The translations under genes were made by a program, and so were the position numbers. A stretch of 64,000 bases of DNA. It comes from Burkholderiales bacterium. Its GTDB lineage: Bacteria > Pseudomonadota > Gammaproteobacteria > Burkholderiales > SG8-39. Below, in pieces: positions 1 to 64,000 of this stretch. Below the pieces are notes generated by a model. The model was not told the DNA's origin. It was given only the letters and a program-made list of their open reading frames with translations, and searched no databases. The stretch lies in NCBI GenBank assembly GCA_026417035.1, contig JAOAEA010000003.1, forward strand, positions 44,980 through 108,979, written 5' to 3'. Numbering within the stretch: position 1 is the stretch's first letter; every line of letters starts with the position of its first letter.

Positions 1-418
1 GCGAGATCCGCACGAAGCCCGCCTGGCCGTCGCGGTGCCGGACGCGGATCCAGCCGGGTGCGCCGGGCTCGGCGAACTCCAGGATCACGCCGTTCGCCGC
101 CTGGAACACCGCCGGCGCGTCGTCCTCCGGGCGCTCGCGCACGGTCGCCGCGGGCGCGGTCACGATGACCGTGCGGCGCTCCGCGATCGCCTTCGCGGGG
201 AGCCACGCGAGTTCGCCGGACGGGTCGCGCACCTTCATCCACCCCTCGAGCGTGATCACGACGTCCACCGGGTACCCGCGCGAGACGACGTAGAGCTTCC
301 GGCCGCGCTCCGAGGGCGCGTCGTAGGCGACCGCCGGCTCGGCCACCGAGCGGAATTCCGCAGCCGCGCCGGTGGCGAGCGTGAGGAGCGCGGCGGCGAG
401 AAGGGCGCGGGCAGCCAT
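1..418 (-). CDS. SH3 domain-containing secreted protein (3' end cut by window edge)
   Basis: Minus-strand ATG at 418, 2 nt after the secB stop. My hand translation is MAARALLAAALLTLATGAAAEFRSVAEPAVAYDAPSERGRKLYVVSRGYPVDVVITLEGWMKVRDPSGELAWLP..., a signal peptide followed by bacterial SH3-like repeats. It is absent from the ORF track because it is truncated. Confidence 0.65.
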   Translation of the reverse strand, partial: MAARALLAAALLTLATGAAAEFRSVAEPAVAYDAPSERGRKLYVVSRGYPVDVVITLEGWMKVRDPSGELAWLPAKAIAERRTVIVTAPAATVRERPEDDAPAVFQAANGVILEFAEPGAPGWIRVRHRDGQAGFVRIS

Positions 419-420
419 GG

Positions 421-885
421 TCAGTGCGCGATCTCGATCTTCGGGCCGCCGCCGCGGCTCTCCTGCAGGCGCTGCGCGTAGACCGCCTCGAAGTTGATCG
501 GCGCGAGGTGCACCGGCGGGAACCCGCCGCGGGCGATGAGGTCGGCAACGACCTCGCGCCCGTAGGGGAAGAGGATGTTCGGGCAGGCGATGCCGAGGAT
601 CGGGTCGAGGTCGCCCGGCGGGATGTTGCGGATCTGGAAAATGCCGGCCTGCGCCACCTCGACGAGGAAGTAGGTCTTGTCGCCGGCCTTCGCGGTCACC
701 GTGAGCGTGAGGACGCACTCGTACAGCCCCTCCCGGATGGCGTCCGCGGAGCTCCCGAGCTGGACGTCCACCTGCGGCGCCTGGTTCTCGAGGAACACCT
801 GCGGCGCGTTGGGAAGCTCCAGCGAGAGGTCCTTGACGTAGACCTTCTCGATCGTGAAGACGGGCTGCTCGGCTTGGTCGCTCAT
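421..885 (-). CDS. secB: protein-export chaperone SecB
   Basis: 154-aa ORF. The sequence FTIEKVYVKDLSLELPNAP...NILFPYGREVVADLIARGGFPPVHLAPINFEAVY matches the SecB family along its full length. Confidence 0.93.
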   Translation of the reverse strand: MSDQAEQPVFTIEKVYVKDLSLELPNAPQVFLENQAPQVDVQLGSSADAIREGLYECVLTLTVTAKAGDKTYFLVEVAQAGIFQIRNIPPGDLDPILGIACPNILFPYGREVVADLIARGGFPPVHLAPINFEAVYAQRLQESRGGGPKIEIAH

Positions 886-926
886 GGGCGCTCCGGGTGG
901 GGGAAAGGGGACGGGCCCCGCGGCCC

Positions 927-1184
927 TCAGGCCGCGAGGAGTGGGTCGAGCCGGCCGGCCGCCTCGAGCGCGTGCAGGTCGTCGCAGCCGCCGACGTGGA
1001 CCTCGCCGATCCAGATCTGCGGCACGGTGTGCCGGCCGGACCTCTGCATCATCTCACGGCGCCGCGCCGGCTCGAGGTCCACGCGGATCTTCTCGAGCTC
1101 GGTCACGCCCTTCGCGCGCAGCAGCCGCTCGGCGCGCCGGCAATACGGACAGGTTTCCGTGGCGTACATCAGGACCCTCGCCAC
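927..1184 (-). CDS. grxC: glutaredoxin 3
   Basis: 85 aa with a CPYC active site (YATETCPYCRRAERLL) and the TVPQIWIGEVHVGGCDDL motif. Confidence 0.92.
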   Translation of the reverse strand: MARVLMYATETCPYCRRAERLLRAKGVTELEKIRVDLEPARRREMMQRSGRHTVPQIWIGEVHVGGCDDLHALEAAGRLDPLLAA

Positions 1185-1187
1185 CGG

Positions 1188-1604
1188 CTACTTCTCCACG
1201 GGTAGCCCGGCCTGCTGCCACGCTCCGAATCCGCCGCTCAGGTTGAACACCTTCTCGAAGCCGTTCTTCTTCAGCGTCGCGACGGCGGAGGCCGAGCGGT
1301 TCCCGCTCGCGCAGACGACGATCACCGGCTTCGCCTTCCACCTTTCGAGCTCCTTCAGTCGCGCCTGCAGGTCCGGAAGCGGGATGGTCTTGGAGTTGAC
1401 GATCCTGCCCGCGGCGGTCTCGCCCGGCTGGCGCACGTCGAGCACCAGCGCGTCTTCCTTGTTGATGAGCAGGGTCGCGCCGAGCGTGTCCACCGCGGGG
1501 CCGCCTGCGGAACGGCGCGCAGCGGGCCACAGGAGCATCGCGCCGGAGACGAACGCGACGGCGATGAGAACCACGTTTTCCTGAACGAACTTCCAGAGAT
1601 CCAT
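1188..1604 (-). CDS. rhodanese-like sulfurtransferase domain protein, N-terminal TM anchor
   Basis: 138 aa. An N-terminal hydrophobic helix is followed by a rhodanese active-site loop (VVCASGNRS). It sits immediately upstream of grxC-secB. Confidence 0.85.
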   Translation of the reverse strand: MDLWKFVQENVVLIAVAFVSGAMLLWPAARRSAGGPAVDTLGATLLINKEDALVLDVRQPGETAAGRIVNSKTIPLPDLQARLKELERWKAKPVIVVCASGNRSASAVATLKKNGFEKVFNLSGGFGAWQQAGLPVEK

Positions 1605-1767
1605 CGTGCTTCGGGGAAGAGGTCAGCGGTGGGTTGAGGGGAGGGTGGCGCGGCCGGCCGCGACCCTGCCGCGCGGCAGGCACGCGAGCGCGGCGTCCGC
1701 TCGCGACGGGGCACGGACATCGCGCGCGGCCGGTCGGGTCCGGGGAGGCACTGTCGCGGGCAGCCCG

Positions 1768-2106
1768 TCAGCGGCGGGACGGTTCGCCGCAGAAGACCTC
1801 GCGCATCATCGCGATCAGCTGCAGCGTGCGTTCGTCGCTCACGCGGTAGTAGACGCGGTTGGCGTCCGGGCGCGTGCGCAGCACCCCCTTGTCGCGGAGG
1901 ATCGCGAGGTGCTGGGAGATGTTCGACTGCGAGGTCCCGACCGCGTCCACGATATCCTGCACGCTCTGCTCGCCGTCGCCGAGCACGCAGAGGATCTTCA
2001 GGCGCAGCGGGTGCGAGATCGCCTTCATCGCGCGCGCCGCCTGCTCGATGTGCTCCTGCCGCGCGGCGAGGTCGAAGATGTCGCGTTTGAGGGCTGAAAC
2101 GGCCAT
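1768..2106 (-). CDS. ArsR/SmtB family transcriptional regulator
   Basis: 112 aa with the ArsR-type wHTH signature [11 protein letters not shown]...[17 protein letters not shown]. Confidence 0.88.
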
Positions 2107-2120
2107 TCGGGGATCCGGAG

Positions 2121-2142
2121 AATCGCAATATTATAAAATCGC
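2121..2142. promoter_or_regulatory. divergent promoter/operator region between the arsR-family gene and gpmA
   Basis: This is the only AT-rich patch in the gap (aatcgcaatattataaaatcgc). It holds TATAAT on the minus strand (2130-2135), TATAAA/TAAAAT on the plus strand (2132-2139), and flanking direct AATCGC repeats (2121-2126, 2137-2142). Confidence 0.4.
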
Positions 2143-2165
2143 TTTCGGCCGAGAGGGGGACGAAC

Positions 2166-2915
2166 GTGAAGAAGCTCGTATTGCTCCGCCACGGGGAGAG
2201 CACCTGGAACCGGGAGAACCGCTTCACGGGCTGGACCGACGTCGACCTCTCCGAGCACGGGCGCGAGGAAGCGCGGCGCGCCGGCGAGACGCTGCGCGCG
2301 GAGGGCTACGAGTTCGACGTCGCCTACACCTCGGTGCTCAAGCGCGCGATCAAGACCCTGTGGCTCGCGCTCGAGGAGATGGACCGGATGTGGATCCCGA
2401 TCCACAACTCGTGGCGGCTCAACGAGCGTCACTACGGCGCCCTGCAGGGCCTCGACAAGGCCGAGACCGCGGCGAAGTTCGGCGAGGACCAGGTGAAGAT
2501 CTGGCGCCGGAGCTACGACACCCCGCCCCCGGCGCTCGACCCCTCCGATCCCCGCAGCCCGCGCAACGACCCGCGCTACGCCGGGCTCTCGCCCGCGGAG
2601 CTGCCGCTCACCGAATGCCTGAAGGACACGGTCGTCCGGTTCCTCCCTTACTGGAACGGGACGATCGCGCCCGCGGTCCGCGCAGGCAGGCGCGTGCTTG
2701 TCGTCGCGCACGGCAACTCGCTCCGCGCGCTGGTCAAGCACCTCGACGGCGTGTCGGACGCGGACATCGTCGGGCTGAACATCCCCACGGGGATCCCGCT
2801 CGTCTACGAACTCGACGCGGACCTCCGGCCGATCCGCCACTACTACCTCGGCGATCCGGAGCTCGTCGCCGCCGCGATCGACGCGGTCGCGAGCCAGGGC
2901 AAGGCGAAGGCTTGA
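2166..2915 (+). CDS. gpmA: 2,3-bisphosphoglycerate-dependent phosphoglycerate mutase
   Basis: 249 aa with a GTG start. It carries [20 protein letters not shown] (RHGE catalytic motif) and [15 protein letters not shown]. Confidence 0.95.
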
Positions 2916-4117
2916 CCGCGGGAGGGAGCGTCCGCGGGCGGCTCGCCGCAGCGCTCCTCGCCGCCGCCGCGGCGCTCGCCGCCGCCCCGGCGGCGCCGGG
3001 GGAAAAGGAAGCGCTCGACGCGCTGCGCAAGCGGCTCGAACACCTGCGCAGCGAGATCGCGAGCGCCGAAGGCAGCCGCACCGAGGCCGCGGACCAGCTG
3101 CGCGAGTCCGAGTCGGCGATCTCCGAAGCGAACCGGGCCCTCGCGGAGATCGGCAACGCCCTCGCGGCCGCCCGGGCGGAGCTGCGGGCAGTCGAAGCCG
3201 AGGCCGCGCGGGTCGGCGGCGAAAAGGCGGTGCGCGAAGCCGAGCTCGCACGCATGCTGCACGCCCGCTACGTCGCGCACCGGCCGGGCCCCCTCGCGCT
3301 CCTACTCTCCGGCGAGGATCCCAACCGGATCGCCCGGGAGCTCGTCTACGCCGGCTATCTCTCGCGCGCCCATGCGGAGCTCGTGCGGGCCCTCGAGACC
3401 GACCGGCAGCGGCTCACGGAGCTCGCGGAGCGGGCGCGGGAGAAGGACACGGAGCTCGCCAGCCTCGAGCGGGCGCAGCGGGCGGAGCGCGAGCGCCTCG
3501 TCCGCGAGCAGGCCGCCCGCCGCGCCGTGCTCGCCCGGGTGTCCGACCAGCTTCGCAAACAGCGGCGCGAGCTCGCGACCCTCGAGCGGGACGAGAAGCG
3601 GCTGGAGCGGCTCGTCGCGAACCTCGCCCGGGCGGCGCGGCCGCCGGTGCCCGCGCCGCCCCGCGGGGAAAAGCCCTTGGCGCGGAATGACAAAGTTCCT
3701 GAGCCCGGGGCCGAGGCGGGCGTATTCTCGGCGCTCAAGGGGCGGTTGCGGCTGCCGGTCCGCGGGGAACTCTCGGGCCGTTACGGCGCTCCACGGGAGG
3801 GCGGCCTCGCGTGGAAAGGCCTTTTCCTGCGGGCGCCCGAAGGCGAAGAGGTGCGCGCGGTCGCCGCGGGACGGGTGGTGTTCGCGGACTGGCTGCGCGG
3901 CTTCGGCAACCTCCTCGTGCTCGACCACGGGCAGGGCTACCTCACGATCTACGGGCACAACCAGGCCGTGCTGAAGCGGCCGGGCGATGCGGTGCACGGC
4001 GGCGAGGTCGTGGCGACGGTCGGCGCGACCGGGGGCGCCGAGGAATCGGGCTTATACTTCGAGATTCGCGATCAGGGGCGGCCGGTCGACCCGATGGCGT
4101 GGGTGAACACAAGGTAG
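2912..4117 (+). CDS. envC: murein hydrolase activator EnvC-like (coiled coil + M23/LytM peptidase domain)
   Basis: This is the C-terminal part of the 1859..4117 ORF. It has a signal-like N-terminus ([18 protein letters not shown]), a long coiled coil and a LytM domain ([19 protein letters not shown]...GLYFEIR). I chose the TTG start at 2912, which overlaps the gpmA stop (cTTGA). The start is uncertain. Confidence 0.8.
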
Positions 4118-4127
4118 CGGAGCGGTC

Positions 4128-5534
4128 ATGAGCGGAAAGCTGAAGAGCGTCGGTCTGGTGTTGGCGGGGGTCGTCGCGGGCGTGCTGCTGAGCCTGCATC
4201 TCTCCGCCGTCGCGCAGCGCGAGATCGTCCGCTCGCCGCTGCCCTACGAGGACCTGCGCACGCTCACCGAGGTCTTCGGCCGCATCAAGAGCGACTACGT
4301 CGAGCCGGTCGAGGACAAGAAGCTCATCGGCGAGGCGATCAACGGGATGCTGACGGGCCTCGACCCGCACTCGGCCTACCTCGACCAGGACGCGTTCAAG
4401 GAGCTGCAGGTCGGCACGCAGGGCGAGTTCGGCGGGCTCGGCATCGAGGTGGGCATGGAGGACGGCTTCGTGAAGGTGGTCTCGCCCATCGAGGACACGC
4501 CCGCGTTCCGCGCCGGCCTGAAGCCGGGCGACCTCATCATCAAGATCGACGACACGCCGACCAAGGGCATGACGCTGAACGACGCCGTGAAGCGCATGCG
4601 CGGCGCGCCGAAGACGTCGATCAAGCTCACGATCCTGCGCAAGGACGAGCAGAAGACCTTCGACGTGACGCTCGTGCGCGACAAGATCCGCGTGCAGAGC
4701 GTGAAGTCGAAGATGATCGAGCCCGGTTACGGGTACGTGCGGCTCTCGCAGTTCCAGGAGCTCACCGTCGAGAACCTGGTGAAGCACCTGAACACGCTCT
4801 ACAAGGACGGCCAGCTGAAGGGCCTGGTGCTCGACCTGCGCAACGATCCGGGCGGGTTGCTCAACGGCGCGGTGGGCGTCTCCGCCGCGTTCCTGCCCGC
4901 CAACGCCCTGGTGGTCTCGACCGACGGCCGCACGCCCGACGCGCGGCGCAAGTACGTCGCCGCGCCCGAGGACTACCTGCGCGGCCGGCAGGAGGACGTG
5001 CTCCGGGCGCTGCCGGCGGGCGTGAAGACGGTGCCGATGGTGGTGCTGGTGAACGGCGGCTCGGCCTCCGCCTCGGAGATCGTCGCCGGCGCGCTGCAGG
5101 ACCACAAGCGCGCCACCGTCATGGGGACGCAGACCTTCGGCAAGGGCTCGGTGCAGACGATCCTGCCGCTCTCGAACAACACCGCGATCAAGCTCACGAC
5201 GGCGCGCTACTACACGCCGAGCGGCCGCTCGATCCAGGCGAAGGGCGTGACGCCCGACATCATCGTCGACGAGCCCGGCGCGCCGCGCGACCGCATCCGC
5301 GAGGCCGACCTGCAGCGCCATCTCGCGGGCGCGGACGAGAAGCCGGTCGAGAAGCCGGCCGCGAAGCCCGCGCCTGCCGAGGAGCAGAAGGAGCAGAAGC
5401 CGATCGAGCTCGGCGGGCCCGACGACTTCCAGCTCAAGCAGGCGATCAACCACCTGAAGGGGCTGCCGGTCGTGACGAAGCTCGAGCAGGCGAAGGCCGA
5501 CGAGAAATCGGCCCCGGCGGCGAAGAAGAACTGA
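4128..5534 (+). CDS. ctpA: carboxy-terminal processing protease (S41 family, PDZ domain)
   Basis: 468 aa. It has a PDZ region (GLGIEVGMEDGFVKVVSPIEDTPAFRAGLKPGDLIIKID) and an S41 core (LDLRNDPGGLL, SASASEIVAGALQD, TFGKGSVQT). Confidence 0.93.
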   Translation: MSGKLKSVGLVLAGVVAGVLLSLHLSAVAQREIVRSPLPYEDLRTLTEVFGRIKSDYVEPVEDKKLIGEAINGMLTGLDPHSAYLDQDAFKELQVGTQGEFGGLGIEVGMEDGFVKVVSPIEDTPAFRAGLKPGDLIIKIDDTPTKGMTLNDAVKRMRGAPKTSIKLTILRKDEQKTFDVTLVRDKIRVQSVKSKMIEPGYGYVRLSQFQELTVENLVKHLNTLYKDGQLKGLVLDLRNDPGGLLNGAVGVSAAFLPANALVVSTDGRTPDARRKYVAAPEDYLRGRQEDVLRALPAGVKTVPMVVLVNGGSASASEIVAGALQDHKRATVMGTQTFGKGSVQTILPLSNNTAIKLTTARYYTPSGRSIQAKGVTPDIIVDEPGAPRDRIREADLQRHLAGADEKPVEKPAAKPAPAEEQKEQKPIELGGPDDFQLKQAINHLKGLPVVTKLEQAKADEKSAPAAKKN

Positions 5535-5550
5535 CCGGCCCCGTCCGCGA

Positions 5551-5588
5551 GGGCCGACCCGCGCGAGCCGGTCGGCCCTTTTCGTTTC
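5551..5588 (+). terminator. Rho-independent terminator after ctpA
   Basis: Stem gggccgacc (5551-5559) pairs with ggtcggccc (5570-5578) and is followed by ttttcgtttc. Confidence 0.75.
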
Positions 5589-5602
5589 CGGGCGCCGCGC
5601 CG

Positions 5603-6388
5603 ATGACCGACGACCAGCTGCTCCGCTACTCGCGACACATCCTGCTGCCCGAGGTCGGCGTGGAGGGCCAGGAGCGCATCGTGCGCTCGCGGGCGCTCGT
5701 GATCGGCGCCGGCGGGCTCGGATCGCCGGCAGCGCTCTACCTCGCCACCGCGGGGGTGGGGACGCTCGCGCTCGCCGACGGCGACACGGTCGACCTCACG
5801 AACCTGCAGCGCCAGATCCTGCACACCACGCCCGCGATCGGCCGGCCCAAAGTGGAGTCCGGACGCGACACCCTCGCGCTCGTCAACCCGGAAGTGAAGG
5901 TCGTCGCGATCGCCGAGCGCCTTTCGGGTGAGCGCCTCGACGCGGAAGTCGGTGCGGCGGACGTGGTGCTCGACTGCTCGGACAACTTCGCGACGCGGCA
6001 CGCGGTCAACCGCGCTTGCGTCGCCCATCGCAAGCCCCTCGTTTCCGGCGCCGGTGTGCGCTTCGACGGGCAGGTGAGCGTGTTCGACCTGCGCCGCGAC
6101 GACGCGCCCTGCTACAACTGCCTCTTCCCGGAGGACGCGGAAACCGAAGAGCTGCGCTGCGCGGTGATGGGCGTGTTCGCGCCGCTCGTGGGCATCATCG
6201 GGGCGACGCAGGCGGCCGAGGCGCTCAAAGTGCTGGCCGGCGTCGGCGAGCCGCTCGTCGGGAGGCTCCTGCTCCTCGATGCGCTCGCGATGCAGTGGCG
6301 CGCGATCCGCATCCGCAAGGATCCGGGCTGCGCGGTCTGCGGGGTCAGAGGGCAGAGGACAGAGGACAGAGGACAGACGAAAGCCTGA
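5603..6388 (+). CDS. moeB: molybdopterin-synthase adenylyltransferase MoeB (ThiF/MoeB family)
   Basis: 261 aa with LLRYSRHILLPEVGVEGQERI, the GAGGLGSP nucleotide loop and two CxxC pairs (CYNC, CAVC). The last ~13 codons (RGQRTEDRGQTKA) are encoded by the heptamer repeat element. Confidence 0.85.
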   Translation: MTDDQLLRYSRHILLPEVGVEGQERIVRSRALVIGAGGLGSPAALYLATAGVGTLALADGDTVDLTNLQRQILHTTPAIGRPKVESGRDTLALVNPEVKVVAIAERLSGERLDAEVGAADVVLDCSDNFATRHAVNRACVAHRKPLVSGAGVRFDGQVSVFDLRRDDAPCYNCLFPEDAETEELRCAVMGVFAPLVGIIGATQAAEALKVLAGVGEPLVGRLLLLDALAMQWRAIRIRKDPGCAVCGVRGQRTEDRGQTKA

Positions 6389-6441
6389 GGACGGTGACCG
6401 CCCCCCTCCGCTCGCGCAAGCCTTCAGTCCTCTGTCCTCAG
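6345..6441. repeat. heptamer-array inverted-repeat element, copy 1
   Basis: Left arm is five tandem 7-mers: CAGAGGG, CAGAGGA x3, CAGACGA (6346-6380), then AAGCC. After a ~35-nt spacer comes AAGCC plus TTCAGTC CTCTGTC CTCAG, the complementary units. It lies between convergent moeB and slmA and contains both stop codons. Confidence 0.8.
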
Positions 6442-7028
6442 GCGAGCAGCGGCCACTGCTTGTCCCAGAGCTCCATCGGCTTCTTCTTGAAGCCGCTCTT
6501 CGCGAACTGCGACCAGCGGCCGATGACGTAGCAGAGCATGAGGTTCGCCTGCGCCGCCGGGTCGGGGGCCGCGGCGGGGGTACCCTCGGCGGGCGCGGGC
6601 GTCTGGGTCGCCGCGACGCGCAGCGACTGCTTGAGCGTCGCCTCGAGGCGGTCCTGCAGCGCGTTCACCCGCGCCTGCAGCCGCTCGTCCTCGTTCATGA
6701 GCGCATCCCCGATGAGCACGCGCGTCATACCCGGGTTCTTCTCGGCGAAGCCGAGCAGCATGGCGACGATTGCATGCGCCTGTTTGGCGCCGTTCTCCTC
6801 CTCCGCGACGATCTTGTTCGCGAGCCCGAAGACGGCGCCCTCGATGAACTCGATCAGGCCCTCGAACATCTGCGCCTTGCTCGCGAAGTGGCGGTAGAGG
6901 GCCGCCTCGGAAACGTCGAGCCGCTTGGCGAGCGCCGCGGTGGTGATCTTCTCGCCCTTGGGATCCTCGAGCATCTGCGCGAGGACCTGGAGGATCTGGA
7001 GCTTGCGCTCGCCGGTGCGGGTCGCCAT
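6438..7028 (-). CDS. slmA: nucleoid occlusion factor SlmA (TetR family)
   Basis: 196 aa. ITTAALAKRLDVSEAALYRHFASKAQMFEGLIEFIE is close to the E. coli SlmA HTH region, and similarity continues through GFAEKNPGMTRVL. Confidence 0.82.
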   Translation of the reverse strand: MATRTGERKLQILQVLAQMLEDPKGEKITTAALAKRLDVSEAALYRHFASKAQMFEGLIEFIEGAVFGLANKIVAEEENGAKQAHAIVAMLLGFAEKNPGMTRVLIGDALMNEDERLQARVNALQDRLEATLKQSLRVAATQTPAPAEGTPAAAPDPAAQANLMLCYVIGRWSQFAKSGFKKKPMELWDKQWPLLA

Positions 7029-7132
7029 GGAGCCTCCTTGCCGCCGGGGTCGGCGTTCGCGGGGGACGGGCCGATTCTAGCCGATGCCGCGCTCCGGGGT
7101 GAGCGCTTGCCCACCGGCGAGGCCCCGTCGCC

Positions 7133-7780
7133 TCAACGCCGGGCGAGATCGTCGGCGAGGCGCCGCAGCGCGCCGACCGACGCCACACGGACATCGACGT
7201 AAGCCGGCGAGCGCGGCTCGCGCGTCACCCACACGGTTTTCATGCCGAGACGCTTGGCGGTACGCAGGTTCGCGAGGGAGTCCTCGACCATCACCGCGCG
7301 CTCGGGCGGCAGGCGCTCGGCCCGCAGCAGCCGCCGGAACGCCGCCGGGGAAGGCTTCGGCTCGAACCGCACGTGCTCGATCGCGTAGAGGGCGTCGAAC
7401 CACGACTCGAGCCCCAGCACGCGGACGACGGCTTCGGCGTAATGGACCGGCGAGTTGGAGAAAAGAATCTTCCGGCCCGGCAGGCGGCGGATCGCGGCGA
7501 GCGCGGCGGTGTCGGCCACCACCATCCGCTCGAGCTCCGGGAACTGGTGCGTGTGCCAAAGGAAATGGTGCGGGTCGGTCCCGTGGTGGCGCATCAGCCC
7601 GAGCAGCGTCGCGCCGTAGCGGCGCCAGTAGCGCAGGCGCAGCTCGTTGGCGGCCGCGTCGTCGAGCGCGAGGTGCTCGCGCAGGTAAGCCGTCATGCTG
7701 CGGTTGATGTGGGGAAAGACGTGCGGCGACGCGTCGTGCAGCGTGTTGTCGAGGTCGAAGATCCAGGCGGGCTTGCGCAT
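7133..7780 (-). CDS. HAD-superfamily pyrimidine 5'-nucleotidase-like hydrolase
   Basis: The real start is the ATG at 7780 (MRKPAWIFDLDNTLH, DxDxT motif I). It also has motif II (LFSNS) and motif IV (VEDSLANL). The upstream part of the 339-aa track ORF is Arg-rich shadow sequence. Confidence 0.85.
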   Translation of the reverse strand: MRKPAWIFDLDNTLHDASPHVFPHINRSMTAYLREHLALDDAAANELRLRYWRRYGATLLGLMRHHGTDPHHFLWHTHQFPELERMVVADTAALAAIRRLPGRKILFSNSPVHYAEAVVRVLGLESWFDALYAIEHVRFEPKPSPAAFRRLLRAERLPPERAVMVEDSLANLRTAKRLGMKTVWVTREPRSPAYVDVRVASVGALRRLADDLARR

Positions 7781-7860
7781 CGACGCGGTTCCGGCGGCGG
7801 CGGGCGCCGCGATTATCGCGGATCCCGGCCCGGTCCCCGGCTCCGCTAAACTCGCGCGCG

Positions 7861-8337
7861 ATGACAGCCCGGCGCTCGCCGAAGCTCTCGCGCTGGTACA
7901 GCCTCGCGCGCCTCGTCGCGTCGGAAACGGCCGCCGCGCGCGGCATCGACAACACGCCGCCCCCCGAGGTGGTCGCGAACCTGCGCCGCCTCGCGCGCGG
8001 CCTCGACCGCGTGCGCCGCCTCCTCGGCCATCCGCTGGAGATCTCGAGCGGCTACCGCTCCCCCGCCCTGAACGCCGCCGTCGGCGGCGCGTCCGGCTCC
8101 CAGCACACGCAGGGGCTGGCCGTGGACTTCTGTTGCCCCGGGTTCGGCGCACCCCTCGCGGTGGCGGACGCGGTCGCGCGCTCGGACATCGACTACGACA
8201 CGGTGCTCCTCGAATACGGGCGCTGGGTGCACCTCTCGTTCGCGCCTGCGCCCCGCCGGCGCCTGCTCACGATCTACGACGACGGCGCAGGCTATCGGGA
8301 GGGGATCGTGGACGCCTCGGGGCGGCGCCTGGCCTAA
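7861..8337 (+). CDS. peptidase M15A family zinc D-Ala-D-Ala carboxypeptidase/endolysin-like protein
   Basis: 158 aa with ISSGYRSPALNAAVGGASGSQHTQGLAVDF, the typical M15 metal and catalytic motif. Confidence 0.8.
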   Translation: MTARRSPKLSRWYSLARLVASETAAARGIDNTPPPEVVANLRRLARGLDRVRRLLGHPLEISSGYRSPALNAAVGGASGSQHTQGLAVDFCCPGFGAPLAVADAVARSDIDYDTVLLEYGRWVHLSFAPAPRRRLLTIYDDGAGYREGIVDASGRRLA

Positions 8338-8338
8338 G

Positions 8339-8410
8339 TTCAGACGACCGAAGACAGAAGACAGAAAAACCGTTGCGCCCGCAGGGCGCACAAGCCTTCT
8401 GTCCTCTGAA

Positions 8411-8411
<1 letters not shown>
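8339..8411. repeat. heptamer-array inverted-repeat element, copy 2
   Basis: Layout: TTCAGACGA CCGAAGA CAGAAGA CAGAAAA, then a central hairpin tgcgccc-gca-gggcgca, then AAGCC TTCTGTC CTCTGAA. It lies between the convergent M15 peptidase gene and argB. Confidence 0.8.
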
Positions 8412-9980
<1,569 letters not shown>

Positions 9981-10032
9981 GACTCTCGTCTCCTTTCGCG
10001 GAACCTGGGAGCCGTGGCTCCCTTTGCCCGGA

Positions 10033-10060
10033 AGCTAGGGGCCGGACGGCGGTTTTCAAG
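10033..10060 (-). promoter_or_regulatory. sigma-32 (RpoH)-type heat-shock promoter for hsp20
   Basis: The minus strand reads CTTGAAA-accgccgtccgg-CCCCTAGCT, against the consensus CTTGAA-N13-17-CCCCATNT. It lies ~55-80 nt upstream of the hsp20 ATG. Confidence 0.55.
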
Positions 10061-10097
10061 CCCCGGCGCCGCGGCCTAGACTCGGGCCTCGGTCAAG

Positions 10098-10325
10098 GTG
10101 CCGGAGGGCAAAGTGGACGAGAAGGCGAGCCGCGACGAAGCAGGGCGCGCTCCCGCGCGCAAGGATGCCGGACGGACGATCTGCCCGGTGTGCGGCGCGG
10201 CGTTCGAGTGCGGGATGGCGGCCGGCGCCCCGGCGTGCTGGTGCGCCGGCCTCCCCCCGGTTCCGCCGGTGCCCGGCGAGGGGTGTCTGTGCCCGCGCTG
10301 CCTTGCGGCGCGGGCCGCCTCCTGA
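10098..10325 (+). CDS. cysteine-rich CWC family small protein
   Basis: 75 aa with CPVCGAAFECG...CWCAGLP...CLCPRCL, the pattern of the cysteine-rich CWC family. GTG start, uncertain. Confidence 0.6.
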   Translation: MPEGKVDEKASRDEAGRAPARKDAGRTICPVCGAAFECGMAAGAPACWCAGLPPVPPVPGEGCLCPRCLAARAAS

Positions 10326-10331
10326 CGCTTC

Positions 10332-10799
10332 TCAGTGCTTCATCGCGCCGGGCGCGCCGGCGCCCATGTCCCGCACTTCGGCCTTGACCTCCACTTCCGC
10401 GGGCTTGCCGTCCTTGCCCTGGAATTTGAGCTTGACGGGGACGGTGTCGCCCTTCTTGAGCGGCGCCTTGAGGTCGATGAGCATCACGTGGTAGCCCCCG
10501 GGCTTGAGCTCGACGGTCTGGCCGGCGGGCAGGTCGAGCTTCGGGATGGCGCGCATCTTCATCACGTTGCCCTCCATCGCCATCTCGTGGATCTCGACGA
10601 TGTTCGCCGCTGGGCTCTCGGCGGCCACCAGGGCGGCGCCGCCCGGGCTCTTGAGCTGCATGAACACGCCCCCCGCCTTCTGGCCGGGCGCGGTCGCGCG
10701 GGTCCACGGGTCCTTCACTTCGACGGTCTGGGCGCCGGCGGCGCCGGCGACGACGAGCGCGGCGCAGGCGAGCGCGGCGCGGATGAGTTTCGCAGTCAT
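10332..10799 (-). CDS. periplasmic copper chaperone PCu(A)C (DUF461)
   Basis: Start reassigned to the ATG at 10799 (MTAKLIRAALACAALVVAGAAGA, signal peptide). It has H(M)X10MX21HXM-type residues (EIHEMAMEGNVMKM...GGYHVMLIDL). Confidence 0.85.
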   Translation of the reverse strand: MTAKLIRAALACAALVVAGAAGAQTVEVKDPWTRATAPGQKAGGVFMQLKSPGGAALVAAESPAANIVEIHEMAMEGNVMKMRAIPKLDLPAGQTVELKPGGYHVMLIDLKAPLKKGDTVPVKLKFQGKDGKPAEVEVKAEVRDMGAGAPGAMKH

Positions 10800-10903
10800 T
10801 TCTCTTCCCTCACGGAACGGTTGTTGCCGCAGCGCCGCGACGGGCTCGAGCGCGCTGCAGCGGGAGTGCTTCCGGAACGCGCGCGGCGTTCCCTTCCTCG
10901 CGA

Positions 10904-11257
10904 TCAGCGGGTCGGCGGCCCGCGAGCGAGCCGGACGAGCGACGGGGGCCCGGCGTGGTCCTGGGTTTCGAGGGGGGGCGGGCGAACGTCCGCCAGCGCG
11001 AGCGGCAGTGGCGCGCGCGCCGCACCGAGCGCGAGCGCCGCGCCGGGATGGATGCAAAGAGGACAGTGGTCGTCTGCGGAAGTCCGGCCCGGGATAAGCG
11101 GGGCGTCCGCCGGCGCGGCGCGCGGCCCCTGGGCAGTGCAGATCTCGCCCGCGGGGACCGTCCCACGGGCGTGCGCGAGGGGCAGCGCCAGCAACTGAGC
11201 GAGCGCAGCGAAGAACGCGAGCGCGAGGCCCGCGCGGCGGTGCGTGCGGTGCTTCAT
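10904..11257 (-). CDS. DUF2946 family protein (copper-uptake associated)
   Basis: 117 aa with an N-terminal signal/TM region, a conserved HCPLC motif, and a position adjacent to PCuAC. Confidence 0.65.
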   Translation of the reverse strand: MKHRTHRRAGLALAFFAALAQLLALPLAHARGTVPAGEICTAQGPRAAPADAPLIPGRTSADDHCPLCIHPGAALALGAARAPLPLALADVRPPPLETQDHAGPPSLVRLARGPPTR

Positions 11258-11307
11258 CCGCGCCGCAGTGTAGCCCGCCGGGCCGGAGCGCGCTCGCGCA
11301 ATCCGGC

Positions 11308-12648
11308 TCAGAGGACGTAGCGCGCGAGGTCCTCGCTCGCGGCGAGGTCCTTGAGGCGCGCGTCGACGTAGCCGGCGTCGACGACGACCGACTGCCCCGT
11401 GCGCGCCCCGGCCTGGAACGAGACTTCTTCGAGGAGCCGCTCCATCACCGTGTAGAGGCGCCGGGCGCCGATGTTCTCGGTCTTCTCGTTCACCTGGAAC
11501 GCGATCTCGGCGATGCGGCGGATGCCCTCGGGGCGGAAATCGATCGTCATGCCCTCGGTGGCGAGCAGCGCCTCGTATTGGCGCACCAGCGCCGCGTCGG
11601 TGCTGGTGAGGATCTTGACGAAGTCCTCCACCGACAGCGAGCCGAGCTCGACCCGGATCGGGAACCGGCCCTGCAGCTCCGGGATCAGGTCGGAGGGCTT
11701 GGCGAGGTGGAACGCGCCGCTCGCGATGAAGAGGATGTGGTCGGTGCGCACCATGCCGTACTTCGTGGACACGGTGGTGCCCTCGACGAGCGGCAGGAGG
11801 TCGCGCTGCACCCCCTGGCGCGAGACGTCGGCGCCGTGCATCTCCGAGCGGCTGGCGATCTTGTCGATCTCGTCGAGGAAGACGATGCCGTTCTGCTCGA
11901 CGTTCGCGAGCGCGCGGGCGCGCAGGTCCTCCTCGTTCACGAGCTTCGCCGCCTCCTCGTCGGTGAGGAGCTTCATCGCTTCCCGGATCTTCAGCTTGCG
12001 CAGCCGCTTGCGGCCGCCGCCGAGGTTCTGGAACATCCCCTGGATCTGCTGGGTGAGCTCCTCCATCCCCGGGGGAGCGAGGATTTCCATTTGCGCGGCG
12101 AGCTGTGCGAGCTCGATCTCGATCTCCTTGTCGTCGAGCTCGCCCTCGCGGAGCTTCTTGCGGAACTTCTGCCGCGTCGCGGAGTCCTCGGTGCCCGCCT
12201 CCTTCTGCTGCGCGAAGAACCCGACCTCGCGCGCCGGCGGCAGCAGCGCGTCGAGGATGCGGTCCTCGGCGGCGTCCTGCGCCGCGGTGCGCACCCGGCG
12301 CATCGCGGCCTCGCGCGCCTGCTTCACCGCCGTCTCCGTGAGGTCGCGCACGATGGTGTCCACGTCGCGGCCGACGTAGCCGACCTCGGTGAACTTCGTC
12401 GCCTCGACCTTGATGAAGGGCGCGTCGGCGAGCCGCGCGAGCCGCCGCGCGATCTCGGTCTTGCCGACGCCGGTGGGGCCGATCATGAGGATGTTCTTCG
12501 GCACGATCTCGTGCCGGAGCGGCTCGGGCACCTGCTGCCGGCGCCAGCGGTTGCGCAGCGCGATCGCCACGGCGCGCTTCGCCTTGTCCTGCCCGACGAC
12601 GTGCTTGTCGAGCTCGTGGACGATTTCCTGCGGGGTCATCGAAGACAT
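11308..12648 (-). CDS. hslU: ATP-dependent protease ATPase subunit HslU
   Basis: Start reassigned to the ATG at 12648 ([37 protein letters not shown]). It has Walker A ([15 protein letters not shown]) and a full-length HslU match. Confidence 0.95.
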
Positions 12649-12756
12649 CGGGAGCGTCTCTTCAGTAGCGGGCGCGGGGCGCGGGCGACAACCCCCAGCG
12701 GCGCTGCGCCGCCGCCGGCGCCGGTTCACGCCGGAGCGGCGCGCGCGGGTGGGCGT

Positions 12757-13293
12757 TCAACCCAGCACCTCGATCGTGTGGCTCTGGTTGGTGTAGATGC
12801 AGATGTCGCCGGCGATCGCCAGCGCGCGCGCGACGATCTCGGCCGCGCCGAGCTCCGTGTTCTCGAGCAGGGCGCGCGCCGCCGCCTGCGCGTAGGGGCC
12901 GCCGGACCCGATCGCGATCAGGCCCTGCTCGGGCTCGAGCACGTCGCCGTTGCCGGTGATGACGAGCGACGCGTCGCGGTCGGCGACCGCCAGCATCGCC
13001 TCGAGGCGGCGCAGCATCCTGTCGGTGCGCCAATCCTTCGCCAGCTCGACGGCGGAGCGCAGCAGGTTCCCCTGGTGCTTCTCCAGCTTCGCCTCGAAGC
13101 GCTCGAACAGCGTGAAGGCGTCGGCGGTGCCGCCGGCGAAGCCGGCGAGGATGCGGTCCTGGAAGAGCCGCCGCACCTTGCGCGCGCCCTGCTTGATCAC
13201 GACGTTGCCCAGCGTGACCTGGCCGTCGCCGCCGAGGGCGACCTGGCTGCCCCGGCGCACGGAGACGATGGTGGTGCCGTGGAACTGGTCCAT
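12757..13293 (-). CDS. hslV: ATP-dependent protease subunit HslV
   Basis: Start reassigned to the ATG at 13293 ([15 protein letters not shown]), which exposes the catalytic Thr after processing. Full HslV match. Confidence 0.95.
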
Positions 13294-13351
13294 GGGGAGT
13301 TCCGGGAGAGTTGCGAACGTGCGGGCGCGGCCCGCGGGATTCAAGCGGCCG

Positions 13352-14830
13352 CTACTTGCGCGGGACCAGGCGGGCGAACTCGCGGATGCCCATCATCGCG
13401 AAGAGCGCGACGATCATCTCGTTCGCGCCCCGGATCTCGATCGGCTTGCCCGCCTGCTTGATGCGGGCGAGCACGTTGAGGAGCTGCCCCGCGTTCACGA
13501 AGTCCACGCGGCGGGCGCGCAACATGTCGATCACGACCGGGTTCGCCGCGGCCGCGTAGCCTTCGAGCTCGGCGAGCAGCTTCTCGCTCGGTCCCGCCAC
13601 CTCGCCGTCGATGACGAACGCCTCCTCCGGCGCCGGCGCGGACTCGCTGGCCGCTCCCGCTGCCACCGCCTTCGCGGGCGCGCGGTTCTCCCAGGCGGGC
13701 GGCGACACTTCGTAGGTGATGGCGTATTCGAGCGCGGCGTCCTCGTACGCCTGCTGGTTTCCGGTCTGCTGGTAGGCCTCGAGGAGCACGAGCCACAGGG
13801 CGGGATCGACGCTGCGGTCCCCCGATTTCGCGATGCCCTGGACGAGCTTGACGAGCGTCGCGTCGCCGGCGAACGACACTTCCTTGCCCGCCTTGCGGAT
13901 CGCCGCCAGCGTCTCGAGCAGCAGCTTCGCGCCGCCGGCGTCGATCCCGGCGAGCCGCCCGAAGTCGAGCCGCAGGCGCGGCTGCTTCTCGGCAAGGCGC
14001 TTCACCTGCTCGAAATGCGGCGCGCTCGCCGCAGTGAGCGCGCCCGAGAGCGACACCTGCCCGCCGCTCGCCCGAACCGGCGAGGCCGCGGGCGCCGGCG
14101 GTGGCGCGTCGGCCCACACCGGCGGCGAGCGCTCGAACCTGACGACGAAATCGAGCGCCTTCTCCTCGAATTCGCTCCTCATGCCGAGATGCTGATAGAG
14201 GTCGAAGAGCATCAGCCAAGCCTGCAGCCGCCAGGCGCCGAGCTCGTCGGCGGCGATCGCGTCGGCGATCCGCGCGAGCGCCTCCTTGACTTGGCCGTTC
14301 GCGAAGAGGATCGCGGTCTCCTCGATCGCGGTCGGCACGTCCTTGGCGCCGGTCTCGACCTCGATGCACAGGATCGAATCGACCGGGCGGCCCTTGCGCG
14401 GCTCGGGCGCCTTCGGCGCGGGCTTCGGCTCGGCCCCCGGCGCGAAGCTCGCCACCGGGCTCGCGACGGAAGCCGTATCCACCTTCTTCGCCGCCGGCGC
14501 CTGCTGGGCGAGCGACGGCGGCAGCGACAGCGGCGGCAACGAAGCGGGCGGCAAAGACGGCGCCACCGATTTCGGGGCGAGCGAAGGCGGCGCCATCGAG
14601 GGCGGCGCGACCGACGGCGGCGCCATCGATGACGGTGTGACCGAAGGCGGCGCCGCGGGCTCCGGCGTCCAGTTCGTGAAGTCGAGGTCCTCGGCGGGCT
14701 CCGGCGCGACCGAGGGGGCGGGGGGCTTCGTCGGCGCCGGCCTGGCGTCGCCGCGAGCGGAGCGGGCCTGCGGCTTGGCAGGCTTCTCGTCCTTGGGCGG
14801 CGGCTTCTTGCCGAATAGAGAAAAAGCCAC
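13352..14830 (-). CDS. STAS domain-containing protein with Pro-rich N-terminus and internally duplicated helical+STAS modules
   Basis: 492 aa. The N-terminus has a [16 protein letters not shown] repeat tract. Two helical modules are paralogous ([36 protein letters not shown] and [36 protein letters not shown]). Each is followed by a STAS-like segment. Confidence 0.8.
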
Positions 14831-14953
14831 GTTGGGATGGGCGCTTACGACGAACGCACGGCCTTCCCGGGGAAGGCCGCGACCTCGGGTTTTCTACCAC
14901 AGGACGTCCGGGGCGTCCAACGGCCGACGGCGCGTCCGCCCTGGGTCCGGGAT

Positions 14954-15676
14954 TCAGTTCGCCGCCTCGAGCCGGAACACGAGCGGCACCAGCACCCACG
15001 CCTCCACCGACTCGCTTCCGCGGCGGGCGGGGACGAACCGCCAGCGCTCCACGGCCTCCAACGCGGCGCTGTCGAGCGCCGGCGACCCGCTCGAGCGCTC
15101 GAGCTGGACCTTCCCCGGGCGCCCGTCCGGCGTCACGAGAACGCGCAGCATCACCGTGCCCTCCTCGCCGTTGCGCCGCGCGGACACGGGGTAGCGCGGC
15201 GGCGGGTTCTGCAGATACGCCGCACGGTAGCTCGGCGGCGTGAGCGCCTCGCCGGCGCCGGTGCCCCCGAGCCTCGCCTGCGGCGGGGGAGCGCTGCTCG
15301 CAGCAGCGCCCGCGGGCGCCATGGCGGGCGCCGTGCTCGCGCTCTCGGCCGGCGGCGCAGGCGCCACGATCACGGGCTTCTCTTCCTCGGCCCGTGGCGG
15401 CGCCTTCGGAGGCGGCAGTGACGCGGCCCTGGGCTTCGGGGGCACTTGGGCAGGGGGCGAAGGCGCTGGCGGCGGTGCGGGCGCCTTGGGCGCGCTGGGC
15501 GGCTCGGGCTCGGGCAGAACGACGGAAAGAACCCGCGGCGGCTCGAACGGCTCCGGGGCGCTCAGACGGGCCGCGACCAGGTGGCCGAACGCGAGCGCCG
15601 CCGCGTGCAGGGCGAGGCTCGCCGCGACCGCGACCGCCAGCGCCCTCGATTCGTCGCGCGCTCCGCCCTGCCTCAT
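14954..15676 (-). CDS. tonB: energy transducer TonB
   Basis: Start reassigned to the ATG at 15676 (MRQGGARDESRALAVAVAASLALHAAALAF, TM anchor). It has a Pro-rich spacer and a TonB C-terminal domain (YPVSARRNGEEGTVMLRVLV...G). It begins 11 nt after the receptor gene. Confidence 0.88.
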   Translation of the reverse strand: MRQGGARDESRALAVAVAASLALHAAALAFGHLVAARLSAPEPFEPPRVLSVVLPEPEPPSAPKAPAPPPAPSPPAQVPPKPRAASLPPPKAPPRAEEEKPVIVAPAPPAESASTAPAMAPAGAAASSAPPPQARLGGTGAGEALTPPSYRAAYLQNPPPRYPVSARRNGEEGTVMLRVLVTPDGRPGKVQLERSSGSPALDSAALEAVERWRFVPARRGSESVEAWVLVPLVFRLEAAN

Positions 15677-15687
15677 CGTGGCCGTCG

Positions 15688-17802
15688 TCAGAACGCCCCC
15701 CGCACGCCAACGATAACCGCCCGCGCGCCCGCCGGGGCGATCTCTTTCAGGAACGAGGTGGTGTAGCGGATGCTCTCGTTGAGGAGGTTCGTCCCGCGCA
15801 CGAAGGCTTCCCAGCCAGCGCCGAGGGCGCGCAGCTTGTAGCCGACCGCGGCGTTGACGAGGGTGTAGCCATCGGTCGGCTGCTCGCCCGGCGCGACGTC
15901 GTGCTGGTCCGCCGCCCAGAGCACGTCGGCGCGGGCGTAGAGGTCGCCCGCGGTGTAGACGACCGCGCCGCCGACCCTGAGCGGCGGGATGCGCGGAAGG
16001 AAGCTGCCGTTCGAGCGGTCCGTCGCGCGCACGTAGTCGGCCCGCAGCTCGAGATCGACGGCGCGCCCGCGCTGCGACCAGAGCGCGGCGCGTGCGCTCG
16101 CCTCGAGGCCTTGGAACGTGGCGGGGACCGGGACGAAGGCATATTGCGGAATCGGGCTCGCGAGCGTCGCGGGATCGGTCGTCGCCGGCACGCTCCGGTC
16201 GTCGAGGTCCCGGTAGAGCGGCTGCCCGGTCGCGGGATCGACCGAGGGCGTGAGGGCGATGAAGTCGGTGAAGCGGTTGTAGAACCAGCCGAGGTAGCCG
16301 GTGAATCGGCCGGCGGTCTTGCGCAGCCCGACGTCGAAGGCGAGCGACTTCTCCACGTCGAGCGACCGGTCGCCGATCTCGAACGCGTTGGTCGCGAGAT
16401 GCGGGCCGTTGGCGTAGAGCTCCTGGCCGGTCGGCGCGCGCTCGGTATACGAGACGTTGCCCGAGAGCGCGTATTCCTTCGCCAGCGTCCAGACGGCGCC
16501 GAGCGCGGCGCTCCAGGGCGTGAAGCGGCGCGAGTCCGCCGGGAGCCCGGCCTGCGCGAACGCCTGCGCGTCCACGCTCACGGTCGCGAGCCGCGCCCCC
16601 GCCGAGAGCTTGACCGGCCCGAGGGCGGTCTCCTCGTAGACGAAGCCCGCGAGCTGCGTCGTCTTCGTCGATGGCAGGAACGCCTCGTCGCCGAGGGCGG
16701 AGAGGTCGGCGTCCGTGAACTGCACGCCGAGCGCACCCGTGAACCCGCCGAGCGGCTCGTGCAGGAGCTCGGCGCGGCCGTCCCAGCCGCGGCTCTTGAA
16801 CGTCGTGCCGACGACGCCGTTCTCGGTCTCCTGGTGCTGATAGTCCGTGTAGCCGACCTTCCACTTGAGCGCGCGCACCATGCCGCCCGGATCGCGCAGC
16901 TCGCCCGCGAAGTCGAAGCGGTTCATGTCGAGCCGGATGCGGACGTTCTCGTCGGCGGGCGTGCCGTAGCGGCTCGAGTAGTTCGAATACGCCGCTCCTA
17001 CGTAGCCGTTGGCGAGGATCGCCGAGCCGGCGACGGCCCCGCCATCCCAGTTGCCGTTGCTGTTGGGCAGGCGCCCCGAGGGTCCGGGGGCACCGAGCAC
17101 CGACTGCGCATAGGGCGTCCAGGCCTCCCCGGGGATCCTCAGGTCGTCCGATTTGCGTGCGAACCCGTCGGCGTGCAGCACGAAGCGGTCGTTGCCGACG
17201 TCGACGCGCGCGGCACCAGCGCGCTCGTTCGCCACGGAGTCGTAGCGGAGGTCGGCCGCGCCGGTCGCCGGCCTCGGAAGACCCTCCTGGGCGATGCGTC
17301 CATCGGTGACGTTCACGACGCCGCCGACGGCGTTCCCGCCGTACATCACCGCGGCGGGGCCGCGCACGATCTCGACTCGGTCCATGAGGAGGGGCTCGAG
17401 CGCGACGGCGTGGTCCGGGCTGATCGAGGAGGCGTCGAGGACGCTCGCGCCGTTCTGCAACACCACGATCCGGTCCTCGCCCAGGCCGCGGATGATGGGC
17501 CGGCTCGCGTTCGGCCCGAAATAGGTCGAGGTGACGCCCACTTCCTCATTGAGCGTTTCGCCGAGCGTCGGCTGGATCCTGCGCCGCAGGGCCGGTCCCG
17601 ACAGCACGGTCGCCGGATTCGCGAGCTCGAAGAGGTTGGAGCCGATCGGATTCGCAGTCACGACGACGGGCGCGAGCGGCTCCGGGCCCGCGCTCGCCGC
17701 GGGCGGCTGCTGCTGCGAACCCGCGCCAGCGCCTTGCGCGTGGGCGACGGAAGCGCACGCCGAGGCGACGGCGAGCGCAAGCGGGTAAACACGAAGCTCC
17801 AT
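15688..17802 (-). CDS. TonB-dependent receptor, copper-receptor (OprC/NosA)-like
   Basis: Start reassigned to the ATG at 17802 (MELRVYPLALAVASACASVAHA, signal peptide). It has a plug domain (VVVTANP...IVRGPAAVMYGGNAVGGVVNV) and a C-terminal aromatic residue (GVRGAF). The copper assignment rests on the DUF2946/PCuAC context. Confidence 0.88.
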   Translation of the reverse strand: MELRVYPLALAVASACASVAHAQGAGAGSQQQPPAASAGPEPLAPVVVTANPIGSNLFELANPATVLSGPALRRRIQPTLGETLNEEVGVTSTYFGPNASRPIIRGLGEDRIVVLQNGASVLDASSISPDHAVALEPLLMDRVEIVRGPAAVMYGGNAVGGVVNVTDGRIAQEGLPRPATGAADLRYDSVANERAGAARVDVGNDRFVLHADGFARKSDDLRIPGEAWTPYAQSVLGAPGPSGRLPNSNGNWDGGAVAGSAILANGYVGAAYSNYSSRYGTPADENVRIRLDMNRFDFAGELRDPGGMVRALKWKVGYTDYQHQETENGVVGTTFKSRGWDGRAELLHEPLGGFTGALGVQFTDADLSALGDEAFLPSTKTTQLAGFVYEETALGPVKLSAGARLATVSVDAQAFAQAGLPADSRRFTPWSAALGAVWTLAKEYALSGNVSYTERAPTGQELYANGPHLATNAFEIGDRSLDVEKSLAFDVGLRKTAGRFTGYLGWFYNRFTDFIALTPSVDPATGQPLYRDLDDRSVPATTDPATLASPIPQYAFVPVPATFQGLEASARAALWSQRGRAVDLELRADYVRATDRSNGSFLPRIPPLRVGGAVVYTAGDLYARADVLWAADQHDVAPGEQPTDGYTLVNAAVGYKLRALGAGWEAFVRGTNLLNESIRYTTSFLKEIAPAGARAVIVGVRGAF

Positions 17803-17894
17803 CGATGATCTCCTGAGCGAACCCGCGGCGCGCCTGCGGCGCGGCGGGCGGAAGAAGCTGAAGTCGCGCCGGGGGTGCGGCGCGTCCGGGAGGC

Positions 17895-18203
17895 TCAGGA
17901 GAGCGGCGGCGGTGCGCGACCCGAGTAAGGCGGGGGCTCGCTCGCGGCGACGAGGGTGCCGCCGTGCGCGGAGAAGCAAGGTGCAGCAGGCGCGGGTGCA
18001 CATCGCGCGCCGGCGGCCGGGGCATCCGCAGTGTCGGCGCCGGCGAACGCGTGGCAGACATCGCAATGCGATGACTGCGGCGCGTGGCCCTTCGCCGGGT
18101 CGCCCGCCTGATCGCCGAAGTGCGAGAGCGCGTGCGCGAACGCGCCCGCCTGCGCGAGGACGAGCGCGACCGCGAAAAGGATGTTGGAGACGACGCGCCG
18201 CAC
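17895..18203 (-). CDS. DUF2946 family protein, second paralog, leader gene of the receptor operon
   Basis: 102 aa with an N-terminal TM/signal region and an HCDVCH motif. It lies directly upstream of the TonB-dependent receptor. Confidence 0.65.
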   Translation of the reverse strand: MRRVVSNILFAVALVLAQAGAFAHALSHFGDQAGDPAKGHAPQSSHCDVCHAFAGADTADAPAAGARCAPAPAAPCFSAHGGTLVAASEPPPYSGRAPPPLS

Positions 18204-18585
18204 CGTGACGGGATGCCTGATGGGCGGGATCCGGGGACGACGCCGGCCCGCGCGCAGAGTCTAGCAAAGCGCCGCGAACGTGCCCGGGAGGCTGCGTGCG
18301 CCACTCGATGCCGAATCGGGAACCTGGACGGCTTCTCGTTGGCCATCCCGTGCTCGCGGCCGCGTGGGTCCGCGCGCGCCGCACGTGGACACGGGGGCAC
18401 GGCGCCGCGCGGCTCGAGGCGGCTCAGTGAGCGTTCGCGTCGGTGCAAAATTTTTATGGGCCGATTGGGACTGTCTATTCTTTCCCCACCGCCAACCAAT
18501 CTCGCCGCACGATCGGCGATTCCGATCGGCCGAGCGCGCGCGGCGGCCGCGCTCGCTGCGGCGCCGCATTGCCATGAACATGCTT

Positions 18586-18607
18586 TTGACTTACGGTTGA
18601 CCTACGG
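18586..18607 (+). promoter_or_regulatory. tandem 11-bp direct repeat (TTGACTTACGG TTGACCTACGG) upstream of sorA, candidate response-regulator box
   Basis: The repeat is contiguous with one helical turn of periodicity, 55-76 nt upstream of the sorA ATG. TACATA (18626-18631) is a possible -10. Confidence 0.4.
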
Positions 18608-18661
18608 CCCAAGCGGCGGCCGACATACATACAAGCGTCGCTCACTACCGGAGGAGAGCAC

Positions 18662-19918
18662 ATGCCAGAAGATCGCAAGCCCGGCTTCGAAGGCACGCGA
18701 CGTCGATTCCTCGAGCGGATCGGCGCGGGCAGCGCCCTCGCGCTCGCCGGCGCCGCGGGTCTGCCACGCGAGGCGCTCGCGCAAGCGCCCGCGCCGCAGC
18801 CCGAGCCGCAGGTGCCCGGCACGATCGCGAACGCCAGCGTGCTCGCCGGGAAGGACATGAGCGTCTTCCAGGTCCATTCCGAGCGGCCGCTCACCGGCAG
18901 CGTTCCGGCCGATGCGCAGGATTTCGACGTCACCCCGAGCGACCGGATGTTCGTGCGCAACAACCTGCTCACGCCCGACATCGATGCCGCGACGGCGAGG
19001 CTGCGCGTGGTGGGGCTCGTGGACAAGCCGCTCGACTTCGGCGTCGAGGAGCTCAAGAAGGCCTTCCCGGCCGTCACGATGCAGGGGATGGTCGAATGCG
19101 CGGGCGCGGGCCGCACCGCATTCCAGCCGGTGCCCCGCGGCACGCCGTGGTCGCCGACCGGCGGGATGGGCTGCCCGAAGTGGACCGGCGTGCGGCTGCG
19201 CGACGTGCTGAACGCGGCCGGGCTCAAGGCGAACGCGGCGCACGTCGCGGGACAAGGCGGCGACCCGGGCGCGGTCCCGACCGCCGCGCCGGTGATCCGC
19301 TCCATCCCGCTCGCGAAGGCGATGGACGAGCACACGCTGATCGCCTGGGCCATGAACGACGCGCCGCTGCCCAAGATCCACGGGTATCCGCTGCGCCTCG
19401 TGGTGCCCGGCTGGGTCGGCTCCGCGTCCACGAAGTGGTTGCACACGCTCACCCTGCTCGACGCGCCCTTCAAGGGCACGTTCATGGACGATAGCTACCG
19501 CGTGCCCAAGTTCCCGGTCGCGCCGGGCGAGAAGATGCCGGCGGACACGCTCTACACCGAGGCATGGCCGATCAAGTCCATGATCACCTCGCCCGCGCCG
19601 AACGCGCGGCTGCCGGGCAATCGCCGCATCGTCGTGCGCGGCAAGGCCTGGGTGGGCGAGGGCCGCGTCGCGCGCGTGGAGATCTCCACCGACGAGGGGG
19701 TCACCTGGCAGCGGGCGAGCCTGGGGCGGCAGGGTGACAAGTACGCCTGGCGCACGTTCACCTTCGAGTACGAGCCCCAGCGGCTCGGCTACATGACCTT
19801 CCTCGCGCGCGCCTGGGACGACCGGGACAACGCGCAGCCGATCGTGTCGGCGTGGAACCCGCTCGGTTATTTCTGGAACGGGGTGCACCGTGTCGGCATC
19901 GTCGTCGTTCCGGCGTAG
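18662..19918 (+). CDS. sorA: sulfite dehydrogenase/oxidase-family molybdopterin subunit (SorA-like), Tat-exported
   Basis: 418 aa. It has a twin-arginine signal (TRRRFLERIGAGSALALAG), a Moco-binding core with the conserved Cys (MVECAGAGRT) and a dimerisation domain. A strong SD (ggaggag) precedes the start. Confidence 0.88.
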   Translation: MPEDRKPGFEGTRRRFLERIGAGSALALAGAAGLPREALAQAPAPQPEPQVPGTIANASVLAGKDMSVFQVHSERPLTGSVPADAQDFDVTPSDRMFVRNNLLTPDIDAATARLRVVGLVDKPLDFGVEELKKAFPAVTMQGMVECAGAGRTAFQPVPRGTPWSPTGGMGCPKWTGVRLRDVLNAAGLKANAAHVAGQGGDPGAVPTAAPVIRSIPLAKAMDEHTLIAWAMNDAPLPKIHGYPLRLVVPGWVGSASTKWLHTLTLLDAPFKGTFMDDSYRVPKFPVAPGEKMPADTLYTEAWPIKSMITSPAPNARLPGNRRIVVRGKAWVGEGRVARVEISTDEGVTWQRASLGRQGDKYAWRTFTFEYEPQRLGYMTFLARAWDDRDNAQPIVSAWNPLGYFWNGVHRVGIVVVPA

Positions 19919-20501
19919 GGCGGCGCTCGCCGCAGGAACGTTCGCCGCCGCGACGGCCCTGGGCGCCGCCGCGGCGAGCGCGCTCGTCTCCGGGCCCGGC
20001 GTCGCGCTGGTGAACGCCAAGTGCGGCACGTGCCACGACGTCACGCACATCACGCGCTCGAAGCTCACGCAGGACGAGTGGACCGACAACCTGCGCAACA
20101 TGATCCAGCGCGGGATGCCGCCGCCCACCGACGACGAGCGCGCGATCATCATCGAGTACCTCGTCGCCTACTACGGACCGAAGCCGCCGCCGCCGGCCGC
20201 GCCCGACACCTACGCCGATCGCGTCGCGGGGCTGGGCGGGCTCGGGGGTGACGATCCTGGGGCGAAGCTGGTCGGCGAGGCGGGCTGCATCGCCTGCCAC
20301 AAGCTCGACGAAGCGTTCGTCGGCCCCTCGTTCAAGGCGATCGCGGCGCGCTACCGCGGCGACAGCGGCGCCCCGGCGCGCCTGGCGCAGAAGGTCCGGC
20401 AGGGCGGCGCCGGCGTGTGGGGACCGACCCCGATGCCGCCGCAGAACCTCACCGACGCCGAGCTGAAGCCCCTCGTGGACTGGGTGCTCGCCCAGAAGTG
20501 A
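19890..20501 (+). CDS. di-haem cytochrome c (SorB-like N-terminal haem domain + c551/c552-like C-terminal domain)
   Basis: 203 aa with a GTG start that overlaps sorA by 29 nt, and a signal peptide. Two CxxCH motifs are present (CGTCH, CIACH), and the second domain carries GVWGPTPMPPQ. Confidence 0.85.
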   Translation: MSASSSFRRRAALAAGTFAAATALGAAAASALVSGPGVALVNAKCGTCHDVTHITRSKLTQDEWTDNLRNMIQRGMPPPTDDERAIIIEYLVAYYGPKPPPPAAPDTYADRVAGLGGLGGDDPGAKLVGEAGCIACHKLDEAFVGPSFKAIAARYRGDSGAPARLAQKVRQGGAGVWGPTPMPPQNLTDAELKPLVDWVLAQK

Positions 20502-20649
20502 TCGGGCGACGTGCCGCGCCGGCCTGCCCGGCTGGCGTCTCGCTCGCGGCCCGCAAGAACGCCGCAGGAGCCGAGAGGCTGCGCTTGCCGCCGCACGGAA
20601 CGGGCGGCGGGAGCAGCACGGCGCGCAAGTAGCGCGCTCGCCGGGGAAA

Positions 20650-20681
20650 GGGCACGCCGGCACGGCGCTCGAGGCGTGCCC
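20650..20681. terminator. GC-rich hairpin between the convergent cytochrome c and dksA2-like genes
   Basis: gggcacgcc (20650-20658) pairs with ggcgtgccc (20673-20681). The U-tract is weak and present only on the minus strand (ctttcccc). Confidence 0.35.
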
Positions 20682-20695
20682 ACCGCGCGTCGGCT

Positions 20696-21547
20696 TCAGT
20701 CGCCGTACATCTTCTGCTTGAGCTCGCGCCGCGCCTGCGCCTCGACCGAGAGCGTCGCGGTCGGGCGCGCGAGGAGCCGTTGCAATCCGATCGGCTCACC
20801 GGTCTCCTCGCACCACCCGTAGGAGCCGTCCTCGATGCGCCGCAGCGCCTGGTCCACCTTCTTCATGAGCTTGCGCTCGCGATCGCGGGTGCGCAGCTCG
20901 AGGGCGTGCTCCTCCTCGATCGTGGCGCGGTCGGCAGGGTCGGGCACGACCTCGTTCTCGCGCAGGTGCTCGGACGTGACGCCGGCGTTCTGTTCCAGCT
21001 CCCGCTTCATGTCGAGGAGCATCGCCTTGAAGAACGCGAGCTGGGCCTCGTTCATGTAGGCATCGGGAGGCATCGCGAGCAGCGCGCTCTCGGTGAGGTC
21101 GCCGAAGCGCAGGTCGGCCCGCGGCGTGGCGGACTGGGCCGGGCGCGGCGCAGGCGGCGGCGCCGCCGCGGCGCGTGCCGGGGCGACCGCCGGCGTGGGG
21201 GCGCGCGGCGGCGCCGGCGGAGGCGCGACGGGCGCAGGCCTGACGGGCGCCGGCACGACGCCGGAGGGGGTCGGCTGCGGCGGCGGCACCGCCTTGAGGG
21301 CCGGTTTCGCCGCGGGCGCGGGTTTCGGGGCCGCGGGCTTCGCCGGCGGCGGTTTCACGGCCGCAGGCTTCGCAGTCGCGGCGCGCTTGGGCGCGGCGGG
21401 CTTCGCCGCCGCCGCGGGCTTGCGCGCCGCGGGCTTCGCCGGCTTCACCGGCTTCGCGGCCTTCCTCGGCGCGGGCCTCGCGCTACTCTTCGCGGGCTTC
21501 GCGGCTGCCCGGGCGGGCGTCTTCTTCACTGCGGTCTGGCGAGGCAT
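20696..21547 (-). CDS. dksA2: DksA2-like RNA polymerase-binding protein (Cys-depleted zinc-finger region) with Lys/Ala/Pro-rich N-terminal extension
   Basis: The C-terminal ~145 aa align with DksA (YMNEAQLAFFKAMLLDMKRELEQ...LRTRDRERKLMKKVDQALRRIEDGSYGWCEETGEPIGLQRLLARPTATLSVEAQ). The four Zn-finger Cys positions read C,T,S,A. The in-frame upstream sequence MPRQTAVKKTPARAAAKPAKSS...KPAAPKPAPAAKP runs from the ATG at 21547. That start overlaps the COG0523 gene end by 22 nt and is uncertain. Confidence 0.8.
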   Translation of the reverse strand: MPRQTAVKKTPARAAAKPAKSSARPAPRKAAKPVKPAKPAARKPAAAAKPAAPKRAATAKPAAVKPPPAKPAAPKPAPAAKPALKAVPPPQPTPSGVVPAPVRPAPVAPPPAPPRAPTPAVAPARAAAAPPPAPRPAQSATPRADLRFGDLTESALLAMPPDAYMNEAQLAFFKAMLLDMKRELEQNAGVTSEHLRENEVVPDPADRATIEEEHALELRTRDRERKLMKKVDQALRRIEDGSYGWCEETGEPIGLQRLLARPTATLSVEAQARRELKQKMYGD

Positions 21548-22515
21548 TGCTCGAGTCCTTGCACGAAAAGGTCTTCGGGAAGATTCCGGCCGATGAAGAC
21601 GAGCACGCTCTCGCGCTTCTCGTCCGGGCTCCAGGGCTTGCCGAGGTCGCCGCCCATGAGCATGTGCACGCCCTGGAAGACCACCCGGTGCGGGTTGTCC
21701 CGCAGGTGGAGGACACCCTTGTAGCGCAGCATGTCCTGGCCGTAGACCTGGATCATGCCGGAGAGGAATTCCTCGAGCTTCGCGCCCTCGAACGGGCGCT
21801 CGGAGCGGAACACGAACGAATGCACCGCGTCGTCGTGCGCGTGCGCGTCCTCGGCGAGGAAGTCCGGATCGAGCTCGAGGATCGCGTTCAGGTTGAAGCC
21901 GCGGACGTCGAGGATGTCGGCGATCGGCGCCGCGCCGAAGTGCACCGCCTTCACCGGCGCACGCGGGTTGATGCGCGCGAGCCGGTGCCGCAGCGACGCG
22001 ACGGCGTGCTCGGTGACGAGGTCGGTCTTGGAGATGAGGATCCGGTCGGCGAAACCCACCTGCTCCTGCGCCTCGCGAAACTCGTCGAGCTGCCGCTCGC
22101 CGTGCTTCGCGTCCACGACGGTCACGATCGCGTCGAGGAGGTAGTACTCGCCGATCGACTCGTCCATGAAGAAGGTCTGCGCCACCGGGCCGGGATCGGC
22201 CATGCCGGTCGTCTCGATGATGACGCGGTCGAACCGGAGCGCGCCCGCGGCTCGCTTCGCCTTGAGCTCGCCGAGGATGCGCACCAGGTCGCCGCGGACG
22301 GTGCAGCAGATGCAGCCGTTGTTCATCTCGACGATCTGCTCGTCGCGGTCCTGCAACAGGATCTCGTTGTCGACGCCGGCCTCGCCGTACTCGTTCTCGA
22401 TCACCGCGATCCGCTCGCCGTGGTTTTCGCGGAGGATGCGGTTGAGCAGCGTCGTCTTGCCCGCGCCGAGAAAGCCGGTGAGGATCGTCACCGGGACCAT
22501 GCCGTCGTCTGCCAT
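21526..22515 (-). CDS. COG0523/CobW-family metallochaperone GTPase
   Basis: Start reassigned to the ATG at 22515 (MADDGMVPVTILTGFLGAGKTTLLNRIL, Walker A). It has the CxCC motif (GCICCT) and a His-rich linker (DAHAHDDAVH). Confidence 0.9.
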   Translation of the reverse strand: MADDGMVPVTILTGFLGAGKTTLLNRILRENHGERIAVIENEYGEAGVDNEILLQDRDEQIVEMNNGCICCTVRGDLVRILGELKAKRAAGALRFDRVIIETTGMADPGPVAQTFFMDESIGEYYLLDAIVTVVDAKHGERQLDEFREAQEQVGFADRILISKTDLVTEHAVASLRHRLARINPRAPVKAVHFGAAPIADILDVRGFNLNAILELDPDFLAEDAHAHDDAVHSFVFRSERPFEGAKLEEFLSGMIQVYGQDMLRYKGVLHLRDNPHRVVFQGVHMLMGGDLGKPWSPDEKRESVLVFIGRNLPEDLFVQGLEQCLARPQ

Positions 22516-22632
22516 GACCTCGTTGCGCCCGCGGCGCGCGAGCCTCCCGCGCCCGGGCCTCTCTGAAAAGGGAATCGGCCCCGGCCCCGTGTCCCGCACG
22601 GGCCCCACGGGGCCGTCTGTTCAAGGCGCGCG

Positions 22633-22661
22633 ATTGTAGTCGCGGCAGAAGGGCAGGGCAA
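22633..22661 (-). promoter_or_regulatory. sigma-70-type promoter for the COG0523-dksA2 operon with an overlapping small inverted repeat
   Basis: The minus strand reads TTGCCC-N17-TACAAT. The inverted repeat GCGAT-tgta-GTCGC (22630-22643) overlaps the -10. Confidence 0.5.
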
Positions 22662-22688
22662 CCCCGCCCGGCCCGGCGCCGGCCGGCC

Positions 22689-23891
22689 TCACAATTTCTT
22701 GAGAATCAGTCCCTTGAGATACTCGCCCTCGGGGAAGGCGAGCATCACCGGATGGTCGGGCGCCGCGGCGAGTCGCGCCAACAGCTGCGCCTCGGCCCCC
22801 GCGTCGACCGCAGCGCTGGCGACGATCTTCTGGAAGAGGTCGGCGGTGACGCCGCCGGAGCAAGAGAACGTGACGAGCAGGCCGCCGGGCCGCAGTAAGC
22901 GGAAAGCGAGCAGGTTGATGTCCTTGTAGGCGCGCGCGGCGCGCGCCGCATGCGCGGCCGTGGGCGCGAACTTGGGCGGGTCGAGCACCACCAGGTCGAA
23001 GGTGCGGCCCGCGTCGCGCAGCCCGCGCAGGTGCGCGAAGACGTCGGCCTCGGCCCATTCGGCGCGCGAGGCGTCGAGCGCGTTCAGCGCGAGGTTCTCG
23101 CGCGCGAGGGCGAGCGCGGCGGCGGAGCTGTCGAGCGACAGGACCGATCGCGCGCCGCCGGCGAGCGCGGCGAGCGAGAAGCCGCCGGTGTAGCAGAACG
23201 CGTTGAGGACGTCGCAGCCGCGGGCGAGCGCGCGGACCCGCGCCCGGTTGTCGCGCTGGTCGAGATAGAAGCCGGTCTTCTGGCCGTGGGCGACGTCGAC
23301 GCGGTAGCGGATGCCGTGCTCGACGATCTCGGCCATTGCGCCGGCGAGCGTGCCGCGGATCGCCCCGGTGCGCGGCGCGAGCCCCTCGATCTCGCGCACC
23401 TCGGCGTCGGAGCGCTCGTAGATGCCGGCGCAGCCGGTTTCGGCCGCGAGCGCATCCGCGATCGCGTCGCGCCAGCGCTCGGCGCCCGCGGAGGTGAGCT
23501 GGAGCACGACGACGTCGGCGTAGCGGTCGGCCACCACGCCGGGCAGGCCATCGGCTTCGCCGTGCACGAGGCGGCAGGCCGGGAGCGCCGCGGCATCGAG
23601 GAGCGCACGCCGGCGCGCGATGGCCGCGCGCACCCGTTCGTGGAAGAACGCAGCATCGATCGCGCGCGTCGGCTCACGCGTCCACAGCCGCACGCGGATC
23701 TGCGAGCGCGGGCTATAGGCGCCGAGGCCCAGCACTTCACCGGCCGCGGTGGCGACGCGCACCGTTTCGCCGGACGCCGGTTCACCCGCGACGCGCCCGA
23801 CCGCCCCCGAGAACACCCAAGGGTGCCCGCGGAGCACCGAGCGTTCCCGCTCGGCGTTCAGGATGACCGCCGGCGGCCCCGCGGCCTCCAC
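22689..23891 (-). CDS. rlmI: 23S rRNA m5C methyltransferase RlmI-like (PUA + class I SAM methyltransferase)
   Basis: It carries SVLRGHPWVFSGAV, ACRLVHGEADGLPGVVADRY, HGQKTGFYLDQRDNR and LDPPKF. No ATG is available, so I chose the GTG at 23891. The start is uncertain. Confidence 0.82.
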   Translation of the reverse strand: MEAAGPPAVILNAERERSVLRGHPWVFSGAVGRVAGEPASGETVRVATAAGEVLGLGAYSPRSQIRVRLWTREPTRAIDAAFFHERVRAAIARRRALLDAAALPACRLVHGEADGLPGVVADRYADVVVLQLTSAGAERWRDAIADALAAETGCAGIYERSDAEVREIEGLAPRTGAIRGTLAGAMAEIVEHGIRYRVDVAHGQKTGFYLDQRDNRARVRALARGCDVLNAFCYTGGFSLAALAGGARSVLSLDSSAAALALARENLALNALDASRAEWAEADVFAHLRGLRDAGRTFDLVVLDPPKFAPTAAHAARAARAYKDINLLAFRLLRPGGLLVTFSCSGGVTADLFQKIVASAAVDAGAEAQLLARLAAAPDHPVMLAFPEGEYLKGLILKKL

Positions 23892-23995
23892 CGAGAGGCC
23901 GGACGCGGTCGGCTTCCCGCGAGCGGCGCCGCGGCCTCCGCGGCCGCCTCCACCCTGCCGCGATGCCGGCCATCCCGAGCGGCGTGGGCCGCGGT

Positions 23996-24925
23996 TCACG
24001 GCTTTTTCTTCGCGCGCGGGTGCGCGGTGTCGTAGACCTTGGCGAGGTGCTGGAAGTCGAGGCTCGTGTAGACCTGCGTGGTCGAAATGCTCGCGTGGCC
24101 GAGCATTTCCTGCACCGCGCGCAGGTCGCCCGAAGACTGGAGCACGTGCGTCGCGAAGGAGTGGCGGAGCATGTGCGGATGCACGTGCTGTGCGATGCCC
24201 GCGCGCGACGCCCATCGCGCGAGCCGCCCGCGCACGACGCCCGGGCTCACGCGGGCGCCGCGCGCGCCGACGAAGAGCGCGCGCTCGTCCGGCGCGGCGA
24301 GCGTGGCCCGCGCCGCGAGCCAATCGGCGAGCGCCGCGCGCGCCTTCGCGCCGACCGGCACCGTGCGCGTGCGCGACCCCTTGCCGGTCACGGTCACCTC
24401 ACCGTTCGCGAGGATGGCGCGGGCGTCGGCGGTGGAGAGCGAGACGAGCTCGGCGAGCCGCAGCCCGGACGAGTAGCAGAGCTCGAACATGGCGCGATCG
24501 CGCAGCTCCGGCGCCGACTCGGCGGGCGCGTCGAGCAGGCGCGCGGCGGCGTCGGGGGAGAGGGCCTTGGGCAGCGACTTCGCCGCCTTCGGCGCGCGGA
24601 TGCCGGTGCAGGGGTTGGCCGCGAGCGCGCGGTGGCGCACGAGCCAGGCGAAGAATCCGCGCCACGCCGAGAGCGTCGCCGCGAGCGTGCGCCCCGAGAT
24701 GCCGCGGGCGTGCAGCGCGGCGACGGCGCGGCGCACGTGGTGGCCCGCGACCGCCTCGAGCGGGATGCCCGGGGTCGCGGCGAGCAGGGTCGCGATGTCG
24801 CGCTCGTAGTTCGCGCGCGTGCCGGGCGCGAGGCGCCGTTGGTGCGCGAGGTGGTCGAGGTACGCGTCGAGCAGCGCGCGCCGCGCGTCCGGCGGGGCAG
24901 TCGGCGCGCGCGGGCCCGCGGGCAT
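23996..24925 (-). CDS. xerC: site-specific tyrosine recombinase XerC
   Basis: Start reassigned to the ATG at 24925. It has the catalytic RHRY residues in context (ELCYSSGLRLAEL, HMLRHSFATHVL, LGHASISTTQVYT). It belongs to the conserved dapF-DUF484-xerC cluster. Confidence 0.92.
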   Translation of the reverse strand: MPAGPRAPTAPPDARRALLDAYLDHLAHQRRLAPGTRANYERDIATLLAATPGIPLEAVAGHHVRRAVAALHARGISGRTLAATLSAWRGFFAWLVRHRALAANPCTGIRAPKAAKSLPKALSPDAAARLLDAPAESAPELRDRAMFELCYSSGLRLAELVSLSTADARAILANGEVTVTGKGSRTRTVPVGAKARAALADWLAARATLAAPDERALFVGARGARVSPGVVRGRLARWASRAGIAQHVHPHMLRHSFATHVLQSSGDLRAVQEMLGHASISTTQVYTSLDFQHLAKVYDTAHPRAKKKP

Positions 24926-24930
24926 CGCCG

Positions 24931-25572
24931 TCAGAGAAGGCGCGCGAGCCCCGCGCTCACCATCTCGCCGATGCGCTCGAGGTAGAGCGTGCCCATCTCC
25001 GGATAGAACCGCTCCGGGTCTTCCGAGCCGATGGCGAGCATGCCGAAGGTCCCGTCGCGGTCCCGGAGCGGCATGAACGCCACCGAGCGCACGTGCCCGC
25101 CGGCCTCGCCGAACCACGCCACCGCCTCGAAGTTCGCGTTCGCGCCGCAGTAGGGGTGCGTGAGCTCGCCGGCGAAGCGCATCAGCGCCTCGCTCGCCGC
25201 GGCGAACTCCGCTCGCGCGCCGGCGCCGCGCCAGAGGCGCAGCGCGGCGTGTGGCACGGAGAAGTCCTCGCGCAGGGCGTCGTAGAGGGCGTGCAGGAAG
25301 GCGTCGAGCGCCGCGGCCGAGAGGAGCGCCAGACCGAGCCGGTGCACCTTGTCGCCGATCGCGTCGTTCTCCTCCCCGAACTGGATGAGCTCGGCGAGCT
25401 TCGCCTCGAGGGCGCGTGACTTCTCCCGCAGGCTGAGGACCTGGCGCTCGGCGAGCGGGATCGCGCGCCCGCCGTGCGGGTGCGGTACGTAGATCTCGGC
25501 GAGGAGCTCGGCGTAGGTCTCGAAGAAGTCGGGGTGGCCCTTCAGGTAGTTCGCGACGTCTTCGGCTTGCAT
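24931..25572 (-). CDS. DUF484 family protein (YigA-like)
   Basis: Start reassigned to the ATG at 25572 ([24 protein letters not shown]). It overlaps the dapF stop in an ATGA arrangement. Confidence 0.85.
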   Translation of the reverse strand: MQAEDVANYLKGHPDFFETYAELLAEIYVPHPHGGRAIPLAERQVLSLREKSRALEAKLAELIQFGEENDAIGDKVHRLGLALLSAAALDAFLHALYDALREDFSVPHAALRLWRGAGARAEFAAASEALMRFAGELTHPYCGANANFEAVAWFGEAGGHVRSVAFMPLRDRDGTFGMLAIGSEDPERFYPEMGTLYLERIGEMVSAGLARLL

Positions 25573-26411
25573 CAAAGCTTCCCCAGATCCACTTCGCCCT
25601 CGAACACCGTGACCGCAGGCCCGGTGAGGAAGACCGGATTGTCCGCGCCGGCCCAAGCGATCGTCAATTCCCCGCCGCGCGTCGCGACGCGCACGCGCTC
25701 GTCGAGGAGCCCGCGGCGGATGCCCGCCACCACCGCTGCGCAGGCCCCGGTGCCGCAGGCGAGCGTCTCGCCCGCGCCGCGCTCGTAGACGCGCAGCCGC
25801 ACCCGGCCGCGGTCGACCACCTGCACGTAGCCGGCGTTCACCCGCTGCGGGAAGCGCGGATGGGATTCGATCTTCGGCCCCTGCGTCGCGACCGGCGCCG
25901 CGTCGACGTCGGCGACCACCTGGACCGCGTGCGGGTTGCCCATGGAGAGCGCGGTGATCATCACCGTCTCGCCGTCCACTGCGAGCGGCTGCACCACGGC
26001 GTCCGAATCGCTCACGAAGGGGATGCGCGCGGGCTCGAAGACCGGCGCGCCCATGTCCACGGTCACCTCCCCGTCGGCCTCGAGCCGCGGCGCGATGACG
26101 CCGCCCTTCGTCTCGACGCGGATCTCGTTCTTCGTGGTGAGCCCCTGCTCGCGCACGAAGCGCACGAAGCAGCGCGCGCCGTTGCCGCAGCTCTCCACCT
26201 CGCCGCCGTCGGCATTGAAGATCCGGTAGCGGAAGTCCACGCCCGGCGCGGTGGCGGGCTCGACGAGGAGCACCTGGTCGCAGCCGACGCCGAAGTGGCG
26301 GTCGGCGAGCCTGCGCACGGTCCCGGGCGCGAGGTCGACGCGCTGGCGCACCGCGTCGATGACGACGAAGTCGTTGCCGGTGCCGTGCATCTTGGTGAAC
26401 TTGAGCTTCAT
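25572..26411 (-). CDS. dapF: diaminopimelate epimerase
   Basis: 279 aa with [15 protein letters not shown] and both catalytic Cys contexts ([16 protein letters not shown]). Confidence 0.95.
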
Positions 26412-26419
26412 CGGAAGCG

Positions 26420-26622
26420 CTTCAACGCAGAGTCCGCGGAGGACGCCGGGGGCCGCAGAGGATCGCAGACCCGATCCGGGCCGACTCGCGGGATCCGGCG
26501 TTCGCGGCGCGCACGCAGGCGGGTTTCCCGAGCGCGGACATCCGATCCGCCGCCACGGACCGGGGCCGTTCCGGCGCGCCCGCAGAAATCCTTCCGCTGC
26601 CCTCTGCGTTCTCTGCCTCGCA
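26420..26622. repeat. degenerate heptamer/GATCCG-rich intergenic element bounded by an inverted repeat
   Basis: caacgcagag (about 26425-26434) is the reverse complement of ctctgcgttc (about 26603-26612). The interior holds gcagaggatcgcaga and repeated gatccg/ggatcc. The right end, ccttccgctgccctctgcgttctctgcc, resembles the AGCCTTCTGTCCTCTG end of the other copies. Confidence 0.4.
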
Positions 26623-27498
26623 TCAGTAAAACCCCGCCTGCCCCGGCGGGCGCGTCTTGAAGCGCTTGTGCACCCAATAGTACTGCTCGGGCATCTCGCG
26701 CACCCGATCCTCGATGAACGCGTTCATGCGCCGCGCGTCCGCCACCGGGTCGTCGGTGGGGAAGTCCTCCCAGGCCGGATAGAACCGCGCGCGGTAGCCG
26801 GCGCCGCCGGGCAGCATGCGCGCCACGCAGGGCACCACGCGCGCGCCGGTGAGCTTCGCGAGCCGCGACACGCCGGTGATCGTCGCGGCCGGCACGCCGA
26901 AGAACGGCACGAACACGGACTCCGCCGGGCCGAAATCGAGGTCGGGGAGATAGAAGAACGGCACGCCGTCCTTGATCGACCGCGCGATCGTGCGCAGCCC
27001 GTCCTGCCGCGAGAAGAGCCGCGAGCGGCCGAAGATGAACCGCACCCGGCCCGAGCGGATGCGCTCGTCGATCACCGGATCCTTCTGCTTCTGGTACATG
27101 CTGGTGATCTCGTGGTCGCACGATATGCGCACGCCCGCCGCGTCCATGCCCAGGAAGTGCGGCGCGAGGATGATCACCGGCCGCCCGATGTGCGCGTCGA
27201 GGTGGTGCGCCTCCTCGTACTGCACGAGGCGCATGAAGCGGCGCTGCGACGCGTACCACATGATCGCGTGCTCGAGGAAGAAACGGCCGACGAGCCGGAA
27301 GTGCCGCTTCGCGAGGGCGACGCGCTCGCCTTCGGGCATGTCGGGGAAGCACCTGGCGAGATTCACGAGCGCCACGCGCCGCCGCGGCGCCACCGCGTGG
27401 TAGGCGAGCGCGCCCGCCGCCTCGCCGATCGCGGCGAGCACCGCGAGCGGCAGGAAGTGCAGGAGCCACATCAGGCCGAGGGCGAGCCGCGAGAGCAC
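26623..27498 (-). CDS. lpxL: lipid A biosynthesis lauroyl/myristoyl acyltransferase (LpxL/HtrB family)
   Basis: It has the HX4D-type acyltransferase core ([13 protein letters not shown]) and the C-terminal [16 protein letters not shown] chose the GTG start at 27498 ([17 protein letters not shown]), 19 nt after the upstream gene. The start is uncertain. Confidence 0.85.
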
Positions 27499-27517
27499 CG
27501 GTTCGGTCCCGAGAGGC

Positions 27518-28366
27518 TCAGCCCGGCGCCGCGGGCGGCGCGACCCCCGCGGGCACCTTGTAGCGGTGGTAAGCCCACAGGTACTGCTCCGGGCGCTCGC
27601 GGATGAGACCTTCCATCGCGCGGTTGATCCGGCGCGCCGGGCGTTCGCCGGCAAGCGCCTCGGGCATGCGCGCGACGTGCATCCGGTAGCCCGCGCCGCC
27701 CGGCAGCCGCTCGCCGTAAGCGAGCACGATGGCCGCGCCGGTGGACTCGGCGAGGCGCGCGGCGAGCGTCATCGTGTAGGCGGGCCGGCCGAAGAACTCG
27801 GCCCACTCGCCCTCGCCGCGGCTTGGCACCTGGTCCGGGAGCATGCCGATCGCCTCGCCCGCCCGCAGCGCCTTCACGAGCGCGCGCACCCCTCTCACGT
27901 CGGTCGTCGCGGCCCTCATGTTGGGCCGATTGCGTCCCGCCTCCATGAGCGGCCGCAGCCAGGGCTGCCGCGCCGGCCGGTAGAGCACGGTGATCGGTCC
28001 GATCGCATGGCTGAAGAACTGCGCGGTGACGTCGAAGCACCCGAGATGCGGGGTGAGGAAGAGCACGCCCTTGCCACGCGCCGCCGCCTCGTCGTAGATG
28101 TCGCGCCCGCGGACCTCGCGTACCCAGCCCGCGACCTCCGCGTGCGGACGCAGCCAGATCGCCGGCAGCTCCGCGACCGCCTTGCCGGCCTCCGCGATGG
28201 CGGCGCGCCGGACGTGCGGATCGTCGATGCCGGCCTGGGCGAGGTTCGCGTCGAGATGCCTCCGGTAGCGGGCGGAGAGGAGGTAGGCGGCCCAGCCGAG
28301 CGCGGCGCCGAGCCGGTGCAGCCACGCCAGCGGCAGGCGCGCCAGCAGACGGAGGATCGCGGTCAT
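27518..28366 (-). CDS. second LpxL/LpxM-type lysophospholipid acyltransferase paralog
   Basis: 282 aa with [11 protein letters not shown] and [12 protein letters not shown]. It is a tandem paralog of the downstream gene. Confidence 0.85.
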
Positions 28367-28455
28367 CGGTCGGCACGCGGCGCCGCCCCGGCGCGCGCGC
28401 CGTGATATCCTTCGCGGTCTTTTTTATTCAACGACTTGAACCGGGGCCGTCCGCG

Positions 28456-29637
28456 ATGTCGAGCTATCTCTTCACCTCCGAATCCGTCTCCGAAGGCCAT
28501 CCCGACAAGGTCGCCGACCAGATCTCGGACGCCATCCTCGATGCGATTCTAGCGCAGGACAAGTACTCCCGAGTCGCCGCGGAGACGCTCGTGAACACCG
28601 GGCTCGTCGTCCTCGCGGGCGAGATCACCACCGGCGCGGTGATCGACTACCAGAGCGTCGCGCGCGGGGTCGTGAAGCGCATCGGCTACGACAACTCCGA
28701 GTACGGCATGGACTACCGCGCCTGCGCCGTGCTCGTGAACTACGACAAGCAGTCGCAGGACATCGCCCAGGGCGTGGACGAGGGCAAGGGCCTCGACCTC
28801 GAGCAGGGCGCGGGCGACCAGGGGCTGATGTTCGGCTACGCCTGCGACGAGACCCCGCAGCTCATGCCGCTGCCGATCTACCTCTCCCACCGCCTGGTCG
28901 AGCGCCAGTCGCAGCTGCGCCGCGACGGGCGCCTCGCCTGGCTGCGGCCCGACGCGAAATCGCAGGTCACCGTGCGCTACGTCGACGGCAAGCCGGACTC
29001 GGTCGACACCGTGGTCCTCTCGACGCAGCACGACGCCGACATCGGCTACGAGGCGCTGCGCGAGGCGGTGATCGAGGAGGTGATCAAGCCGGTGTTGCCG
29101 AAGAGCATGCTGAAGGGCGAGGTCAAGTACCACGTCAACCCGACCGGCCGGTTCGTGATCGGCGGCCCGCACGGCGACTGCGGCCTCACCGGCCGCAAGA
29201 TCATCGTCGACACCTACGGCGGGGCGGCGCCGCACGGCGGCGGGGCGTTCTCGGGGAAGGATCCGTCGAAGGTGGACCGCTCCGCCGCCTACGCCGCGCG
29301 CTACGTCGCCAAGAACGTGGTCGCGGCGGGCCTCGCGTCGAAGTGCCTCGTCCAGGTGTCCTACGCGATCGGCGTCGCGCGTCCGACCTCGGTGATGGTG
29401 ACGACCTCCGGCACCGGCAAGGTCTCGGACGAGAAGATCGCGGAGCTCGTGCAGAAGCACTTCGACCTGCGGCCGAAGGGCATCGTGCAGATGCTCGACC
29501 TGCTGCGCCCGATCTACGAGAAGACCGCCGCCTACGGCCACTTCGGCCGCGACGAGCCGGAGTTCACATGGGAGCGGACCGACAAGGCGAGGCTGCTCGC
29601 CGCGGAGGCGGGCCTGAAGCAGCCGGCGATGGCCTAG
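28456..29637 (+). CDS. metK: S-adenosylmethionine synthase
   Basis: Start reassigned to the ATG at 28456 ([29 protein letters not shown]). It also has [12 protein letters not shown] and [16 protein letters not shown]. Confidence 0.96.
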
Positions 29638-29762
29638 GAAGTTGATGCAAAAGGGGCCCCTATTGGATCCCCGGAGCCGGTGACGCGAAACGCGCGCCTC
29701 GCTCGCGGAAGGCTTTCCCGCGGGGATCTCGTCGCTGTCATTGCTGCGTTTCGCATCGCGCT

Positions 29763-29860
29763 GCCAGGGAGTGCCTGAACGAAGGGGGATACATCCTCCC
29801 TCGAGCCCCGAGGTCGGAGGAAGCCCTGATCGATTCGGCGAATCGAGCGGAGCTTCCCCA
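29763..29860 (+). repeat. ~98-nt structured dispersed repeat, copy 1
   Basis: gccaggga...gaacgaagggggatacatcctccctcg...ccctgatcgattcggcgaatcga...cttcccc aligns position by position with 43953-44050, identical at roughly three-quarters of positions by eye. It contains a conserved 9-bp hairpin, cgaaggggg-NNNNNN-cc(y)cc(y)tcg. Confidence 0.7.
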
Positions 29861-29881
29861 AGTGGCCCCGGGGGCGACCGG

Positions 29882-29905
29882 GCCCGGGCGCACCCCGGGC
29901 TTTTT
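29882..29905 (+). terminator. Rho-independent terminator
   Basis: gcccggg-cgcac-cccgggc is followed by ttttt. It lies downstream of metK and of repeat copy 1. Confidence 0.65.
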
Positions 29906-29965
29906 CATTGCACGGTTGAATCCATTCTGGTACCATTCTGCATCCATCGGGAAAGAGGGTGCAGG

Positions 29966-30301
29966 ATGCCAGTGACCTTCACGGTCAAGGCGGTGCCCGA
30001 CCGGCTTGCCCGGCGGCTTCGCGAGCGCGCCGCCGCGCACCACCGCTCGCTGCAGGGCGAGCTCATGGCGATCCTCGAGGCCGCCGCCGGCGCGGAGACT
30101 CCGGCGGTGCGCGAGCCTGCACCGCCGCCTTACCCTGCGGAGCGCGGGCGGCGCGCGCCGCGACGGGCCGAACCGGCGGCACATGGGCGCAAGCTGACGC
30201 TGGCGGAGCTGTGGGAGCGATCGCGGCGCCTCGGACCCGGCTCTGCGAGCGAGTCGAGCGCGATCGTCCGCAGGCTGCGCGATGAACGTTTCGGTCGTTG
30301 A
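29966..30301 (+). CDS. vapB: type II antitoxin, ribbon-helix-helix (FitA/VapB-like)
   Basis: Start reassigned to the ATG at 29966, preceded by an SD (gaaagaggg). The N-terminus MPVTFTVKAVPDRLARRLRERAAAHHRSLQGELMAILE is an Arc/RHH-type fold. It overlaps the PIN toxin gene by 20 nt. Confidence 0.8.
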   Translation: MPVTFTVKAVPDRLARRLRERAAAHHRSLQGELMAILEAAAGAETPAVREPAPPPYPAERGRRAPRRAEPAAHGRKLTLAELWERSRRLGPGSASESSAIVRRLRDERFGR

Positions 30302-30674
30302 CGCGTCGGCCGTCGCCGCGGTTTTGTTCGACGAGCCGGAGGCGGCGGCGCTCGTCGCCGGTGCGGGTTCGGCGCTCGTCGCGCCGACGCTGCTGCGCTT
30401 CGAACTGGCGAGCGTCTGCGCGACCAAGCTGCGCCGTGACCCGGCTCGTTCCACCGCGACGCTCGCTCGCTACGCACTGCTCGACGACTTGGCGATCGAG
30501 CTGGTCGACCCCGACTGGGACTCGCTCCCGGGGCTCGCCGACCGGTGGAGCCTGAGCGCCTATGACGCCGCCTATCTGCAAGTCGCGCTCGCGCGTCGGG
30601 CAGCGCTCGTCACGCTCGATGCGCGTCTCGCCGCCGCGCACGACCTCGCCGCGCGCGGTGCGGAACAGCCCTGA
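30282..30674 (+). CDS. vapC: type II toxin VapC (PIN domain ribonuclease)
   Basis: 130 aa with the PIN acidic residues in context (VVDASAV..., [26 protein letters not shown]). Confidence 0.85.
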
Positions 30675-30681
30675 GCCGCCC

Positions 30682-30710
30682 TTGGCTGGCGGCCGGCACT
30701 CCGGTATACT
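30682..30710 (+). promoter_or_regulatory. sigma-70 promoter for the ahcY-metF leader
   Basis: TTGGCT (30682-30687), N17, TATACT (30705-30710), immediately 5' of the riboswitch. Confidence 0.6.
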
Positions 30711-30716
30711 CCCCTC

Positions 30717-30780
30717 CCGCTGAGGAGCGCTGCGACCCGCGGGGGCCAGGCTCAGCATGGAATCAACGGCGCTCGCATCG
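30717..30780 (+). promoter_or_regulatory. SAH (S-adenosylhomocysteine) riboswitch
   Basis: ccgcuGAGGAGCGCUGCGACCCGCGGGGGCCAGGCUCAGcauggaaucAACGGCGCUCgc matches the SAH-element core as I remember it (GAGGAGCGCUGC ... AGGCUC ... AACGGCGCUC). It sits upstream of ahcY, the classic context. Confidence 0.8.
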
Positions 30781-30806
30781 GAAACGGTGCGGGCGCTTTT
30801 TCTTTC
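30769..30806 (+). terminator. riboswitch expression-platform intrinsic terminator
   Basis: A 12-bp stem pairs 30769-30780 with 30785-30796 (two G-U pairs). It has a GAAA tetraloop (30781-30784) and is followed by UUUUUCUUUC. The 5' arm overlaps the conserved GGCGCUC of the aptamer. Confidence 0.7.
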
Positions 30807-30916
30807 TGCCCCTGCCGAGGGGCGCTGCAGCCGGCGCGATCTCGCCCGGCGAGGCTCGGCAGGCGTGCGGACCTTCGGTCCAACGGCGCCCGTCGCACGT
30901 CGAAGGAAGTACGACC

Positions 30917-32329
<1,413 letters not shown>

Positions 32330-32414
32330 GCCCGCACCCCCGACCACGCACGCACGGAGGCGCGAAGGGGTCACGGAGCGGCCGTCCGTCTCCGCGTGCC
32401 CTCGCGGTGAAGCC

Positions 32415-33266
32415 GTGGACACGCAGCGCAAGCATCCCCGCACCTACTCGTTCGAGTTCTTCCCGCCCAAGACGCCCGAGGGCGCGGCGAAGCTGCGCGA
32501 AGCGCGGCGCGAGCTCGCGCGCCTGGGCCCGAGATTCTTCTCGGTCACGTTCGGCGCCGGCGGATCGACGCGCGACCGCACCCTCGAGACCGTGCTCGAG
32601 ATCCAGCGCGAGGGCCTCGAGGCGGCGCCGCACATCTCGTGCATCGGCGCGACGCGCACCGACATCGCCGCGATCCTCGCGCAGTACCGCGCGGCGGGCA
32701 TCCGCCACATCGTCGCGCTGCGCGGCGACCTGCCCTCCGGCGCGATCGGCGCGGGCGAGCTGCGCTACGCGAACGAGCTCGTCGCGTTCGTCCGCGAGAC
32801 CACGGGCGACTGGTTCGAGATCGAGGTGGCCTGCTACCCCGAGTGCCACCCGCAGGCGAAGAGCCCCGCGGACGACCTCGTGAACTTCAAGCGCAAGGTG
32901 GACGCGGGCGCGAACGCCGCGATCACGCAGTACTTCTACAACGCGGACGCGTACTTCCGCTTCGTCGCGGACTGCGAGCGCGCCGGCGTCGGCATCCCCA
33001 TCGTCCCCGGCGTGATGCCGATCGGCAACTTCAGCCAGCTCGCGCGCTTTTCGGACGCCTGCGGCGCCGAGATCCCGCGCTGGATCCGCCTGCGGCTGCA
33101 GTCCTACGCCGACGACGTCGCCTCGATCCGCGCCTTCGGCCTCGACGTGGTCACCGCGCTCTGCGACCGGCTGCTCGCCGCGGGTGCGCCGGGGCTGCAC
33201 TTCTACACGATGAACCAGGCGGCGCTTACCGCCGAGATCTGGAAGCGACTCGGGCTGCCGCGCTGA
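32415..33266 (+). CDS. metF: methylenetetrahydrofolate reductase
   Basis: 283 aa with a GTG start. It carries YSFEFFPPKT, FSVTFGAGGSTR and HIVALRGD. Confidence 0.93.
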   Translation: MDTQRKHPRTYSFEFFPPKTPEGAAKLREARRELARLGPRFFSVTFGAGGSTRDRTLETVLEIQREGLEAAPHISCIGATRTDIAAILAQYRAAGIRHIVALRGDLPSGAIGAGELRYANELVAFVRETTGDWFEIEVACYPECHPQAKSPADDLVNFKRKVDAGANAAITQYFYNADAYFRFVADCERAGVGIPIVPGVMPIGNFSQLARFSDACGAEIPRWIRLRLQSYADDVASIRAFGLDVVTALCDRLLAAGAPGLHFYTMNQAALTAEIWKRLGLPR

Positions 33267-33283
33267 GAGCGCAAGACGCTTGT

Positions 33284-33316
33284 GGGAAAACGAGAGGGCG
33301 GCCGCATGGCCGCCCT
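33284..33316. terminator. perfect 9-bp hairpin after metF, with a U-tract only on the minus strand
   Basis: agggcggcc-gcat-ggccgccct (33295-33316) is preceded by ggaaaacgag, which reads ctcgttttcc on the minus strand. Confidence 0.4.
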
Positions 33317-33475
33317 GCGCAGGTCGCTGCGCCCGGACCTCCCGGGCTAGAGACTGGAGACCGGCCTCGAGCCCCGGCCCTTTGGAGGGACCGCGGGCGA
33401 GGCCACGTCGCAGGAGGGTGGGAGCCCCGCGCTCGCCCCAGCCGCCAGCCCGGGAACCCCGGGCGCGCCGGAGCT

Positions 33476-33613
33476 TCAGGAGCCGCCGCCGGCCACGAGC
33501 ACCACGGCCGCCGCGGCGACCATGCTGAACACGATGCCCGTCGCGAGCGCGACGCCCAGCGTGCGGGCGAAGTCGAGCGCCACGTCGCGAGTGCGGATCC
33601 CTGCGGTCTTCAT
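33476..33613 (-). CDS. small hydrophobic protein (45 aa), hypothetical
   Basis: Internal ATG at 33613, preceded by a strong SD (caggaggagtttcgATG). Product MKTAGIRTRDVALDFARTLGVALATGIVFSMVAAAAVVLVAGGGS has one predicted TM helix. It is divergent from the OmpR-type response regulator. Confidence 0.45.
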   Translation of the reverse strand: MKTAGIRTRDVALDFARTLGVALATGIVFSMVAAAAVVLVAGGGS

Positions 33614-33818
33614 CGAAACTCCTCCTGTTCGCGGCCGGGCGGCGCCCGACCGCGCCGCCATGCCTCGTATTCGAACGACCCAGTGTGGTGGCGGCGCGTC
33701 GCGATGATGGCAGGTTAGCGGGCAAAAGTGGCGGAAAAAAGGCACGCTTCGCCCCGCGCGGCGGCAGCCGGCGGCGCTGCGCTATAGTCGCGGTCTCCGC
33801 GCCCCCCATTCCGACGTC

Positions 33819-34511
33819 ATGCCGAAGCGCATCGCCATCGTCGAGGACGACGCCTCGATCCGCGCCAACTACGCCGACGTCCTGAAGCGGCACGGCTACG
33901 AAGTCTCGGCCTTCGCCAACCGCCGCGAGGCGATGGCGGCGCTCGCGACGCGGCTCCCGGACCTCGCCATCCTCGACATCGGGCTCGCCGACGAGCCCGA
34001 CGGCGGCTTCGCCCTGTGCAGAGACCTGCGGGCGATGTCGGCCACGCTGCCGATCATCTTCCTCACCGCCCGGGACAGCGACTTCGACACGGTTTCCGGG
34101 CTGCGGCTGGGGGCGGACGACTACCTCACCAAGGACGTGAGCCTCCCGCACCTCCTCGCGCGCATCAGCGCGCTCTTCCGCCGCGCCGACCTCGCGCGCG
34201 AGACGCCGCAGACCGAGGACATCCTCGAGCGCGGCCGGCTCGCGCTCGACATGAAGCGGTTCGTGGTGACGTGGAACGGACGGCCGGTCGACCTGACGCT
34301 CACCGAGTTCTGGATCGTGCACTCGCTCGCGCGGCACCCGGGGCACGTCAAAAACCGCGAGCAGCTCATGGCCGACGCGAACATCGTCGTCGACGACAGC
34401 ACCATCACGTCCCACGTGAAGCGCATCCGGCGGAAGTTCGCCGCGGTGGACCCGGCGTTCGACGCGATCGACACGCTCTACGGGATGGGCTACCGCTGGC
34501 AGGCGCAGTAG
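33819..34511 (+). CDS. OmpR/PhoB-family response regulator
   Basis: 230 aa with a receiver domain (IAIVEDD...LAILDIGL...) and a winged-helix output domain (LTLTEFWIVHSLARHPGHV...TLYGMGYRW). Confidence 0.9.
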   Translation: MPKRIAIVEDDASIRANYADVLKRHGYEVSAFANRREAMAALATRLPDLAILDIGLADEPDGGFALCRDLRAMSATLPIIFLTARDSDFDTVSGLRLGADDYLTKDVSLPHLLARISALFRRADLARETPQTEDILERGRLALDMKRFVVTWNGRPVDLTLTEFWIVHSLARHPGHVKNREQLMADANIVVDDSTITSHVKRIRRKFAAVDPAFDAIDTLYGMGYRWQAQ

Positions 34512-34513
34512 CG

Positions 34514-36142
34514 ATGCCGGCGGCGCCGCGCCTCGCCCCGCGCTTCGGCCTGCGTGCGAAAGTGCTCGTCGTCGCGCTCGTGCTCCTCGCCATCCCGCTC
34601 GCCGGCTGGAGCTACCTGAAGGAGGTCGAACGGGTGCTGCGCGCCGGACAGGAGCAGGCCGTCGCGGCGACCTCGCGCGCGGTGGCCACGGCGCTGCACG
34701 ACCGCCCCAAGCTCCTCGACCTGCGTGCGCGGACCGACGCGGTGCCCGACCCCGCCGCGCCGCCGCTGCCCGGCGGCGCGCGGCGCGTGGCGCCGGACCC
34801 GCGCGCCGCGACCGAGGAGATCGAGCTCATCATCCAGGGGCTGGGGCGCTCGAGTGGACGCATCTGGGTCGTCGACCGCAAGTTGAACCTCCTCGCGATC
34901 GCGGGCAGCCTCAAGCGGGCGGAGACCCCCGAGCGCGCGCAGTCCGCGTGGGAGCGCTTCGTCACCGCCCCGCTGCGCCCGTTCCTCGAGCGCGTCCTGG
35001 CGCGCCCCACCGAGGACTTCGACGACGCGCTGCCGGAGGCAGCGATCGCCGGTGGCCGCGACGTGGCGAGCGCGCTCGACGGCGTGCCCGCCTCGCGCTG
35101 GCGGCACACCCCGGACGGGCGCGCGGCGATCGTGTCGGCGGCGCACCCGATCTGGCACGGCGAGGAGGTGGTCGGCGCGGTGGTCGTCGAGGAGACGGCG
35201 AACGCGATCCAGTCGCTCTCGAGCGACGCCCTGGAGCGGCTGGTCACGGTGACCCTGGTCGCGTTCCTCATCGGCGGCCTGACGCTCCTCCTGTTCGCCT
35301 CGCGGCTGTCGGAGCGCCTGCGGCGCCTGCGCGACGAGGCCGAGGCCGCGATCGACTCGCAGGGCCGCATCCGGCGGCTCATCACCGGCACCGGCGCGCG
35401 CGACGAGATCGGCGACCTGTCGCGCAGCTTCTCGACCGCGCTCGAGCGCATCGCGCAGTACAACGCCCACCTCGAGGCGCTCGCGGGGCGGCTCTCCCAC
35501 GAGCTGCGCACGCCGATCGCGGTGGTGCGCTCGTCGCTCGACAACCTGCGCATGCAGGACCCAACCCCGGAGGCGCGCGTCTACCTCGAGCGCGCCAACG
35601 ACGGCCTCGCGCGGCTCACGACGCTCATCACCCGCATGGGCGAGGCGACGCGGCTCGAGCAGACGGTGCGCGAGGCCGAGCGCGAGCGCTTCGATGCGCG
35701 CGCCGTGACCGCCGGCTGCGTCGCGGGCTACGCGAGCGCCTATCCGACGCACCGCTTCGTGCTCGACGCGCCGTCCGAGCCGGTGTGGATCGACGGCGCG
35801 CCGGACCTCTTCGCCCAGATGCTCGACAAGCTCGCGGCGAACGCGGTGGACTTCTCGCCACGCGAGGCGCCGATCCGCGTCGCGCTCGCGCGCCGCGGCG
35901 GCGAAGCGGCGCTCACGATGACCAACCACGGCCCGCCCCTGCCCGCGGAGATCGCCGGGCGCCTCTTCGAGACGATGGTGTCGGCGCGCAAGGATGCGGG
36001 ACCGGAGCCGCACCTCGGCCTCGGGCTGTATATCGTGCGGCTCATCGCCGAGTTCCACCGCGGCCACGCGCGCGCTGCGAATCTGCCCGATGGCTCGGGC
36101 GTCGCGTTCACGGTGACGCTGCCGCTCGCCGCGGCGCCGTGA
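34514..36142 (+). CDS. sensor histidine kinase (periplasmic sensor, HAMP, HisKA, HATPase)
   Basis: Start reassigned to the ATG at 34514, 3 nt after the response-regulator stop. It has two TM segments, an H-box (LSHELRTPIAVV), and N and G boxes (NAVDFSP, GLGLYIV). Confidence 0.88.
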   Translation: MPAAPRLAPRFGLRAKVLVVALVLLAIPLAGWSYLKEVERVLRAGQEQAVAATSRAVATALHDRPKLLDLRARTDAVPDPAAPPLPGGARRVAPDPRAATEEIELIIQGLGRSSGRIWVVDRKLNLLAIAGSLKRAETPERAQSAWERFVTAPLRPFLERVLARPTEDFDDALPEAAIAGGRDVASALDGVPASRWRHTPDGRAAIVSAAHPIWHGEEVVGAVVVEETANAIQSLSSDALERLVTVTLVAFLIGGLTLLLFASRLSERLRRLRDEAEAAIDSQGRIRRLITGTGARDEIGDLSRSFSTALERIAQYNAHLEALAGRLSHELRTPIAVVRSSLDNLRMQDPTPEARVYLERANDGLARLTTLITRMGEATRLEQTVREAERERFDARAVTAGCVAGYASAYPTHRFVLDAPSEPVWIDGAPDLFAQMLDKLAANAVDFSPREAPIRVALARRGGEAALTMTNHGPPLPAEIAGRLFETMVSARKDAGPEPHLGLGLYIVRLIAEFHRGHARAANLPDGSGVAFTVTLPLAAAP

Positions 36143-36151
36143 CCGTGCCGC

Positions 36152-36859
36152 TCAGAGGGCGCGGCGCTGCGACGCGATCGAGAGCGCCGGGAGCTGGATC
36201 CCGAGCTTGGAGAGCTTGAACACCGCCTGGGTGCGGTTGGCGACGTCCAGCGCCCGCAGGATCGCGGAGATGTGGGTCTTGACGGTGCCCTCGGCGAGGT
36301 CGAGCTCACGGCAGATGAGCTTGTTCGGCTTGCCCTGCACGATGAGGGCGAGCACCTCGGCCTGACGGTCGGTGAGCCCCAGGTCCGCGAGCGAGCGTGC
36401 CGTCCCGGCGGTCGCCGGCGCGCCGGGCGCTGGTCCGGCCGCTGCGGCCTCGATGGCATCGTGCCCCCCCACGACCTGCGGCGGCACGTAGACCCCGCCG
36501 GCGAGCACCAGACGCAGCGCGTTCACGAGCACCGGCGTCGCGGCGCGCTTGGAGATGAAGCCCATCGCGCCCACGTCGATCGCCGCGAGCACGACGTCGC
36601 GCTGGTCGTTCGCCGAGAGCACCACGACCGGCACCTCGGGGCGCTCCGAGCGCATCTGCTCGAGCAGGCTCATGCCCCGCGCGCCCGGCAGCCCGAGGTC
36701 GAGCAACACGAGCGCGAAGCCGTCGGCGCCGGAGAACGCCGCCAGTGCCTCGTCGGCGCTCGCGGCCTCGATCGTCTCGACCTCCGGGTCGAGCTCGCCC
36801 AGCACGTTGGCGAGCCCTTCGCGGATCAGCGGGTGGTCGTCGACGATCAGGATTTTCAT
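36152..36859 (-). CDS. NarL/FixJ (LuxR-type HTH) response regulator
   Basis: Start reassigned to the ATG at 36859 (MKILIVDDHPLIREGL). The C-terminal HTH is LTDRQAEVLALIVQGKPNKLICRELDLAEGTVKTHISAILRAL. Confidence 0.9.
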   Translation of the reverse strand: MKILIVDDHPLIREGLANVLGELDPEVETIEAASADEALAAFSGADGFALVLLDLGLPGARGMSLLEQMRSERPEVPVVVLSANDQRDVVLAAIDVGAMGFISKRAATPVLVNALRLVLAGGVYVPPQVVGGHDAIEAAAAGPAPGAPATAGTARSLADLGLTDRQAEVLALIVQGKPNKLICRELDLAEGTVKTHISAILRALDVANRTQAVFKLSKLGIQLPALSIASQRRAL

Positions 36860-36950
36860 CACGGCGCTCCCCGGCGGCCGCCGCCCCGGGCGGCCGCGAA
36901 TCGCTTGGGCTCCGGGGTGAACGGTAGCCACCTCGCCGCTGCCCGGCAAC

Positions 36951-36964
36951 CATCCCTAGGGATG
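36951..36964. promoter_or_regulatory. perfect 14-bp palindrome CATCCCTAGGGATG in the divergent regulator intergenic region
   Basis: The site is exactly self-complementary. It lies 92 nt upstream of the minus-strand response regulator and 180 nt upstream of the plus-strand response regulator. Confidence 0.4.
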
Positions 36965-37075
36965 ATCCGGCCCTGTCGGCCGCCGGCGACGGACCGCGGT
37001 GCCGGCTGTCGTGGAAGCGACAAGCACTCCGGCGGGCATCGTGACGGACGCCACAGGGCGGGCGCCGGGCCGCAA

Positions 37076-37104
37076 TTGGGCGGGTCGAGGCCGGGTGCTA
37101 GTAT
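37076..37104 (+). promoter_or_regulatory. sigma-70 promoter (extended -10) for the response regulator/hybrid kinase operon
   Basis: TTGGGC-N17-TAGTAT with a TG at the extended -10 position (tgcTAGTAT), 40 nt upstream of the GTG at 37144. Confidence 0.5.
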
Positions 37105-37143
37105 CGAAGCACAACGCCAACAACATCGGCCCTGGGGGACGTC

Positions 37144-37827
37144 GTGAAGATCGTCGTCGTCGACGACCATCCGCTGATCGTCGAAGCGCTGCATCACGTG
37201 CTGAAGAGCCTCGCCGAGGAGGTGGAGGTCTTCGACGCGCGCACGGCCGCCGAGGGCCGCGCCCGGCTCGAGGCGCACCCGGATGCCGACCTCCTGCTGC
37301 TCGACCTCGGGCTGCCCGGCACCGACGGCTTCTCGCTGCTCGCGGACATCCGCGAGTCCTTCCCCACCGTCCCGGTCGTGGTGCTCTCGGGGACCGACAG
37401 CCGCGACGACGTCGTGCGCGCGATCGATGCCGGCGCGATGGGCTTCATCCCGAAGTCGTCGTCGAACCAGGTGATGGTGAACGCGCTGCGCATCGTGCTC
37501 ACCGGCACGCCGTACATCCCGCCGGAGGTGCTGCGCCACCAGGAGGCCGCCGCGGCCGGCGCCAGCGGCGCGCCCGGCCCGCGCTCGCCCGGTTGGCGCG
37601 ACCTCGGCCTCACCGAGCGGCAGACGCAGGTGCTCGCCCTGATGCTGCAAGGCAAGCCCAACAAGCTCATCTGCCGCGAGCTGAACCTCGCCGAGGGCAC
37701 GGTCAAGATCCACGTGGCGGCGATCCTGCGCGCGCTCAACGTCGCCAACCGCACGCAGGCGGTGATCGAGGCGAGCCGTCTCGGCCTCGAGCTGCCGGGC
37801 CTCGCCGACCCCGGCGTCAAGGGCTGA
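37144..37827 (+). CDS. NarL/FixJ (LuxR-type HTH) response regulator, paralog of 36152-36859
   Basis: 227 aa with a GTG start (MKIVVVDDHPLIVEAL). Its HTH, LTERQTQVLALMLQGKPNKLICRELNLAEGTVKIHVAAILRAL, is nearly identical to that of the divergent neighbour. Confidence 0.9.
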   Translation: MKIVVVDDHPLIVEALHHVLKSLAEEVEVFDARTAAEGRARLEAHPDADLLLLDLGLPGTDGFSLLADIRESFPTVPVVVLSGTDSRDDVVRAIDAGAMGFIPKSSSNQVMVNALRIVLTGTPYIPPEVLRHQEAAAAGASGAPGPRSPGWRDLGLTERQTQVLALMLQGKPNKLICRELNLAEGTVKIHVAAILRALNVANRTQAVIEASRLGLELPGLADPGVKG

Positions 37828-37851
37828 AACGGGCGGGCCGGGCGGCGAGCC

Positions 37852-39654
37852 ATGGCGGCGCGCCCCGAGCCCGCAGCCGCGTCCGCCAGCCTCGACGACC
37901 GCGTGCGGGAGGCGCAGGTGCGCCACCTGTACGAGGAGCTGCCGACTGCGGTTTCCGCGAGCCTCGCGGGGGCGGTCCTGCTCGGCGCGGTCATGTGGGG
38001 ACGCGTGGCGCCGGCCGTGATCCTCGCCTGGGCTGGCGCGATGGCCGCGAACCAGGCGTGGCGGCTCGTCCTGCACCTGCGGTTCCGGCGCAGGGGCGGG
38101 CTCGCCGCCGACGAGGTCCGCCGCTGGGGCGCCACCTGGGCCGTCGGGTCCGCGATCTCGGGCCTCGTCTGGGGCTCGGCGGCGTTCCTCTTCTGGGTCG
38201 AGGGCTCCGCCGCGCTGCAGACGGTCCTCATCGTCAGCCTCTTCGCGGTCACCTCGGGCGCGGTCCTGCTCATCGGCACCCACCTGCCCTCCTTCTACGC
38301 GTTCGTCCTGTGCGCGCTCGCGCCGGTGGTGGGACGCATGCTCGTCCAGGGGACGGAGACGCATCTCCTGCTCGCCTTCATCACGACCGTCGCGACGTTC
38401 GCCATCCTCGTGTTCGGGCGCGGCTACAACCGCACGCTCGTCGATTCGCTGCGCAACCGGTTCCAGAACGAAGCGCTCGCCGAGGCGCTCGCCGCCCGCA
38501 ACGCGGCGCTCGAGGAAGCGCGGCGCGCGGCCGAAGCGGCGCGCCAGGAGGCCGAGGCCGCGAACCGCTCCAAGACCCAGTTCTTCGCCGCGGCGAGCCA
38601 CGACCTGCGCCAGCCGCTGCACGCGCTCGGGCTCTTCGCGGGGATGCTCTCGGCACGCGCCCGGGACGCCGAGACCGCGAGCGTCGCGCGCAGCATCGCC
38701 GCCTCCGTCGACGCCCTGGAGTCGCTCTTCAGCGAGCTCCTCGACATCTCGCGCATCGACGCCGGCGCGATCCGCGTCAATCCGCAGCCCTTCGCGATCC
38801 AGGGGCTGCTCGACCGCGTGCAGACCGACTTCGCGCCGGAGGCCGCGGAGCGGGGCCTCGGCCTGCGTTTCCGCCCGAGCCGCGCGTGGGCGCGCAGCGA
38901 CCCGGTGCTGGTCGAGCGCATCCTGCGCAACCTCGTCTCGAACGCCCTGCGCTACACGAACGAGGGCGGCGTGCTGGTCGCCTGCCGCAGCCGCGGCGCC
39001 ACGCTCTCGCTCGAGGTGTGGGACACGGGCGTCGGGATCCGCGAACAGGAGCGCGAGCGCGTGTTCGAGCCCTTTCACCGCGGCGCCGCGACCGCCGAGG
39101 GCGAGGCCAAGGGGCTCGGGCTCGGCCTCGCCATCGTGAAGCGGCTCGCGGGCCTCGTCGGCGCGGCGGTCACCTTCCGCTCGCGGCCCGAGGTGGGCAC
39201 CGTGTTCCGCCTCATGCTGGCGCGGGCCGAGCCCCCGCCCTTGCCCGTGGCGGCGCGGCGCCGCGCGGAGAGCATGACGCTCGCCGGCCGCTGCATCCTG
39301 GTGATCGACGACGAGGCGCGGGTCCTCGAGAGCACCCGCGCGCTGCTCACGAGCTGGGAAGCCGAGGTCGTCGCGGCGCCGTCGGTCGCGCGCGCGCTCG
39401 CCGAGGCCGACGCGCTCGACCGCGCCCCCGACCTTCTCATCGTCGACGACCGGCTCGGCGATGGCATCGACGGCGTGCGCGCAATCGAGCTCGTGAGGGA
39501 GCGCTTCGGCGCGGCGATTCCGGCCATCGTGGTGACCGGGAGCGCGGCGCCCTCGCTCACGGAGGCTGCGGGCGCGAAGGGCCTGCACGTGCTCGCGAAG
39601 CCCGTCGCACCCGCGAAGCTCCGCTCGCTGATCGGCTTCAAGCTCGCGCGGTGA
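37852..39654 (+). CDS. hybrid sensor histidine kinase/response regulator with polytopic membrane N-terminus
   Basis: 600 aa. It has about 5-6 TM helices, an H-box (ASHDLRQPLHAL), an HATPase domain (GLGLGLAIV) and a C-terminal receiver (ILVIDDE...LLIVDDRLGDGIDG). Confidence 0.9.
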   Translation: MAARPEPAAASASLDDRVREAQVRHLYEELPTAVSASLAGAVLLGAVMWGRVAPAVILAWAGAMAANQAWRLVLHLRFRRRGGLAADEVRRWGATWAVGSAISGLVWGSAAFLFWVEGSAALQTVLIVSLFAVTSGAVLLIGTHLPSFYAFVLCALAPVVGRMLVQGTETHLLLAFITTVATFAILVFGRGYNRTLVDSLRNRFQNEALAEALAARNAALEEARRAAEAARQEAEAANRSKTQFFAAASHDLRQPLHALGLFAGMLSARARDAETASVARSIAASVDALESLFSELLDISRIDAGAIRVNPQPFAIQGLLDRVQTDFAPEAAERGLGLRFRPSRAWARSDPVLVERILRNLVSNALRYTNEGGVLVACRSRGATLSLEVWDTGVGIREQERERVFEPFHRGAATAEGEAKGLGLGLAIVKRLAGLVGAAVTFRSRPEVGTVFRLMLARAEPPPLPVAARRRAESMTLAGRCILVIDDEARVLESTRALLTSWEAEVVAAPSVARALAEADALDRAPDLLIVDDRLGDGIDGVRAIELVRERFGAAIPAIVVTGSAAPSLTEAAGAKGLHVLAKPVAPAKLRSLIGFKLAR

Positions 39655-39857
39655 CGCGCGGCCGGTCCGCGGGCCTGCAAGCCCCGGGCCCGCTCCGATA
39701 GACCGCAGCGGCTGGCCTGTCACTAGTCCGTTGGTCCTATGGCACCTCGGGGCTTCGCGCGGGAATAATCGGCCCGGGTCGGCGCCCTCCCCGGCGACGC
39801 CCGAGGAGTCCGTGGTGTGCGTGTGCGCCCGGGCTCCGCTTCACAGCTCCTCATTCG

Positions 39858-39890
39858 CGCGGCGCGCCCTCCGGCCCGCCGCGTTTTTTT
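39858..39890 (+). terminator. Rho-independent terminator
   Basis: cgcggcg (39858-39864) pairs with cgccgcg (39877-39883) and is followed by TTTTTTT (39884-39890). It lies ~200 nt after the hybrid kinase stop. Confidence 0.65.
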
Positions 39891-39999
39891 GCCCGGGCGC
39901 GCCATGGCGCGTCGCGCCGGCCGCGGCGGCGCGGGCGCCTGTGGACGAAAGGAGCCCCGGCGCGCAAGGCACCTCGCAGCGCCGGGGGGCGAGGGCGTT

Positions 40000-40158
40000 T
40001 CAGTACGTCTCGGTGTGCAGGGGCGAGCGGGTTTCCGGCCGCTCGCCCACGTGCGGCACGAGATCCGGCAGGCAGAGGGCGGCGCCGGCGGCGAGGAAGA
40101 CGAGCGCCATCACCCAACCGGCTTCGAAGAGCGCATCGATCAGCACGACCATGTCCAT
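40000..40158 (-). CDS. small membrane protein (52 aa), hypothetical
   Basis: ATG at 40158, preceded by a strong SD (ggaggaggcgaacATG). Product MDMVVLIDALFEAGWVMALVFLAAGAALCLPDLVPHVGERPETRSPLHTETY has one TM helix. It lies 110 nt downstream of the STAND regulator gene on the same strand. Confidence 0.45.
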   Translation of the reverse strand: MDMVVLIDALFEAGWVMALVFLAAGAALCLPDLVPHVGERPETRSPLHTETY

Positions 40159-40268
40159 GTTCGCCTCCTCCACGCCGCCACCGGCTCCCCGGTCTCCCGG
40201 TTTCCCGATCCGGCGGGTCCGGGCGCCTGCTGCGGCTGTGCGCAACGGCGAGACTGCGCGGCGCGCGC

Positions 40269-43200
40269 CTACATCCCGCCTACCCGATCGTCGCCTGTTC
40301 GGACGGGCTCGAGGCGCGCGCGCAGCGCCTCGGTGCGGGGCGAGGGCCGTGCGGCGGCCACCGCGGCGAGCAGCTCGCGGCAGTGCAGGTAGGCCTCGCG
40401 CGCCTGCGCGGGCCGGCCGGACCGCTCGAGGAGCTCGATGAGCTGCCGGTGGAGCGGCTCGCACGTCGGTTCGACGCGGATCGCGGCCCGGCAGAGGTCT
40501 TCGGCACGCGCGGCCTCGCCCGCGGCCTCCCAGCGGCCGGCGGCGCGCTCGACGAGCCGCACGAACCAGTCGCGCAGGCGCACCCGCTGCGGCATCGCCC
40601 AGGGCAGGTCGTCATCGGCTGCGAGGAACGGGCCGTCATAGAGGGACAGCGCCTCCGCGGCAGCCCGGTCCGCCGTCGCCGCGTTCGCATCGGACCGCTC
40701 GGCGGCACGGGCCGCGCGCTGGAACGCCACCGTGTCGACCCAGACCAGCTCCGGATCGAGCGAGAGCTTCCCGGCTTCGAGCCGCACCGCGCCCTCGACG
40801 CCGAGCGCCTTGCGCAGCCGGTGCAGGGCGATGTCGAATGCCTTCTTGCCGGCGTCACCCTCGAGATCGGGCCAGAGCGCGGCGACCGCGGCGCCCGCAG
40901 CGACCGCATGCCCCGCGCCGGCCGCGATGACGAACTTCAGGAGCTCGTTCGGCTTGCGCGCCAGGCCGCCGTTCGCGGGCGTGCCGTGTGCGAGCGCCTC
41001 CACGCGGAACGCGCCCAGCGTGCGTACCCGCAGGGGCCACGGCCAGCTCGCGGGCGCGCCCGGCGGCGGCTCGAGCCGCATCCGCGCAATGAGCCGTGTC
41101 GCGTAGCGCGGCGCCACGTCGTTCGCGAGCGCGAGCGCCGCGAGATCGGCGAGCATCGGCCGCGGCAGGAACGGCAGGCGCGGCAGCGCACCGGTCCGCA
41201 CGCCCAAGCGGAAGGCTTCGGCCGCGTGCGCGACGGCTTTCGCGGTGTCGCCGCAACGGAGGTCCGCAGAGCCGGCGAGGAGCAGCAGCGCGAGCTCGGC
41301 CGCGGGCATCCGGTCGCGCCGCGCCGCGTCGAGTGCCGGAACGATCGCGGCGAGCGCGGCATCGGCCGGCTCGTCCGCCATGAGCAGCGCCGCCGCGGCA
41401 CAGGCGGCCCGCGCAGGCTCGAGCGCGGGGACGAGCATCACCGGCGCGCGGGCCGCGGTCGCTGCCGTGCGCGCGGCCTCGGCGTCGCCAGCGGCGAGCG
41501 CGAGCGTCGCCTGGGCGACGAGCCGGAACGCCTCGTCCAGCGGCGTGCGCGCGGGCGTCAGCGTGGCGAGCGCCGCCCGCGCCGCTTCGGCCTCTCCGCG
41601 CGCGAGCGCGAGCGCGAACGAAAGCGCGGCCACGGCGATGGCGTGCGGCCCGTGTCCGGTACTCGCGGCGAGCGCCGCAGCGCGGTCGCGCGTCGCTTGC
41701 GCCGCCGCGTCCGCGCCGCTCGCGAGCAGGTGGTGCGCCTGCAGCACGAGGAACGGCAGCGCCTCGCCGGCGGCCGCGCGCGCATCCTCGGCGACGTGCC
41801 TGTGCTCGGCGATCAAGGCACCCATGGCGTCCGTCTCGCCATGGAGCAGATGCACCGCGAGAGCGAACGAAGCGAGCGCGAGCCGCGTGCCCGCAGAGGC
41901 GGCGGTGCGCGCCAGGGTCTCGGCCTGCGCGCGCCAGCGCTCCACGAGCGCGTGCCGGGCGGGGAACGCCCAGGGCAGGCCGATCGCGGCGAGGCGGCGC
42001 GCCGCCTGGTCCGGCTCGAGGAGCTCGGGCAGGCGTGCCGCGGCCGCCTCGAGCTCGGCGATGCGTCGATCGGCAGCTGCGCGCGTCGTGGCGAGGCACG
42101 CGAGGCGGGCGCAACAGGCGAGCTCCCCCTCGAGATCGCCGGCCGCGGCGAAAGCGGCGCGCGCGCGCTCGAAGCCCCCGGCCGCGCGTGCCCGATCGTC
42201 CGGAGCGAGGCACCACGCGCGCCAGAAGAGCGGCCAGGGCTCGCTTTCGCAGCCTTGCTCGGAGAGCGCATCGCACCAGCTGGTGAGGGTCGCGATCCGC
42301 CCCTGCGACGCGAGCGCCGGCGCATGGCTGCGCACGAGCCTCGCGATCTCGCTTGCCGCCCCGAGCTCGGCGAGGAGCGGCACGGCGGCTTCCGGATCCT
42401 GCGCGTCTTCGAGGAGGCGCGCGGCGAGCGCCCTGTTGTCGCGGTGCTCGCGCGCGGCGAGGAGCGTCGCAGCGCGCGCACGCAGGAAGTGCCGGAAGAG
42501 CGGGTGATACGCGTACCGCGGGGCATCGCCCGCCTTTCGCTCGGTGAAGAGGTTCGCGCGGCAGAGCTCGTCGAGAACCCGGCCCGGCTCGGCGTGGCCC
42601 GTCAGCGCGCCGGCGGTATCAGGGCTGACCCGTGGCAGCGCCGCCGTGCGCGCGAGAAAGCTCTGCACATCGGGCGGCAGAGGCTCGAACACTTCGGCCG
42701 CGAAGTAGTCCGAGATCTCGCGCGGCAGCGGCGTGGCGGCGCCGGGAAGCGGTCCGCCCGCGAGCAGCCCGCGCGCGAGGAGGACGACGCCCGCCGCCCA
42801 CCCGCCGCACGCCGCCGCCACTGCACGCAGCGGGTCGCTCGCTTGGAGGCCGGTGCTCGCCGCGACCGCCGCGGCCTCGTCGTGATCGAGCCACAGGTCG
42901 GCGCCTTCGAGACGCAGGAACCCCGATCCCGAACCCGCGCGCGCGAGTGCCGGCGGCGGCGCCCGACGACTCGTGACGAAGAGCGTCGTGCCGGCAGGCA
43001 GCGACGCGACGACGAGCGCGAGCGCCCGCTCGGCCGGCGCGCCCGGGGGGATGGCTTCGTAACCGTCGAGCACGAGCGCGCTCGCGGGCGGCAGACCGGC
43101 GACGATCGCTTCGACCGAGCGCCGGATCGCGATGTCGGCGGCGGTCGCGGTGGCGGCGACGTCGATGCGAGTGCGGGCGCCGCCCGCAACGCGAACGCCT

Positions 43201-43451
43201 TCGCCCAGAGACTGCAGGAACGCCGTGAGGTCCGCGTCGCCTTCGTCGAGGCGCACCCATGCGGTCGGGCGGCCGCGAGCCGCGAGGTACGCCGCCACGA
43301 GCGAGGTCTTGCCGGCGCCGGCCGGCGCCGACAGCCACGCGAACCGCGCATCCGCGGCCCGATCGAATCGCGCGTAGAGCTTCGGCCGCGGCACGAGAGC
43401 GGCCGTGTGCGGAACGGCGGTCTTCGCGGACCGGTGGATCCTGGCACGCAT
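40269..43451 (-). CDS. MalT-like STAND/AAA ATPase with helical-repeat middle region and C-terminal SARP output (OmpR-type wHTH + BTAD)
   Basis: Start reassigned to the ATG at 43451. The N-terminus resembles MalT (LVPRPKLYARF...WLSAPAGAGKTSLVAAYL, Walker A). The middle is long and Ala/Leu-rich, TPR-like. The C-terminus is LRVRTLGAFRVEA...ALWPDLEGDAGKKAFDIALHRLRKALG followed by BTAD (ALSLYDGPFLA...VEPTCEPLHRQLIELLERSGRPAQAREAYLHCRELL). Confidence 0.8.
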   Translation of the reverse strand: MRARIHRSAKTAVPHTAALVPRPKLYARFDRAADARFAWLSAPAGAGKTSLVAAYLAARGRPTAWVRLDEGDADLTAFLQSLGEGVRVAGGARTRIDVAATATAADIAIRRSVEAIVAGLPPASALVLDGYEAIPPGAPAERALALVVASLPAGTTLFVTSRRAPPPALARAGSGSGFLRLEGADLWLDHDEAAAVAASTGLQASDPLRAVAAACGGWAAGVVLLARGLLAGGPLPGAATPLPREISDYFAAEVFEPLPPDVQSFLARTAALPRVSPDTAGALTGHAEPGRVLDELCRANLFTERKAGDAPRYAYHPLFRHFLRARAATLLAAREHRDNRALAARLLEDAQDPEAAVPLLAELGAASEIARLVRSHAPALASQGRIATLTSWCDALSEQGCESEPWPLFWRAWCLAPDDRARAAGGFERARAAFAAAGDLEGELACCARLACLATTRAAADRRIAELEAAAARLPELLEPDQAARRLAAIGLPWAFPARHALVERWRAQAETLARTAASAGTRLALASFALAVHLLHGETDAMGALIAEHRHVAEDARAAAGEALPFLVLQAHHLLASGADAAAQATRDRAAALAASTGHGPHAIAVAALSFALALARGEAEAARAALATLTPARTPLDEAFRLVAQATLALAAGDAEAARTAATAARAPVMLVPALEPARAACAAAALLMADEPADAALAAIVPALDAARRDRMPAAELALLLLAGSADLRCGDTAKAVAHAAEAFRLGVRTGALPRLPFLPRPMLADLAALALANDVAPRYATRLIARMRLEPPPGAPASWPWPLRVRTLGAFRVEALAHGTPANGGLARKPNELLKFVIAAGAGHAVAAGAAVAALWPDLEGDAGKKAFDIALHRLRKALGVEGAVRLEAGKLSLDPELVWVDTVAFQRAARAAERSDANAATADRAAAEALSLYDGPFLAADDDLPWAMPQRVRLRDWFVRLVERAAGRWEAAGEAARAEDLCRAAIRVEPTCEPLHRQLIELLERSGRPAQAREAYLHCRELLAAVAAARPSPRTEALRARLEPVRTGDDRVGGM

Positions 43452-43682
43452 CGTGCGTCTTTCCGGGGCGTCAATGCCTCCGCGGCGAACGGCGCGAGGC
43501 GGACGCAGTATCCCGTCGCGCGGCGCGCCATACATCCGCCGGAAGGATTAGGCCGAGGCGCGCAAGCGGCTGATGCGATGGCTCATGACGACGGCATTGC
43601 GACGCGGCATGACACGCCCGGCGGCGCGGCCTATGCTTGCCGCGGTCGCGAGGACGGGAAGGGCTTTCCGGGAGAGGTCGAG

Positions 43683-43946
43683 ATGAGCGAGAAAACGCCG
43701 CGCCTGCCGTTCCCCATGGGCATCCTCGTGCTCGACGCGATCGGCGGCGTCGCGATCGCCCTGGGCGTGCTCGGGCTCATGAGCGGCGGCAGCATCCTGC
43801 CGTTCCTCGAGGAAGCGCGGGTCGCATGGTCGCTGATCGCGATCGGCGCCGCGCTGACGCTCTATGCCGGCCTCGAGATCACCAAGCGCGCACGCGAGCG
43901 GCGCGCCCGAGCGTCCGGCTGGGAGGGCGCTCGCGGCGGGCGGTAA
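43683..43946 (+). CDS. small two-TM membrane protein (87 aa), hypothetical
   Basis: ATG at 43683 with an SD (gggagagg). Product MSEKTPRLPFPMGILVLDAIGGVAIALGVLGLMSGGSILPFLEEARVAWSLIAIGAALTLYAGLEITKRARE... It is divergent from the STAND regulator. Confidence 0.55.
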   Translation: MSEKTPRLPFPMGILVLDAIGGVAIALGVLGLMSGGSILPFLEEARVAWSLIAIGAALTLYAGLEITKRARERRARASGWEGARGGR

Positions 43947-43952
43947 CGCGGC

Positions 43953-44050
43953 GCCAGGGAACGTCGGAACGAAGGGGGACACATCCCCCTTCGCCCCCCG
44001 ATGTCAGCGGACGCCCTGATCCGTTCGGCGAATCGATCAGCGCTTCCCTA
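43953..44050 (+). repeat. ~98-nt structured dispersed repeat, copy 2
   Basis: gccaggga...gaacgaagggggacacatcccccttcg...ccctgatccgttcggcgaatcgatcagcgcttccc is collinear with 29763-29860 in the same orientation. Here the 9-bp hairpin is perfect (cgaaggggg/cccccttcg). Confidence 0.7.
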
Positions 44051-44056
44051 GGGGGG

Positions 44057-44284
44057 TCAGGCGCCGTTGCCGGCGAACGGGCCGAATTCCCACTGGTCTT
44101 CGACAGCGCCCTCGCGCGTTTCCACCTGCACGCGGCTCGGACGGTTGGCCTCGGCCCAGCTCTTCGCGTAGTTGATCGCCACCGACTTGTCGGTGAAGAC
44201 ATGGCTCTGCGTGCCACCCTTGCAGGCCACGGCCCAGCCCCAGATCGGGCCGGGATAGACGACGAATACCGGCTCTTCTTCCAT
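44057..44284 (-). CDS. DUF2188-like small protein
   Basis: Start reassigned to the ATG at 44284. MEEEPVFVVYPGPIWGWAVACKGGTQSHVFTDKSVAINYAKSWAEANRPSRVQVETREGAVEDQWEF follows the DUF2188 pattern (W.V...G......F..K..A...A). Confidence 0.6.
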   Translation of the reverse strand: MEEEPVFVVYPGPIWGWAVACKGGTQSHVFTDKSVAINYAKSWAEANRPSRVQVETREGAVEDQWEFGPFAGNGA

Positions 44285-44458
44285 CGCGTGCGCAGTGTTG
44301 TTGTGGCGCGCGGCGGACGCTTCCCCGAACGTCCCGGAACGCGCGCTTGCGCGTGACTTTGCGACAAACTCTCCCTCGCGTCCCACGGTCGCGGCGCCTC
44401 GCGTGAAAAAGTGCCGGTTTCCGCGGCCTCGTCGGATTTCCGTCGCGCGGCACGTGCC

Positions 44459-44827
44459 TCACGGACCGAGGTAGCGGAGATGGCTAACGCACCCGGCGCG
44501 GCAGTCACTCGCGCCGAACCCCGGCGCCGGGGTCGTGCCCGCCGCAGATCCGGCGAGCGCGCACTCGGGCCGCGTCGAGCGCCGCACCGCCTCGACGCGG
44601 ACACCGGGCGCGGCGAGGAGATAGTCGACGTGCCAGAAGAGCCGCTTTTCGCGCGCGAGGTGGCGCGCGATGCGCGCCTCCAGCCCGCGCGCCGCGCTCC
44701 CCGTGTAGACGTAGCGGCCGGCAGGGAAGCGGAAGGTTCCGAGCCGGCCCACGCGGATCACCCGATCGCACGCGACGCGGATGAAGAGCTGGTAGGTCGC
44801 CGGTCGCGGCGCGCCCGGGCGCTTCAC
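44459..44827 (-). CDS. DUF123 / GIY-YIG-superfamily (Uri-like) domain protein
   Basis: GTG start at 44827 overlaps the upstream stop (GTGA). YQLFIRV...IRVGRLGTFRFPAGRYVYTGSA...LEARIARHL...KRLFWHVDYLL...GFGASDC..GC.SHL matches DUF123. Confidence 0.7.
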   Translation of the reverse strand: MKRPGAPRPATYQLFIRVACDRVIRVGRLGTFRFPAGRYVYTGSAARGLEARIARHLAREKRLFWHVDYLLAAPGVRVEAVRRSTRPECALAGSAAGTTPAPGFGASDCRAGCVSHLRYLGP

Positions 44828-45477
44828 GGCGCGCCGGCGAACGCGTGGTCGCCGACGAACGGGTTCGTGCGCCGTTCCGCGCCGAACGTCGAGGTCGGCC
44901 CGTGGCCGGGGACGAACGTGACGTCGTCGCCGAGCGGCCACAGCTCTTCGCGGATGGAGCGGATGAGCGTGTCGTAGTCGCCGCGCGGGAAGTCGGTGCG
45001 CCCGATCGAGCCCGCGAAGAGCACGTCGCCGACGATCGCGATGCGCGAGCGCGGCTCGAAGAAGACGACGTGCCCGGGCGTGTGCCCCGGGGTGTGGCGG
45101 ACCGCCATCTCGATCGCGCCGAAGCGCACCGTGTCGCCGCCGGCGAGCCAGCGGTCGGGCGTGAAGGCCGCGAGCGGCGGGAAGCCGAACATCCGGCTCT
45201 GCGCCGGGAGCTGGTCGATCCAGAACTTCTCGTCGACGTGCGGGCCTTCGACCGGCAGGCCGAGCCGCCGCGCGAGCTCGACCGTGCCGCCCACGTGGTC
45301 GATGTGCCCGTGGGTGAGCAGGATCCTCTCGGGCACCGCGCCCGTCTTCTCGAGCGCCGCGACGATGCGGTCGACCTCGCCGCCGGGATCGACGATGGCG
45401 GCGCGGTTCGTCTCCTCGCAGACGAGGATCGAGCAGTTCTGCTGGAAGGGCGTGACGGGAACGATGGTGACTTTCAC
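44824..45477 (-). CDS. MBL-fold metallo-hydrolase (YcbL/glyoxalase II-like)
   Basis: 217 aa with the THGHIDHVGG metal motif, HTPGHTPGHV and PGHGP. Confidence 0.9.
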   Translation of the reverse strand: MKVTIVPVTPFQQNCSILVCEETNRAAIVDPGGEVDRIVAALEKTGAVPERILLTHGHIDHVGGTVELARRLGLPVEGPHVDEKFWIDQLPAQSRMFGFPPLAAFTPDRWLAGGDTVRFGAIEMAVRHTPGHTPGHVVFFEPRSRIAIVGDVLFAGSIGRTDFPRGDYDTLIRSIREELWPLGDDVTFVPGHGPTSTFGAERRTNPFVGDHAFAGAP

Positions 45478-45551
45478 TCACTCGCCTCCGCAGGGGAGCG
45501 TCCGAAGGGGGCGGCGCGCCGGCGCGCGCCCGGATTCATGGCCCCGACCGC

Positions 45552-45965
45552 TCACGGTTTCCCGCCGTTCGCCTGCCCGCCCGAGGCGTAGAGCGCGACG
45601 AACCGGCGCGCGTCGAAGCCCGACATGAGCCTGCCGTGCACGCGGATGAGCGGGACGCCGCGCCCGCCGAGCGCGTCGAATGCCGCTCGCGCCTCGTGCG
45701 AAGCTTCGATGTCGTATTCCGCGAAGTCGAGCCCGCAGGCGGTGAAGAAAGCGTTCGCCTTGGCGCAGTAAGAGCACCAGGCGGTGCGCCACATCTCGAC
45801 CTTCGCGCCGGCCACCGGCACGGGGCATTCGGCGCGCGCGACCCGCTCGACGAAGAGCGGCTGCAACGCGAACCACGCGGCCACCGCCACGAGCGTCCAG
45901 AGCGCGGCGCTGCGACGCCGCGACCGCGGCGGCGAGGCGTCGTGTGCGGGAACGGGCTCGGACAT
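45552..45965 (-). CDS. membrane-anchored glutaredoxin-family protein
   Basis: 137 aa with an N-terminal TM helix and the thioredoxin-fold motif WCSYC, followed by GVPLIRVHGRLMSGF. Confidence 0.75.
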   Translation of the reverse strand: MSEPVPAHDASPPRSRRRSAALWTLVAVAAWFALQPLFVERVARAECPVPVAGAKVEMWRTAWCSYCAKANAFFTACGLDFAEYDIEASHEARAAFDALGGRGVPLIRVHGRLMSGFDARRFVALYASGGQANGGKP

Positions 45966-46004
45966 GCGCGCGAAGAGCGGGCGGCGGGCGCCCCGATGAG
46001 ACCC

Positions 46005-47186
46005 TCAGACGGGATTGTGCCGCAAGAAGCGCTCGAGGCGCGCGGCGCCCTCGGCGAGCCGCGCCTCGGCCGCCGCGAAGCACCAGCGCAGGAAGCCCTC
46101 GCCCTCGGGCCCGAAGGCGATGCCCGGGGCGAGGCCGAGCTTCGCCTCGGCGACCAGGCGCTTGGCGAAAGCGAGGCTGTCGGCGACGCCGCGCACGCGG
46201 AAGAACACGTACATCGCGCCCGGCGGCGAAGCCGCTTCCACACCGGGGATCGCGGCGAGGCGTGCGACGAGGAGATCGCGCGCGCGGCGGAAACGCTCCA
46301 CGGTGTGCGCGACCACCGGCTCACCGTCGCGCACGGCGACGATGCCGGCGCGCTGTACGAACCCGGGCGCGCAGGAGGTGTTGTACTCGACCAGCACCCC
46401 GAGGTCGGGCACGAGCGCCGCAGGGGCGACGATCCAGCCCAGCCGCCAGCCGGTCATGAGCCACGACTTGGAGAACGTGTTGGTGGAGACGAGGCGGTCC
46501 TCGGGGTCGGCGATGTCGAGGAAGGAAGGCGCCGCGGCCTCGGGCCCGTAGTAGAGCCGCTCGTAAGCGTCGTCGGCCACGATCCAGATGCCGTGGCGCC
46601 GGCAGTGCGCGAGGATGGCGGCCTGCGCCTCGCGGCCGATCGTCCAGCCCGTCGGGTTGTTCGGCGAGTTGACGTACACCGCCTTCGTCCCGGGCGTGAG
46701 CGCGGCGAGCAGGCGGTCGAGGTCGAGCGCCCAGCCGCGCGGCCCGAAGGCGAGCGGCACGCATTCGACCTCGGCGCCGAGGATCTTCGGCTGCTCGACG
46801 AGGTTCGGCCAGAGCGGCGTCACCTCGACGACGCGGTCGCCCGGGCCCGCGAGCGCCTGCGTGGCGAGCATGAGCGCGGAGACGCCCGAGCTCGTCACGA
46901 CGATGCGCTCGGCCGCGACCGGCCGGTGCAGCCGCGAAAGGTAAGCGGCGATCGCCTCGCGGAGCTCGGGGATGCCCAGGTTGTGCGTGTAGAAGGTGTC
47001 GCCTGCCGTGATCGCGTCGGTCGCCGCGCGCCGGATGAAGCCGGGCGTCGCTTCGTCGGGCTCGCCGAACCAGAACGCCGCGACCTCCGGGTCGCCCATG
47101 CCGGCGTTCGCGACCTCGCGGATCGCGGAGGCGCGCAGCGCGCGCACCGCGGCGCGGGCCCGGAGACGCTGACTTGCCGTGTTCAT
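46005..47186 (-). CDS. pyridoxal-phosphate-dependent aminotransferase, class I/II (aspartate aminotransferase-like)
   Basis: 393 aa with SPNNPTGW and TFSKSWLMTGWRLGW (PLP lysine). Confidence 0.9.
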   Translation of the reverse strand: MNTASQRLRARAAVRALRASAIREVANAGMGDPEVAAFWFGEPDEATPGFIRRAATDAITAGDTFYTHNLGIPELREAIAAYLSRLHRPVAAERIVVTSSGVSALMLATQALAGPGDRVVEVTPLWPNLVEQPKILGAEVECVPLAFGPRGWALDLDRLLAALTPGTKAVYVNSPNNPTGWTIGREAQAAILAHCRRHGIWIVADDAYERLYYGPEAAAPSFLDIADPEDRLVSTNTFSKSWLMTGWRLGWIVAPAALVPDLGVLVEYNTSCAPGFVQRAGIVAVRDGEPVVAHTVERFRRARDLLVARLAAIPGVEAASPPGAMYVFFRVRGVADSLAFAKRLVAEAKLGLAPGIAFGPEGEGFLRWCFAAAEARLAEGAARLERFLRHNPV

Positions 47187-47297
47187 GACGATCGCCGCAA
47201 GGCCCGCATTCTCTCACGCGCGCGCGGCGCGCTCGCGAAGGCGCCTGCGCTCCGGTAGCATCTGCGGCCGGAAGGCACGCGCGGGAAGCTCACGATC

Positions 47298-47811
47298 ATG
47301 GACGACAAGCGACGATTCGTGCTCGGCGTCGATCTCGACGGCGTGGTGGCCGACTTCACCGCCGGCCTGAAGCCGATCGCGGCGGAGTGGCTCGGCGTCC
47401 CGCCACGCCGTGAAGCAGCGCGGCCTCTTCCGCACGCTGCCGCCGCTGCCGGGCGCGCCGGCGGCGCTGCGCCGGCTCTCGGCGCGCCACGTGCGCATCC
47501 GCATCATCACCCACCGCCTCTACATCCCCTGGTTCCACCGCGAGGCGATCGGCCAGACGGTGGACTGGCTCGAGGAGCACGGCATCCCGTACTGGGACCT
47601 CTGCTTCATGCGCGACAAAGTCGCGGTCGGCGCGGACCTCTACCTCGAGGACAGCCCGATGAACATCGAGGCGCTCGCGCGCGAGGGCCACCCGGTGATC
47701 ATCGTCTCGAACTCGACCAACCGGCACCTCCCCGGACCGCGCGGCGAGAGCTGGGAGGAGATCGAGCGGCTGGTGCTCGACGCGCTGGCGCGCTGGGAGC
47801 GCGGCGCCTGA
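47298..47811 (+). pseudogene. HAD-family 5'(3')-deoxyribonucleotidase-like gene split between two frames
   Basis: One frame (from the ATG at 47298) encodes MDDKRRFVLGVDLDGVVADFTAGLKPIAAEWLGV, which holds the DxDxV nucleophile motif. The rest of the domain (VKQRGLFRTLPPLPGAPAALRRL...LYLEDSPMNIEAL...) is in the +1 frame, from about 47410 to the stop at 47811. Confidence 0.6.
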
Positions 47812-47826
47812 GCGGGCCGCGCGCTT

Positions 47827-48882
47827 TCAGCGCAGCGCGGCGTTGAACTCGCGGAGCGCCGCGGCGCCCGGGCAGAGCTCGCGCTCGCCGAGCGAGTTGA
47901 GCGGCGCGTCCACCGTCCCGAGGTGGTAGTGCAGGTCTTCGGCGCGCGCGTCGACGTAGAGCAGCCCCGTGACCACCTCGCCGCGCGCGGCGCGCTCGGC
48001 GAGGTAGTTCATCGCGCGCACGCGGTCGGTCGGGTCGTAGTCCGCAGCGAGCTTGTGCAGGTGCATCACCGAGCCGTCGTGCATCACGACGTCCACCACC
48101 GAGCCGGGCGGATAGTCGGCCGTGACCTCGTCGCGGCGCGGCATGAAGTCGAGCCGGTTCACGGCCTCGTTGTGCGCGCGCACGTAGTCGTAGCTCTTGG
48201 TCGAGCCGGGATGGTTGTTGAACGCGACGCACGGGCTGACGACGTCGATGAACGCTGCGCCGCGGTGCTCGACCGCCGCCTTGATGAGCGGCACGAGCTG
48301 CGCCTTGTCGCCGGAGAAGCTCCGCGCGACGAAGCTCGCGCCGAGCTGCAAGGCGAGGCCGACCAGGTCGATCGGGCTGTCGGTGTTCACGGCGCCGCGC
48401 TTGGACTTCGACCCGCGGTCGGCGGTGGCCGAGAACTGGCCCTTGGTGAGGCCGTACACGCCGTTGTTCTCGACGATGTACACCATGTTCACGCCGCGGC
48501 GCATCGCGTGCGCGAACTGCCCGAGGCCGATCGACGCGGAGTCGCCGTCGCCCGAGACCCCGAGGTACACGAGCTCGCGGTTGGCGAGGCTCGCCCCGGT
48601 GAGCACCGAGGGCATGCGCCCGTGCACGCTGTTGAAGCCGTGCGACTGCCCGAGGAAGTAGGTGGGCGTCTTCGACGAGCAGCCGATGCCGGAGAGCTTG
48701 GCGACGCGGTGCGGCGGGATCGCGAGCTCGAAGAAGGCCTGGATGATCGCCGCGCTGATCGAGTCGTGCCCGCAGCCCGCGCACAGGGTCGAGACGGTCC
48801 CTTCGTAGTCGCGGCGCGTGTAGCCGAGCCGGTTCTGGGGGAGGTCCGGATGGTGCAGCTTCGGCTTGGCGAGATAGGTCAT
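47827..48882 (-). CDS. korB: 2-oxoacid:ferredoxin (acceptor) oxidoreductase beta subunit
   Basis: 351 aa with STLCAGCGHDSI (Fe-S cluster Cys residues) and the TPP motif GDGDSASIGLGQF...VENNGVYGLTKGQ. Confidence 0.93.
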   Translation of the reverse strand: MTYLAKPKLHHPDLPQNRLGYTRRDYEGTVSTLCAGCGHDSISAAIIQAFFELAIPPHRVAKLSGIGCSSKTPTYFLGQSHGFNSVHGRMPSVLTGASLANRELVYLGVSGDGDSASIGLGQFAHAMRRGVNMVYIVENNGVYGLTKGQFSATADRGSKSKRGAVNTDSPIDLVGLALQLGASFVARSFSGDKAQLVPLIKAAVEHRGAAFIDVVSPCVAFNNHPGSTKSYDYVRAHNEAVNRLDFMPRRDEVTADYPPGSVVDVVMHDGSVMHLHKLAADYDPTDRVRAMNYLAERAARGEVVTGLLYVDARAEDLHYHLGTVDAPLNSLGERELCPGAAALREFNAALR

Positions 48883-48885
48883 TCG

Positions 48886-48982
48886 TCAGGATTCGGGATT
48901 CGGGATTCGAGATTCGGGATTGAGGATCGAGGGCGCTGGGGCTAGCCTTCTGTCCTCTGTCTTCTGTCCTCTGTCCTCTGAG
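48886..48982. repeat. double heptamer-array element filling the korA-korB spacer, copy 3
   Basis: Left array: TCAGGAT, TCGGGAT x2, TCGAGAT, TCGGGAT, TGAGGAT (48886-48927). After a spacer comes AGCC and then TTCTGTC CTCTGTC TTCTGTC CTCTGTC CTCTGAG (48948-48982). Confidence 0.85.
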
Positions 48983-50830
48983 CTAGGCCGCGCGGCCGCC
49001 GTGCAGCGGGCGGACGTTCAGGCGGCGCACCTCGGCGGCGACCGCGTCGGTGATGAAGCGCGCGGTGATCGGCGTGCCGTCGTAGTGCAGGATCGGGATC
49101 AGGGTCGCCGGGTTCACGCCGGCGTCGTTGACGAGCAGCGTCTTCAGCTGCGCGTCGCGGTTCTGCTCGACCACGAACACCTCGTCATGCGCGGCGATGA
49201 AATCCGCCACCGACTTGGGGAACGGATAGGCGCGCAGGCGCAGCGCATCCAGGTGCATGCCGCCTTTGGCCAGCATGTCCAGCGCCTCGTCCATGGCCGG
49301 CGTGGTCGAACCGAAATAGATCACCCCGCGCCGCGTCGGCTGCGCGGCCGGGCGCATGATCGGCTGCGGCACCAGGTTGGCGGCGGTGGCGAACTTGCGC
49401 ATCAGCCGCTCCATGTTGTAGAGGTAGTCCGGCCCGCGTTCCGAATAGCGGGCGTAGGCGTCGCGCGTGGTGCCGCGGGTGAAGTAGGCGCCCTTGCTGG
49501 CATGGGTGCCGGGGTAGGTGCGGTAGGGGATGCCGTCGCCGTCCGTGTCGAGGTAACGGCCGAAGTCCTGCCCGGACTCGAGCATCTCGTAGGTCATCAC
49601 CTTGCCGCGGTCGTAGCGCCGCGCGTCGTCCCACTCGAGCGGCTCGCACAGGCGCTCGTTCATGCCGATGTCGAGGTCGGAGAGGACGAACACCGGCGTC
49701 TGCAGGCGTTCGGCGAGGTCGAACGAGAGCGCCGCGAACTCGAAGGCTTCCTTCGGGTCCTCGGGGAAGAGCAGCGGGTGCTTGGTGTCGCCGTGCGAGG
49801 CGTAGGCGCAGGCGAGCACGTCCGACTGCTGGGTGCGCGTCGGCATGCCGGTCGAGGGGCCGCCGCGCTGCACGTCGAAGATCACGGCCGGGATCTCGGC
49901 GAAGTAGGCGAGCCCGATGAACTCCTGCATGAGCGAGATCCCCGGCCCCGAGGTCGCGGTGAACGCGCGCGCGCCGTTCCACCCGGCGCCGATGACGACA
50001 CCGATGGCCGCGAGCTCGTCCTCGGCCTGCACGATCGCGTAGCGCGCGCGGCCGCTGTCGGGGTCGACGCGGAACTTGCGGCAGTGCCGCGCGAACGCCT
50101 CGGCCATGGAGGACGACGGGGTGAGCGGATACCACGCCGCCACCGTCGCGCCACCATAGACGCAGCCGAGCGCGGCCGCACTGTTGCCTTCGATGAAGAT
50201 GCGGTCGCCGACCGCGTCCGAGCGCGCCACGCGCAGCCCGATCGGCCCGCCGAGCCGGTCGCGGGCGTAGGCGTAGCCCATGTGCAGCGCGTGCACGTTG
50301 GGCTGCAGGAGCTTCTCCTTGCCGCGGTACTGCTCGCCGATCAGCTCCGCGATGACGTCGGGCTCGATGCCGAGCAGCGCGGCGAGCGCCCCGACGTAGA
50401 TGATGTTCTTGAAGAGCTGGCGCTCGCGCGCGTCGCTGTACGCGTCGTTGCAGATCGCGGTGAGCGGCATGCCGATCACAGTGATGTCGTCGCGGAACTT
50501 CGACGCCGGCAGCGGTTTCGTGGAGTCGTAGAAGAGATACCCCCCCGGGTCGATCTCGGCGACGTCGCGGTCCCAGGTCTGGGGATTCATGGCGACCATG
50601 AGGTCCGCCCCGCCGCGGCGCCCGAGCCAGCCCTGCTCGGAGACGCGCACCTCGTACCAGGTCGGCAGACCCTGGATGTTCGAAGGGAAGATGTTGCGCG
50701 GGCTGATCGGCACGCCCATGCGCATGATCGACTTCGCGAAGAGCGTGTTCGCCGAGGCCGAGCCCGACCCGTTCACGTTCGCGAACTTCACCACGAAGTC
50801 GTTGACCGATTCGATGCGCTTCGCTGCCAT
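48983..50830 (-). CDS. korA: 2-oxoacid:ferredoxin (acceptor) oxidoreductase alpha subunit
   Basis: 615 aa with the typical KorA N-terminus (VVKFANVNGSGSASANTLF) and YPLTPSS. It is followed by korB. Confidence 0.93.
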   Translation of the reverse strand: MAAKRIESVNDFVVKFANVNGSGSASANTLFAKSIMRMGVPISPRNIFPSNIQGLPTWYEVRVSEQGWLGRRGGADLMVAMNPQTWDRDVAEIDPGGYLFYDSTKPLPASKFRDDITVIGMPLTAICNDAYSDARERQLFKNIIYVGALAALLGIEPDVIAELIGEQYRGKEKLLQPNVHALHMGYAYARDRLGGPIGLRVARSDAVGDRIFIEGNSAAALGCVYGGATVAAWYPLTPSSSMAEAFARHCRKFRVDPDSGRARYAIVQAEDELAAIGVVIGAGWNGARAFTATSGPGISLMQEFIGLAYFAEIPAVIFDVQRGGPSTGMPTRTQQSDVLACAYASHGDTKHPLLFPEDPKEAFEFAALSFDLAERLQTPVFVLSDLDIGMNERLCEPLEWDDARRYDRGKVMTYEMLESGQDFGRYLDTDGDGIPYRTYPGTHASKGAYFTRGTTRDAYARYSERGPDYLYNMERLMRKFATAANLVPQPIMRPAAQPTRRGVIYFGSTTPAMDEALDMLAKGGMHLDALRLRAYPFPKSVADFIAAHDEVFVVEQNRDAQLKTLLVNDAGVNPATLIPILHYDGTPITARFITDAVAAEVRRLNVRPLHGGRAA

Positions 50831-50840
50831 GGGCGCTCCC

Positions 50841-52664
50841 TCAGGCGGCCTTGCGCGGCGCCGGGCGTGACCGGCACGGCGCGCCGGCCTGCGCCATCTC
50901 GAGCAGGAACTTCTGCATGTCCCAGGCGCCGGTCGGGCAGCGCTCCGCGCACAGCCCGCAGTGCAGGCACACGTCCTCGTCCTTCACCATCACGCGCCCG
51001 GTCTTGAGGCCGCCGGACACGTAGAGGTCCTGGGCGCGGTTCTTCGCCGGCGCGCGCAGCCGCGTGCGCAGCTCCGCCTCCTCGCCGTTGGCGACGAAGC
51101 TGATGCAGTCCATGGGGCAGATGTCGGCGCAGGCGTCGCACTCGATGCACAGCCGGTCGGCGAACACCGTCTGCACGTCGCAGTTCAGGCAGCGCTGCGC
51201 CTCGGCGAAGCCGAGCTCCCGGTCGAAGCCGAGCTCCACCTCGACGCGGATGTCGGCGAGCGCGCGCGAGAGGTCCCGCAGCGGCACCCGGTAGCGCGCG
51301 TCGGTCGCGACCTGGTTGTCGTAGCTCCACTCGTGGATGCCCATCTTCTGTGAGACCAGGCTCGCCTGCGGCGCCGGACGGTCGGCGACGTCCTCGCCGC
51401 GGCAGTGCCGGTCGATCGAGATCGCCGCCTCGTGGCCGTGGGCTACCGCCCAGATGATGTTCTTCGGTCCGAGGGCGGAGTCGCCACCGAAGAACACCCT
51501 CGGGTGGGTGGACTGCAGCGTCAGCGGATCGACCTTCGCCATGCCCCAGCGGTCGAACTCGATGCCGATGTCGCGCTCGATCCACGTGAAGGCGTTCTCC
51601 TGGCCGACCGCGACGAGCACGTCGTCGCACGCGAAGTGCTGGTCGGGCTCGCCGGTGGGCACGAGATGGCGGCGGCCGCCGGAGTCGTGGGTCGCCTTGA
51701 CGCGCTCGAAGGTGACGCCGGTGAGCCGCCCGCCCGCGTGCGTGAACGCCTTGGGGACGAGCCAGTTGAGGATCGGGATGCCCTCGTGCATCGCGTCCTC
51801 CTTCTCCCACGGGCTCGCCTTCATCTCGTCGAAGCCCGAGCGCACGATCACCTTCACGTCCTCGCCGCCGAGGCGCTTCGCCGAGCGGCAGCAGTCCATC
51901 GCCGTGTTGCCGCCGCCGAGCACGACGACGCGCCGGCCGATCGCGGTGACGTGGCCGAACGCGACATTCGCGAGCCAGTCGATGCCGACGTGGATGTTCG
52001 CCGCGGCCTCCTTGCGCCCCGGAATGTCGAGGTCGCGGCCGCGGGGCGCGCCGGTGCCGACGAACACCGCGTCCCAGCCCTCGTCGAGGAGCGCCTTCAT
52101 CGACGGCACCCACGTCCCGCCGCGGAACTCGACGCCGAGCCCGAGGATGTAGCCGACTTCCTCCTCGATCACTTCCTCGGGCAGCCGGAAGCGCGGGATC
52201 TGCGAGCGGATCATGCCGCCGGGGCGCTCGGCCGCGTCGAAGACGACCACCCGGTAGCCGAGCACCGCGAGGTCGCGCGCGACGGTGAGCGACGCCGGCC
52301 CGGCCCCGATGCACGCGACGCGCTTGCCGTTGCGGGCCGCCGGTTGGGGCAGCCGCGGGCGAATGTCCTCCTTGTAGTCCGCGGCGACGCGCTTCAGCCG
52401 GCAGATCGCCACCGGCTCCGGTTTCGCGCCGTTGCCTTCCTCGACGCGGCCGCGCCGGCAGGCGGGCTCGCACGGCCGGTCGCAGGTGCGGCCCAGGATG
52501 CCGGGGAACACGTTCGACTTCCAGTTGACCATGTAGGCGTCGCCGTAGCGCCCCTGCGCGACGAGCCGGATGTATTCGGGGACGGGCGTGTGGGCGGGGC
52601 ACGCCCACTGGCAGTCGACGACCTTGTGGAAGTAATCGGGATGCGAGATGTCGGTGGGTTGCAA
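50841..52664 (-). CDS. GltD-like NAD(P)H-dependent FAD oxidoreductase fused to a 2x[4Fe-4S] ferredoxin domain (KorC-like)
   Basis: It has GltD-type N-terminal Cys clusters (CQWACPAHTPVPEYI, CDRPCEPAC) and a dinucleotide fold (VACIGAGPASL). The C-terminus carries CIECDACADICP and CLHCGLCAERCP. I chose the TTG start at 52664, behind an SD (gaggaga). The start is uncertain. Confidence 0.85.
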   Translation of the reverse strand: MQPTDISHPDYFHKVVDCQWACPAHTPVPEYIRLVAQGRYGDAYMVNWKSNVFPGILGRTCDRPCEPACRRGRVEEGNGAKPEPVAICRLKRVAADYKEDIRPRLPQPAARNGKRVACIGAGPASLTVARDLAVLGYRVVVFDAAERPGGMIRSQIPRFRLPEEVIEEEVGYILGLGVEFRGGTWVPSMKALLDEGWDAVFVGTGAPRGRDLDIPGRKEAAANIHVGIDWLANVAFGHVTAIGRRVVVLGGGNTAMDCCRSAKRLGGEDVKVIVRSGFDEMKASPWEKEDAMHEGIPILNWLVPKAFTHAGGRLTGVTFERVKATHDSGGRRHLVPTGEPDQHFACDDVLVAVGQENAFTWIERDIGIEFDRWGMAKVDPLTLQSTHPRVFFGGDSALGPKNIIWAVAHGHEAAISIDRHCRGEDVADRPAPQASLVSQKMGIHEWSYDNQVATDARYRVPLRDLSRALADIRVEVELGFDRELGFAEAQRCLNCDVQTVFADRLCIECDACADICPMDCISFVANGEEAELRTRLRAPAKNRAQDLYVSGGLKTGRVMVKDEDVCLHCGLCAERCPTGAWDMQKFLLEMAQAGAPCRSRPAPRKAA

Positions 52665-52913
52665 CGCGTCTCCTCGGCCCTTCTCGACGTCCCGCTGCCG
52701 GGGCACCGGCGGCGCCCGGACGGCGGGATTGTCTTTTTTAATGGAAGGTTTTGTTGCGCTGATATTACGCCTTCGCCTCGAGGGCCGGAAGAGGATGCGG
52801 CCGCGAACGTGCGGAAATCCGGGGAACGCGGGAAGTCGCGCGCGGACTAATGGCTGAAACACGGGAAAGCAACACTCGGGGCGCTGCGACGCCCCGAGGA
52901 GGAAGGAGGGAAG

Positions 52914-53117
52914 ATGACGATCCGCGAGAGCGACTCGCCCAGGCGCGCGCGTCCGGTTCGCGCCTTCTACGCTCCCGAGGAGCCCCTGTTCGAGGTGTGG
53001 CCTTTCGCGTCGCCGCGTCGCCCGCTCCTGCCCCCGGGCCCGCCGGGCCTCGTGATCGACCGCGTCCTCGCGGTGACGGCGCGCTCGTGGGGGTTGCCGC
53101 CCGACGCCCTGCCCTGA
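52914..53117 (+). CDS. small hypothetical protein (67 aa)
   Basis: A very strong SD (gaggaggaaggagggaagATG) precedes the start. G/C dominates third codon positions, as in the neighbouring real genes. Product MTIRESDSPRRARPVRAFYAPEEPLFEVWPFASPRRPLLPPGPPGLVIDRVLAVTARSWGLPPDALP. I recognised no family. Confidence 0.4.
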   Translation: MTIRESDSPRRARPVRAFYAPEEPLFEVWPFASPRRPLLPPGPPGLVIDRVLAVTARSWGLPPDALP

Positions 53118-53223
53118 CAGGCCGCCGCGTCCGGCCGCGGCCGGCGCACCGCCGCGCTGCTACCATCGCCCGCGCGCGGGGCGGATCGCACCGCGGCAGA
53201 CGGTCGGGAGCGAAGCCAAGGCG

Positions 53224-53883
53224 ATGCGGCGCCGTGCGCGGCGGGAAGACCTCGGGCTCACGCGAGCGGAGTTCCGCACGCTCGCGCGCCTCGATTCGCC
53301 GCGCCGGATCCAGGACTTCCTCACCTACGAGGTGCGGCAGAACTTCGAGCCCGACGGCGACACGGTGCTCTCGGTGCGCGAGGTGCTCGCGCAGCGGCGC
53401 GCCCACTGCATCGAGGGCGCGATGCTCGCCGCCTGCGCCCTCTGGATCCACGGCGAGCCGCCGCTCATCGCCCACATGGGCGCGGTCAACGACTACGACC
53501 ACGTGATCGCGCTCTTCCGCCGCGGCGGATGCTGGGGCGCGATCTCGAAGACGAACGCGCCGCCGCTGCGCTATCGCGACCCGGTGTACCGCTCGCTGCG
53601 CGAGCTCGTGATGTCGTACTTCCACGAATACGCGAACCTGCGCCGCGAGAAGACGCTGCGCAACTACTCGGTGGCCTTCGACCTGCGGCGCGTGGACCCG
53701 AAGCTCTGGGTGACGAACGGCGAGAACTGCTGGGACGTGGACGAGCGGCTCGGCGAGATCCGCCACTACGACCTCGTCACCCCGCGGCAGGTGCGGCTGC
53801 TGCGCACGCGCGACCGCTTCGAGGCGAAGATCGACCGGCTGCGGCAGTGGCCGCGTCCGCGCGGCATGAAGAAGAAGCGCTGA
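53224..53883 (+). CDS. hypothetical protein with a possible papain/transglutaminase-like Cys-His arrangement
   Basis: 219 aa of non-repetitive, balanced composition. Candidate catalytic residues sit at RRAHCIEGAMLAAC and NDYDHVIALF. I recognised no named family. Confidence 0.7.
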   Translation: MRRRARREDLGLTRAEFRTLARLDSPRRIQDFLTYEVRQNFEPDGDTVLSVREVLAQRRAHCIEGAMLAACALWIHGEPPLIAHMGAVNDYDHVIALFRRGGCWGAISKTNAPPLRYRDPVYRSLRELVMSYFHEYANLRREKTLRNYSVAFDLRRVDPKLWVTNGENCWDVDERLGEIRHYDLVTPRQVRLLRTRDRFEAKIDRLRQWPRPRGMKKKR

Positions 53884-53958
53884 ACCCCGCCCGCCGTGGC
53901 GGCAGGGGCCTCCGGCCGCGCGCCGCCGCCGAAACGGCGATGGGCGGCCCGGCGCCCT

Positions 53959-54933
53959 TCAGGCCGCCGCGCCCGAGAGCACCCGCGCGAAGACGTCCGA
54001 ATCCACGTTGCCGCCGGTCATCACGATGCCGACGTTCCGCCCCGCGAGCGACGCCTTCTCTTTCGTCGCCGCGGCGAAGCCGGCCGCGCCGGCGCCCTCG
54101 GCGACGTTGTGCGTGTCGGCGAAGAGGGCGCGCATCGCCTCGGCGACCTCCGCGTCGGTCACCCGCACCACGCGCCCGACGTTGGCGAGGATCAGCGCGA
54201 GCGCATCCTCGTCGGGCACGCGGCAGGCGAGCCCGTCGGCGAGGACGGTCGCGACCTCGTGGGCCACGGGCCGGCGGGACGCGAACGAGAGCGCGTACGC
54301 CGGCGCGTGGTCGGACACGACGCCGACGATCTCGGCGCGGTGGCCGAGCGCGGCGCGCGCGGCGATCATCGCCGATATCCCCGAGCCCTGGCCGATGGGC
54401 ACGTAGACGACATCGAGCGCCGGCGCGCCGCGCAGGAACTCCAGGCAGTAGCTCGCGACGCCGAGGACGAGGTCGCGGTGGAACGCCGGGACGAAGTGCA
54501 AGCCCCGCTCCATGGCGAGCCGCCCGGCGAACTCGCGCGCCTCCTGGAAGTCTTCGCCGTGCTCGACGAGCTCGACGCCGAGCGCGCGCATCGCGGCGTT
54601 CTTTTCGCGGCTGTTGCCCCGCGGCACGACGATGGTCGCGGCCAGCCCGTGGCGCCGCGCGGCGAGCCCGATCGACTGCCCGTGGTTGCCGCGCGTGGCG
54701 CTCACCACGCCCGCGCAGCCGGGATCGGACGCGGCGAGCCGGGCGAAGTAGACGAGCCCGCCGCGCACCTTGAACGCGCCGGTCGGCGTGTGGTTCTCGT
54801 GCTTCACCCAGACGTTCGCCCCGAGCCGCGCGGCGAGGAGCGGCCATGCGTACTGCGGCGTCGGTTGCATCGCGCCATAGACGATGCGGGCGGCTCGCTC
54901 GAGCTCGGCGAGCTCGGGAAGGCGGAAGTCCAT
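53959..54933 (-). CDS. PLP-dependent threonine/serine dehydratase family (threo-3-hydroxyaspartate ammonia-lyase-like)
   Basis: 324 aa with the PLP lysine motif HTPTGAFKVRGG, plus SATRGNHGQS and the glycine loop GQGSG. Confidence 0.88.
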   Translation of the reverse strand: MDFRLPELAELERAARIVYGAMQPTPQYAWPLLAARLGANVWVKHENHTPTGAFKVRGGLVYFARLAASDPGCAGVVSATRGNHGQSIGLAARRHGLAATIVVPRGNSREKNAAMRALGVELVEHGEDFQEAREFAGRLAMERGLHFVPAFHRDLVLGVASYCLEFLRGAPALDVVYVPIGQGSGISAMIAARAALGHRAEIVGVVSDHAPAYALSFASRRPVAHEVATVLADGLACRVPDEDALALILANVGRVVRVTDAEVAEAMRALFADTHNVAEGAGAAGFAAATKEKASLAGRNVGIVMTGGNVDSDVFARVLSGAAA

Positions 54934-55029
54934 GGCGGGTCGGGAGCGGCGCGAACGGTCGAGGGTAACGCGAAACCGGGGCTCGCGAGCGCTCCGCAGC
55001 GCCGCGACGCCGCGATCGCCGGCGCGCGG

Positions 55030-55509
55030 TCAGGCGGCGAGGCCGAGACGCCGGCGCAGCCACGCCGGCATCGGCAAACGCGAGAGCGAGGAGAGATCCA
55101 CCGCGTCGAGCATGTTCTTCACGGCGAGCCCGAGCTCGGTGTCGCCCTCGATCGCGAGGCGGCGGTGGAAGAAGAGCGTGTCCGGGTCTTCCTGCCGCGC
55201 GAGGAGCTCGAGGAACACCGACAGGTTCGCGCTCAGGTGCAGGTCGGGCGCGGGCGCAGGCCGCAGGAGCGGCCGGAAGCGCCCGTTCGCGAAGCGGAAG
55301 TCGGCCGCGCCGCCGGCGTCGAGCGCCGTGACGCGGAACGTCCGGCCCTCGAGCGCGGCGAGCGCCGCGGCCGGCAGCACGCCACCGACGCGGGCCGCCT
55401 CGAGCGCAGCGGCGAGCGCCACGGCGTGCGGCCACTGCGGCAGGCGCGCGCCGATGCGCGCCACGAGCGGCGGCAGGGTGAAGCGGGGGATCGTGACCGT
55501 CGGGCCCAT
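55030..55509 (-). CDS. ubiT: ubiquinone anaerobic biosynthesis accessory factor UbiT (SCP2 domain)
   Basis: 159 aa. The SCP2 sterol-binding-like sequence ends in LFFHRRLAIEGDTELGLAVKNMLD. It follows ubiU-ubiV. Confidence 0.8.
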   Translation of the reverse strand: MGPTVTIPRFTLPPLVARIGARLPQWPHAVALAAALEAARVGGVLPAAALAALEGRTFRVTALDAGGAADFRFANGRFRPLLRPAPAPDLHLSANLSVFLELLARQEDPDTLFFHRRLAIEGDTELGLAVKNMLDAVDLSSLSRLPMPAWLRRRLGLAA

Positions 55510-55524
55510 TGCGATCGCTCCTTC

Positions 55525-56415
55525 TCAGGCGACGGGCGCGGCTTCGCACGCGATCCCGGCCTTGCCATGCCAGAAGCCGTTCGCGAAGCCCTCGGGATTC
55601 CACGCCGGGTCCGGCCGCGGCGAGCCGCCGCGACGTGCGGCGTCGAACGCGGCGACGATCGCGGCGGTGAACGCGGGCTGCGGGCTCACGCGCACGGCGT
55701 CGACGCCGAGCGCGAGGAGCTCGGGAACCTCGGCCAGGAGGCTCAGGCTCTGCGCCGACATCGTCTGGATGCCGTTCAGGGCGAGGAAGCCCGCGCCCTC
55801 GCGCGTCTTCACGACCAGGCCCTCGGGGTGCCCGAGGCAGCGGAACTGGCAGTCGTCCTTCTTGAGGCCGTAGTGGCGCGCGGTGAAGCAGCGCGCCGAG
55901 AACGCGAGCGGCATCCTGCCGAACGCGAACACCTCGGTCTCGAGGCCCGCGGGGCGCGACGCGTGGATCGCCGCGACGAGCGCGCCGCTCGCCTCGAGCG
56001 GCGGCACCCAGCGCACCGCGCCCTGCGCCGCGAAGAAAGCGAGCGTGACTTCGTTGTACACGTTGAGGTGCGGGCCGCAGACGAACGGCACGCGCCGCTC
56101 GCACGCGATTCTCACCGCGCCGAGGTCGTTCGCCTCGACGGCGCAGCCCGCCTCTTCGACGAGTCGCCTCAGGATGCGCAGGTCGGCCTCCGACTCGAGC
56201 AGCGCCTGCGCCGAGAGCACCACTTCCTTGCCGGCATCGCGCAGGTCGCGCGCGAGCCCGAGCCAGTCGGCGGTGCGCAGCTCGCGGCGGCGCGAGCACA
56301 CGACTTCGCCGAGGTAGATGCGGTCGATCGCCGGGTTCGCGGCGGCCTCGGCGTAGAACTCGAGCACCTCGGCCTTCGGCCAGAAGAAGAGGAGCGGCCC
56401 GAGAGCGATCTTCAT
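55525..56415 (-). CDS. ubiV: U32-family protein UbiV (O2-independent ubiquinone hydroxylation)
   Basis: Start reassigned to the ATG at 56415 ([21 protein letters not shown]). It has the peptidase U32 fold with the conserved Cys cluster ([20 protein letters not shown]). It begins 2 nt after ubiU. Confidence 0.8.
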
Positions 56416-56417
56416 GG

Positions 56418-57464
56418 CTACCGCCACGGCCGGTCGTAGGCGCCCAGCGTGACCTGCGCGCCTTCGGACACCTTCGCGAGCGCCGCCGCCCACGCCGGCC
56501 GCACCGTGAACCGGGAGCCCTGCGCGAAGGCCGCGTCGATCGCCTCGCGCAGCGTGCGGGTGACCTGCGCGACATACGCCGGGCTGCGCTGGCGCCCCTC
56601 CACCTTGATCGCCGCGACGCCGGCGGCGAGGATCGCGGGCAGCAGCGCGAGCACGTTGAGGCTCGCGGGCTCCTCGAGCGCGTAGTAGGTCTCGCCCTGC
56701 ACGGCGTAGCGCCCCTTGCAGATCGTCGGGTAACCCGCGTTCTCCTCCGCGCCGAAACGGTCGATGAGGATGCCGGCGAGCCGCACGTCCATCGACTCGG
56801 GCCGCCCGGCCGCGGCGGGCACCTTCTGCCACTGCACGAACTTCGCGGGCGAGCAGGCGCCGACCGTGTTGGGCGACTCGCCGGTGGCGAAGGACGAAAG
56901 CCAGCAGCGGCCCTCGTTCATCACGCACAGGCTGCCGAAGCCGAACACCTCGATCTCGACCTCGGTGTTGGCGACGACGTGGGCGACCTCGCCGAGCGTC
57001 AGCACCCGGGGCAGGACGGCGCGACGGATGCCGAAGCGCTCGCGCGCGAAGTTGATCGCCTCGTAGCTCGTCGCCGAGCCCTGCACCGAGAGATGCAGGC
57101 GCGCATCGGGATGGGCGCGCCGCGCGTAGTCGAGCACCCCGACGTCGGCGATGATGAGGGCGTCGGCGCCGAGGGCGAGCGCCGCGTCGACCGCGCGCTG
57201 CCACTGCCCGAAGCGCCCGGCCTGCGCGTAGGTGTTGATCGCGACGAGGACCTCGCGGCCGCGCGACTGCGCGTAGCGGACACCCTCGGCGACGGCCGCG
57301 GCGTCGAAGTTGAGGCCGGCGAAGTTGCGCGCGTTGGTGGCATCGCGAAACCCGAGGTAAACCGCGTCCGCGCCGTGGTCCACCGCCGCTTTCAGCGCCG
57401 GCAGGCTGCCGGCCGGGCAGACCAGCGCGGGCTTGCGGCGCGGCGATCCGAGGGTCGCGGGCAT
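56418..57464 (-). CDS. ubiU: U32-family protein UbiU
   Basis: 348 aa with [26 protein letters not shown] and the Cys cluster ([17 protein letters not shown]...GACSP). It is paired with ubiV and ubiT. Confidence 0.82.
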
Positions 57465-57490
57465 GACAGTCCTTTGCGTGGGAAGGGGCT

Positions 57491-57532
57491 TTTATAGCCC
57501 GTCCTCCGCGGCGCGTATTTCACCCACATCAA
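57491..57532 (-). promoter_or_regulatory. candidate class II FNR/ANR-dependent promoter of ubiUVT
   Basis: The minus strand reads TTGATgtggGTGAA (57532-57519; one perfect half-site, the other 3/5), then 22 nt, then TATAAA (57496-57491). This spacing puts the box centre at about -41.5. An SD (aaagga) precedes the ATG at 57464. Confidence 0.45.
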
Positions 57533-57822
57533 TCCGGGCCCACTTGTCGCCGGCTCTCCCGGGGCCGGCCTGCGCTGACGGTTGGGTATCGGTCCAGCGC
57601 GAGGGCCGGATGGCCCGCGGCGATCCCGGGTGGGGCGGGATCCGCTGCGCGCTCCGGCGATGGCGGGATCGCGACGGTCCTCGCGAGCTTCGCGATGACG
57701 GGCGCGGTGGGCACCCGCTCCTGGATGACGCGCCCGGTCGCGCTGCCGCTGCCCGCGCGGGGCTGCCGGATGCGGCATTCGTCGCTTTGCCGTGCGGGGG
57801 CAGTCGCGTAGCATCCCCGGCC

Positions 57823-59700
57823 ATGCCCTGGCTCGAGGGAAAGCCCGTCCGCGCCGCCGCGCTCGGGGTCGCCGCGGCTGCCGCGCTCGTCATCGGCGGC
57901 ACGTCGCTGTTCCTGCCGCTCGACAACCGTCTCTCCGACGCCTTCGTCCGCGCGCACGCCGCCGGGCGTCAGGGCGATCCGGGCATCGTGATCGTCGACA
58001 TCGACGAGGCGAGCTTCGCCCGCATGCAGGACGTGGCCGGCAAGTGGCCTTGGCCGCGGTCGGTGCACGCCGAGCTCGTCGCCGGGATCGCCGAGCAGGG
58101 CCCGAAGGCGATCGTGTTCGACATCTTCTTCTCCGACCCGGACGTGTTCCGGCCCGACGCGGACCGGCTCTTCAACGAGACGCTGAAGGCGGTGCCGGGC
58201 GTTTACCTGCCGATGGCGCGGCTGCCCGCGCGCGACGACGCCAAGGGCGTGCCGATCGCGGAGGCCGCGGCGGTCCTCGGCGTGGAGGCCGGCCCCGGCG
58301 CGCGACCGGACGCGCGCGTCGCGCTCCTCGCGCCGACGGTGGTGGATCCGGCGCTCTGGCGCACCGGGGTCATCAACTTCAACGAGGACGCCGACGGCGT
58401 CGGGCGCCGCTACTACCTGTGGCTCGACGCCCATGGCTGGCGCATCCCGTCGCTCCCCGTGCGCCTCGCCCGCGACCTCGGCTACGCGGTGCCCGAGGCG
58501 CAGGAGCTCGTGCTCGACTGGCGGGGGCCGCCCGGCGCGTTCCGGCACGTGTCCTACGCCGACCTCTACGAGGACTTCGGCCGGAAGAAACGGGAGCGCC
58601 CCGCCGACGAGTTCCGCGACAAGATCGTGATCGTCGGCACCGCCGCCACGGGCCTGCAGGACCTGCGCGTGACGCCGATCGCGAGCCTGCACCCGGGGGT
58701 CGAGATCCTCGCCACCGCGATCGACAACCTGAAGAACGGCCGCGCGATGCGCGTCGCGCCGCCCGCGGTGGCCGTCGTGCTCGCGCTCGCCCTGATCGCG
58801 GCGATGCTCTTCGCCTTCGAGCGGCGCGTGAGCGCGACCCGCGTCGGGCTCGGGCTCGCCGCCGCGACGCTCGCAGTCCTCGCGGCCGCCTACGCGGCGG
58901 TCGGCGCCGGGACGATCGTCCCCGTGGTCTCGCCGCTCGCGTTCGCGTGGACGTTCTTCGTGCTCGCCGCGCTCGCCGAGTACCTGCGCGAGAAGAAAAG
59001 CCGCGAGCAGGCAGTCGGGATGTTCAGCCGCTTCCTCAACCCGCGGGTGGTGCGCGATCTCGTCGAGCAGGGGCGCACGCCCGAGTCGATGTCCGGCCAG
59101 GCGAGCGAGATCACGGTGCTCTTCTCCGACATCCGCGGCTTCACCACGCTCTCGGAGACGCACTCGCCCGAGGAGATCGTGCGGCTGCTCAACCGCTACT
59201 TCAGCCGGCAGGTCGAAGTCGTGTTCCGGCACGGCGGCACGCTCGACAAGTTCATCGGCGACGCGATCATGGCCTTCTGGGGCGCGCCGGTGCCCGACGC
59301 GCGCCACGCCGAGCACGCCGTCGCGGCCGCGCTCGAGATGCAGGCGGTGCTGGAAGACTTCAAGCGCGAGCTCGGCGCGGAAGCCGGCGACATCGCCGCG
59401 GTCTTCGACGTCGGCATCGGCATCAACACCGGCCGCGCGGTGGTCGGCTTCATCGGCGCGCGGCAGAAGCTCGACTACACCGCGATCGGCGACACCGTGA
59501 ACACCGCGAGCCGCATCGAGGGGCTCACCAAGGGCGTGGCGCGCATCCTCGTCTCGGCCGAGACCGCGCGCGCGGCAGCGGACGCCTTTGACTTCGTTCC
59601 GCGCGGCGCCTATAAAGTCAAGGGCCGCGCGCAGGAGGTCGAGCTCTTCGAGCCGAGGCCGAAGGGAGCACCGCCTTCATCCGCAGGAGAGCCCGCATGA
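57823..59700 (+). CDS. CHASE2 sensor domain-containing class III adenylate/guanylate cyclase
   Basis: Start reassigned to the ATG at 57823. It has an N-terminal TM helix and a CHASE2 domain (IVIVDIDEASF...WPWPRSVHAELV). These are followed by three TM helices and a cyclase domain (ITVLFSDIRGFTTLSE...KFIGDAIMAFWGAP...GDTVNTASRIE). Confidence 0.9.
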   Translation: MPWLEGKPVRAAALGVAAAAALVIGGTSLFLPLDNRLSDAFVRAHAAGRQGDPGIVIVDIDEASFARMQDVAGKWPWPRSVHAELVAGIAEQGPKAIVFDIFFSDPDVFRPDADRLFNETLKAVPGVYLPMARLPARDDAKGVPIAEAAAVLGVEAGPGARPDARVALLAPTVVDPALWRTGVINFNEDADGVGRRYYLWLDAHGWRIPSLPVRLARDLGYAVPEAQELVLDWRGPPGAFRHVSYADLYEDFGRKKRERPADEFRDKIVIVGTAATGLQDLRVTPIASLHPGVEILATAIDNLKNGRAMRVAPPAVAVVLALALIAAMLFAFERRVSATRVGLGLAAATLAVLAAAYAAVGAGTIVPVVSPLAFAWTFFVLAALAEYLREKKSREQAVGMFSRFLNPRVVRDLVEQGRTPESMSGQASEITVLFSDIRGFTTLSETHSPEEIVRLLNRYFSRQVEVVFRHGGTLDKFIGDAIMAFWGAPVPDARHAEHAVAAALEMQAVLEDFKRELGAEAGDIAAVFDVGIGINTGRAVVGFIGARQKLDYTAIGDTVNTASRIEGLTKGVARILVSAETARAAADAFDFVPRGAYKVKGRAQEVELFEPRPKGAPPSSAGEPA

Positions 59701-60254
59701 GACTCGCCGCAGCAGTCGCCGTCCTCGCCCTCGCCGCCCTGCCCGCCGCCGCGCAGGAGTTCGGCTTCATGGTGCGGCAGACGGAAGTGAAGGCCGAGCC
59801 CTTCGCCGACGCGGCGGCGGCCGGCACGCTGCCGGAGCGCGCGAAGGTGCAGATCGTGAAGCGCCAAGGCGCTTGGATGCAGGTGAAGGGCGACGGCGCG
59901 GCCGGCTGGGTGCGCATGCTCGCGGTGCGCACCGAGTCGGGGAGCGCCGGCGGCGCCGGGAGCTCGGGCCTCGCCTCCATCTTCAGCTTCGGGCGCGGCG
60001 GATCCTCGGGCACCGCCGTGGCGACCGGCGTGCGCGGGCTCGACAAGGAGCAGATCCGCAACGCCACGCCCAACCCCAACGAGCTCGCGAGGATGAAGGG
60101 CTACGCGGCGAGCCGTGCGGACGCCGAGCGCTTCGGGGCGAGCGCGCCCAGGCTCGCCAGCCAGCGCGTCGACTACGTCGCCTCGGCGAGTGCCCCGGCG
60201 GCGGGAGGCGGCGGCGCGGGCGGTGGCCAGGCCTCGCCGCTGGGAGGCAACTGA
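59697..60254 (+). CDS. secreted SH3 domain protein with Gly/Ser-rich C-terminal region
   Basis: 185 aa. It overlaps the cyclase stop in an ATGA arrangement. It has a signal peptide (AVLALAALPAAAQ) and an SH3_3-like segment (AKVQIVKRQGAWMQVKGDGAAGWVRM). Confidence 0.8.
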   Translation: MRLAAAVAVLALAALPAAAQEFGFMVRQTEVKAEPFADAAAAGTLPERAKVQIVKRQGAWMQVKGDGAAGWVRMLAVRTESGSAGGAGSSGLASIFSFGRGGSSGTAVATGVRGLDKEQIRNATPNPNELARMKGYAASRADAERFGASAPRLASQRVDYVASASAPAAGGGGAGGGQASPLGGN

Positions 60255-61117
60255 TGACGCCGCGGCAGATCCTCGGCCTCATGGCGGCCGCGGCGCTCGC
60301 CGCCGTGGCGGCGGGCGCGAACGCGCAGTTCCGCATTCCCGGCATCGACGTCAACCGCGCGCTCGACACGGTGAAGAACGTCGTCACCGTCGTGAACGAG
60401 CCGGACGAGAAGCAGGAGCGCGAGATCGGCGCCGAGTGGGCCGCGATCCTCGTCGGCGCCGCGCCGCTCTGGGCGAACCCCGGCGCACAGCGCTACGTGA
60501 ACGTGGTCGGCCGCTGGGTCGCGCTGCACAGCGAGCGGCCCGACCTCGACTGGCAGTTCGGCATCCTCGACAGCGACAACGTGAACGCGTTCGCGACGCC
60601 CGGCGGCTACATCTTCGTGACGAAGGGCCTCGTCGTGCGCATGCGCAGCGAGGCCGAGCTCGCCGGCGTCCTCGGCCACGAGATCGCGCACGTGGTGAGG
60701 AAGCACCACCTGAAGGCGATGCAGACCGGCGCGCTCGCGAACATCGGCGGCAACGTGCTCACCGAGGTCGTCGGCCGGCGCAGCGGCGTGCCCGCGGAGC
60801 TGCGCAGCCAGCTCGTCAACGCCGGCAAGCAGATGTTCATGCGCGGCCTCGACAAGGACGACGAATACGAGGCCGACCGCATGGGCGTGGTGCTCGCCGC
60901 GCGCGCCGGCTACGACCCCTACGGCCTGCCGGCGGTGCTGCAGACGATCGCTGCGATGGGCGCCCAGAGCTCCGAGCTCGCGCTGCTCTTCGAGACCCAC
61001 CCCCCGCCCGGCGCGCGCCTCGACGCGCTCGAGCGCGTGATGTCGCCGCCGCTCGATCGCTACGCCACGCAGCCGCAGGTCGCCGAGCGCTTCGTCCGCT
61101 CCATCTCCGGCCAGTGA
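60254..61117 (+). CDS. M48 family zinc metallopeptidase, periplasmic
   Basis: Start reassigned to the ATG at 60254, which overlaps the upstream stop (TGATG). It has a signal peptide, HEIAHVVRKH (HExxH) and a downstream EYEADRMG. Confidence 0.88.
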   Translation: MTPRQILGLMAAAALAAVAAGANAQFRIPGIDVNRALDTVKNVVTVVNEPDEKQEREIGAEWAAILVGAAPLWANPGAQRYVNVVGRWVALHSERPDLDWQFGILDSDNVNAFATPGGYIFVTKGLVVRMRSEAELAGVLGHEIAHVVRKHHLKAMQTGALANIGGNVLTEVVGRRSGVPAELRSQLVNAGKQMFMRGLDKDDEYEADRMGVVLAARAGYDPYGLPAVLQTIAAMGAQSSELALLFETHPPPGARLDALERVMSPPLDRYATQPQVAERFVRSISGQ

Positions 61118-61170
61118 CCGGCCGGCGCCGCGGGCCGGTCGTCGCGACCACGCGACACGAAGCCGTCGGC

Positions 61171-61201
61171 GCGCGGGCCGCGGCGGTGCCGCGGCCCGCG
61201 C
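61171..61201. terminator. 13-bp GC hairpin between the convergent M48 and aminotransferase genes
   Basis: gcgcgggccgcgg-cggtg-ccgcggcccgcgc. Only a short T-run (ttt) follows on the plus strand. Confidence 0.5.
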
Positions 61202-61207
61202 GCGCTT

Positions 61208-62728
61208 TCAGGCGGCGACCTTCACCTTCTCCTTCTTCTTCTGCTGCGCGGCCTTCTGGTGCATCTGTGCGTAGGCGCTGTGCGCCGCGGCCTCGGCGTC
61301 GCCGACGTGCAGCGGATAGCCCATGTCCGAGAGGACCGAGCCGAGCGCCGAGAGGCAGAGCATCACGTTGTCCGGCCGGCACGAATAGCCCATGATGCCG
61401 AAGCGCCAGATCTTCCCGGCGAGCGGGCCGAGGCCCGCGCCGATCTCGAGGCTGAACTCCGAGAGGAGCCGCTTGCGCACCTCCGCCTCGTTCACGCCCT
61501 CGGGCACCAGCACCGCATTCATCTGCGGGATCTGCCAGGGCTCCTTCACCAGGAACTTGAGCCCCATGGCCTCGAGCCCGGCCTTGAGCGCGATGTGGTG
61601 GCGCGTGTGGCGCGCCCAGCTGTTCTCGAGGCCCTCTTCCTTGATGAGGAGCAGCGCCTCGTGCAGGCCGAGCAGCGAGTTGGTCGGCGCCGTGTGGTGG
61701 TAGGTGCGCGTGGTGGCGCCCCAGTAGCCGAGGAGCAGGTTCATGTCCATGAACCAGCTGTGGATCTTGTCCTTGCGGCCCTTGACGAACTCGACGACGC
61801 GGTCGCTGAACGACACCGGCGAGAGGCCGGGCGTGCAGGACAGGCACTTCTGGCTCGCCGAGTAGATGGCGTCGACCTTCCACTCGTCCACGAGCACCGG
61901 GCAGCCGCCGAGCGAAGTGACCGCGTCGACGATGGTCATCGCGTCGTACTTGTGCGCCACTTCGACCAGCGTCTTCGCGTCCGAGAGGGCGCCGGTGGAG
62001 GTCTCGGCGTGGACGAAGGCGAGGATGCGCGCGTCGCGGTTCGCCTTCAGGGCGTCCTCGACCTTCTGCGGGTCGACCGGCTCGCCCCACTCGTGCTCGA
62101 CCACGACCGGGATGCCGCCGCAGCGCTCGACGTTCTCGATCATGCGGCCGCCGAAGACGCCGTTGCGCGCCACGACCACCTTGTCGCCGGGCCGCACCAT
62201 GTTCACGAAGCAGTACTCCATGCCCACCGAGCCGGGGCCGGAGACCGGGAAGGTGAGCGCGTTCTTCGTCTGGAAGACGTAGCGCAGCAGCGCCTTCAGC
62301 TCCTCCATCATCTCGACGAACACCGGGTCGAGGTAGCCGATCGCGGGCTGGCTCATCGTGGTGAGCACGCGCGGGTGGATCTCCGTCGGACCCGGGCCCA
62401 TCAGCGTGCGCTGCGGCGGATGGAAGGACTGGATGCGCTTCGCGGGGGCGTACGGGTTCATGGCGTCATTCCCTTCGAGTGGGGATCCGAACAGCACTGC
62501 GTCGTCGCCGCGCGACTTCACCCGGATGGGCCTGGCGGCGTAGGCTTCGTTGAGGACTTCGGTCGCGAGGATCTGGCCGCCGCTGACGCCCTCGACCTCG
62601 ACGGCCCAGCGCGACGGGATGTAGCCCGACTTCACCCAGTTGTTCACGACGGCGCGGTCGATCTTCATGCGGCGCGCCGCCTCGGCCTGCGAGCCGAAGA
62701 GGGCGACGAGTCTTTCCGCGCAGTTCAA
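61208..62728 (-). CDS. class-V aminotransferase (alanine/serine-glyoxylate aminotransferase-like) with an in-frame N-terminal Cro/YdaS-like HTH segment
   Basis: 506-aa ORF with a TTG start at 62728, preceded by an SD (ggagga, 7-nt spacing). Residues 1-60 (LVALFGSQAEAARRMKIDRAVVNNWVKSGYIPSRWAVEVEGVSGGQI) look like a Cro/YdaS HTH. The aminotransferase part starts at the internal ATG at 62461 (MNPYAPAK...), which has its own SD (gaaggga). It carries GPGPTEI and the PLP lysine motif SASQKCL. Confidence 0.85.
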   Translation of the reverse strand: MNCAERLVALFGSQAEAARRMKIDRAVVNNWVKSGYIPSRWAVEVEGVSGGQILATEVLNEAYAARPIRVKSRGDDAVLFGSPLEGNDAMNPYAPAKRIQSFHPPQRTLMGPGPTEIHPRVLTTMSQPAIGYLDPVFVEMMEELKALLRYVFQTKNALTFPVSGPGSVGMEYCFVNMVRPGDKVVVARNGVFGGRMIENVERCGGIPVVVEHEWGEPVDPQKVEDALKANRDARILAFVHAETSTGALSDAKTLVEVAHKYDAMTIVDAVTSLGGCPVLVDEWKVDAIYSASQKCLSCTPGLSPVSFSDRVVEFVKGRKDKIHSWFMDMNLLLGYWGATTRTYHHTAPTNSLLGLHEALLLIKEEGLENSWARHTRHHIALKAGLEAMGLKFLVKEPWQIPQMNAVLVPEGVNEAEVRKRLLSEFSLEIGAGLGPLAGKIWRFGIMGYSCRPDNVMLCLSALGSVLSDMGYPLHVGDAEAAAHSAYAQMHQKAAQQKKKEKVKVAA

Positions 62729-62753
62729 GGGCCGATCCTCCAGCGAGGCCGGC

Positions 62754-62783
62754 AGGATAGCATCGTCAAGCTTAGCTTGACAA
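62754..62783 (-). promoter_or_regulatory. promoter with a palindromic operator upstream of the HTH-aminotransferase ORF
   Basis: The minus strand reads TTGTCA (62783-62778), N18, TATCCT (62759-62754). A perfect inverted repeat, GTCAAGCT-T-AGCTTGAC (62765-62781), spans the -35 and spacer. Confidence 0.55.
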
Positions 62784-62803
62784 TGTCTGTTTGATGATTC
62801 GGA

Positions 62804-63712
62804 TCAGCCTCGCGTGACCGGGGTCGGCAGGCGCGCGGTGCCCGGACCGGGATCGGGAAACTCTTCCGAATCAAAGGCCTTGTCGCCATCCTCGCCCGGG
62901 ATCCCGGTCGCCGCCACCGCCGCGAAATCGAAGAGCGTCCGGTCGAGGAGGTGCGAGGGGGTCACGCGACCGAGGCTCGCGAAGATCGTCTCGACGCGCC
63001 CGGGGAAGCGCTTTTCCCATTCGCGCAGGAGCGCCTTCACCTGCTTGCGCTGCAGGTTCTCCTGCGAGCCGCACAGGTCGCACGGGATGATCGGGAAAGC
63101 GCGCACCTCGGCATAGCGCGCGAGATCGGCTTCCTTCACGTAGGCGAGCGGCCGGATGACGACGTGCCGGCCATCGTCCGAGACGAGCTTCGGCGGCATC
63201 GCCTTCAGCTTCCCGCCGAAGAAGAGGTTGAGGAAAAAGGTCTCCAGGATGTCGTCGCGGTGGTGGCCGAGCGCGATCTTCGTCGCGCCGAGCTCGCCGG
63301 CGACGCGGTAGAGGATGCCGCGCCGCAGCCGCGAGCAGAGCGAGCACATCGTCTTCCCCTGCGGGATCACGCGCTTCACCACCGAGTGCGTGTCCTCGAC
63401 CTCGATGCGGAACGGGATGCCGAGCTTCCCGAGATAATCCGGAAGGACGTGCGCGGGGAAGCCGGGGTGTCGCTGATCGAGGTTGACCGCGACGATCTCG
63501 AAGTCGAGCGGCGCCGCCTCGCGCAGCTTCATGAGGAGGTCGAGCAGCGCGAAGCTGTCCTTGCCGCCGGAGAGGCACACCATCACCCGGTCGCCGGCGC
63601 GGATCATGTCGAAGTCGGCGATCGCCTGGCCGGCCTGGCGGCGCAGGCGCTTCTCGAGCTTGTTCGCCTCGTAGGCGGCCTTGCGCACGTCGCGGGCGGT
63701 GGGGGCGTTCAT
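62804..63712 (-). CDS. ttcA: tRNA 2-thiocytidine(32) synthetase TtcA
   Basis: 302 aa with the PP-loop SGGKDS, plus [10 protein letters not shown] and PCDLCGSQ (Fe-S cluster Cys residues). Confidence 0.94.
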
Positions 63713-64000
63713 GGGTCGCGATTATTCCAGAAGGCGCGCCCCGGACACGGCCACGGGCGACGCTCCCGGCCGGCCGCCTCGCTACCAGGTCCCGTCACGG
63801 ACTCTGCCACCCGCGCCCGGCCTGAGCGGGACGACCGTGCCGGGCTCCGCGGGATTGCCGGCGGCGAAGGGCTTCTCGCCGAGCTGAGCCCCTGGCGCCG
63901 CAACGCTGTGTGAGCCGACGAGGTCGGCGGGCACGTCCCCCTCGACCCCCTCATTCAGGGGCTGCCGGAAAACGCTTCCCCCCGAGAGCCCCGGTGGCCG

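Follow-up and report, generated by a model that had tools for sequence, protein, structure and literature searches.

An intergenic heptamer-repeat element, present in at least four copies within 64 kb, fills the spacer between moeB and a convergent slmA-like gene in a Burkholderiales bacterium. It is a member of a class that has been described before, the over-represented heptameric simple repeats of bacteria, and that is functionally unexplained. Each copy consists of a 5' arm of purine- or G-rich 7-mers, a short copy-specific centre, which is sometimes a GC hairpin, and a 3' arm of pyrimidine- or C-rich 7-mers; the units of the 5' arm read CAG followed by four mostly purine bases or are of the GGGATTC type. 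New here are the almost absolute polarity of the arms (purine arm 5', pyrimidine arm 3'), their concerted change, array starts 0 to 6 nt past stop codons, the occurrence of the CAG+purine architecture in at least seven labelled phyla and in viral contigs, and a copy within the korA-korB operon.

In many bacteria, no long simple repeats are more over-represented than heptameric ones, whose origin and role have been a puzzle since their first description in about 1990. The 64,000-nt stretch of DNA analysed here (the window, 72 % G+C) is a compact natural experiment, in which unit, copy number and even repeat family vary at the same sites between genomes of about 5 % divergence, a repeat provides a protein tail together with two stop codons, and one copy split the coupled korA-korB pair. 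Any mechanism must account for the polarity, the stop-codon adjacency and the fact that CAG+purine units recur in many phyla. The reading we prefer, with a probability of roughly 55 %, is an intergenic heptamer-repeat element shaped by slippage and arm homogenisation that would act as a 3'-end or intercistronic RNA hairpin.

Heptamer arrays in the spacers of the window

The gene order near element 1 is C-terminal processing protease, moeB, SlmA-like TetR regulator, HAD hydrolase, peptidase M15 and argB. The genes and element parts referred to below are:

5603-6388, plus strand: moeB, open reading frame
6345-6380, plus strand: element 1, purine-rich (R) arm, T followed by CAGAGGG, three CAGAGGA and CAGACGA
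6381-6417: element 1, centre, including the moeB stop TGA (6386-6388), without a U-tract
6418-6442, plus strand: element 1, pyrimidine-rich (Y) arm, AAGCC TTCAGTC CTCTGTC CTCAGG; on the minus strand CCTGAGGACAGAGGACTGAAGGCTT
6438-7028, minus strand: SlmA-like TetR regulator gene, open reading frame
7861-8337, plus strand: peptidase M15 gene, open reading frame
8339-8369, plus strand: element 2, R arm, TT followed by CAGACGA, CCGAAGA, CAGAAGA and CAGAAAA
8374-8390, minus strand: element 2, central GC hairpin, TGCGCCCTGCGGGCGCA and then ACGGTTTTTC
8392-8410, plus strand: element 2, Y arm, AAGCC TTCTGTC CTCTGAA
from 8411, minus strand: argB, open reading frame
about 26420-26622: decayed element, flanked by the start of dapF and the stop of a gene for a lipid A acyltransferase
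47830-48882: korB, beta subunit of 2-oxoglutarate:ferredoxin oxidoreductase
48886-48933, plus strand: element 3, G-rich arm, TCAGGAT and then (TCGGGAT)n, i.e. GGGATTC units, a second heptamer family
48944-48981, plus strand: element 3, Y arm, AGCC followed by TTCTGTC, CTCTGTC, TTCTGTC, CTCTGTC and CTCTGA
48986-50830: korA, alpha subunit of 2-oxoglutarate:ferredoxin oxidoreductase

Tandem Repeats Finder called period-7 arrays at 6346-6377 (unit CAGAGGA, 4.6 copies, 96 % matches), 8341-8366 (CAGAAGA, 3.7 copies), 48889-48921 (GGATTCG, 4.7 copies) and 48949-48980 (TCTGTCC, 4.6 copies). With up to 3 mismatches, (CAGAGGA)3 matched 6 times in the window, compared with 0 in 100 dinucleotide-preserving shuffles. 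Together with the comparison of the arms, these results show that the CAGAGGA-type heptamers at 6346-6380 and the complementary units at 6418-6442, with which the original prediction began, are real.

All four window copies occupy spacers between open reading frames. The R arm of element 2 begins 1 nt past the stop of the peptidase M15 gene (TAA, 8335-8337), and its Y arm directly adjoins the argB stop (CTA at 8411-8413, minus strand). Read on the minus strand, the Y arm of element 3 is (CAGAGGA)n and starts 1 nt past the korA stop (48983-48985), and the G-rich arm is (GAATCCC)n and reaches to 3 nt before the korB start (48880-48882). The decayed element retains R-like units on the left (GCAGAGT, CGGAGGA and GCAGAGGAT) and Y-like units on the right (CCCTCTG and CGTTCTCTGCC). 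Compared with each other, the copies have unrelated centres and share the heptamer arms and a short AGCC boundary only; TCAG begins all eight arm ends in this lineage. The dispersed family that had been predicted was thus recovered, with sister copies at 8339-8410 and 48886-48981 and a degenerate one at about 26420-26622, except that the left arm of the third copy is built from another heptamer, GGATTCG. The end sequence said to be common to all copies, AGCCTTCTGTCCTCTGA, is exact in 8392-8410 and 48944-48981 only, the focal copy carrying AAGCCTTCAGTCCTCTGTCCTCAGG; nor is the AAGCC of the left arm of element 1 a mirror image of that of the right arm.

Inverted complementary arms were found in element 1 (6355-6370 and 6424-6439, 16 nt, 94 % complementary), element 2 (8337-8353 and 8396-8412, 17 nt, 88 %) and the decayed element (26427-26449 and 26594-26616, 23 nt, 74 %), and none at 48850-49010 around element 3. 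There, the left arm (48886-48933) is not the complement of the right one and no hairpin is predicted (fold z +0.8 and +1.2), so that the claim of the same inverted architecture at 48886-48981 had to be dropped, as had that of complementary arms as a general trait. Element 1 (6340-6445) is predicted to fold with -55.9 kcal/mol on the minus strand (z -3.35) and -46.7 kcal/mol on the plus strand (z -1.74), and element 2 (8335-8415) with z -4.5 on the plus and -5.4 on the minus strand. Values for copies elsewhere reach -65.5 kcal/mol (z -4.9) for the moeB-slmA orthologue in the close relative L001, and z -12 with about 33 consecutive base pairs for a copy in a Planctomycetaceae MAG.

As predicted, the C-terminal end of MoeB is encoded by the left array. 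Its last 14 residues (248-261, VRGQRTEDRGQTKA, 6344-6385) are translated from the repeat, as the moeB stop lies just 3' of the array; the R arm itself covers residues 248-259. The right arm holds, in its terminal CTGAGGA unit, the stop of the slmA-like gene (TCA at 6438-6440, minus strand). CAGAGGA and its complement contain no stop codon in any reading frame, and a frame that enters the array therefore passes through. Since the elements fill their spacers completely and reach the stop or start codons on either side, they can capture a stop or extend an open reading frame.

Alignment of the MoeB orthologues showed that the tail is lineage-specific, as had been suspected. Most of the 120 best homologues have 247-252 residues and end 0-6 residues past the second C-x-x-C-G motif; the only clearly similar tail among them, IRGRRTEDRGPAEDTPH, belongs to P0001 (97 % identity), whose gene likewise enters heptamers. 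In two syntenic relatives, L125 and L126 (about 88 % MoeB identity), the moeB-slmA spacer measures 28-31 nt and has no array, and the site has its own stop codons and different last codons; two further relatives, L003 and L127, carry decayed arrays there. The short spacer and the other stops indicate that the element replaced the entire spacer including both stop codons, in agreement with the prediction that these lie in element-derived sequence. The tail RGQRTEDRGQTKA is a by-product of the element and not a functional domain.

Polarity, position and spread of the elements

Among array pairs within 250 nt of each other, the order purine-then-pyrimidine occurred 39 times and the reverse order once. 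A unit-agnostic period-7 finder gave 22:1, 7:0 and 6:0, and the polarity is also kept where the arms are non-complementary and come from different families (element 3 and the M15-argB element of L001). Over the range of 100-2500 nt, both orders were equally common (10 each), indicating that polarity belongs to the compact element only.

The position of the arrays was scored by their proximity to stop codons. In purine orientation, 48 of 142 arrays had a same-strand stop within 30 nt of the 5' end, mostly at 0-6 nt, compared with a convergent stop at the 3' end in only 14 of 142. With divergent starts included, the 5' side has 48 + 26 and the 3' side 14 + 19. This adjacency to stop codons follows if the polarity holds and the elements fill spacers to the gene boundaries. 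Within an element, the arms agree at 5.62 of 7 positions, compared with 5.18 of 7 for shuffled partners (z 7.5; 95 pairs, found by a loose pattern). The centres are copy-specific and have a median fold z of -1.1, with z < -2 in 34 %.

Polarity and the hairpin after argB could be explained together if the elements were primarily bidirectional intrinsic terminators, their purine/A-rich and pyrimidine/U-rich arms being A-tract and U-tract. Such a polarity would put pyrimidine-rich RNA 3' of the stem in both directions; moreover, the innermost units often read CAGAAAA / TTTTCTG, and three of the four window copies, like many elsewhere, adjoin at least one gene 3' end. Nevertheless, we consider this quite improbable. 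The A/T-rich trend of the inner units is weak (A fraction 0.52 versus 0.43-0.47), elements 1 and 3 have neither a U-run nor a called terminator, the genes on either side of element 3, korA and korB, overlap in relatives, and the Planctomycetaceae copy directly adjoins a ribosome-binding site and ATG. A bidirectional terminator, as first proposed, fits the hairpin at 8374-8390 only, and on the minus strand only, where T5 follows on the argB strand and gives a terminator-like signature; a putative terminator role is supported for this hairpin alone. An origin of the arms from the A-tract/U-tract flanks of terminators, for which the same A fraction argues weakly, is contradicted by the gain at korA-korB described below. 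Mimicry of the Shine-Dalgarno sequence was rejected as a general explanation, the commonest unit, CAGAAGA, having no GAGG. Binding of a CsrA-type protein to GGA was also weighed as a possible reading and put aside.

For the distribution across taxa, one genome per species was scanned with CAGARGACAGARGACAGA, which gave at least 120 matches. About 70 chance matches were calculated over the whole 596-Gb collection, so that single matches mean little; many loci among the matches listed have multiple tandem matches and inverted pairs. The same architecture was found in MAGs labelled Planctomycetota, Acidobacteriota, Armatimonadota (Chthonomonadaceae), Nitrospinota, Chloroflexota, Desulfobacterota and Pseudomonadota, the last with many carriers (e.g. 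Gallionella, Accumulibacter, Lysobacterales, Sedimenticola and Nitrosomonadales). CAG+purine elements are thus present in MAGs of at least seven labelled phyla, and also in viral contigs. Loci that were read directly always had the order purine arm, short centre, pyrimidine arm, and the units vary mainly at the last three positions (CAGAGGA, CAGAAGA, CAGAAGT, CAGAAAA, CAGAGGT, CGGAAGA, TAGACGG).

In viral contigs, CAGARGA occurred in 110 stretches versus 60, 36 and 50 for composition-matched units, so that the unit stands out only 2-3 fold by raw abundance. The inverted pairs at the control loci were again built from CAG+purine units (CAGGAGA, CAGGGGA), and none were found for the composition-matched CGAARGA, though it formed arrays. 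A metagenome scan with AGCCTTCTGTCCTCTGW mostly returned an unrelated repeat in low-G+C, host-associated samples; the relevant matches were few (L241, L288, L354, L330 and L309). The same inner boundary, GAAGGCT / AGCCTTC, is found at different loci as well as on the first three of these contigs.

Turnover between relatives and gain at the korA-korB junction

Over 6.5 kb, the window shares 93-96 % identity with L001, whose assembly is GCA_964416465.1, and the alignment of the two breaks exactly within the M15-argB element. The arms compare as follows:

moeB-slmA, left arm: CAGAGGA x5 in the window, GAGGACG x3.9 in L001 (about 4 CGGAGGA units)
moeB-slmA, right arm: 2-3 units in the window, CTTCCGT x4.1 in L001
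M15-argB, Y arm: 2 type-A units in the window, 17 ATCCTGA units in L001

The comparison of heptamer copy numbers among relatives, suggested along with the original prediction, thus revealed different unit numbers. In the moeB-slmA element of L001, CAG is changed to CGG in both arms and the long hairpin is retained. Taken together, arms gain or lose units and swap unit sequence or even family between genomes that are 4-7 % diverged. Both arms tend to change in concert, and most elements therefore retain a long stem-loop. Same-site differences in array length and sequence were seen between the window and L001, L003, L127, L125 and L126. Three near-identical contigs (L002-L004) showed no array polymorphism, a comparison that is uninformative because all arrays there are decayed.

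Variation in unit number between close relatives would also be expected of neutral by-products of heptamer-biased replication slippage, without function or mobility. In many bacteria, heptamers are over-represented among the long simple repeats (Mrazek et al., 2007, cited in both PMC4692102 and PMC4679880), and a polymerase-footprint explanation has been proposed for this, according to the same two citing papers. Similarly, the 7-bp VNTR loci ms24 and ms33 of Coxiella burnetii, whose adjoining primers contain GGACAGAGGACAGT, vary between isolates (PMC1488860). We regard a purely neutral origin as very improbable in view of the polarity of 39:1, the similarity of the arms within elements and the lack of inverted pairs among the CGAARGA arrays. 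Slippage cannot explain one unit common to many loci, here several within 64 kb and others in many phyla, and an element arose at a spacer of 2 nt, as the korA-korB junction shows:

L361 (KorB identity 82 %): ATGA overlap of korA and korB
L360 (KorB identity 91 %): 2-nt spacer
L359 (KorB identity 90 %): element of 54 nt, built from GGGATTC-type units and homologous to the C-rich half of the window's element
Window: 97-nt junction, in which the purine arm is replaced by CAGAGGA units

These junction states indicate that the element was gained where no earlier spacer or terminator existed, that it is compatible with operon expression and that it now provides the korB leader. No Shine-Dalgarno sequence is visible in the (GAATCCC)n leader before the korB start. 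Lying between the subunit genes of one enzyme, element 3 cannot be a strong terminator, and its gain counts against termination as a general role and against slippage that is purely local: in-situ slippage cannot explain an element at a site that is an overlap or a 2-nt spacer in relatives.

A non-autonomous, MITE- or REPIN-like mobile element with heptamer-built inverted termini, moved in trans, would account for the gain at such a spacer-less junction and for the empty moeB-slmA site in L125 and L126. The polarity would then reflect the fixed orientation of terminal repeats, in line with the ratio of 39:1, the TCAG start of all eight arm ends in the lineage, the recurring inner boundary at different loci and on the three metagenomic contigs, and the architecture in many phyla and viral contigs. 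We hold this to be possible but doubtful. No target-site duplication was seen when filled and empty sites were compared at moeB-slmA and korA-korB, the centres are unrelated, unit number and sequence vary freely, arms can come from different heptamer families, and across taxa only about 8 of 22 first units are preceded by a T.

Known heptameric repeats and the proposed mechanism

The kind of element had not been recognised at first; the same architecture and rules are already published for the heptameric repeats of Xanthomonas and Nostoc. Rehm et al. (2015) described two such repeats, GGGAATC with 183-186 occurrences per Xanthomonas genome and GGGGA(C/T)T in Nostoc (PMC4692102). Of the Xanthomonas repeats, 89-93 % are intergenic, with 70-75 convergent inverted pairs per genome. 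The purine/G-rich strand lies downstream of a gene on its coding strand, two Xanthomonas species have repeats at mostly the same intergenic sites with extensive variation in length and sequence, and the repeats are depleted between divergent genes, with no function identified (PMC4692102). The elements described here likewise have tandem 7-nt units in at least 2 copies (3.7-4.7 in four arrays), are mainly intergenic near the end of an open reading frame, form frequent convergent inverted pairs, have their purine/G-rich strand on the coding strand of the gene that precedes them and occupy the same sites in relatives with different length and sequence. As the published rules match, the element is a member of this known kind, and the GGGATTC arm of the window fits the heterogeneous (GGGANTN)n pattern of the Xanthomonas and Nostoc repeats. 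In contrast to these, the main unit here is CAGAGGA/CAGAAGA, the host is a Burkholderiales bacterium with 72 % G+C, CAG+purine units occur in many phyla, and one element can join two unit families. Four or more G3 tracts, which would give G-quadruplex potential, were not found; the arm at 48886-48933 has only three clean in-register GGG, and CAGAGGA/CAGAAGA has no G3 tract, so that a G-quadruplex reading does not apply. G3 tracts define a published G4 subtype and not the whole heptamer class.

The cyanobacterial STRR repeats, another example of this class, have the units CCCCAGT, TTGGTCA and CAACAGT. They are, like the elements here, dispersed, mainly non-coding and hypervariable tandem heptanucleotides of unexplained role; their units differ, and inverted pairing and stop-codon adjacency are not known to form part of their description. 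The intergenic TAACTGA direct repeats of marine Beggiatoaceae (MacGregor, 2015; PMC4679880) resemble the present elements as patchy cross-phylum heptamer arrays that sometimes overlap stop codons, and they often lie directly upstream of starts without a ribosome-binding site, as at korB here. However, TAACTGA provides stops in all frames and was inverted in 1 of 170 sets (PMC4679880), whereas the present units lack stop codons and are typically inverted.

REP, BIME and REPIN elements of Enterobacteria and Pseudomonas, which are transcribed and have many copies without target-site duplications, share the extragenic location at gene 3' ends and in operons and the imperfect palindromic stem-loops. 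In contrast to the present elements, REP has a conserved sequence of 20-40 nt and no tandem heptamers; here the centres are unrelated, the arm length varies and a conserved 20-40 nt palindrome in all copies is missing. Filled and empty sites without target-site duplication and the unrelated bodies speak against a MITE, and head-to-tail 7-nt units without spacers against a CRISPR, with its repeats of 24-48 nt and unique spacers. On these defining features, the earlier exclusion of REP, MITE and CRISPR stands. Rfam gave no match at gathering score and none at E<=1 in 6250-8480; at this threshold, 48800-49060 had two chance-level matches of 17-19 bits (cut-offs 71-87). The motif of the intrastrand-triplex (BoxC/PIT) elements differs (PMC4666352).

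The element is most likely a stem-loop, hypermutable and self-homogenising, that lies in the RNA between cistrons or in 3' untranslated regions. Replication slippage would change the number of units, and template switching within the element or selection for pairing would homogenise the arms. The element would be transcribed together with its neighbours and form a hairpin in the RNA immediately past the stop codon, at a 3' end or between cistrons. A centre with a hairpin and a U-run, as at argB, may then act as a terminator, and other centres may serve as mRNA-end stabilisers or processing sites, as REP elements do in E. coli. The best functional analogy is probably a REP-like 3'-end or intercistronic stem-loop, from which we infer the role. 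Element 3 and the M15-argB element of L001 have non-complementary arms, no stable fold and the same polarity; hairpin formation is therefore not the whole story, and on its own it gives no explanation for the missing reverse polarity. Central hairpins, with z < -2 in about a third of the centres, are not general, which counts against the hairpin model.

More speculatively, the CAG+purine pairs might be one widespread class of self-propagating, directional palindromic elements, made or recognised by a conserved trans-acting activity, which we consider unlikely. If true, such elements would insert precisely between a stop codon and the gene that follows, split coupled genes such as korA and korB and replace the ribosome-binding site; the heptamer-repeat puzzle would then reflect a mobile or enzyme-templated system and not polymerase slippage.

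The arrays also lead to artefacts in annotation, among them C-termini that are extended and stops that are shifted, and break assemblies; several were located at contig ends. A literature search for the literal repeat returned PCR primers only, which led to the Coxiella loci mentioned above. These loci share their unit with the window elements and have been described as typing markers only, with 7-27 units at ms24 (PMC1488860). The arrays reported here would also serve well as strain-typing markers.

Centres and arms of the elements

The elements of four loci from Gallionella and Nitrosomonadales MAGs (L029, L071, L106 and L112) have a common centre architecture of 59-67 nt, consisting of two GC hairpins with 3-nt loops and about 12 AT-rich bases between them, a hint that this clade has conserved a double-hairpin module. 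In a Chthonomonadaceae MAG, two elements are located on a single contig (L052, 1654-1773 and 3220-3329) and have the centre motif A[AT]TGCCCTGCTG in common. They differ in their units, TAGACGG/CCGTCTA versus CAGAAGA/TCTTCTG, and the arms match one another inside each element.

The 17-mer AGCCTTCTGTCCTCTGT lies within a conserved repeat (containing GACTCAGCCTTCTGTCCTCTGTGGGATGGTAAAATGAG) at many metagenome loci among L240-L344, many of them low-G+C contigs of host-associated samples. This repeat probably represents a eukaryotic interspersed repeat, with no relation to the heptamer elements.

The korA-korB junction

In the window (47830-48985, minus strand), (GAATCCC)5 reaches to 6 nt upstream of the korB ATG, and a Shine-Dalgarno sequence is not recognisable for this gene. 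The korA and korB genes of relatives show an ATGA overlap or a 2-nt gap. One KorB homologue, P0124, comprises 416 aa, 65 residues more than the invariant 351. The extra length is an internal tandem duplication, with ANRDL.YLGVSGDGDSASIGFGQ being present twice, which may be an assembly artefact or genuine.

Arrays around other genes and at contig ends

In a MAG labelled Actinomycetota (L030, 5721-6226), a 429-nt segment lies between (CAGAGGA)4 and (TCCTCTG)6. By eye, its longest open frame resembles a four-helix-bundle protein of the type known from 23S rRNA intervening sequences, and the two arrays could pair into a long-range stem enclosing a small gene. In a beta-proteobacterial MAG (L041, 3834-4074), inverted heptamer arrays enclose a putative tRNA gene with a second tRNA end adjoining, an arrangement similar to a processing stem. 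Heptamer arrays were also found at the extreme contig ends of six loci (L017, L032, L039, L073, L076 and L199), which suggests that short-read assemblies are broken by them.

The ahcY region of the window

Three features flank ahcY (30917-32329, plus strand):

30716-30781, plus strand: SAH riboswitch aptamer 1 (RF01057, 50.5 bits)
30811-30898, plus strand: SAH riboswitch aptamer 2 (RF01057, 48.3 bits)
32330-32400, plus strand: decayed purine/pyrimidine imperfect palindrome CACGGAGGCGCGAAGGGGTCACGGAGCGGCCGTCCGTCTCCGCGTG, downstream of ahcY

Both aptamers are located in tandem upstream of the gene, which seems to be an unusual arrangement, and a GC stem with a T-run (GCGGGCGCTTTTTCTTTC) comes after the first. 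The palindrome 3' of ahcY is similar to the degenerate 'CACGGAGG' arms that L003 and L127, two relatives with decayed arrays, carry in their M15-argB spacers.

Follow-up and report, generated by a model that had tools for sequence, protein, structure and literature searches.

A Burkholderiales dksA gene that encodes a DksA core behind a positively charged, histone H1-like tail predicted to be disordered

The 64-kb stretch of Burkholderiales DNA analyzed here (the window) encodes, as a real gene product, a DksA protein whose core is preceded by a positively charged, histone H1-like front tail of ~145 residues that is predicted to be disordered. The dksA gene (20696..21547, minus strand) has 283 codons plus a stop; its translation runs from the ATG at 21547 to the stop at 20696 with no stop between tail and core, and the core was recognized by Pfam and NCBIfam profiles. 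The peptide of the original prediction, which had joined an in-frame, stop-free extension to a DksA core, matches this translation exactly. The protein is composed of a polycationic, K/A/P-rich segment (residues 1 to 85; 21293..21547, minus strand), delimited by composition, AF2 modeling, and Pfam search; a Pro/Ala-rich linker (residues 86 to 143; 21119..21292, minus strand), delimited by composition, AF2 modeling, and alignment with relatives; and the DksA core (residues ~144 to 283 plus the stop codon, with ~148 given as another boundary; 20696..21118, minus strand), delimited by structure and sequence matches. With somewhat better than even confidence, we read it as a Burkholderiales-type, zinc-independent DksA with a disordered polycationic tail that most likely binds a polyanion, DNA foremost, and concentrates DksA near RNA polymerase.

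Immediately upstream lies a gene for a COG0523 (CobW/YjiA-like) GTPase (21526..22515, minus strand; Pfam cobW, E = 1.7e-57; CobW_C, E = 2.5e-25). Its 3' end overlaps the start of dksA by 22 nt (21526..21547, minus strand; GTPase stop TGA at 21526-21528, dksA ATG at 21545-21547), an overlap of the same length being present in the related loci L001, L081, L082, and L083. The two genes probably share an mRNA and are probably translationally coupled, the coupling being suggested by the 22-nt overlap. Upstream of the GTPase gene, a sigma-70-like promoter match (TTGCCC-17-TACAAT; 22633..22661, minus strand), assigned by consensus match only, was the sole one in 20400-22800 (1 found versus 0.0 expected in shuffles); the same consensus scan placed no promoter-like site within the tail-coding region. 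An Rfam search over the whole window returned nothing near the dksA locus, its only matches being two SAH riboswitches ~9 kb off. Two plus-strand open reading frames (20780-21724 and 21093-21596), one of them antisense across the DksA core, were rejected as shadow ORFs of a high-GC gene; their high GC3 was discounted because it comes automatically with any frame antisense to such a gene.

By itself, the open frame is weak evidence that the tail is translated: three of the six frames are stop-free across 21130-21547, and a stop-free run of 139 codons has a chance probability of ~9% at the local base composition (73% GC). The tail frame is nevertheless more than chance, because frame and start are conserved in relatives, gaps are in-frame, substitutions fall mostly at third positions, and Lys is favored over Arg relative to neighboring coding sequence (ratios below). 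Alignment with the closest relative (L001) revealed no frameshift in the tail, the six gaps (6, 9, 12, 21, 51, and 18 nt) all being multiples of 3. Between L001 and L081, differences in the tail are distributed 15/11/46 over the three codon positions, with 33 synonymous and 21 nonsynonymous codons; the corresponding distribution in the core is stricter, at 2/2/46. Synonymous codon changes in the tail equal or exceed nonsynonymous ones among the window's three closest relatives, whereas nonsynonymous codons outnumber synonymous ones when the window itself is compared with these relatives. The N-terminal MPRQTAVKK and the start position are kept in the closest relatives, and the long form is predicted by independent gene callers (JGI and NCBI gene calls). 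Two further arguments of the original prediction, that Lys is encoded almost exclusively by AAG and that third positions are G/C as in real genes, can be set against counts: 14 AAG versus 3 AAA in residues 1 to 150, and a GC3 of 0.913 over the same residues, compared with 0.933 for the core and 0.936 for the upstream GTPase gene.

The original prediction had also named a start further downstream, such as M159, as its alternative. In such a case the true product would begin at M159 or at an internal GTG, and the 420 nt would go untranslated, either as a repeat-rich leader or simply as the 3' part of the mRNA for the GTPase. The cheapness of open frames at 73% GC, as counted above, would allow this, in-frame GTG codons are on offer at residues 7, 34, 64, 87, and 98, and in C. 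metallidurans three transcription start sites are listed for dksA itself (PMC13492112). However, codon-position GC and the substitution pattern suit the tail frame, every indel keeps that frame, relatives share both the N-terminal motif and the position of the start, and the tail-coding region is free of promoter-like sites. Before residue 160, moreover, the annotated ATG is the sole in-frame start with an AAGGA-type Shine-Dalgarno motif (AAGGA at 21556-21560, minus strand, 8 nt upstream of the ATG, as had been pointed out from the start), the best such motif of the in-frame starts. The GTG at residue 34 has a weaker AGGA upstream of it; M159 has no Shine-Dalgarno motif, and a start there would lose conserved core residues RFGDLTESALLAM. 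A shorter isoform from an internal start may exist alongside the long form, but we hold it highly improbable that the true product begins downstream. We regard the start-codon question as settled in favor of the long form, and an annotation cut back to the DksA core would be wrong.

Residues 1 to 85 contain 17 Lys and 6 Arg and not a single Asp or Glu, for a net charge of +23, and K, A, and P together make up 80% of this segment. The linker, which is longer in the window protein than in its closest relatives, holds 23 Pro, 16 Ala, 5 Arg, and no Lys; the tail as a whole carries a net charge of +28 and no acidic residue. A genome of ~72% GC favors Arg codons, and the Lys-to-Arg ratio is 17:6 in residues 1 to 85 versus 17:39 in core and GTPase taken together (Fisher p = 0.0009). 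Repeats in the tail are imperfect (5 KPAA, 9 KPA, and 11 KP), and in the underlying DNA the TRF periods are 15, 33, and 42 nt, with 68 to 79% match, the imperfect repeats spanning periods from 9 to 42 nt. AF2 gave no secondary structure for residues 1 to 147, with pLDDT values of 46 to 60 (46 to 58 in residues 1 to 85 and 49 to 60 in the linker), and the tail is accordingly predicted to be intrinsically disordered. Searched alone against Pfam, the tail matched no family at E <= 10, so that membership in H1, HC2, or AlgP cannot be claimed for it. Of the H1/AlgP-like KPAA-repeat extension originally described, the composition held up (rich in K, A, and P, acid-free, and predicted to be disordered), and the repeats are present but irregular, unlike the regular AlgP array; judged from sequence, the resemblance to H1 and AlgP is one of composition and not of family membership.

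Sequence comparison indicates that a tail of this kind is not peculiar to the window's genome but occurs in around half the Burkholderiales DksA genes that were sampled. Since a first homologue search had used the full protein, which favors tailed matches, frequencies were taken from a core-only survey. Of 82 Burkholderiales loci selected on the similarity of their cores and nothing else, 40 encode a tail of at least 80 aa, every one of them net positive (+4 to +57, median +19.5), and 37 (~45%) encode one of fewer than 40 aa, these counts being approximate in that the start-codon heuristic misjudges some loci (in L074, for example, the frame is open for 220 codons and the first ATG gives 48). 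Among 95 complete-core cluster representatives, tails of at least 80 aa were found in 59, the longest reaching 322 aa with a net charge of +79. Long tails occur in the cultured genera Collimonas, Noviherbaspirillum, Rhodoferax, and Cupriavidus, and long tailed forms already bear the name DksA in public annotation. An in-frame extension of variable length among orthologues, proposed at the outset as a check on translation, is what the 40 of 82 loci display, with positive charge kept and length and sequence free to vary. The tail is dispensable for basic DksA function, because 37 of the 82 relatives have fewer than 40 aa of it.

Such variability could also be what is left by a tail that is translated but largely neutral, a low-complexity expansion that would lengthen and shorten by replication slippage in GC-rich DNA, bind nothing specifically, and act at best as an entropic spacer or a solubility aid. 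Close relatives differ in tail length from 0 to over 300 aa, with almost no tail in the 37 loci just mentioned; its sequence is poorly conserved; and imperfect DNA repeats with the periods found here are typical of slippage. Tail content of A, P, S, and T follows genomic GC (with rising GC, A, P, and R go up and K and S/T go down), yet tail length is independent of it (rho = 0.00). Neutral expansion is also at odds with the positive charge of all tails of at least 80 aa, with the near absence of acidic residues from tails across relatives, and with the choice of Lys over Arg despite the GC bias, as it is with the conserved sequence islands found inside the tail in several clades. The excess or parity of synonymous changes among the three closest relatives argues the same way, although the comparison with the window itself gives the reverse. 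We consider a largely neutral tail unlikely; the evidence listed points to selection on the tail for charge, not sequence.

The core was assigned to DksA by TIGR02420 and by PF21157 plus PF01258 profile scores above curated cutoffs: Pfam DksA_N on residues 169 to 238 (E = 1.5e-26; 92.8 versus a cutoff of 27), zf-dskA_traR on residues 241 to 275 (47.1 versus 24.9), and the NCBIfam equivalog TIGR02420 (144.3 bits versus 115.5). By sequence it matched PDB 4IJJ (E = 1.4e-32) and 1TJL (E = 8.8e-30), and Foldseek gave TM(target) values of 0.83 against 4IJJ and 0.76 against polymerase-bound E. coli DksA. In the AF2 model, the core has a pLDDT of 83 to 93, with helices at 167 to 196 and 204 to 240 and a C-terminal helix at 267 to 281. 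The coiled-coil tip, DPADRA (D203, D206, and A208), is of the DxxDxA type and invariant in 26 aligned relatives, as are the equivalents of E. coli D71, D74, A76, R91, K98, and R129 in that 26-sequence alignment. In the E. coli numbering, R91, K98, R129, and K139 are ppGpp site-2 contacts; the first three are conserved here as R223, K230, and R261, and coupling to ppGpp may differ because the K139 equivalent is a Gln (Q271). The four zinc-cysteine positions are occupied by C246, T249, S267, and A270 (C-T-S-A), so that the C4 zinc finger is absent. This loss does not exclude DksA function, because DksA homologues lacking a zinc finger act like DksA (PMC9239242).

The core and its neighbor are shared widely. 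A C-T-[ST]-A core was found in all of the 80 best Burkholderiales loci, and a COG0523 GTPase homologue lies immediately upstream of dksA in ~74 of 80. In nearly all Burkholderiales sampled, this dksA-cobW pair sits in a housekeeping neighborhood of dapF, DUF484, xerC, and rlmI-like genes. A search for a Zur box upstream of the GTPase gene, conducted without a validated betaproteobacterial Zur matrix, revealed GC-rich inverted repeats only and no AT-rich palindrome. In C. metallidurans, DksA is unregulated during induction of the Zur-controlled cobW1 operon. No second dksA/traR copy is present within the 64-kb window. The label DksA2-like, given to the core in the original prediction, fits in that the C4 zinc site is missing, the best solved relative is 4IJJ, and a COG0523 gene is adjacent; the further sense of a Zur-controlled backup paralogue finds no support here, given the occurrence of core and cobW in a housekeeping neighborhood in nearly all sampled Burkholderiales, the TIGR02420 score above its cutoff, and the lack of an AT-rich, Zur-box-like palindrome in the search above. 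The core looks like a standard Burkholderiales DksA, not clearly a zinc-starvation backup.

In the mechanism that we propose, the core would act as DksA, its coiled coil reaching into the secondary channel of RNA polymerase, with the DxxDxA tip near the active site. The tail would project from the polymerase surface, because the DksA N terminus belongs to the globular domain outside the channel, and would bind a polyanion nonspecifically. DNA is the leading candidate by analogy with DdbA, the KPAA domains of AlgP and PhaF, and the C-terminal domain of histone H1. The expected effect would be that DksA is held on the nucleoid, with a higher local concentration or dwell time at the polymerase; both the binding and this effect on DksA activity are our inference. 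Tails in Cupriavidus and Ralstonia are weakly basic (+8 to +16) and S/T/E-rich, so DNA binding may not be general.

The same charge could instead serve another polyanion, such as polyphosphate (polyP) granules, nascent RNA or ribosomes, or the surfaces of PHB granules, in which case DksA would be sequestered or released according to starvation state and not tethered to the nucleoid. An acid-free tail of +28 would suit such a partner, and DksA itself, in work attributed to Gray from 2019, reportedly regulates polyP accumulation in E. coli. The analogues also point there: the KPAA domain of AlgP puts that protein on polyP granules and is needed for granule spacing, and a domain homologous to it is found in PhaF on PHA granules (PMC9239181). 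On the PHB granules of the betaproteobacterium Herbaspirillum, only one protein is more abundant than an H1-like protein with an HC2 domain (PMC3783465). Yet no polyP or PHB genes lie beside dksA in the window, and all analogues tested so far bind DNA through this same pattern of charge, so that the two possibilities are not exclusive. A partner other than DNA seems doubtful to us, and we retain the nucleoid-tethered DksA as the preferred reading.

The usual picture of DksA is of a small factor that diffuses freely and is present at a roughly constant level. If a large part of the Burkholderiales tether it through a disordered tail of +20 to +79, its access to RNA polymerase could depend on the state of the nucleoid or of polyphosphate, and the tether could alter its competition with Gre factors for the secondary channel. 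A broader scenario, to which we assign little likelihood, is that Burkholderiales replaced an ancestral zinc-finger DksA with a zinc-independent, DksA2-like protein that travels with the COG0523 GTPase, and that the polycationic tail was gained repeatedly, making this stringent-response cofactor nucleoid- or polyP-bound and its availability a matter of nucleoid compaction or polyphosphate. If true, starvation physiology would be coupled to the secondary channel in parallel with ppGpp. The cultured genera with long tails (Collimonas, Noviherbaspirillum, Rhodoferax, and Cupriavidus) make a role of the tail directly testable.

Among known systems, the best solved relative of the core is DksA2 of Pseudomonas aeruginosa (PA5536; PDB 4IJJ), with 49% identity (E = 1.4e-32; TM(target) 0.83) and a nearly identical globular-domain sequence (YGWC[EQ]ETGEPIGL.RLL.RPTATL). 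Neither protein has a C4 zinc site, and the pairing with COG0523 has been described in the literature for DksA2, which is treated in work on Zur and zinc homeostasis as a zinc-independent DksA paralogue. DksA2 differs, however, in having no tail (its chain is 136 residues), in having two cysteines (CxxT...CxxA) where the window protein has one (CxxT...SxxA), and in its tip, SDEADLA, the window's PDPADRA being E. coli-like. E. coli DksA (PDB 1TJL and 5VSW) shares 44 to 45% core identity with the window protein, and common to both are the DxxDxA tip, the R91/K98/R129 equivalents, and the C-terminal helix. Unlike the window protein, it has a C4 zinc finger, K139 in place of Gln, no polycationic tail, and no link to COG0523.

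For the tail, the closest likenesses are the KPAA domains of AlgP and PhaF in Pseudomonas and the C-terminal domain of H1, which are likewise dominated by K, A, and P, disordered, and furnished with a basic residue every 3 to 6 positions. For sequences of this makeup, it is these domains whose binding to polyanions (DNA and polyP) has experimental support. [quoted passage not shown] These domains are C-terminal and, in AlgP, highly regular (25 perfect KPAA repeats), whereas the window tail stands at the N terminus, has 5 KPAA in no regular array, leads into an uncharged Pro/Ala spacer, and has no homology to them detectable as a Pfam match. A literature search for a DksA tail in Burkholderiales or other betaproteobacteria found no study, yielding nothing beyond DdbA, AlgP, and brief references to DksA of C. 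metallidurans; to that extent the fusion is uncharacterized, as had been supposed, but an H1-like/DksA-like fusion has already been tested in Streptomyces. S. coelicolor DdbA (SCO2075) joins an H1-like N-domain to a DksA-like one; in vitro, its N-domain both binds DNA and condenses it, and a coupling of nucleoid state to transcription was proposed (Aldridge et al. 2013, PMC3643593). DdbA is an actinobacterial protein, distantly related to DksA (E = 8e-11 by BLASTP against the E. coli protein), that has kept the C4 zinc finger, unlike the C-T-S-A finger and proteobacterial TIGR02420 core of the window protein, and its tail is built of [ST][AT]AKK pentapeptides, in contrast to the KPAA/AKP of the window tail, in which no such pentapeptide is evident. 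Because its N-terminal half was described by its authors as streptomycete-specific (PMC3643593), the Burkholderiales tail would be an independent acquisition, and the parallel between the two suggests that an H1-like tail on a secondary-channel factor is a recurrent solution.

The dksA gene runs on the minus strand from an ATG at 21547 to a stop at 20696-20698 and encodes 283 amino acids, whose N terminus is exactly the peptide written out in the original prediction. Pfam matches are DksA_N at residues 169 to 238 (E = 1.5e-26) and the DksA/TraR finger domain at 241 to 275, and the protein matches the NCBIfam DksA equivalog TIGR02420 (144 bits; cutoff, 115.5); about 145 residues thus stand before the part that aligns with ordinary DksA. 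Residues 1 to 85 contain 17 K, 6 R, 31 A, and 20 P with zero acidic residues (net charge, +23), residues 86 to 143 form a Pro/Ala-rich linker with 5 R and zero K, and the core is acidic (net charge, −7). Repeats in the tail are loose (KPAA 5 times, KP 11 times; Tandem Repeats Finder periods of 15, 33, and 42 nt with 68 to 79% match), and no other K/A/P-rich stretch turned up in the 64-kb window, whichever frame was read. AlphaFold2 modeled the core at a pLDDT of 83 to 93 and residues 1 to 147 at 46 to 60, without secondary structure.

The open frame alone is weak evidence that the tail is translated: 3 of 6 frames are stop-free across 21130-21547, and a 139-codon stop-free run has a chance of ~9% at this composition. 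GC content by codon position in the tail is 0.79/0.77/0.91, the third position being like that of the core (0.93) and of the upstream gene (0.94). Relative to L001, the closest genome (a Burkholderiales MAG whose core is 90% identical), the tail shows six gaps of 6, 9, 12, 21, 51, and 18 nt, all frame preserving, so that the frame is kept in relatives, a check proposed in the original prediction. Codon alignments of four close relatives revealed tail substitutions clustered at third positions; between L001 and a second relative, L081, tail differences by codon position were 15/11/46 (33 synonymous and 21 nonsynonymous codons) versus 2/2/46 in the core (43 versus 5), and constraint, judged from these alignments, is weaker on the tail than on the core. 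The closest relatives all start MPRQTAVKK at an ATG that, as in the window, gives a 22-nt overlap with the 3' end of the gene before it, and both JGI and NCBI gene calls give the long product. The AAGGA motif does sit 8 nt 5' of the ATG at 21547, whereas the previously suggested alternative start, M159, lacks a motif of this type and would remove the conserved residues RFGDLTESALLAM. Promoter-like sites were not found inside the extension, the sole one of the region (22661-22633, minus strand) being upstream of the GTPase gene that precedes dksA. Codon-position GC, frame-preserving indels, substitution pattern, and conserved start together place the tail, with high confidence, within the translated protein; that the ~420 nt before the core are an untranslated leader is very improbable, and a minor shorter isoform besides the long protein is possible. 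Nucleotides 21526-21547 are dual-coding, serving both the first seven codons of dksA (MPRQTAV) and the end of the GTPase gene (…EQCLARPQ, then stop), and this may be why conservation of the tail within this clade is highest at the extreme N terminus.

Among the best 120 matches to the whole protein, ~100 carried K/A/P-rich extensions of 83 to 265 aa, and most either had no name or were listed at source as DksA/DnaK suppressor. Since a whole-protein query favors tailed matches, the survey was redone with the core alone against species-representative genomes and a 50%-identity cluster library. The best 80 core-only loci nearly all bore the label of Burkholderiales or of genera within the order (Cupriavidus, Ralstonia, Herbaspirillum, Collimonas, Noviherbaspirillum, Massilia, Comamonas, Variovorax, Rhodoferax, Sutterella, Pusillimonas, and others), with a few under other MAG labels. 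Extensions were at least 80 aa in 40 of the 82 loci analyzed, 40 to 79 aa in 5, and <40 aa in 37; in the cluster library, tails of at least 80 aa (up to 322 aa, net +79) occurred in 59/95 complete-core representatives, a count inflated because variable tails split clusters. All extensions of at least 80 aa were positively charged (+4 to +57; median, +19.5). Extension length did not follow GC content (rho = 0.00), and composition did, with A, P, and R rising and K and S/T falling, from the K/T/S/A tails of Oxalobacteraceae to the K/A/P tails of high-GC lineages. A near-neutral expansion driven by slippage is an unlikely account of such tails: K:R counts are 17:6 in residues 1 to 85 of the tail versus 17:39 in the core plus GTPase (Fisher P = 0.0009), though the 72% GC genome otherwise favors arginine. 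Across relatives, as the original prediction had proposed to check, length is variable, charge is kept, and sequence is free, which, with disorder also kept, is the pattern to be expected of a disordered region under selection for binding polyanions. The same pattern shows that DksA can do its core job without the tail. Conserved short islands, which may be short linear binding motifs, lie inside the tails of several clades (P0024-type proteins and loci L022 and L049; L030, L053, L063, L074, and L075; L005, L014, L015, L029, and L073); for example, one group has DPKDVAAAHEYLLSRSASRSE..VNG+RL, Comamonadaceae have RPSSRLAQLTVPSMAQSVASTAAKASY...KLANNWKTK, and Oxalobacteraceae have EKPVVSKVSEVATKTTK.

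Zinc-ligand positions in the core are occupied by C246, T249, S267, and A270, and the pattern C-T-[ST]-A was found in 80/80 loci. The best solved relative was Pseudomonas aeruginosa DksA2 (4IJJ; E = 1.4e-32, 49% identity, TM[target] 0.83), with Escherichia coli DksA close behind (1TJL, E = 8.8e-30; 5VSW, TM[target] 0.76); the globular domain is almost that of DksA2 (YGWCEETGEPIGLQRLLARPTATL), whereas the tip of the coiled coil resembles that of E. coli DksA (PDPADRA). In E. coli numbering, the equivalents of D71, D74, A76, R91, K98, and R129 were invariant in the alignment, and that of K139 is Gln. On the same strand, upstream of dksA, lies a COG0523 CobW/YjiA-like GTPase gene, a homologue of which directly preceded dksA, ~1 kb 5' of the match, in ~74 of the 80 Burkholderiales loci, whatever the tail length. 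The label "DksA2-like" thus holds for chemistry and gene pairing but not for a demonstrated zinc-starvation backup: this protein looks like the DksA that is standard in Burkholderiales, an order that seems as a whole to rely on DksA2-like proteins with a metallochaperone-type GTPase as partner. Farther upstream, rlmI-like, xerC, DUF484, and dapF genes, likewise present in the relatives L081 and L082, are a housekeeping context. Upstream of the GTPase gene no AT-rich Zur-box-like palindrome was seen; its leader, between the promoter-like site and the start at 22515, holds a GC-rich inverted repeat that is perfect over 10 bp (CGGCCCCGTG/CACGGGGCCG; 22576-22615, minus strand), has alternatives nested in it, and matched no Rfam family. 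Converging on the 3' end of dksA are sulfite oxidase-like molybdopterin oxidoreductase and cytochrome c genes (sorAB-like; 18662-20501, plus strand), in whose place L081 and L082 carry a small ORF and, after it, genes for a TonB-dependent receptor and TonB; in the window a TonB-dependent receptor gene comes next, at 15688-18384 (minus strand). Elsewhere, two tandem SAH riboswitch aptamers (30716-30781 and 30811-30898, plus strand; 50.5 and 48.3 bits against a gathering score of 37) directly precede a plus-strand ORF of 470 aa (30917-32329).

In the E. coli complex (structures 5VSW and 7KHI), the N-terminal part of DksA lies in the globular domain, outside the secondary channel, and a disordered polycation of 145 residues joined to that part could reach out to nucleic acid. 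The core itself would bind the channel, as DksA homologues without zinc work like DksA (PMC9239242) and the functional tip is kept. Domains of similar composition that have been tested bind DNA, namely, the H1-like N-domain of Streptomyces DdbA (PMC3643593) and the KPAA domains of AlgP and PhaF (PMC9239181), and by analogy we moderately favor the tail as a nonspecific tether that would concentrate DksA on the nucleoid near polymerase; binding of polyP, RNA, or PHB granules, whether in place of DNA or in addition to it, is a lesser possibility for the same polycation.

The original prediction was not aware of any characterization of such a fusion, but in general one exists: a 2013 paper reported DdbA, in which an H1-like basic N-domain is joined to a DksA-like C-domain, and described it as streptomycete specific; the N-domain of this Streptomyces protein condenses plasmid DNA in vitro (PMC3643593). 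No study of tailed DksA from Burkholderiales was found in the literature, and the long proteins are already recorded in public annotation. Tailed DksA is a real and common feature that is open to testing; other genomes have it too, and it has a precedent. Unlike the Burkholderiales protein, DdbA belongs to another phylum, keeps its C4 finger, and has [ST][AT]AKK repeats; the tails of Burkholderiales are independent of it and convergent with it, and the protein that carries them is a true proteobacterial orthologue of DksA.

Follow-up and report, generated by a model that had tools for sequence, protein, structure and literature searches.

The all-alpha Cro proteins of phages Xfaso 1 (PDB 3BD1), N15 (2HIN/6ON0) and P22 (1RZS) share a five-helix fold with E. 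coli prophage YdaS (8C7K). In regulators of the MocR/GabR/PdxR kind, an N-terminal GntR-type winged HTH and a dimeric PLP domain (fold-type I, class I/II) stand at the two ends of a long, flexible linker. In trigger enzymes such as PutA, BirA, NadR and archaeal RbkR, an active enzyme bears an N-terminal DNA-binding domain and, acting at an operator in the promoter, represses its own gene or operon. PutA combines a ribbon-helix-helix with proline dehydrogenase/P5C dehydrogenase, and BirA a winged HTH with biotin ligase. To our knowledge, none of PutA, BirA, NadR or RbkR has been described as yielding a second, HTH-less isoform from its mRNA. Archaeal RbkR has been described as a trigger enzyme with a fused DNA-binding domain (PMC5397151).

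Here, we analysed a gene that joins a Cro/YdaS-type HTH to an AGXT-family aminotransferase, within a 64-kb stretch of DNA (64,000 nucleotides, hereafter the window). The features of the locus are as follows.

62754..62783, minus strand: sigma-70-type promoter, with -35 TTGTCA at 62783-62778, an 18-nt spacer and -10 TATCCT at 62759-62754
62764..62782, either strand: 19-bp dyad and candidate operator, TGTCAAGCTAAGCTTGACG in the window, overlapping the -35 hexamer and the spacer
62736..62741, minus strand: Shine-Dalgarno (SD) sequence GGAGGA as read from the sequence, followed after 7 nt by the TTG at 62728-62726
61208..62728, minus strand: fusion ORF (Cro-type HTH / class-V aminotransferase), 506 aa, TTG start, TGA stop
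62534..62728, minus strand: Cro/YdaS-type all-alpha HTH, residues 1-65, assigned from Pfam, 3BD1, AF2, Foldseek and dN/dS
62501..62533, minus strand: basic tail after the HTH, residues 66-76, highly conserved in 80 orthologues
62462..62500, minus strand: variable linker, residues 77-89, predicted to be disordered (pLDDT ~30)
62459..62461, minus strand: internal ATG (Met90), an ATG in 76/80 orthologues and a candidate isoform start
61259..62434, minus strand: AGXT-family class-V (fold-type I) aminotransferase, residues 99-490, assigned from Aminotran_5 and PDB 1VJO
61211..61246, minus strand: Lys-rich C-terminal tail QQKKKEKVKVAA, partly conserved

Genes built in this general way are known, although this particular design is uncharacterised. 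Its HTH resembles phage Cro and YdaS in fold (target-normalised TM-score up to 0.87) and detectably in sequence, both have a ~17-19-bp dyad over a promoter, and the nearest free relatives of the fusion HTH occupy the cro position in phage early operons. Unlike phage Cro, it is covalently tied to a 417-aa metabolic enzyme in a chromosomal, non-prophage context, with one dyad instead of a tripartite operator and without a partner repressor gene. The fusion shares with MocR/GabR/PdxR the N-terminal HTH, the long flexible linker, a fold-type I PLP domain of presumably dimeric form and a regulation tied to a PLP protein. However, its HTH is Cro/Xre-like and its PLP domain a class V AGXT (PF00266). 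In addition, it appears from its sequence to be fully catalytic, with a conserved internal start, and it is probably leaderless. No profile match to the GntR HTH (PF00392) was found in the fusion protein, which places it outside the MocR/GabR group, and PF00155 (19.3 bits vs a cutoff of 19.7) is secondary to PF00266. As compared to PutA, BirA, NadR and RbkR, both the DNA-binding fold and the enzyme class differ, but the general scheme of these trigger enzymes is our working model for the fusion, and the anatomy of the gene is consistent with a trigger enzyme or autorepressor. A literature search for an HTH-aminotransferase fusion of the Cro/class-V type found no paper, and present annotation of the family goes no further than 'aminotransferase class V-fold PLP-dependent enzyme'.

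The original prediction of an uninterrupted frame of 506 codons, begun by a TTG with a GGAGGA SD at 7 nt, agrees with a direct reading of the minus strand (frame at 61208..62728, GGAGGA at 62741-62736). In a one-genome-per-species collection, at least 589 genomes have a stretch encoding a relative, and the 80 best of these loci were taken as its orthologues. All 80 loci, which belong to uncultured Burkholderiales/Betaproteobacteria, hold both parts in a single frame, each as one tblastn segment beginning at residue 1. Hence the HTH, which could have been separate, absent or fused in relatives, is fused in every locus examined, and the claimed translational fusion stands. Similarly, among the 120 best clusters at 90% identity, 119 have a length of ~500-517 aa and combine PF15943 with PF00266 in precomputed Pfam assignments. 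Unfused homologues were seen only at ~51% identity, the best matches listed being all fused. An ATG occupies exactly the position of the window's TTG in 76/80 orthologues, and one orthologue of the leaderless type (L078) starts with GTG. The SD-led TTG of the window is the derived state; most relatives appear leaderless with ATG.

An assembly error as the source of the fusion is ruled out by the open frame in 80/80 independent assemblies, and a recent loss of a stop codon by the 80/80 fused loci with a start codon at the identical position. The proposed alternative of a lost stop codon holds as evolutionary history, the linker being spacer-like and containing the SD and ATG of the enzyme, but not as a recent accident: the loss is ancient, fixed and under selection. 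Codons 2-62 have a dN/dS of 0.14 over the 80 orthologues, with dS ~1.05 and saturated synonymous sites. The N-terminus is therefore translated, and it is conserved in relatives, as the prediction required. A reading in which only the product from Met90 is made, with codons 1-89 as an untranslated or incidentally open leader created by recent stop loss or misassembly, could draw on the lack of an SD before codon 1 in most orthologues and on the conserved SD of Met90. Nevertheless, it is highly improbable and already contradicted by the comparative sequence data, namely this dN/dS and the open frames, together with the codon-1 ATG in 76/80 loci and a promoter placed for transcription beginning at that ATG. 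The fusion is real, anciently fixed and maintained by selection.

The claimed Cro/YdaS HTH was recovered both by profile and by fold. Pfam YdaS_toxin (PF15943) supports an HTH in the N-terminal residues, with residues 1-90 by themselves reaching 32.0 bits (cutoff 30) and the full-length protein 28.1 bits, slightly short of that value. Scores stayed below cutoff for P22_Cro (PF14549; 22.8 bits vs 30.2) and for the NCBIfam 'carph-isopro domain' (NF046037; 33.4 bits over residues 4-50, vs 38). Free-standing relatives are likewise sub-threshold for NF046037, and no paper was found on this domain name. By sequence, the Cro of Xylella prophage Xfaso 1 (3BD1) matches residues 1-68 with E=1.5e-4. The AF2 model of the domain (pLDDT 88.8) has the five helices of the all-alpha Cro fold (residues 3-11, 14-21, 25-34, 39-49 and 55-65). 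Its Foldseek ranks 1-9 are all Cro proteins or the Cro-derived hybrid XPH1, with target-normalised TM-scores of 0.63-0.87; the top matches are Xfaso 1, N15 and P22 Cro, with rmsd values of 1.1-1.8 Å.

The nearest free-standing relatives of the domain are phage cro genes. The closest of them (52% identity) heads a phage early operon and is followed by a DnaB-type helicase and RusA. Sequence and predicted fold thus agree that the HTH domain is a Cro of phage origin. No other copy was found in the window or in other genes of 82 loci. With a dN/dS of 0.14, as compared to 0.12 for the enzyme domain, the HTH is by this measure under purifying selection. The recognition helix R25-W31 is nearly invariant, as are the outer half-sites of the candidate operator. 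The basic tail after the HTH (RPIRVKSRGDD in the window, KPVRVKSRPD in the family consensus) has counterparts in some free-standing relatives, which end in similar KPxRxK tails; it may act as a DNA-contacting arm.

The second part of the protein is the class-V aminotransferase that was claimed: Aminotran_5 (PF00266) scores 75.6 bits against a cutoff of 21.5. PDB 1VJO (Nostoc alr1004) matches with E=1.5e-102, and B. subtilis PucG, Klebsiella ureidoglycine-glyoxylate aminotransferase (UGXT) and human AGT also match. These solved AGXT enzymes are ~50% identical to the fusion (residues 99-476) and keep the PLP lysine and aspartate. Throughout the family, neither S292-Q293-K294 (K294 at 61849-61847) nor D268 varies, and in 1VJO K294 and D268 correspond to the PLP-binding lysine and the pyridine-nitrogen aspartate. 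Judged by these retained PLP-binding residues, the enzyme is catalytically intact, and it is probably of the Ala/Ser:glyoxylate type. Scores fell below the equivalog cutoffs for BhcA, the L-aspartate:glyoxylate aminotransferase (220.6 vs 650 bits in NCBIfam), PhnW (178 vs 361) and pyridoxamine-pyruvate transaminase (186 vs 600). All AGXT enzymes compared are unfused, including the 'alanine--glyoxylate aminotransferase family protein' of S. meliloti pSym, whose identity to the fusion is comparable. The full-length AF2 model is too poor (pLDDT 61) to show how the domains dock. The basic C-terminal tail noted in the original prediction is present and partly conserved, with the consensus AQAKKK and a dN/dS of 0.33.

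The precedents of GabR, PdxR and EnuR, and the analogous architecture of HTH, long linker and fold-type I domain, raise another reading: a MocR-like metabolite sensor in which the aminotransferase is mainly an effector-binding or dimerisation module, catalysis is secondary or lost, and the PLP or substrate state controls DNA binding through the aminotransferase domain. We consider this decidedly unlikely, since Lys294, Asp268 and almost all of the active-site region do not vary, and species share 78-95% of the residues of this domain, at a dN/dS of 0.12. Moreover, the conserved internal start would yield the enzyme alone. Neither a second aminotransferase nor a target operon is linked to the gene in the loci examined, and the downstream neighbours vary.

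With regard to that internal start, GAAGGGA at 62476-62470 precedes the ATG of codon 90 (62461) by 8 nt, as had been claimed. Unfused homologues begin to align at residues 96-99 of the fusion, and Met90 is a probable ancestral enzyme start, the linker before it being probably a former intergenic spacer. The mean SD duplex energy at Met90 is -5.9 kcal/mol, versus -2.3 for other internal ATGs, and the upstream SD-like energies of Met196 and Met388 nearly match that of Met90. For this reason, the stronger argument for an internal start is the synonymous bias at Gly86, whose codon is the SD-forming GGG/GGA in 76/80 orthologues, versus 21.7% of Gly codons gene-wide. The original prediction of two products, a 506-aa fusion and a ~416-aa enzyme, gains from the conserved Met90 and Gly86 codon; only the length of the shorter one changes, to 417 aa. 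The sequence thus suggests a second, HTH-less enzyme isoform initiated at Met90.

Upstream of the gene, the predicted TTGTCA-N18-TATCCT promoter was found again in the sequence, with an extended -10 (TG at 62762-62761). No second site in 2 kb resembles a promoter, and 0.1 such sites were expected from shuffles. The layout recurs in orthologues as -35 / 17-nt spacer / TGnTAnnnT, the spacer being 17 nt in 69 of 78. In 45/78 loci, the gap between the -10 and the ATG is only 5-10 nt, mostly pyrimidines. Most orthologues, with the promoter adjoining the ATG in this way, appear from their sequences to be leaderless, a design known from lambda cI. An SD-like motif before codon 1 exists in only 4 of the 33 leader-bearing loci, window included.

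The perfect 8-1-8 palindrome that had been described, GTCAAGCT-T-AGCTTGAC at 62765-62781, is indeed present. A search of the 64-kb window that tolerated up to 3 mismatches gave no further match (0.19 expected by chance). At the family level, however, the candidate operator is a 19-bp dyad, TGTCAAA-N5-TTTG(A/T)CA, of which the window holds one instance. It lies inside the -35 / extended -10 promoter, and the claimed overlap is borne out by direct reading and by conservation in the 80 orthologous loci. The dyad occurs in 81/81 loci with its outer 6+6 positions nearly invariant. It is the sole conserved part of the upstream DNA across loci, and loci with a different upstream neighbour have kept it beside the gene. 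When 777 kb, mostly DNA within 4 kb of the gene, were scanned with a position-weight matrix, there were 175 matches, all at the fusion-gene promoter and none elsewhere. By these sequence comparisons, the candidate operator is conserved and gene-specific within the 777 kb scanned.

Promoter function could account for part of the conservation, the right half-site TTGACA being identical to the -35 consensus. This resemblance of the half-sites to -35 hexamers speaks for a further reading, in which the fusion is real but the dyad is bound by RNA polymerase features or by a different transcription factor, while the Cro domain acts at other targets on the DNA (a regulon), in protein-protein interaction or in tethering the enzyme to the nucleoid. 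It would also accommodate a site scan that covered the gene neighbourhood and the lack of detected HTH-operator co-variation: mutual information gave no clear signal, with at most a weak enrichment of HTH columns among the top scorers (25 versus ~17 expected). Symmetric covariation of the inner dyad positions 7/13, 8/12 and 9/11 was slightly above shuffles but not significant, phylogeny being a confounder. We regard binding by another factor as rather improbable, given that the dyad strictly accompanies the HTH-bearing gene in 81/81 loci and nowhere else in 777 kb, that conservation of the spacer region at dS above 1 is unexpected for a plain promoter, and that a dimer site over the promoter of its own gene is canonical for a Cro-type fold.

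Other roles and origins of the dyad were considered. As a terminator, flagged for the plus strand, the palindrome was rejected: no plus-strand gene lies upstream, and the stem is A/T-rich and weak in most orthologues. No RNA element matched Rfam over 60900-63100 at E up to 1. A dyad search in viral contigs returned >120 loci, none with a family member nearby, and these dyads are accordingly chance or unrelated matches and not a link to phage cro. Triple dyad copies lie inside a repeated zinc-ribbon coding gene in L089 and L090. Upstream of the closest free-standing cro (L083), TTGACA and TGTCA elements were seen but no convincing dyad copy.

The genomic context of the fusion gene is stable, chromosomal and non-prophage, with ttcA upstream in 60/80 loci. 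At the other end of the gene, a perfect 16-bp GC hairpin (61169..61203, either strand) lies 4 nt past the stop, between convergent genes; it is a candidate terminator, without a T-tract.

The best explanation, to which we give a probability of about 0.55, is an ancient fusion of Cro and enzyme that acts as an autorepressing 'trigger enzyme' with two products. A complete phage-type Cro, with its five-helix HTH and basic tail, was joined in frame to the downstream gene, the old intergenic spacer probably becoming the linker. As in the solved relatives, the enzyme domain presumably forms a homodimer, from which two Cro domains would extend on flexible linkers of ~35 residues. This pair may bind the 19-bp dyad over the -35 hexamer and spacer of its own promoter, exclude RNA polymerase and repress the gene, in a negative autoregulation like that of PutA and BirA. 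The same mRNA would give the 506-aa HTH-enzyme from codon 1 and the 417-aa HTH-less enzyme from the internal SD and Met90. The fusion protein thus probably represses its own gene; operator binding by this HTH, the direction of regulation and translation from both start codons are what the gene's anatomy would predict, and control by a ligand or by the PLP state may be added to them.

A more specific version of the autorepressing trigger enzyme can be put forward tentatively. From one mRNA, leaderless in most orthologues, the HTH-tagged isoform would be minor and the HTH-less isoform major. Only long-long dimers would carry both HTH domains needed for the dyad, and repression might then be a nonlinear readout of the total enzyme concentration, possibly of the PLP or substrate state too.

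If the trigger-enzyme model holds, the family would show plainly how, in nature, a housekeeping enzyme has adopted a domain of the phage repressor family, and a new pairing of fold and enzyme among the few trigger enzymes and related proteins (PutA, BirA, NadR, MocR-like). The circuit is testable, with its single 19-bp operator in a near-consensus promoter, its leaderless regulator form and its internal ribosome-binding site. The practical pay-off would be modest: better annotation and a small promoter/operator/HTH module with autoregulation. Because all lineages sampled so far that have the family are uncultured, its regulatory half has been overlooked. Its carriers are Betaproteobacteria of soil and water, a large uncultured group, and the fusion may hint at the way in which these soil and groundwater bacteria buffer their glyoxylate or amino-acid metabolism. 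Should the two-isoform version also be true, a domesticated phage Cro in a core metabolic enzyme would constitute a self-measuring expression circuit, and hence a new design principle of enzyme homeostasis in hundreds of uncultured Betaproteobacterial species.

The fusion gene is read from the minus strand, with the following features in and around it:

57433-59700, plus strand: CHASE2-domain adenylate/guanylate cyclase, a neighbour in the window
61208-62728, minus strand: fusion ORF, 506 aa, TTG start
62461-62459, minus strand: in-frame ATG, codon 90 (Met90), after GAAGGGA and 8 nt
62741-62736, minus strand: GGAGGA Shine-Dalgarno (SD), spacing 7 nt to the TTG
62783-62754, minus strand: promoter (-35 TTGTCA 62783-62778; 18-nt spacer; TG extended -10; -10 TATCCT 62759-62754)
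62765-62781: perfect 8-1-8 palindrome, inside the 19-bp candidate operator (dyad)
62804-63712, minus strand: upstream neighbour, a PP-loop ATPase with PF01171 as only match

The uninterrupted 506-codon frame, its SD, the TTGTCA-N18-TATCCT promoter, the palindrome and the internal start with its own SD, all read from the DNA in the original prediction, stand as described, and the promoter has a TG extended -10 as well.

At least 589 stretches encode relatives in a genome collection that has a single representative per species, and the best 80 of these loci, all from uncultured Burkholderiales/Betaproteobacteria MAGs, were examined. In this comparison of orthologous loci, which the original prediction had proposed, the HTH is fused in all 80, each as a single-segment match from residue 1, and 76 have an ATG ('MNCAERLV...') exactly at the position of the window's TTG. 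Likewise, among the 120 top-ranking clusters at 90% identity, 119 combine PF15943 and PF00266 in about 500-517 aa; the one exception lies on a 1.7-kb contig. The dN/dS ratio (Nei-Gojobori, 400 random pairs) is 0.14 for the HTH (dS about 1.05), 0.21 for the linker, 0.12 for the enzyme domain and 0.33 for the C-terminal tail. The low value of the HTH shows that the N-terminus is translated and constrained as protein. A regulator gene that has simply lost its stop codon was the alternative raised at first; as a recent loss, or as an assembly error, it is excluded by the conserved single frame and dN/dS, and it survives as the simplest evolutionary history (see below). Overall, we put the probability that the fusion protein is real and functional at roughly 95%.

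The locus is chromosomal and stable. The upstream same-strand neighbour is ttcA in 60 of the 80 loci, while downstream genes differ; this conserved neighbour indicates a stable housekeeping context, not a prophage. We take the window's PP-loop ATPase to be TtcA. A perfect, GC-only 16-bp hairpin with a 3-nt loop (61169-61203) starts 4 nt past the fusion stop codon, between the aminotransferase gene and a convergent M48 peptidase gene (60269-61117, plus strand). The hairpin lacks a T-tract; it may terminate transcription in both directions. No Rfam family matched in the fusion gene and promoter region.

Profile and fold alike place the N-terminal domain in the Cro/YdaS family, as predicted. Residues 1-90 scanned alone match PF15943 (Cro-like 'YdaS' family) with 32.0 bits (cutoff 30), with weaker P22_Cro and generic HTH matches, and Cro of Xylella prophage Xfaso 1 (PDB 3BD1) aligns with residues 1-68 (E=1.5e-4). 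An AlphaFold model of residues 1-80, built on an alignment of 75 mostly free-standing relatives, has five helices (pLDDT 88.8). In Foldseek, its nine top-ranked PDB matches are Cro proteins (Xfaso 1, P22 and N15, the last also as a DNA complex) or, in the case of XPH1, a Cro-derived hybrid, with target-normalised TM-scores of up to 0.87; YdaS ranks 11th. NF046037 ('carph-isopro domain-containing protein', NCBIfam) reaches 33.4 bits against a cutoff of 38 over residues 4-50 (62579-62719), and stays below cutoff on free-standing HTH relatives too.

The C-terminal domain is a class-V aminotransferase. It matches PF00266 with 75.6 bits and shares about 50% identity with AGXT-family enzymes of solved structure: Nostoc 1VJO (E=1.5e-102), PucG, ureidoglycine-glyoxylate aminotransferase and human AGT. 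Throughout the family, D268 and the Schiff-base lysine K294 (in SQK) do not vary. No NCBIfam equivalog cutoff was reached by this domain, and our best guess from its relatives is a glyoxylate-type Ala/Ser aminotransferase. In one locus (L081, 9529-10582), two RidA-family (Ribonuc_L-PSP) genes come after the fusion gene, a pair that neither the window nor L082 shares. RidA-family proteins are enamine/imine deaminases, frequent companions of PLP enzymes.

Upstream DNA is unalignable among the loci apart from the promoter/operator, where TTGTCAAA-N5-TTTG(A/T)CA followed by TGnTAnnnT is found in every locus. In the fixed-register 19-mer, positions 1-6 and 14-19 are nearly invariant and the central seven variable. 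In the promoter, the -35 is TTGTCA and the -10 is of the extended type; the spacer between them measures 17 nt in 69 of 78 loci. The dyad thus overlies the -35 and the greater part of the spacer. The window's promoter is the sole promoter-like site within 2 kb (0.1 expected from shuffles), and the palindrome is unique in the 64-kb window even at three mismatches (0.19 expected). Scanning 777 kb (the window and 82 loci, both strands) with a dyad position-weight matrix gave 175 matches, all at the fusion promoter; the HTH domain was found in no other gene of the same 777 kb. The recognition-helix segment R25-W31 is nearly invariant, with slight variation at N29 and N30, matching the invariant outer half-sites. 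As indirect evidence, this arrangement is the one expected for a dimeric Cro-type repressor on its own promoter. Neither symmetric covariation within the dyad nor co-variation of HTH residues with operator bases was convincing. We consider it reasonably likely that the HTH binds the dyad.

A subclade of eight loci (L007, L029, L035, L036, L041, L052, L055 and L072) has the right half-site variant TTGATA, a weaker -10 (CAGACT or CAATCT) and SD-less leaders of 26-54 nt. In L007 (about 3930-3975), a second dyad, TGGCAAGCTCAGCTTGTCA, overlaps the first with one half-site in common, which could make a two-site operator. Three exact copies of TTGTCAAA-N5-TTTGACAA in a viral contig (L089 8233-8946 and L090 6120-6833) are unrelated to the operator; all three belong to a single 521-aa ORF that consists of repeated zinc-ribbon-like units (CQTCFDKSFASHEKSKYW).

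The majority of orthologues appear to be leaderless: only 5-10 mostly pyrimidine nucleotides (mode 7) lie between the -10 and the ATG in 45 of 78, which should place the transcription start on the A of the start codon or right beside it. An SD-like motif occurs in only 4 of the 33 loci with longer leaders, the window among them. The window's closest relatives (L001-L003, 87-89% identical) are of the leaderless type with ATG; compared with them, the window has, in the region 62729-62753, about 19 extra nucleotides carrying the GGAGGA, a TTG start and an 18-nt instead of a 17-nt spacer. The window's pairing of a strong SD with a non-ATG start fits the rule that a leaderless message needs a 5' AUG for translation. 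The differences from L001-L003 appear to mark a derived change, in which SD-led initiation replaced leaderless initiation.

An ATG encodes Met90 in 76 of 80 orthologues. Gly86, whose codon lies 12 nt upstream, is encoded by GGG/GGA, also in 76 of 80 (GGR is 21.7% of the genes' Gly codons), and in 74 the next codon starts with A, so that GGGAG, GGGAA or GGAAA stands at the optimal distance. The predicted SD:anti-SD duplexes have a mean energy of -5.9 kcal/mol at Met90 versus -2.3 at other internal ATGs. Because the values at two further conserved Met codons are almost as good, the synonymous-codon bias at Gly86 is the stronger argument. The internal start looks selected, and an HTH-less 417-aa enzyme is therefore probably co-produced with the 506-aa form.

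Regarding origin, residues 1-72 were run exhaustively with HMMER against 1.84 billion representatives; the matches were one full-length fused cluster (P0131, 81% identity overall) with its fragments and, beyond it, only free-standing 60-100-aa proteins. The closest of these, P0167 (81 aa, 52% identity; L083 2556-2801, also L084-L086), heads a phage early-right-type operon (cro-like gene, small ORFs, DnaB_C helicase, RusA) and occupies the cro position. Upstream of it in L083 there is no clear copy of the 19-bp dyad; TTGACA and TGTCA elements are present. Several free-standing relatives end in a basic KPxRxK tail like that following the fusion HTH, and unfused aminotransferase homologues, such as an annotated S. 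meliloti pSym gene, align from residues 96-99. In the simplest history, the stop codon of an upstream cro-like gene would have disappeared, so that translation ran on through the spacer into the aminotransferase gene; the former spacer now corresponds to residues about 77-89, a variable stretch with predicted disorder. Separately, five long proteins (P0147, 661 aa; P0166, 1133 aa; P0190; P0211; P0212) match the 72-aa query in 3-9 separate stretches and also have many weak, unrelated NCBIfam matches; they are probably repeat/low-complexity proteins or tandem HTH arrays.

By likeness to solved relatives, the AGXT domain would dimerise and so present a pair of Cro domains, each on a linker of about 35 residues. 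Bound to the dyad, this pair would block RNA polymerase, resulting in negative autoregulation. Mixed long/short dimers would carry one HTH only, so repression could, speculatively, vary non-linearly with long-form concentration. It is likewise speculation that PLP or substrate has any modulating effect or that the basic KPVRVKSR tail contacts DNA. We give the whole autorepression/two-isoform model slightly better than even odds.

The architecture resembles that of MocR/GabR regulators. However, the fusion is not a MocR protein: it has no GntR HTH, its PLP domain belongs to class V and not to class I/II, and its catalytic residues are intact. In its proposed function, it resembles trigger enzymes that carry a fused DNA-binding domain (PutA, BirA, NadR, archaeal RbkR). 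We found no description of the architecture in the literature; fusion-family sequences are already public, annotated only as aminotransferases. The fusion would represent a family of Cro-aminotransferase trigger enzymes, so far uncharacterised, whose candidate operator is well defined; it is surprising to specialists yet conceptually within known principles.
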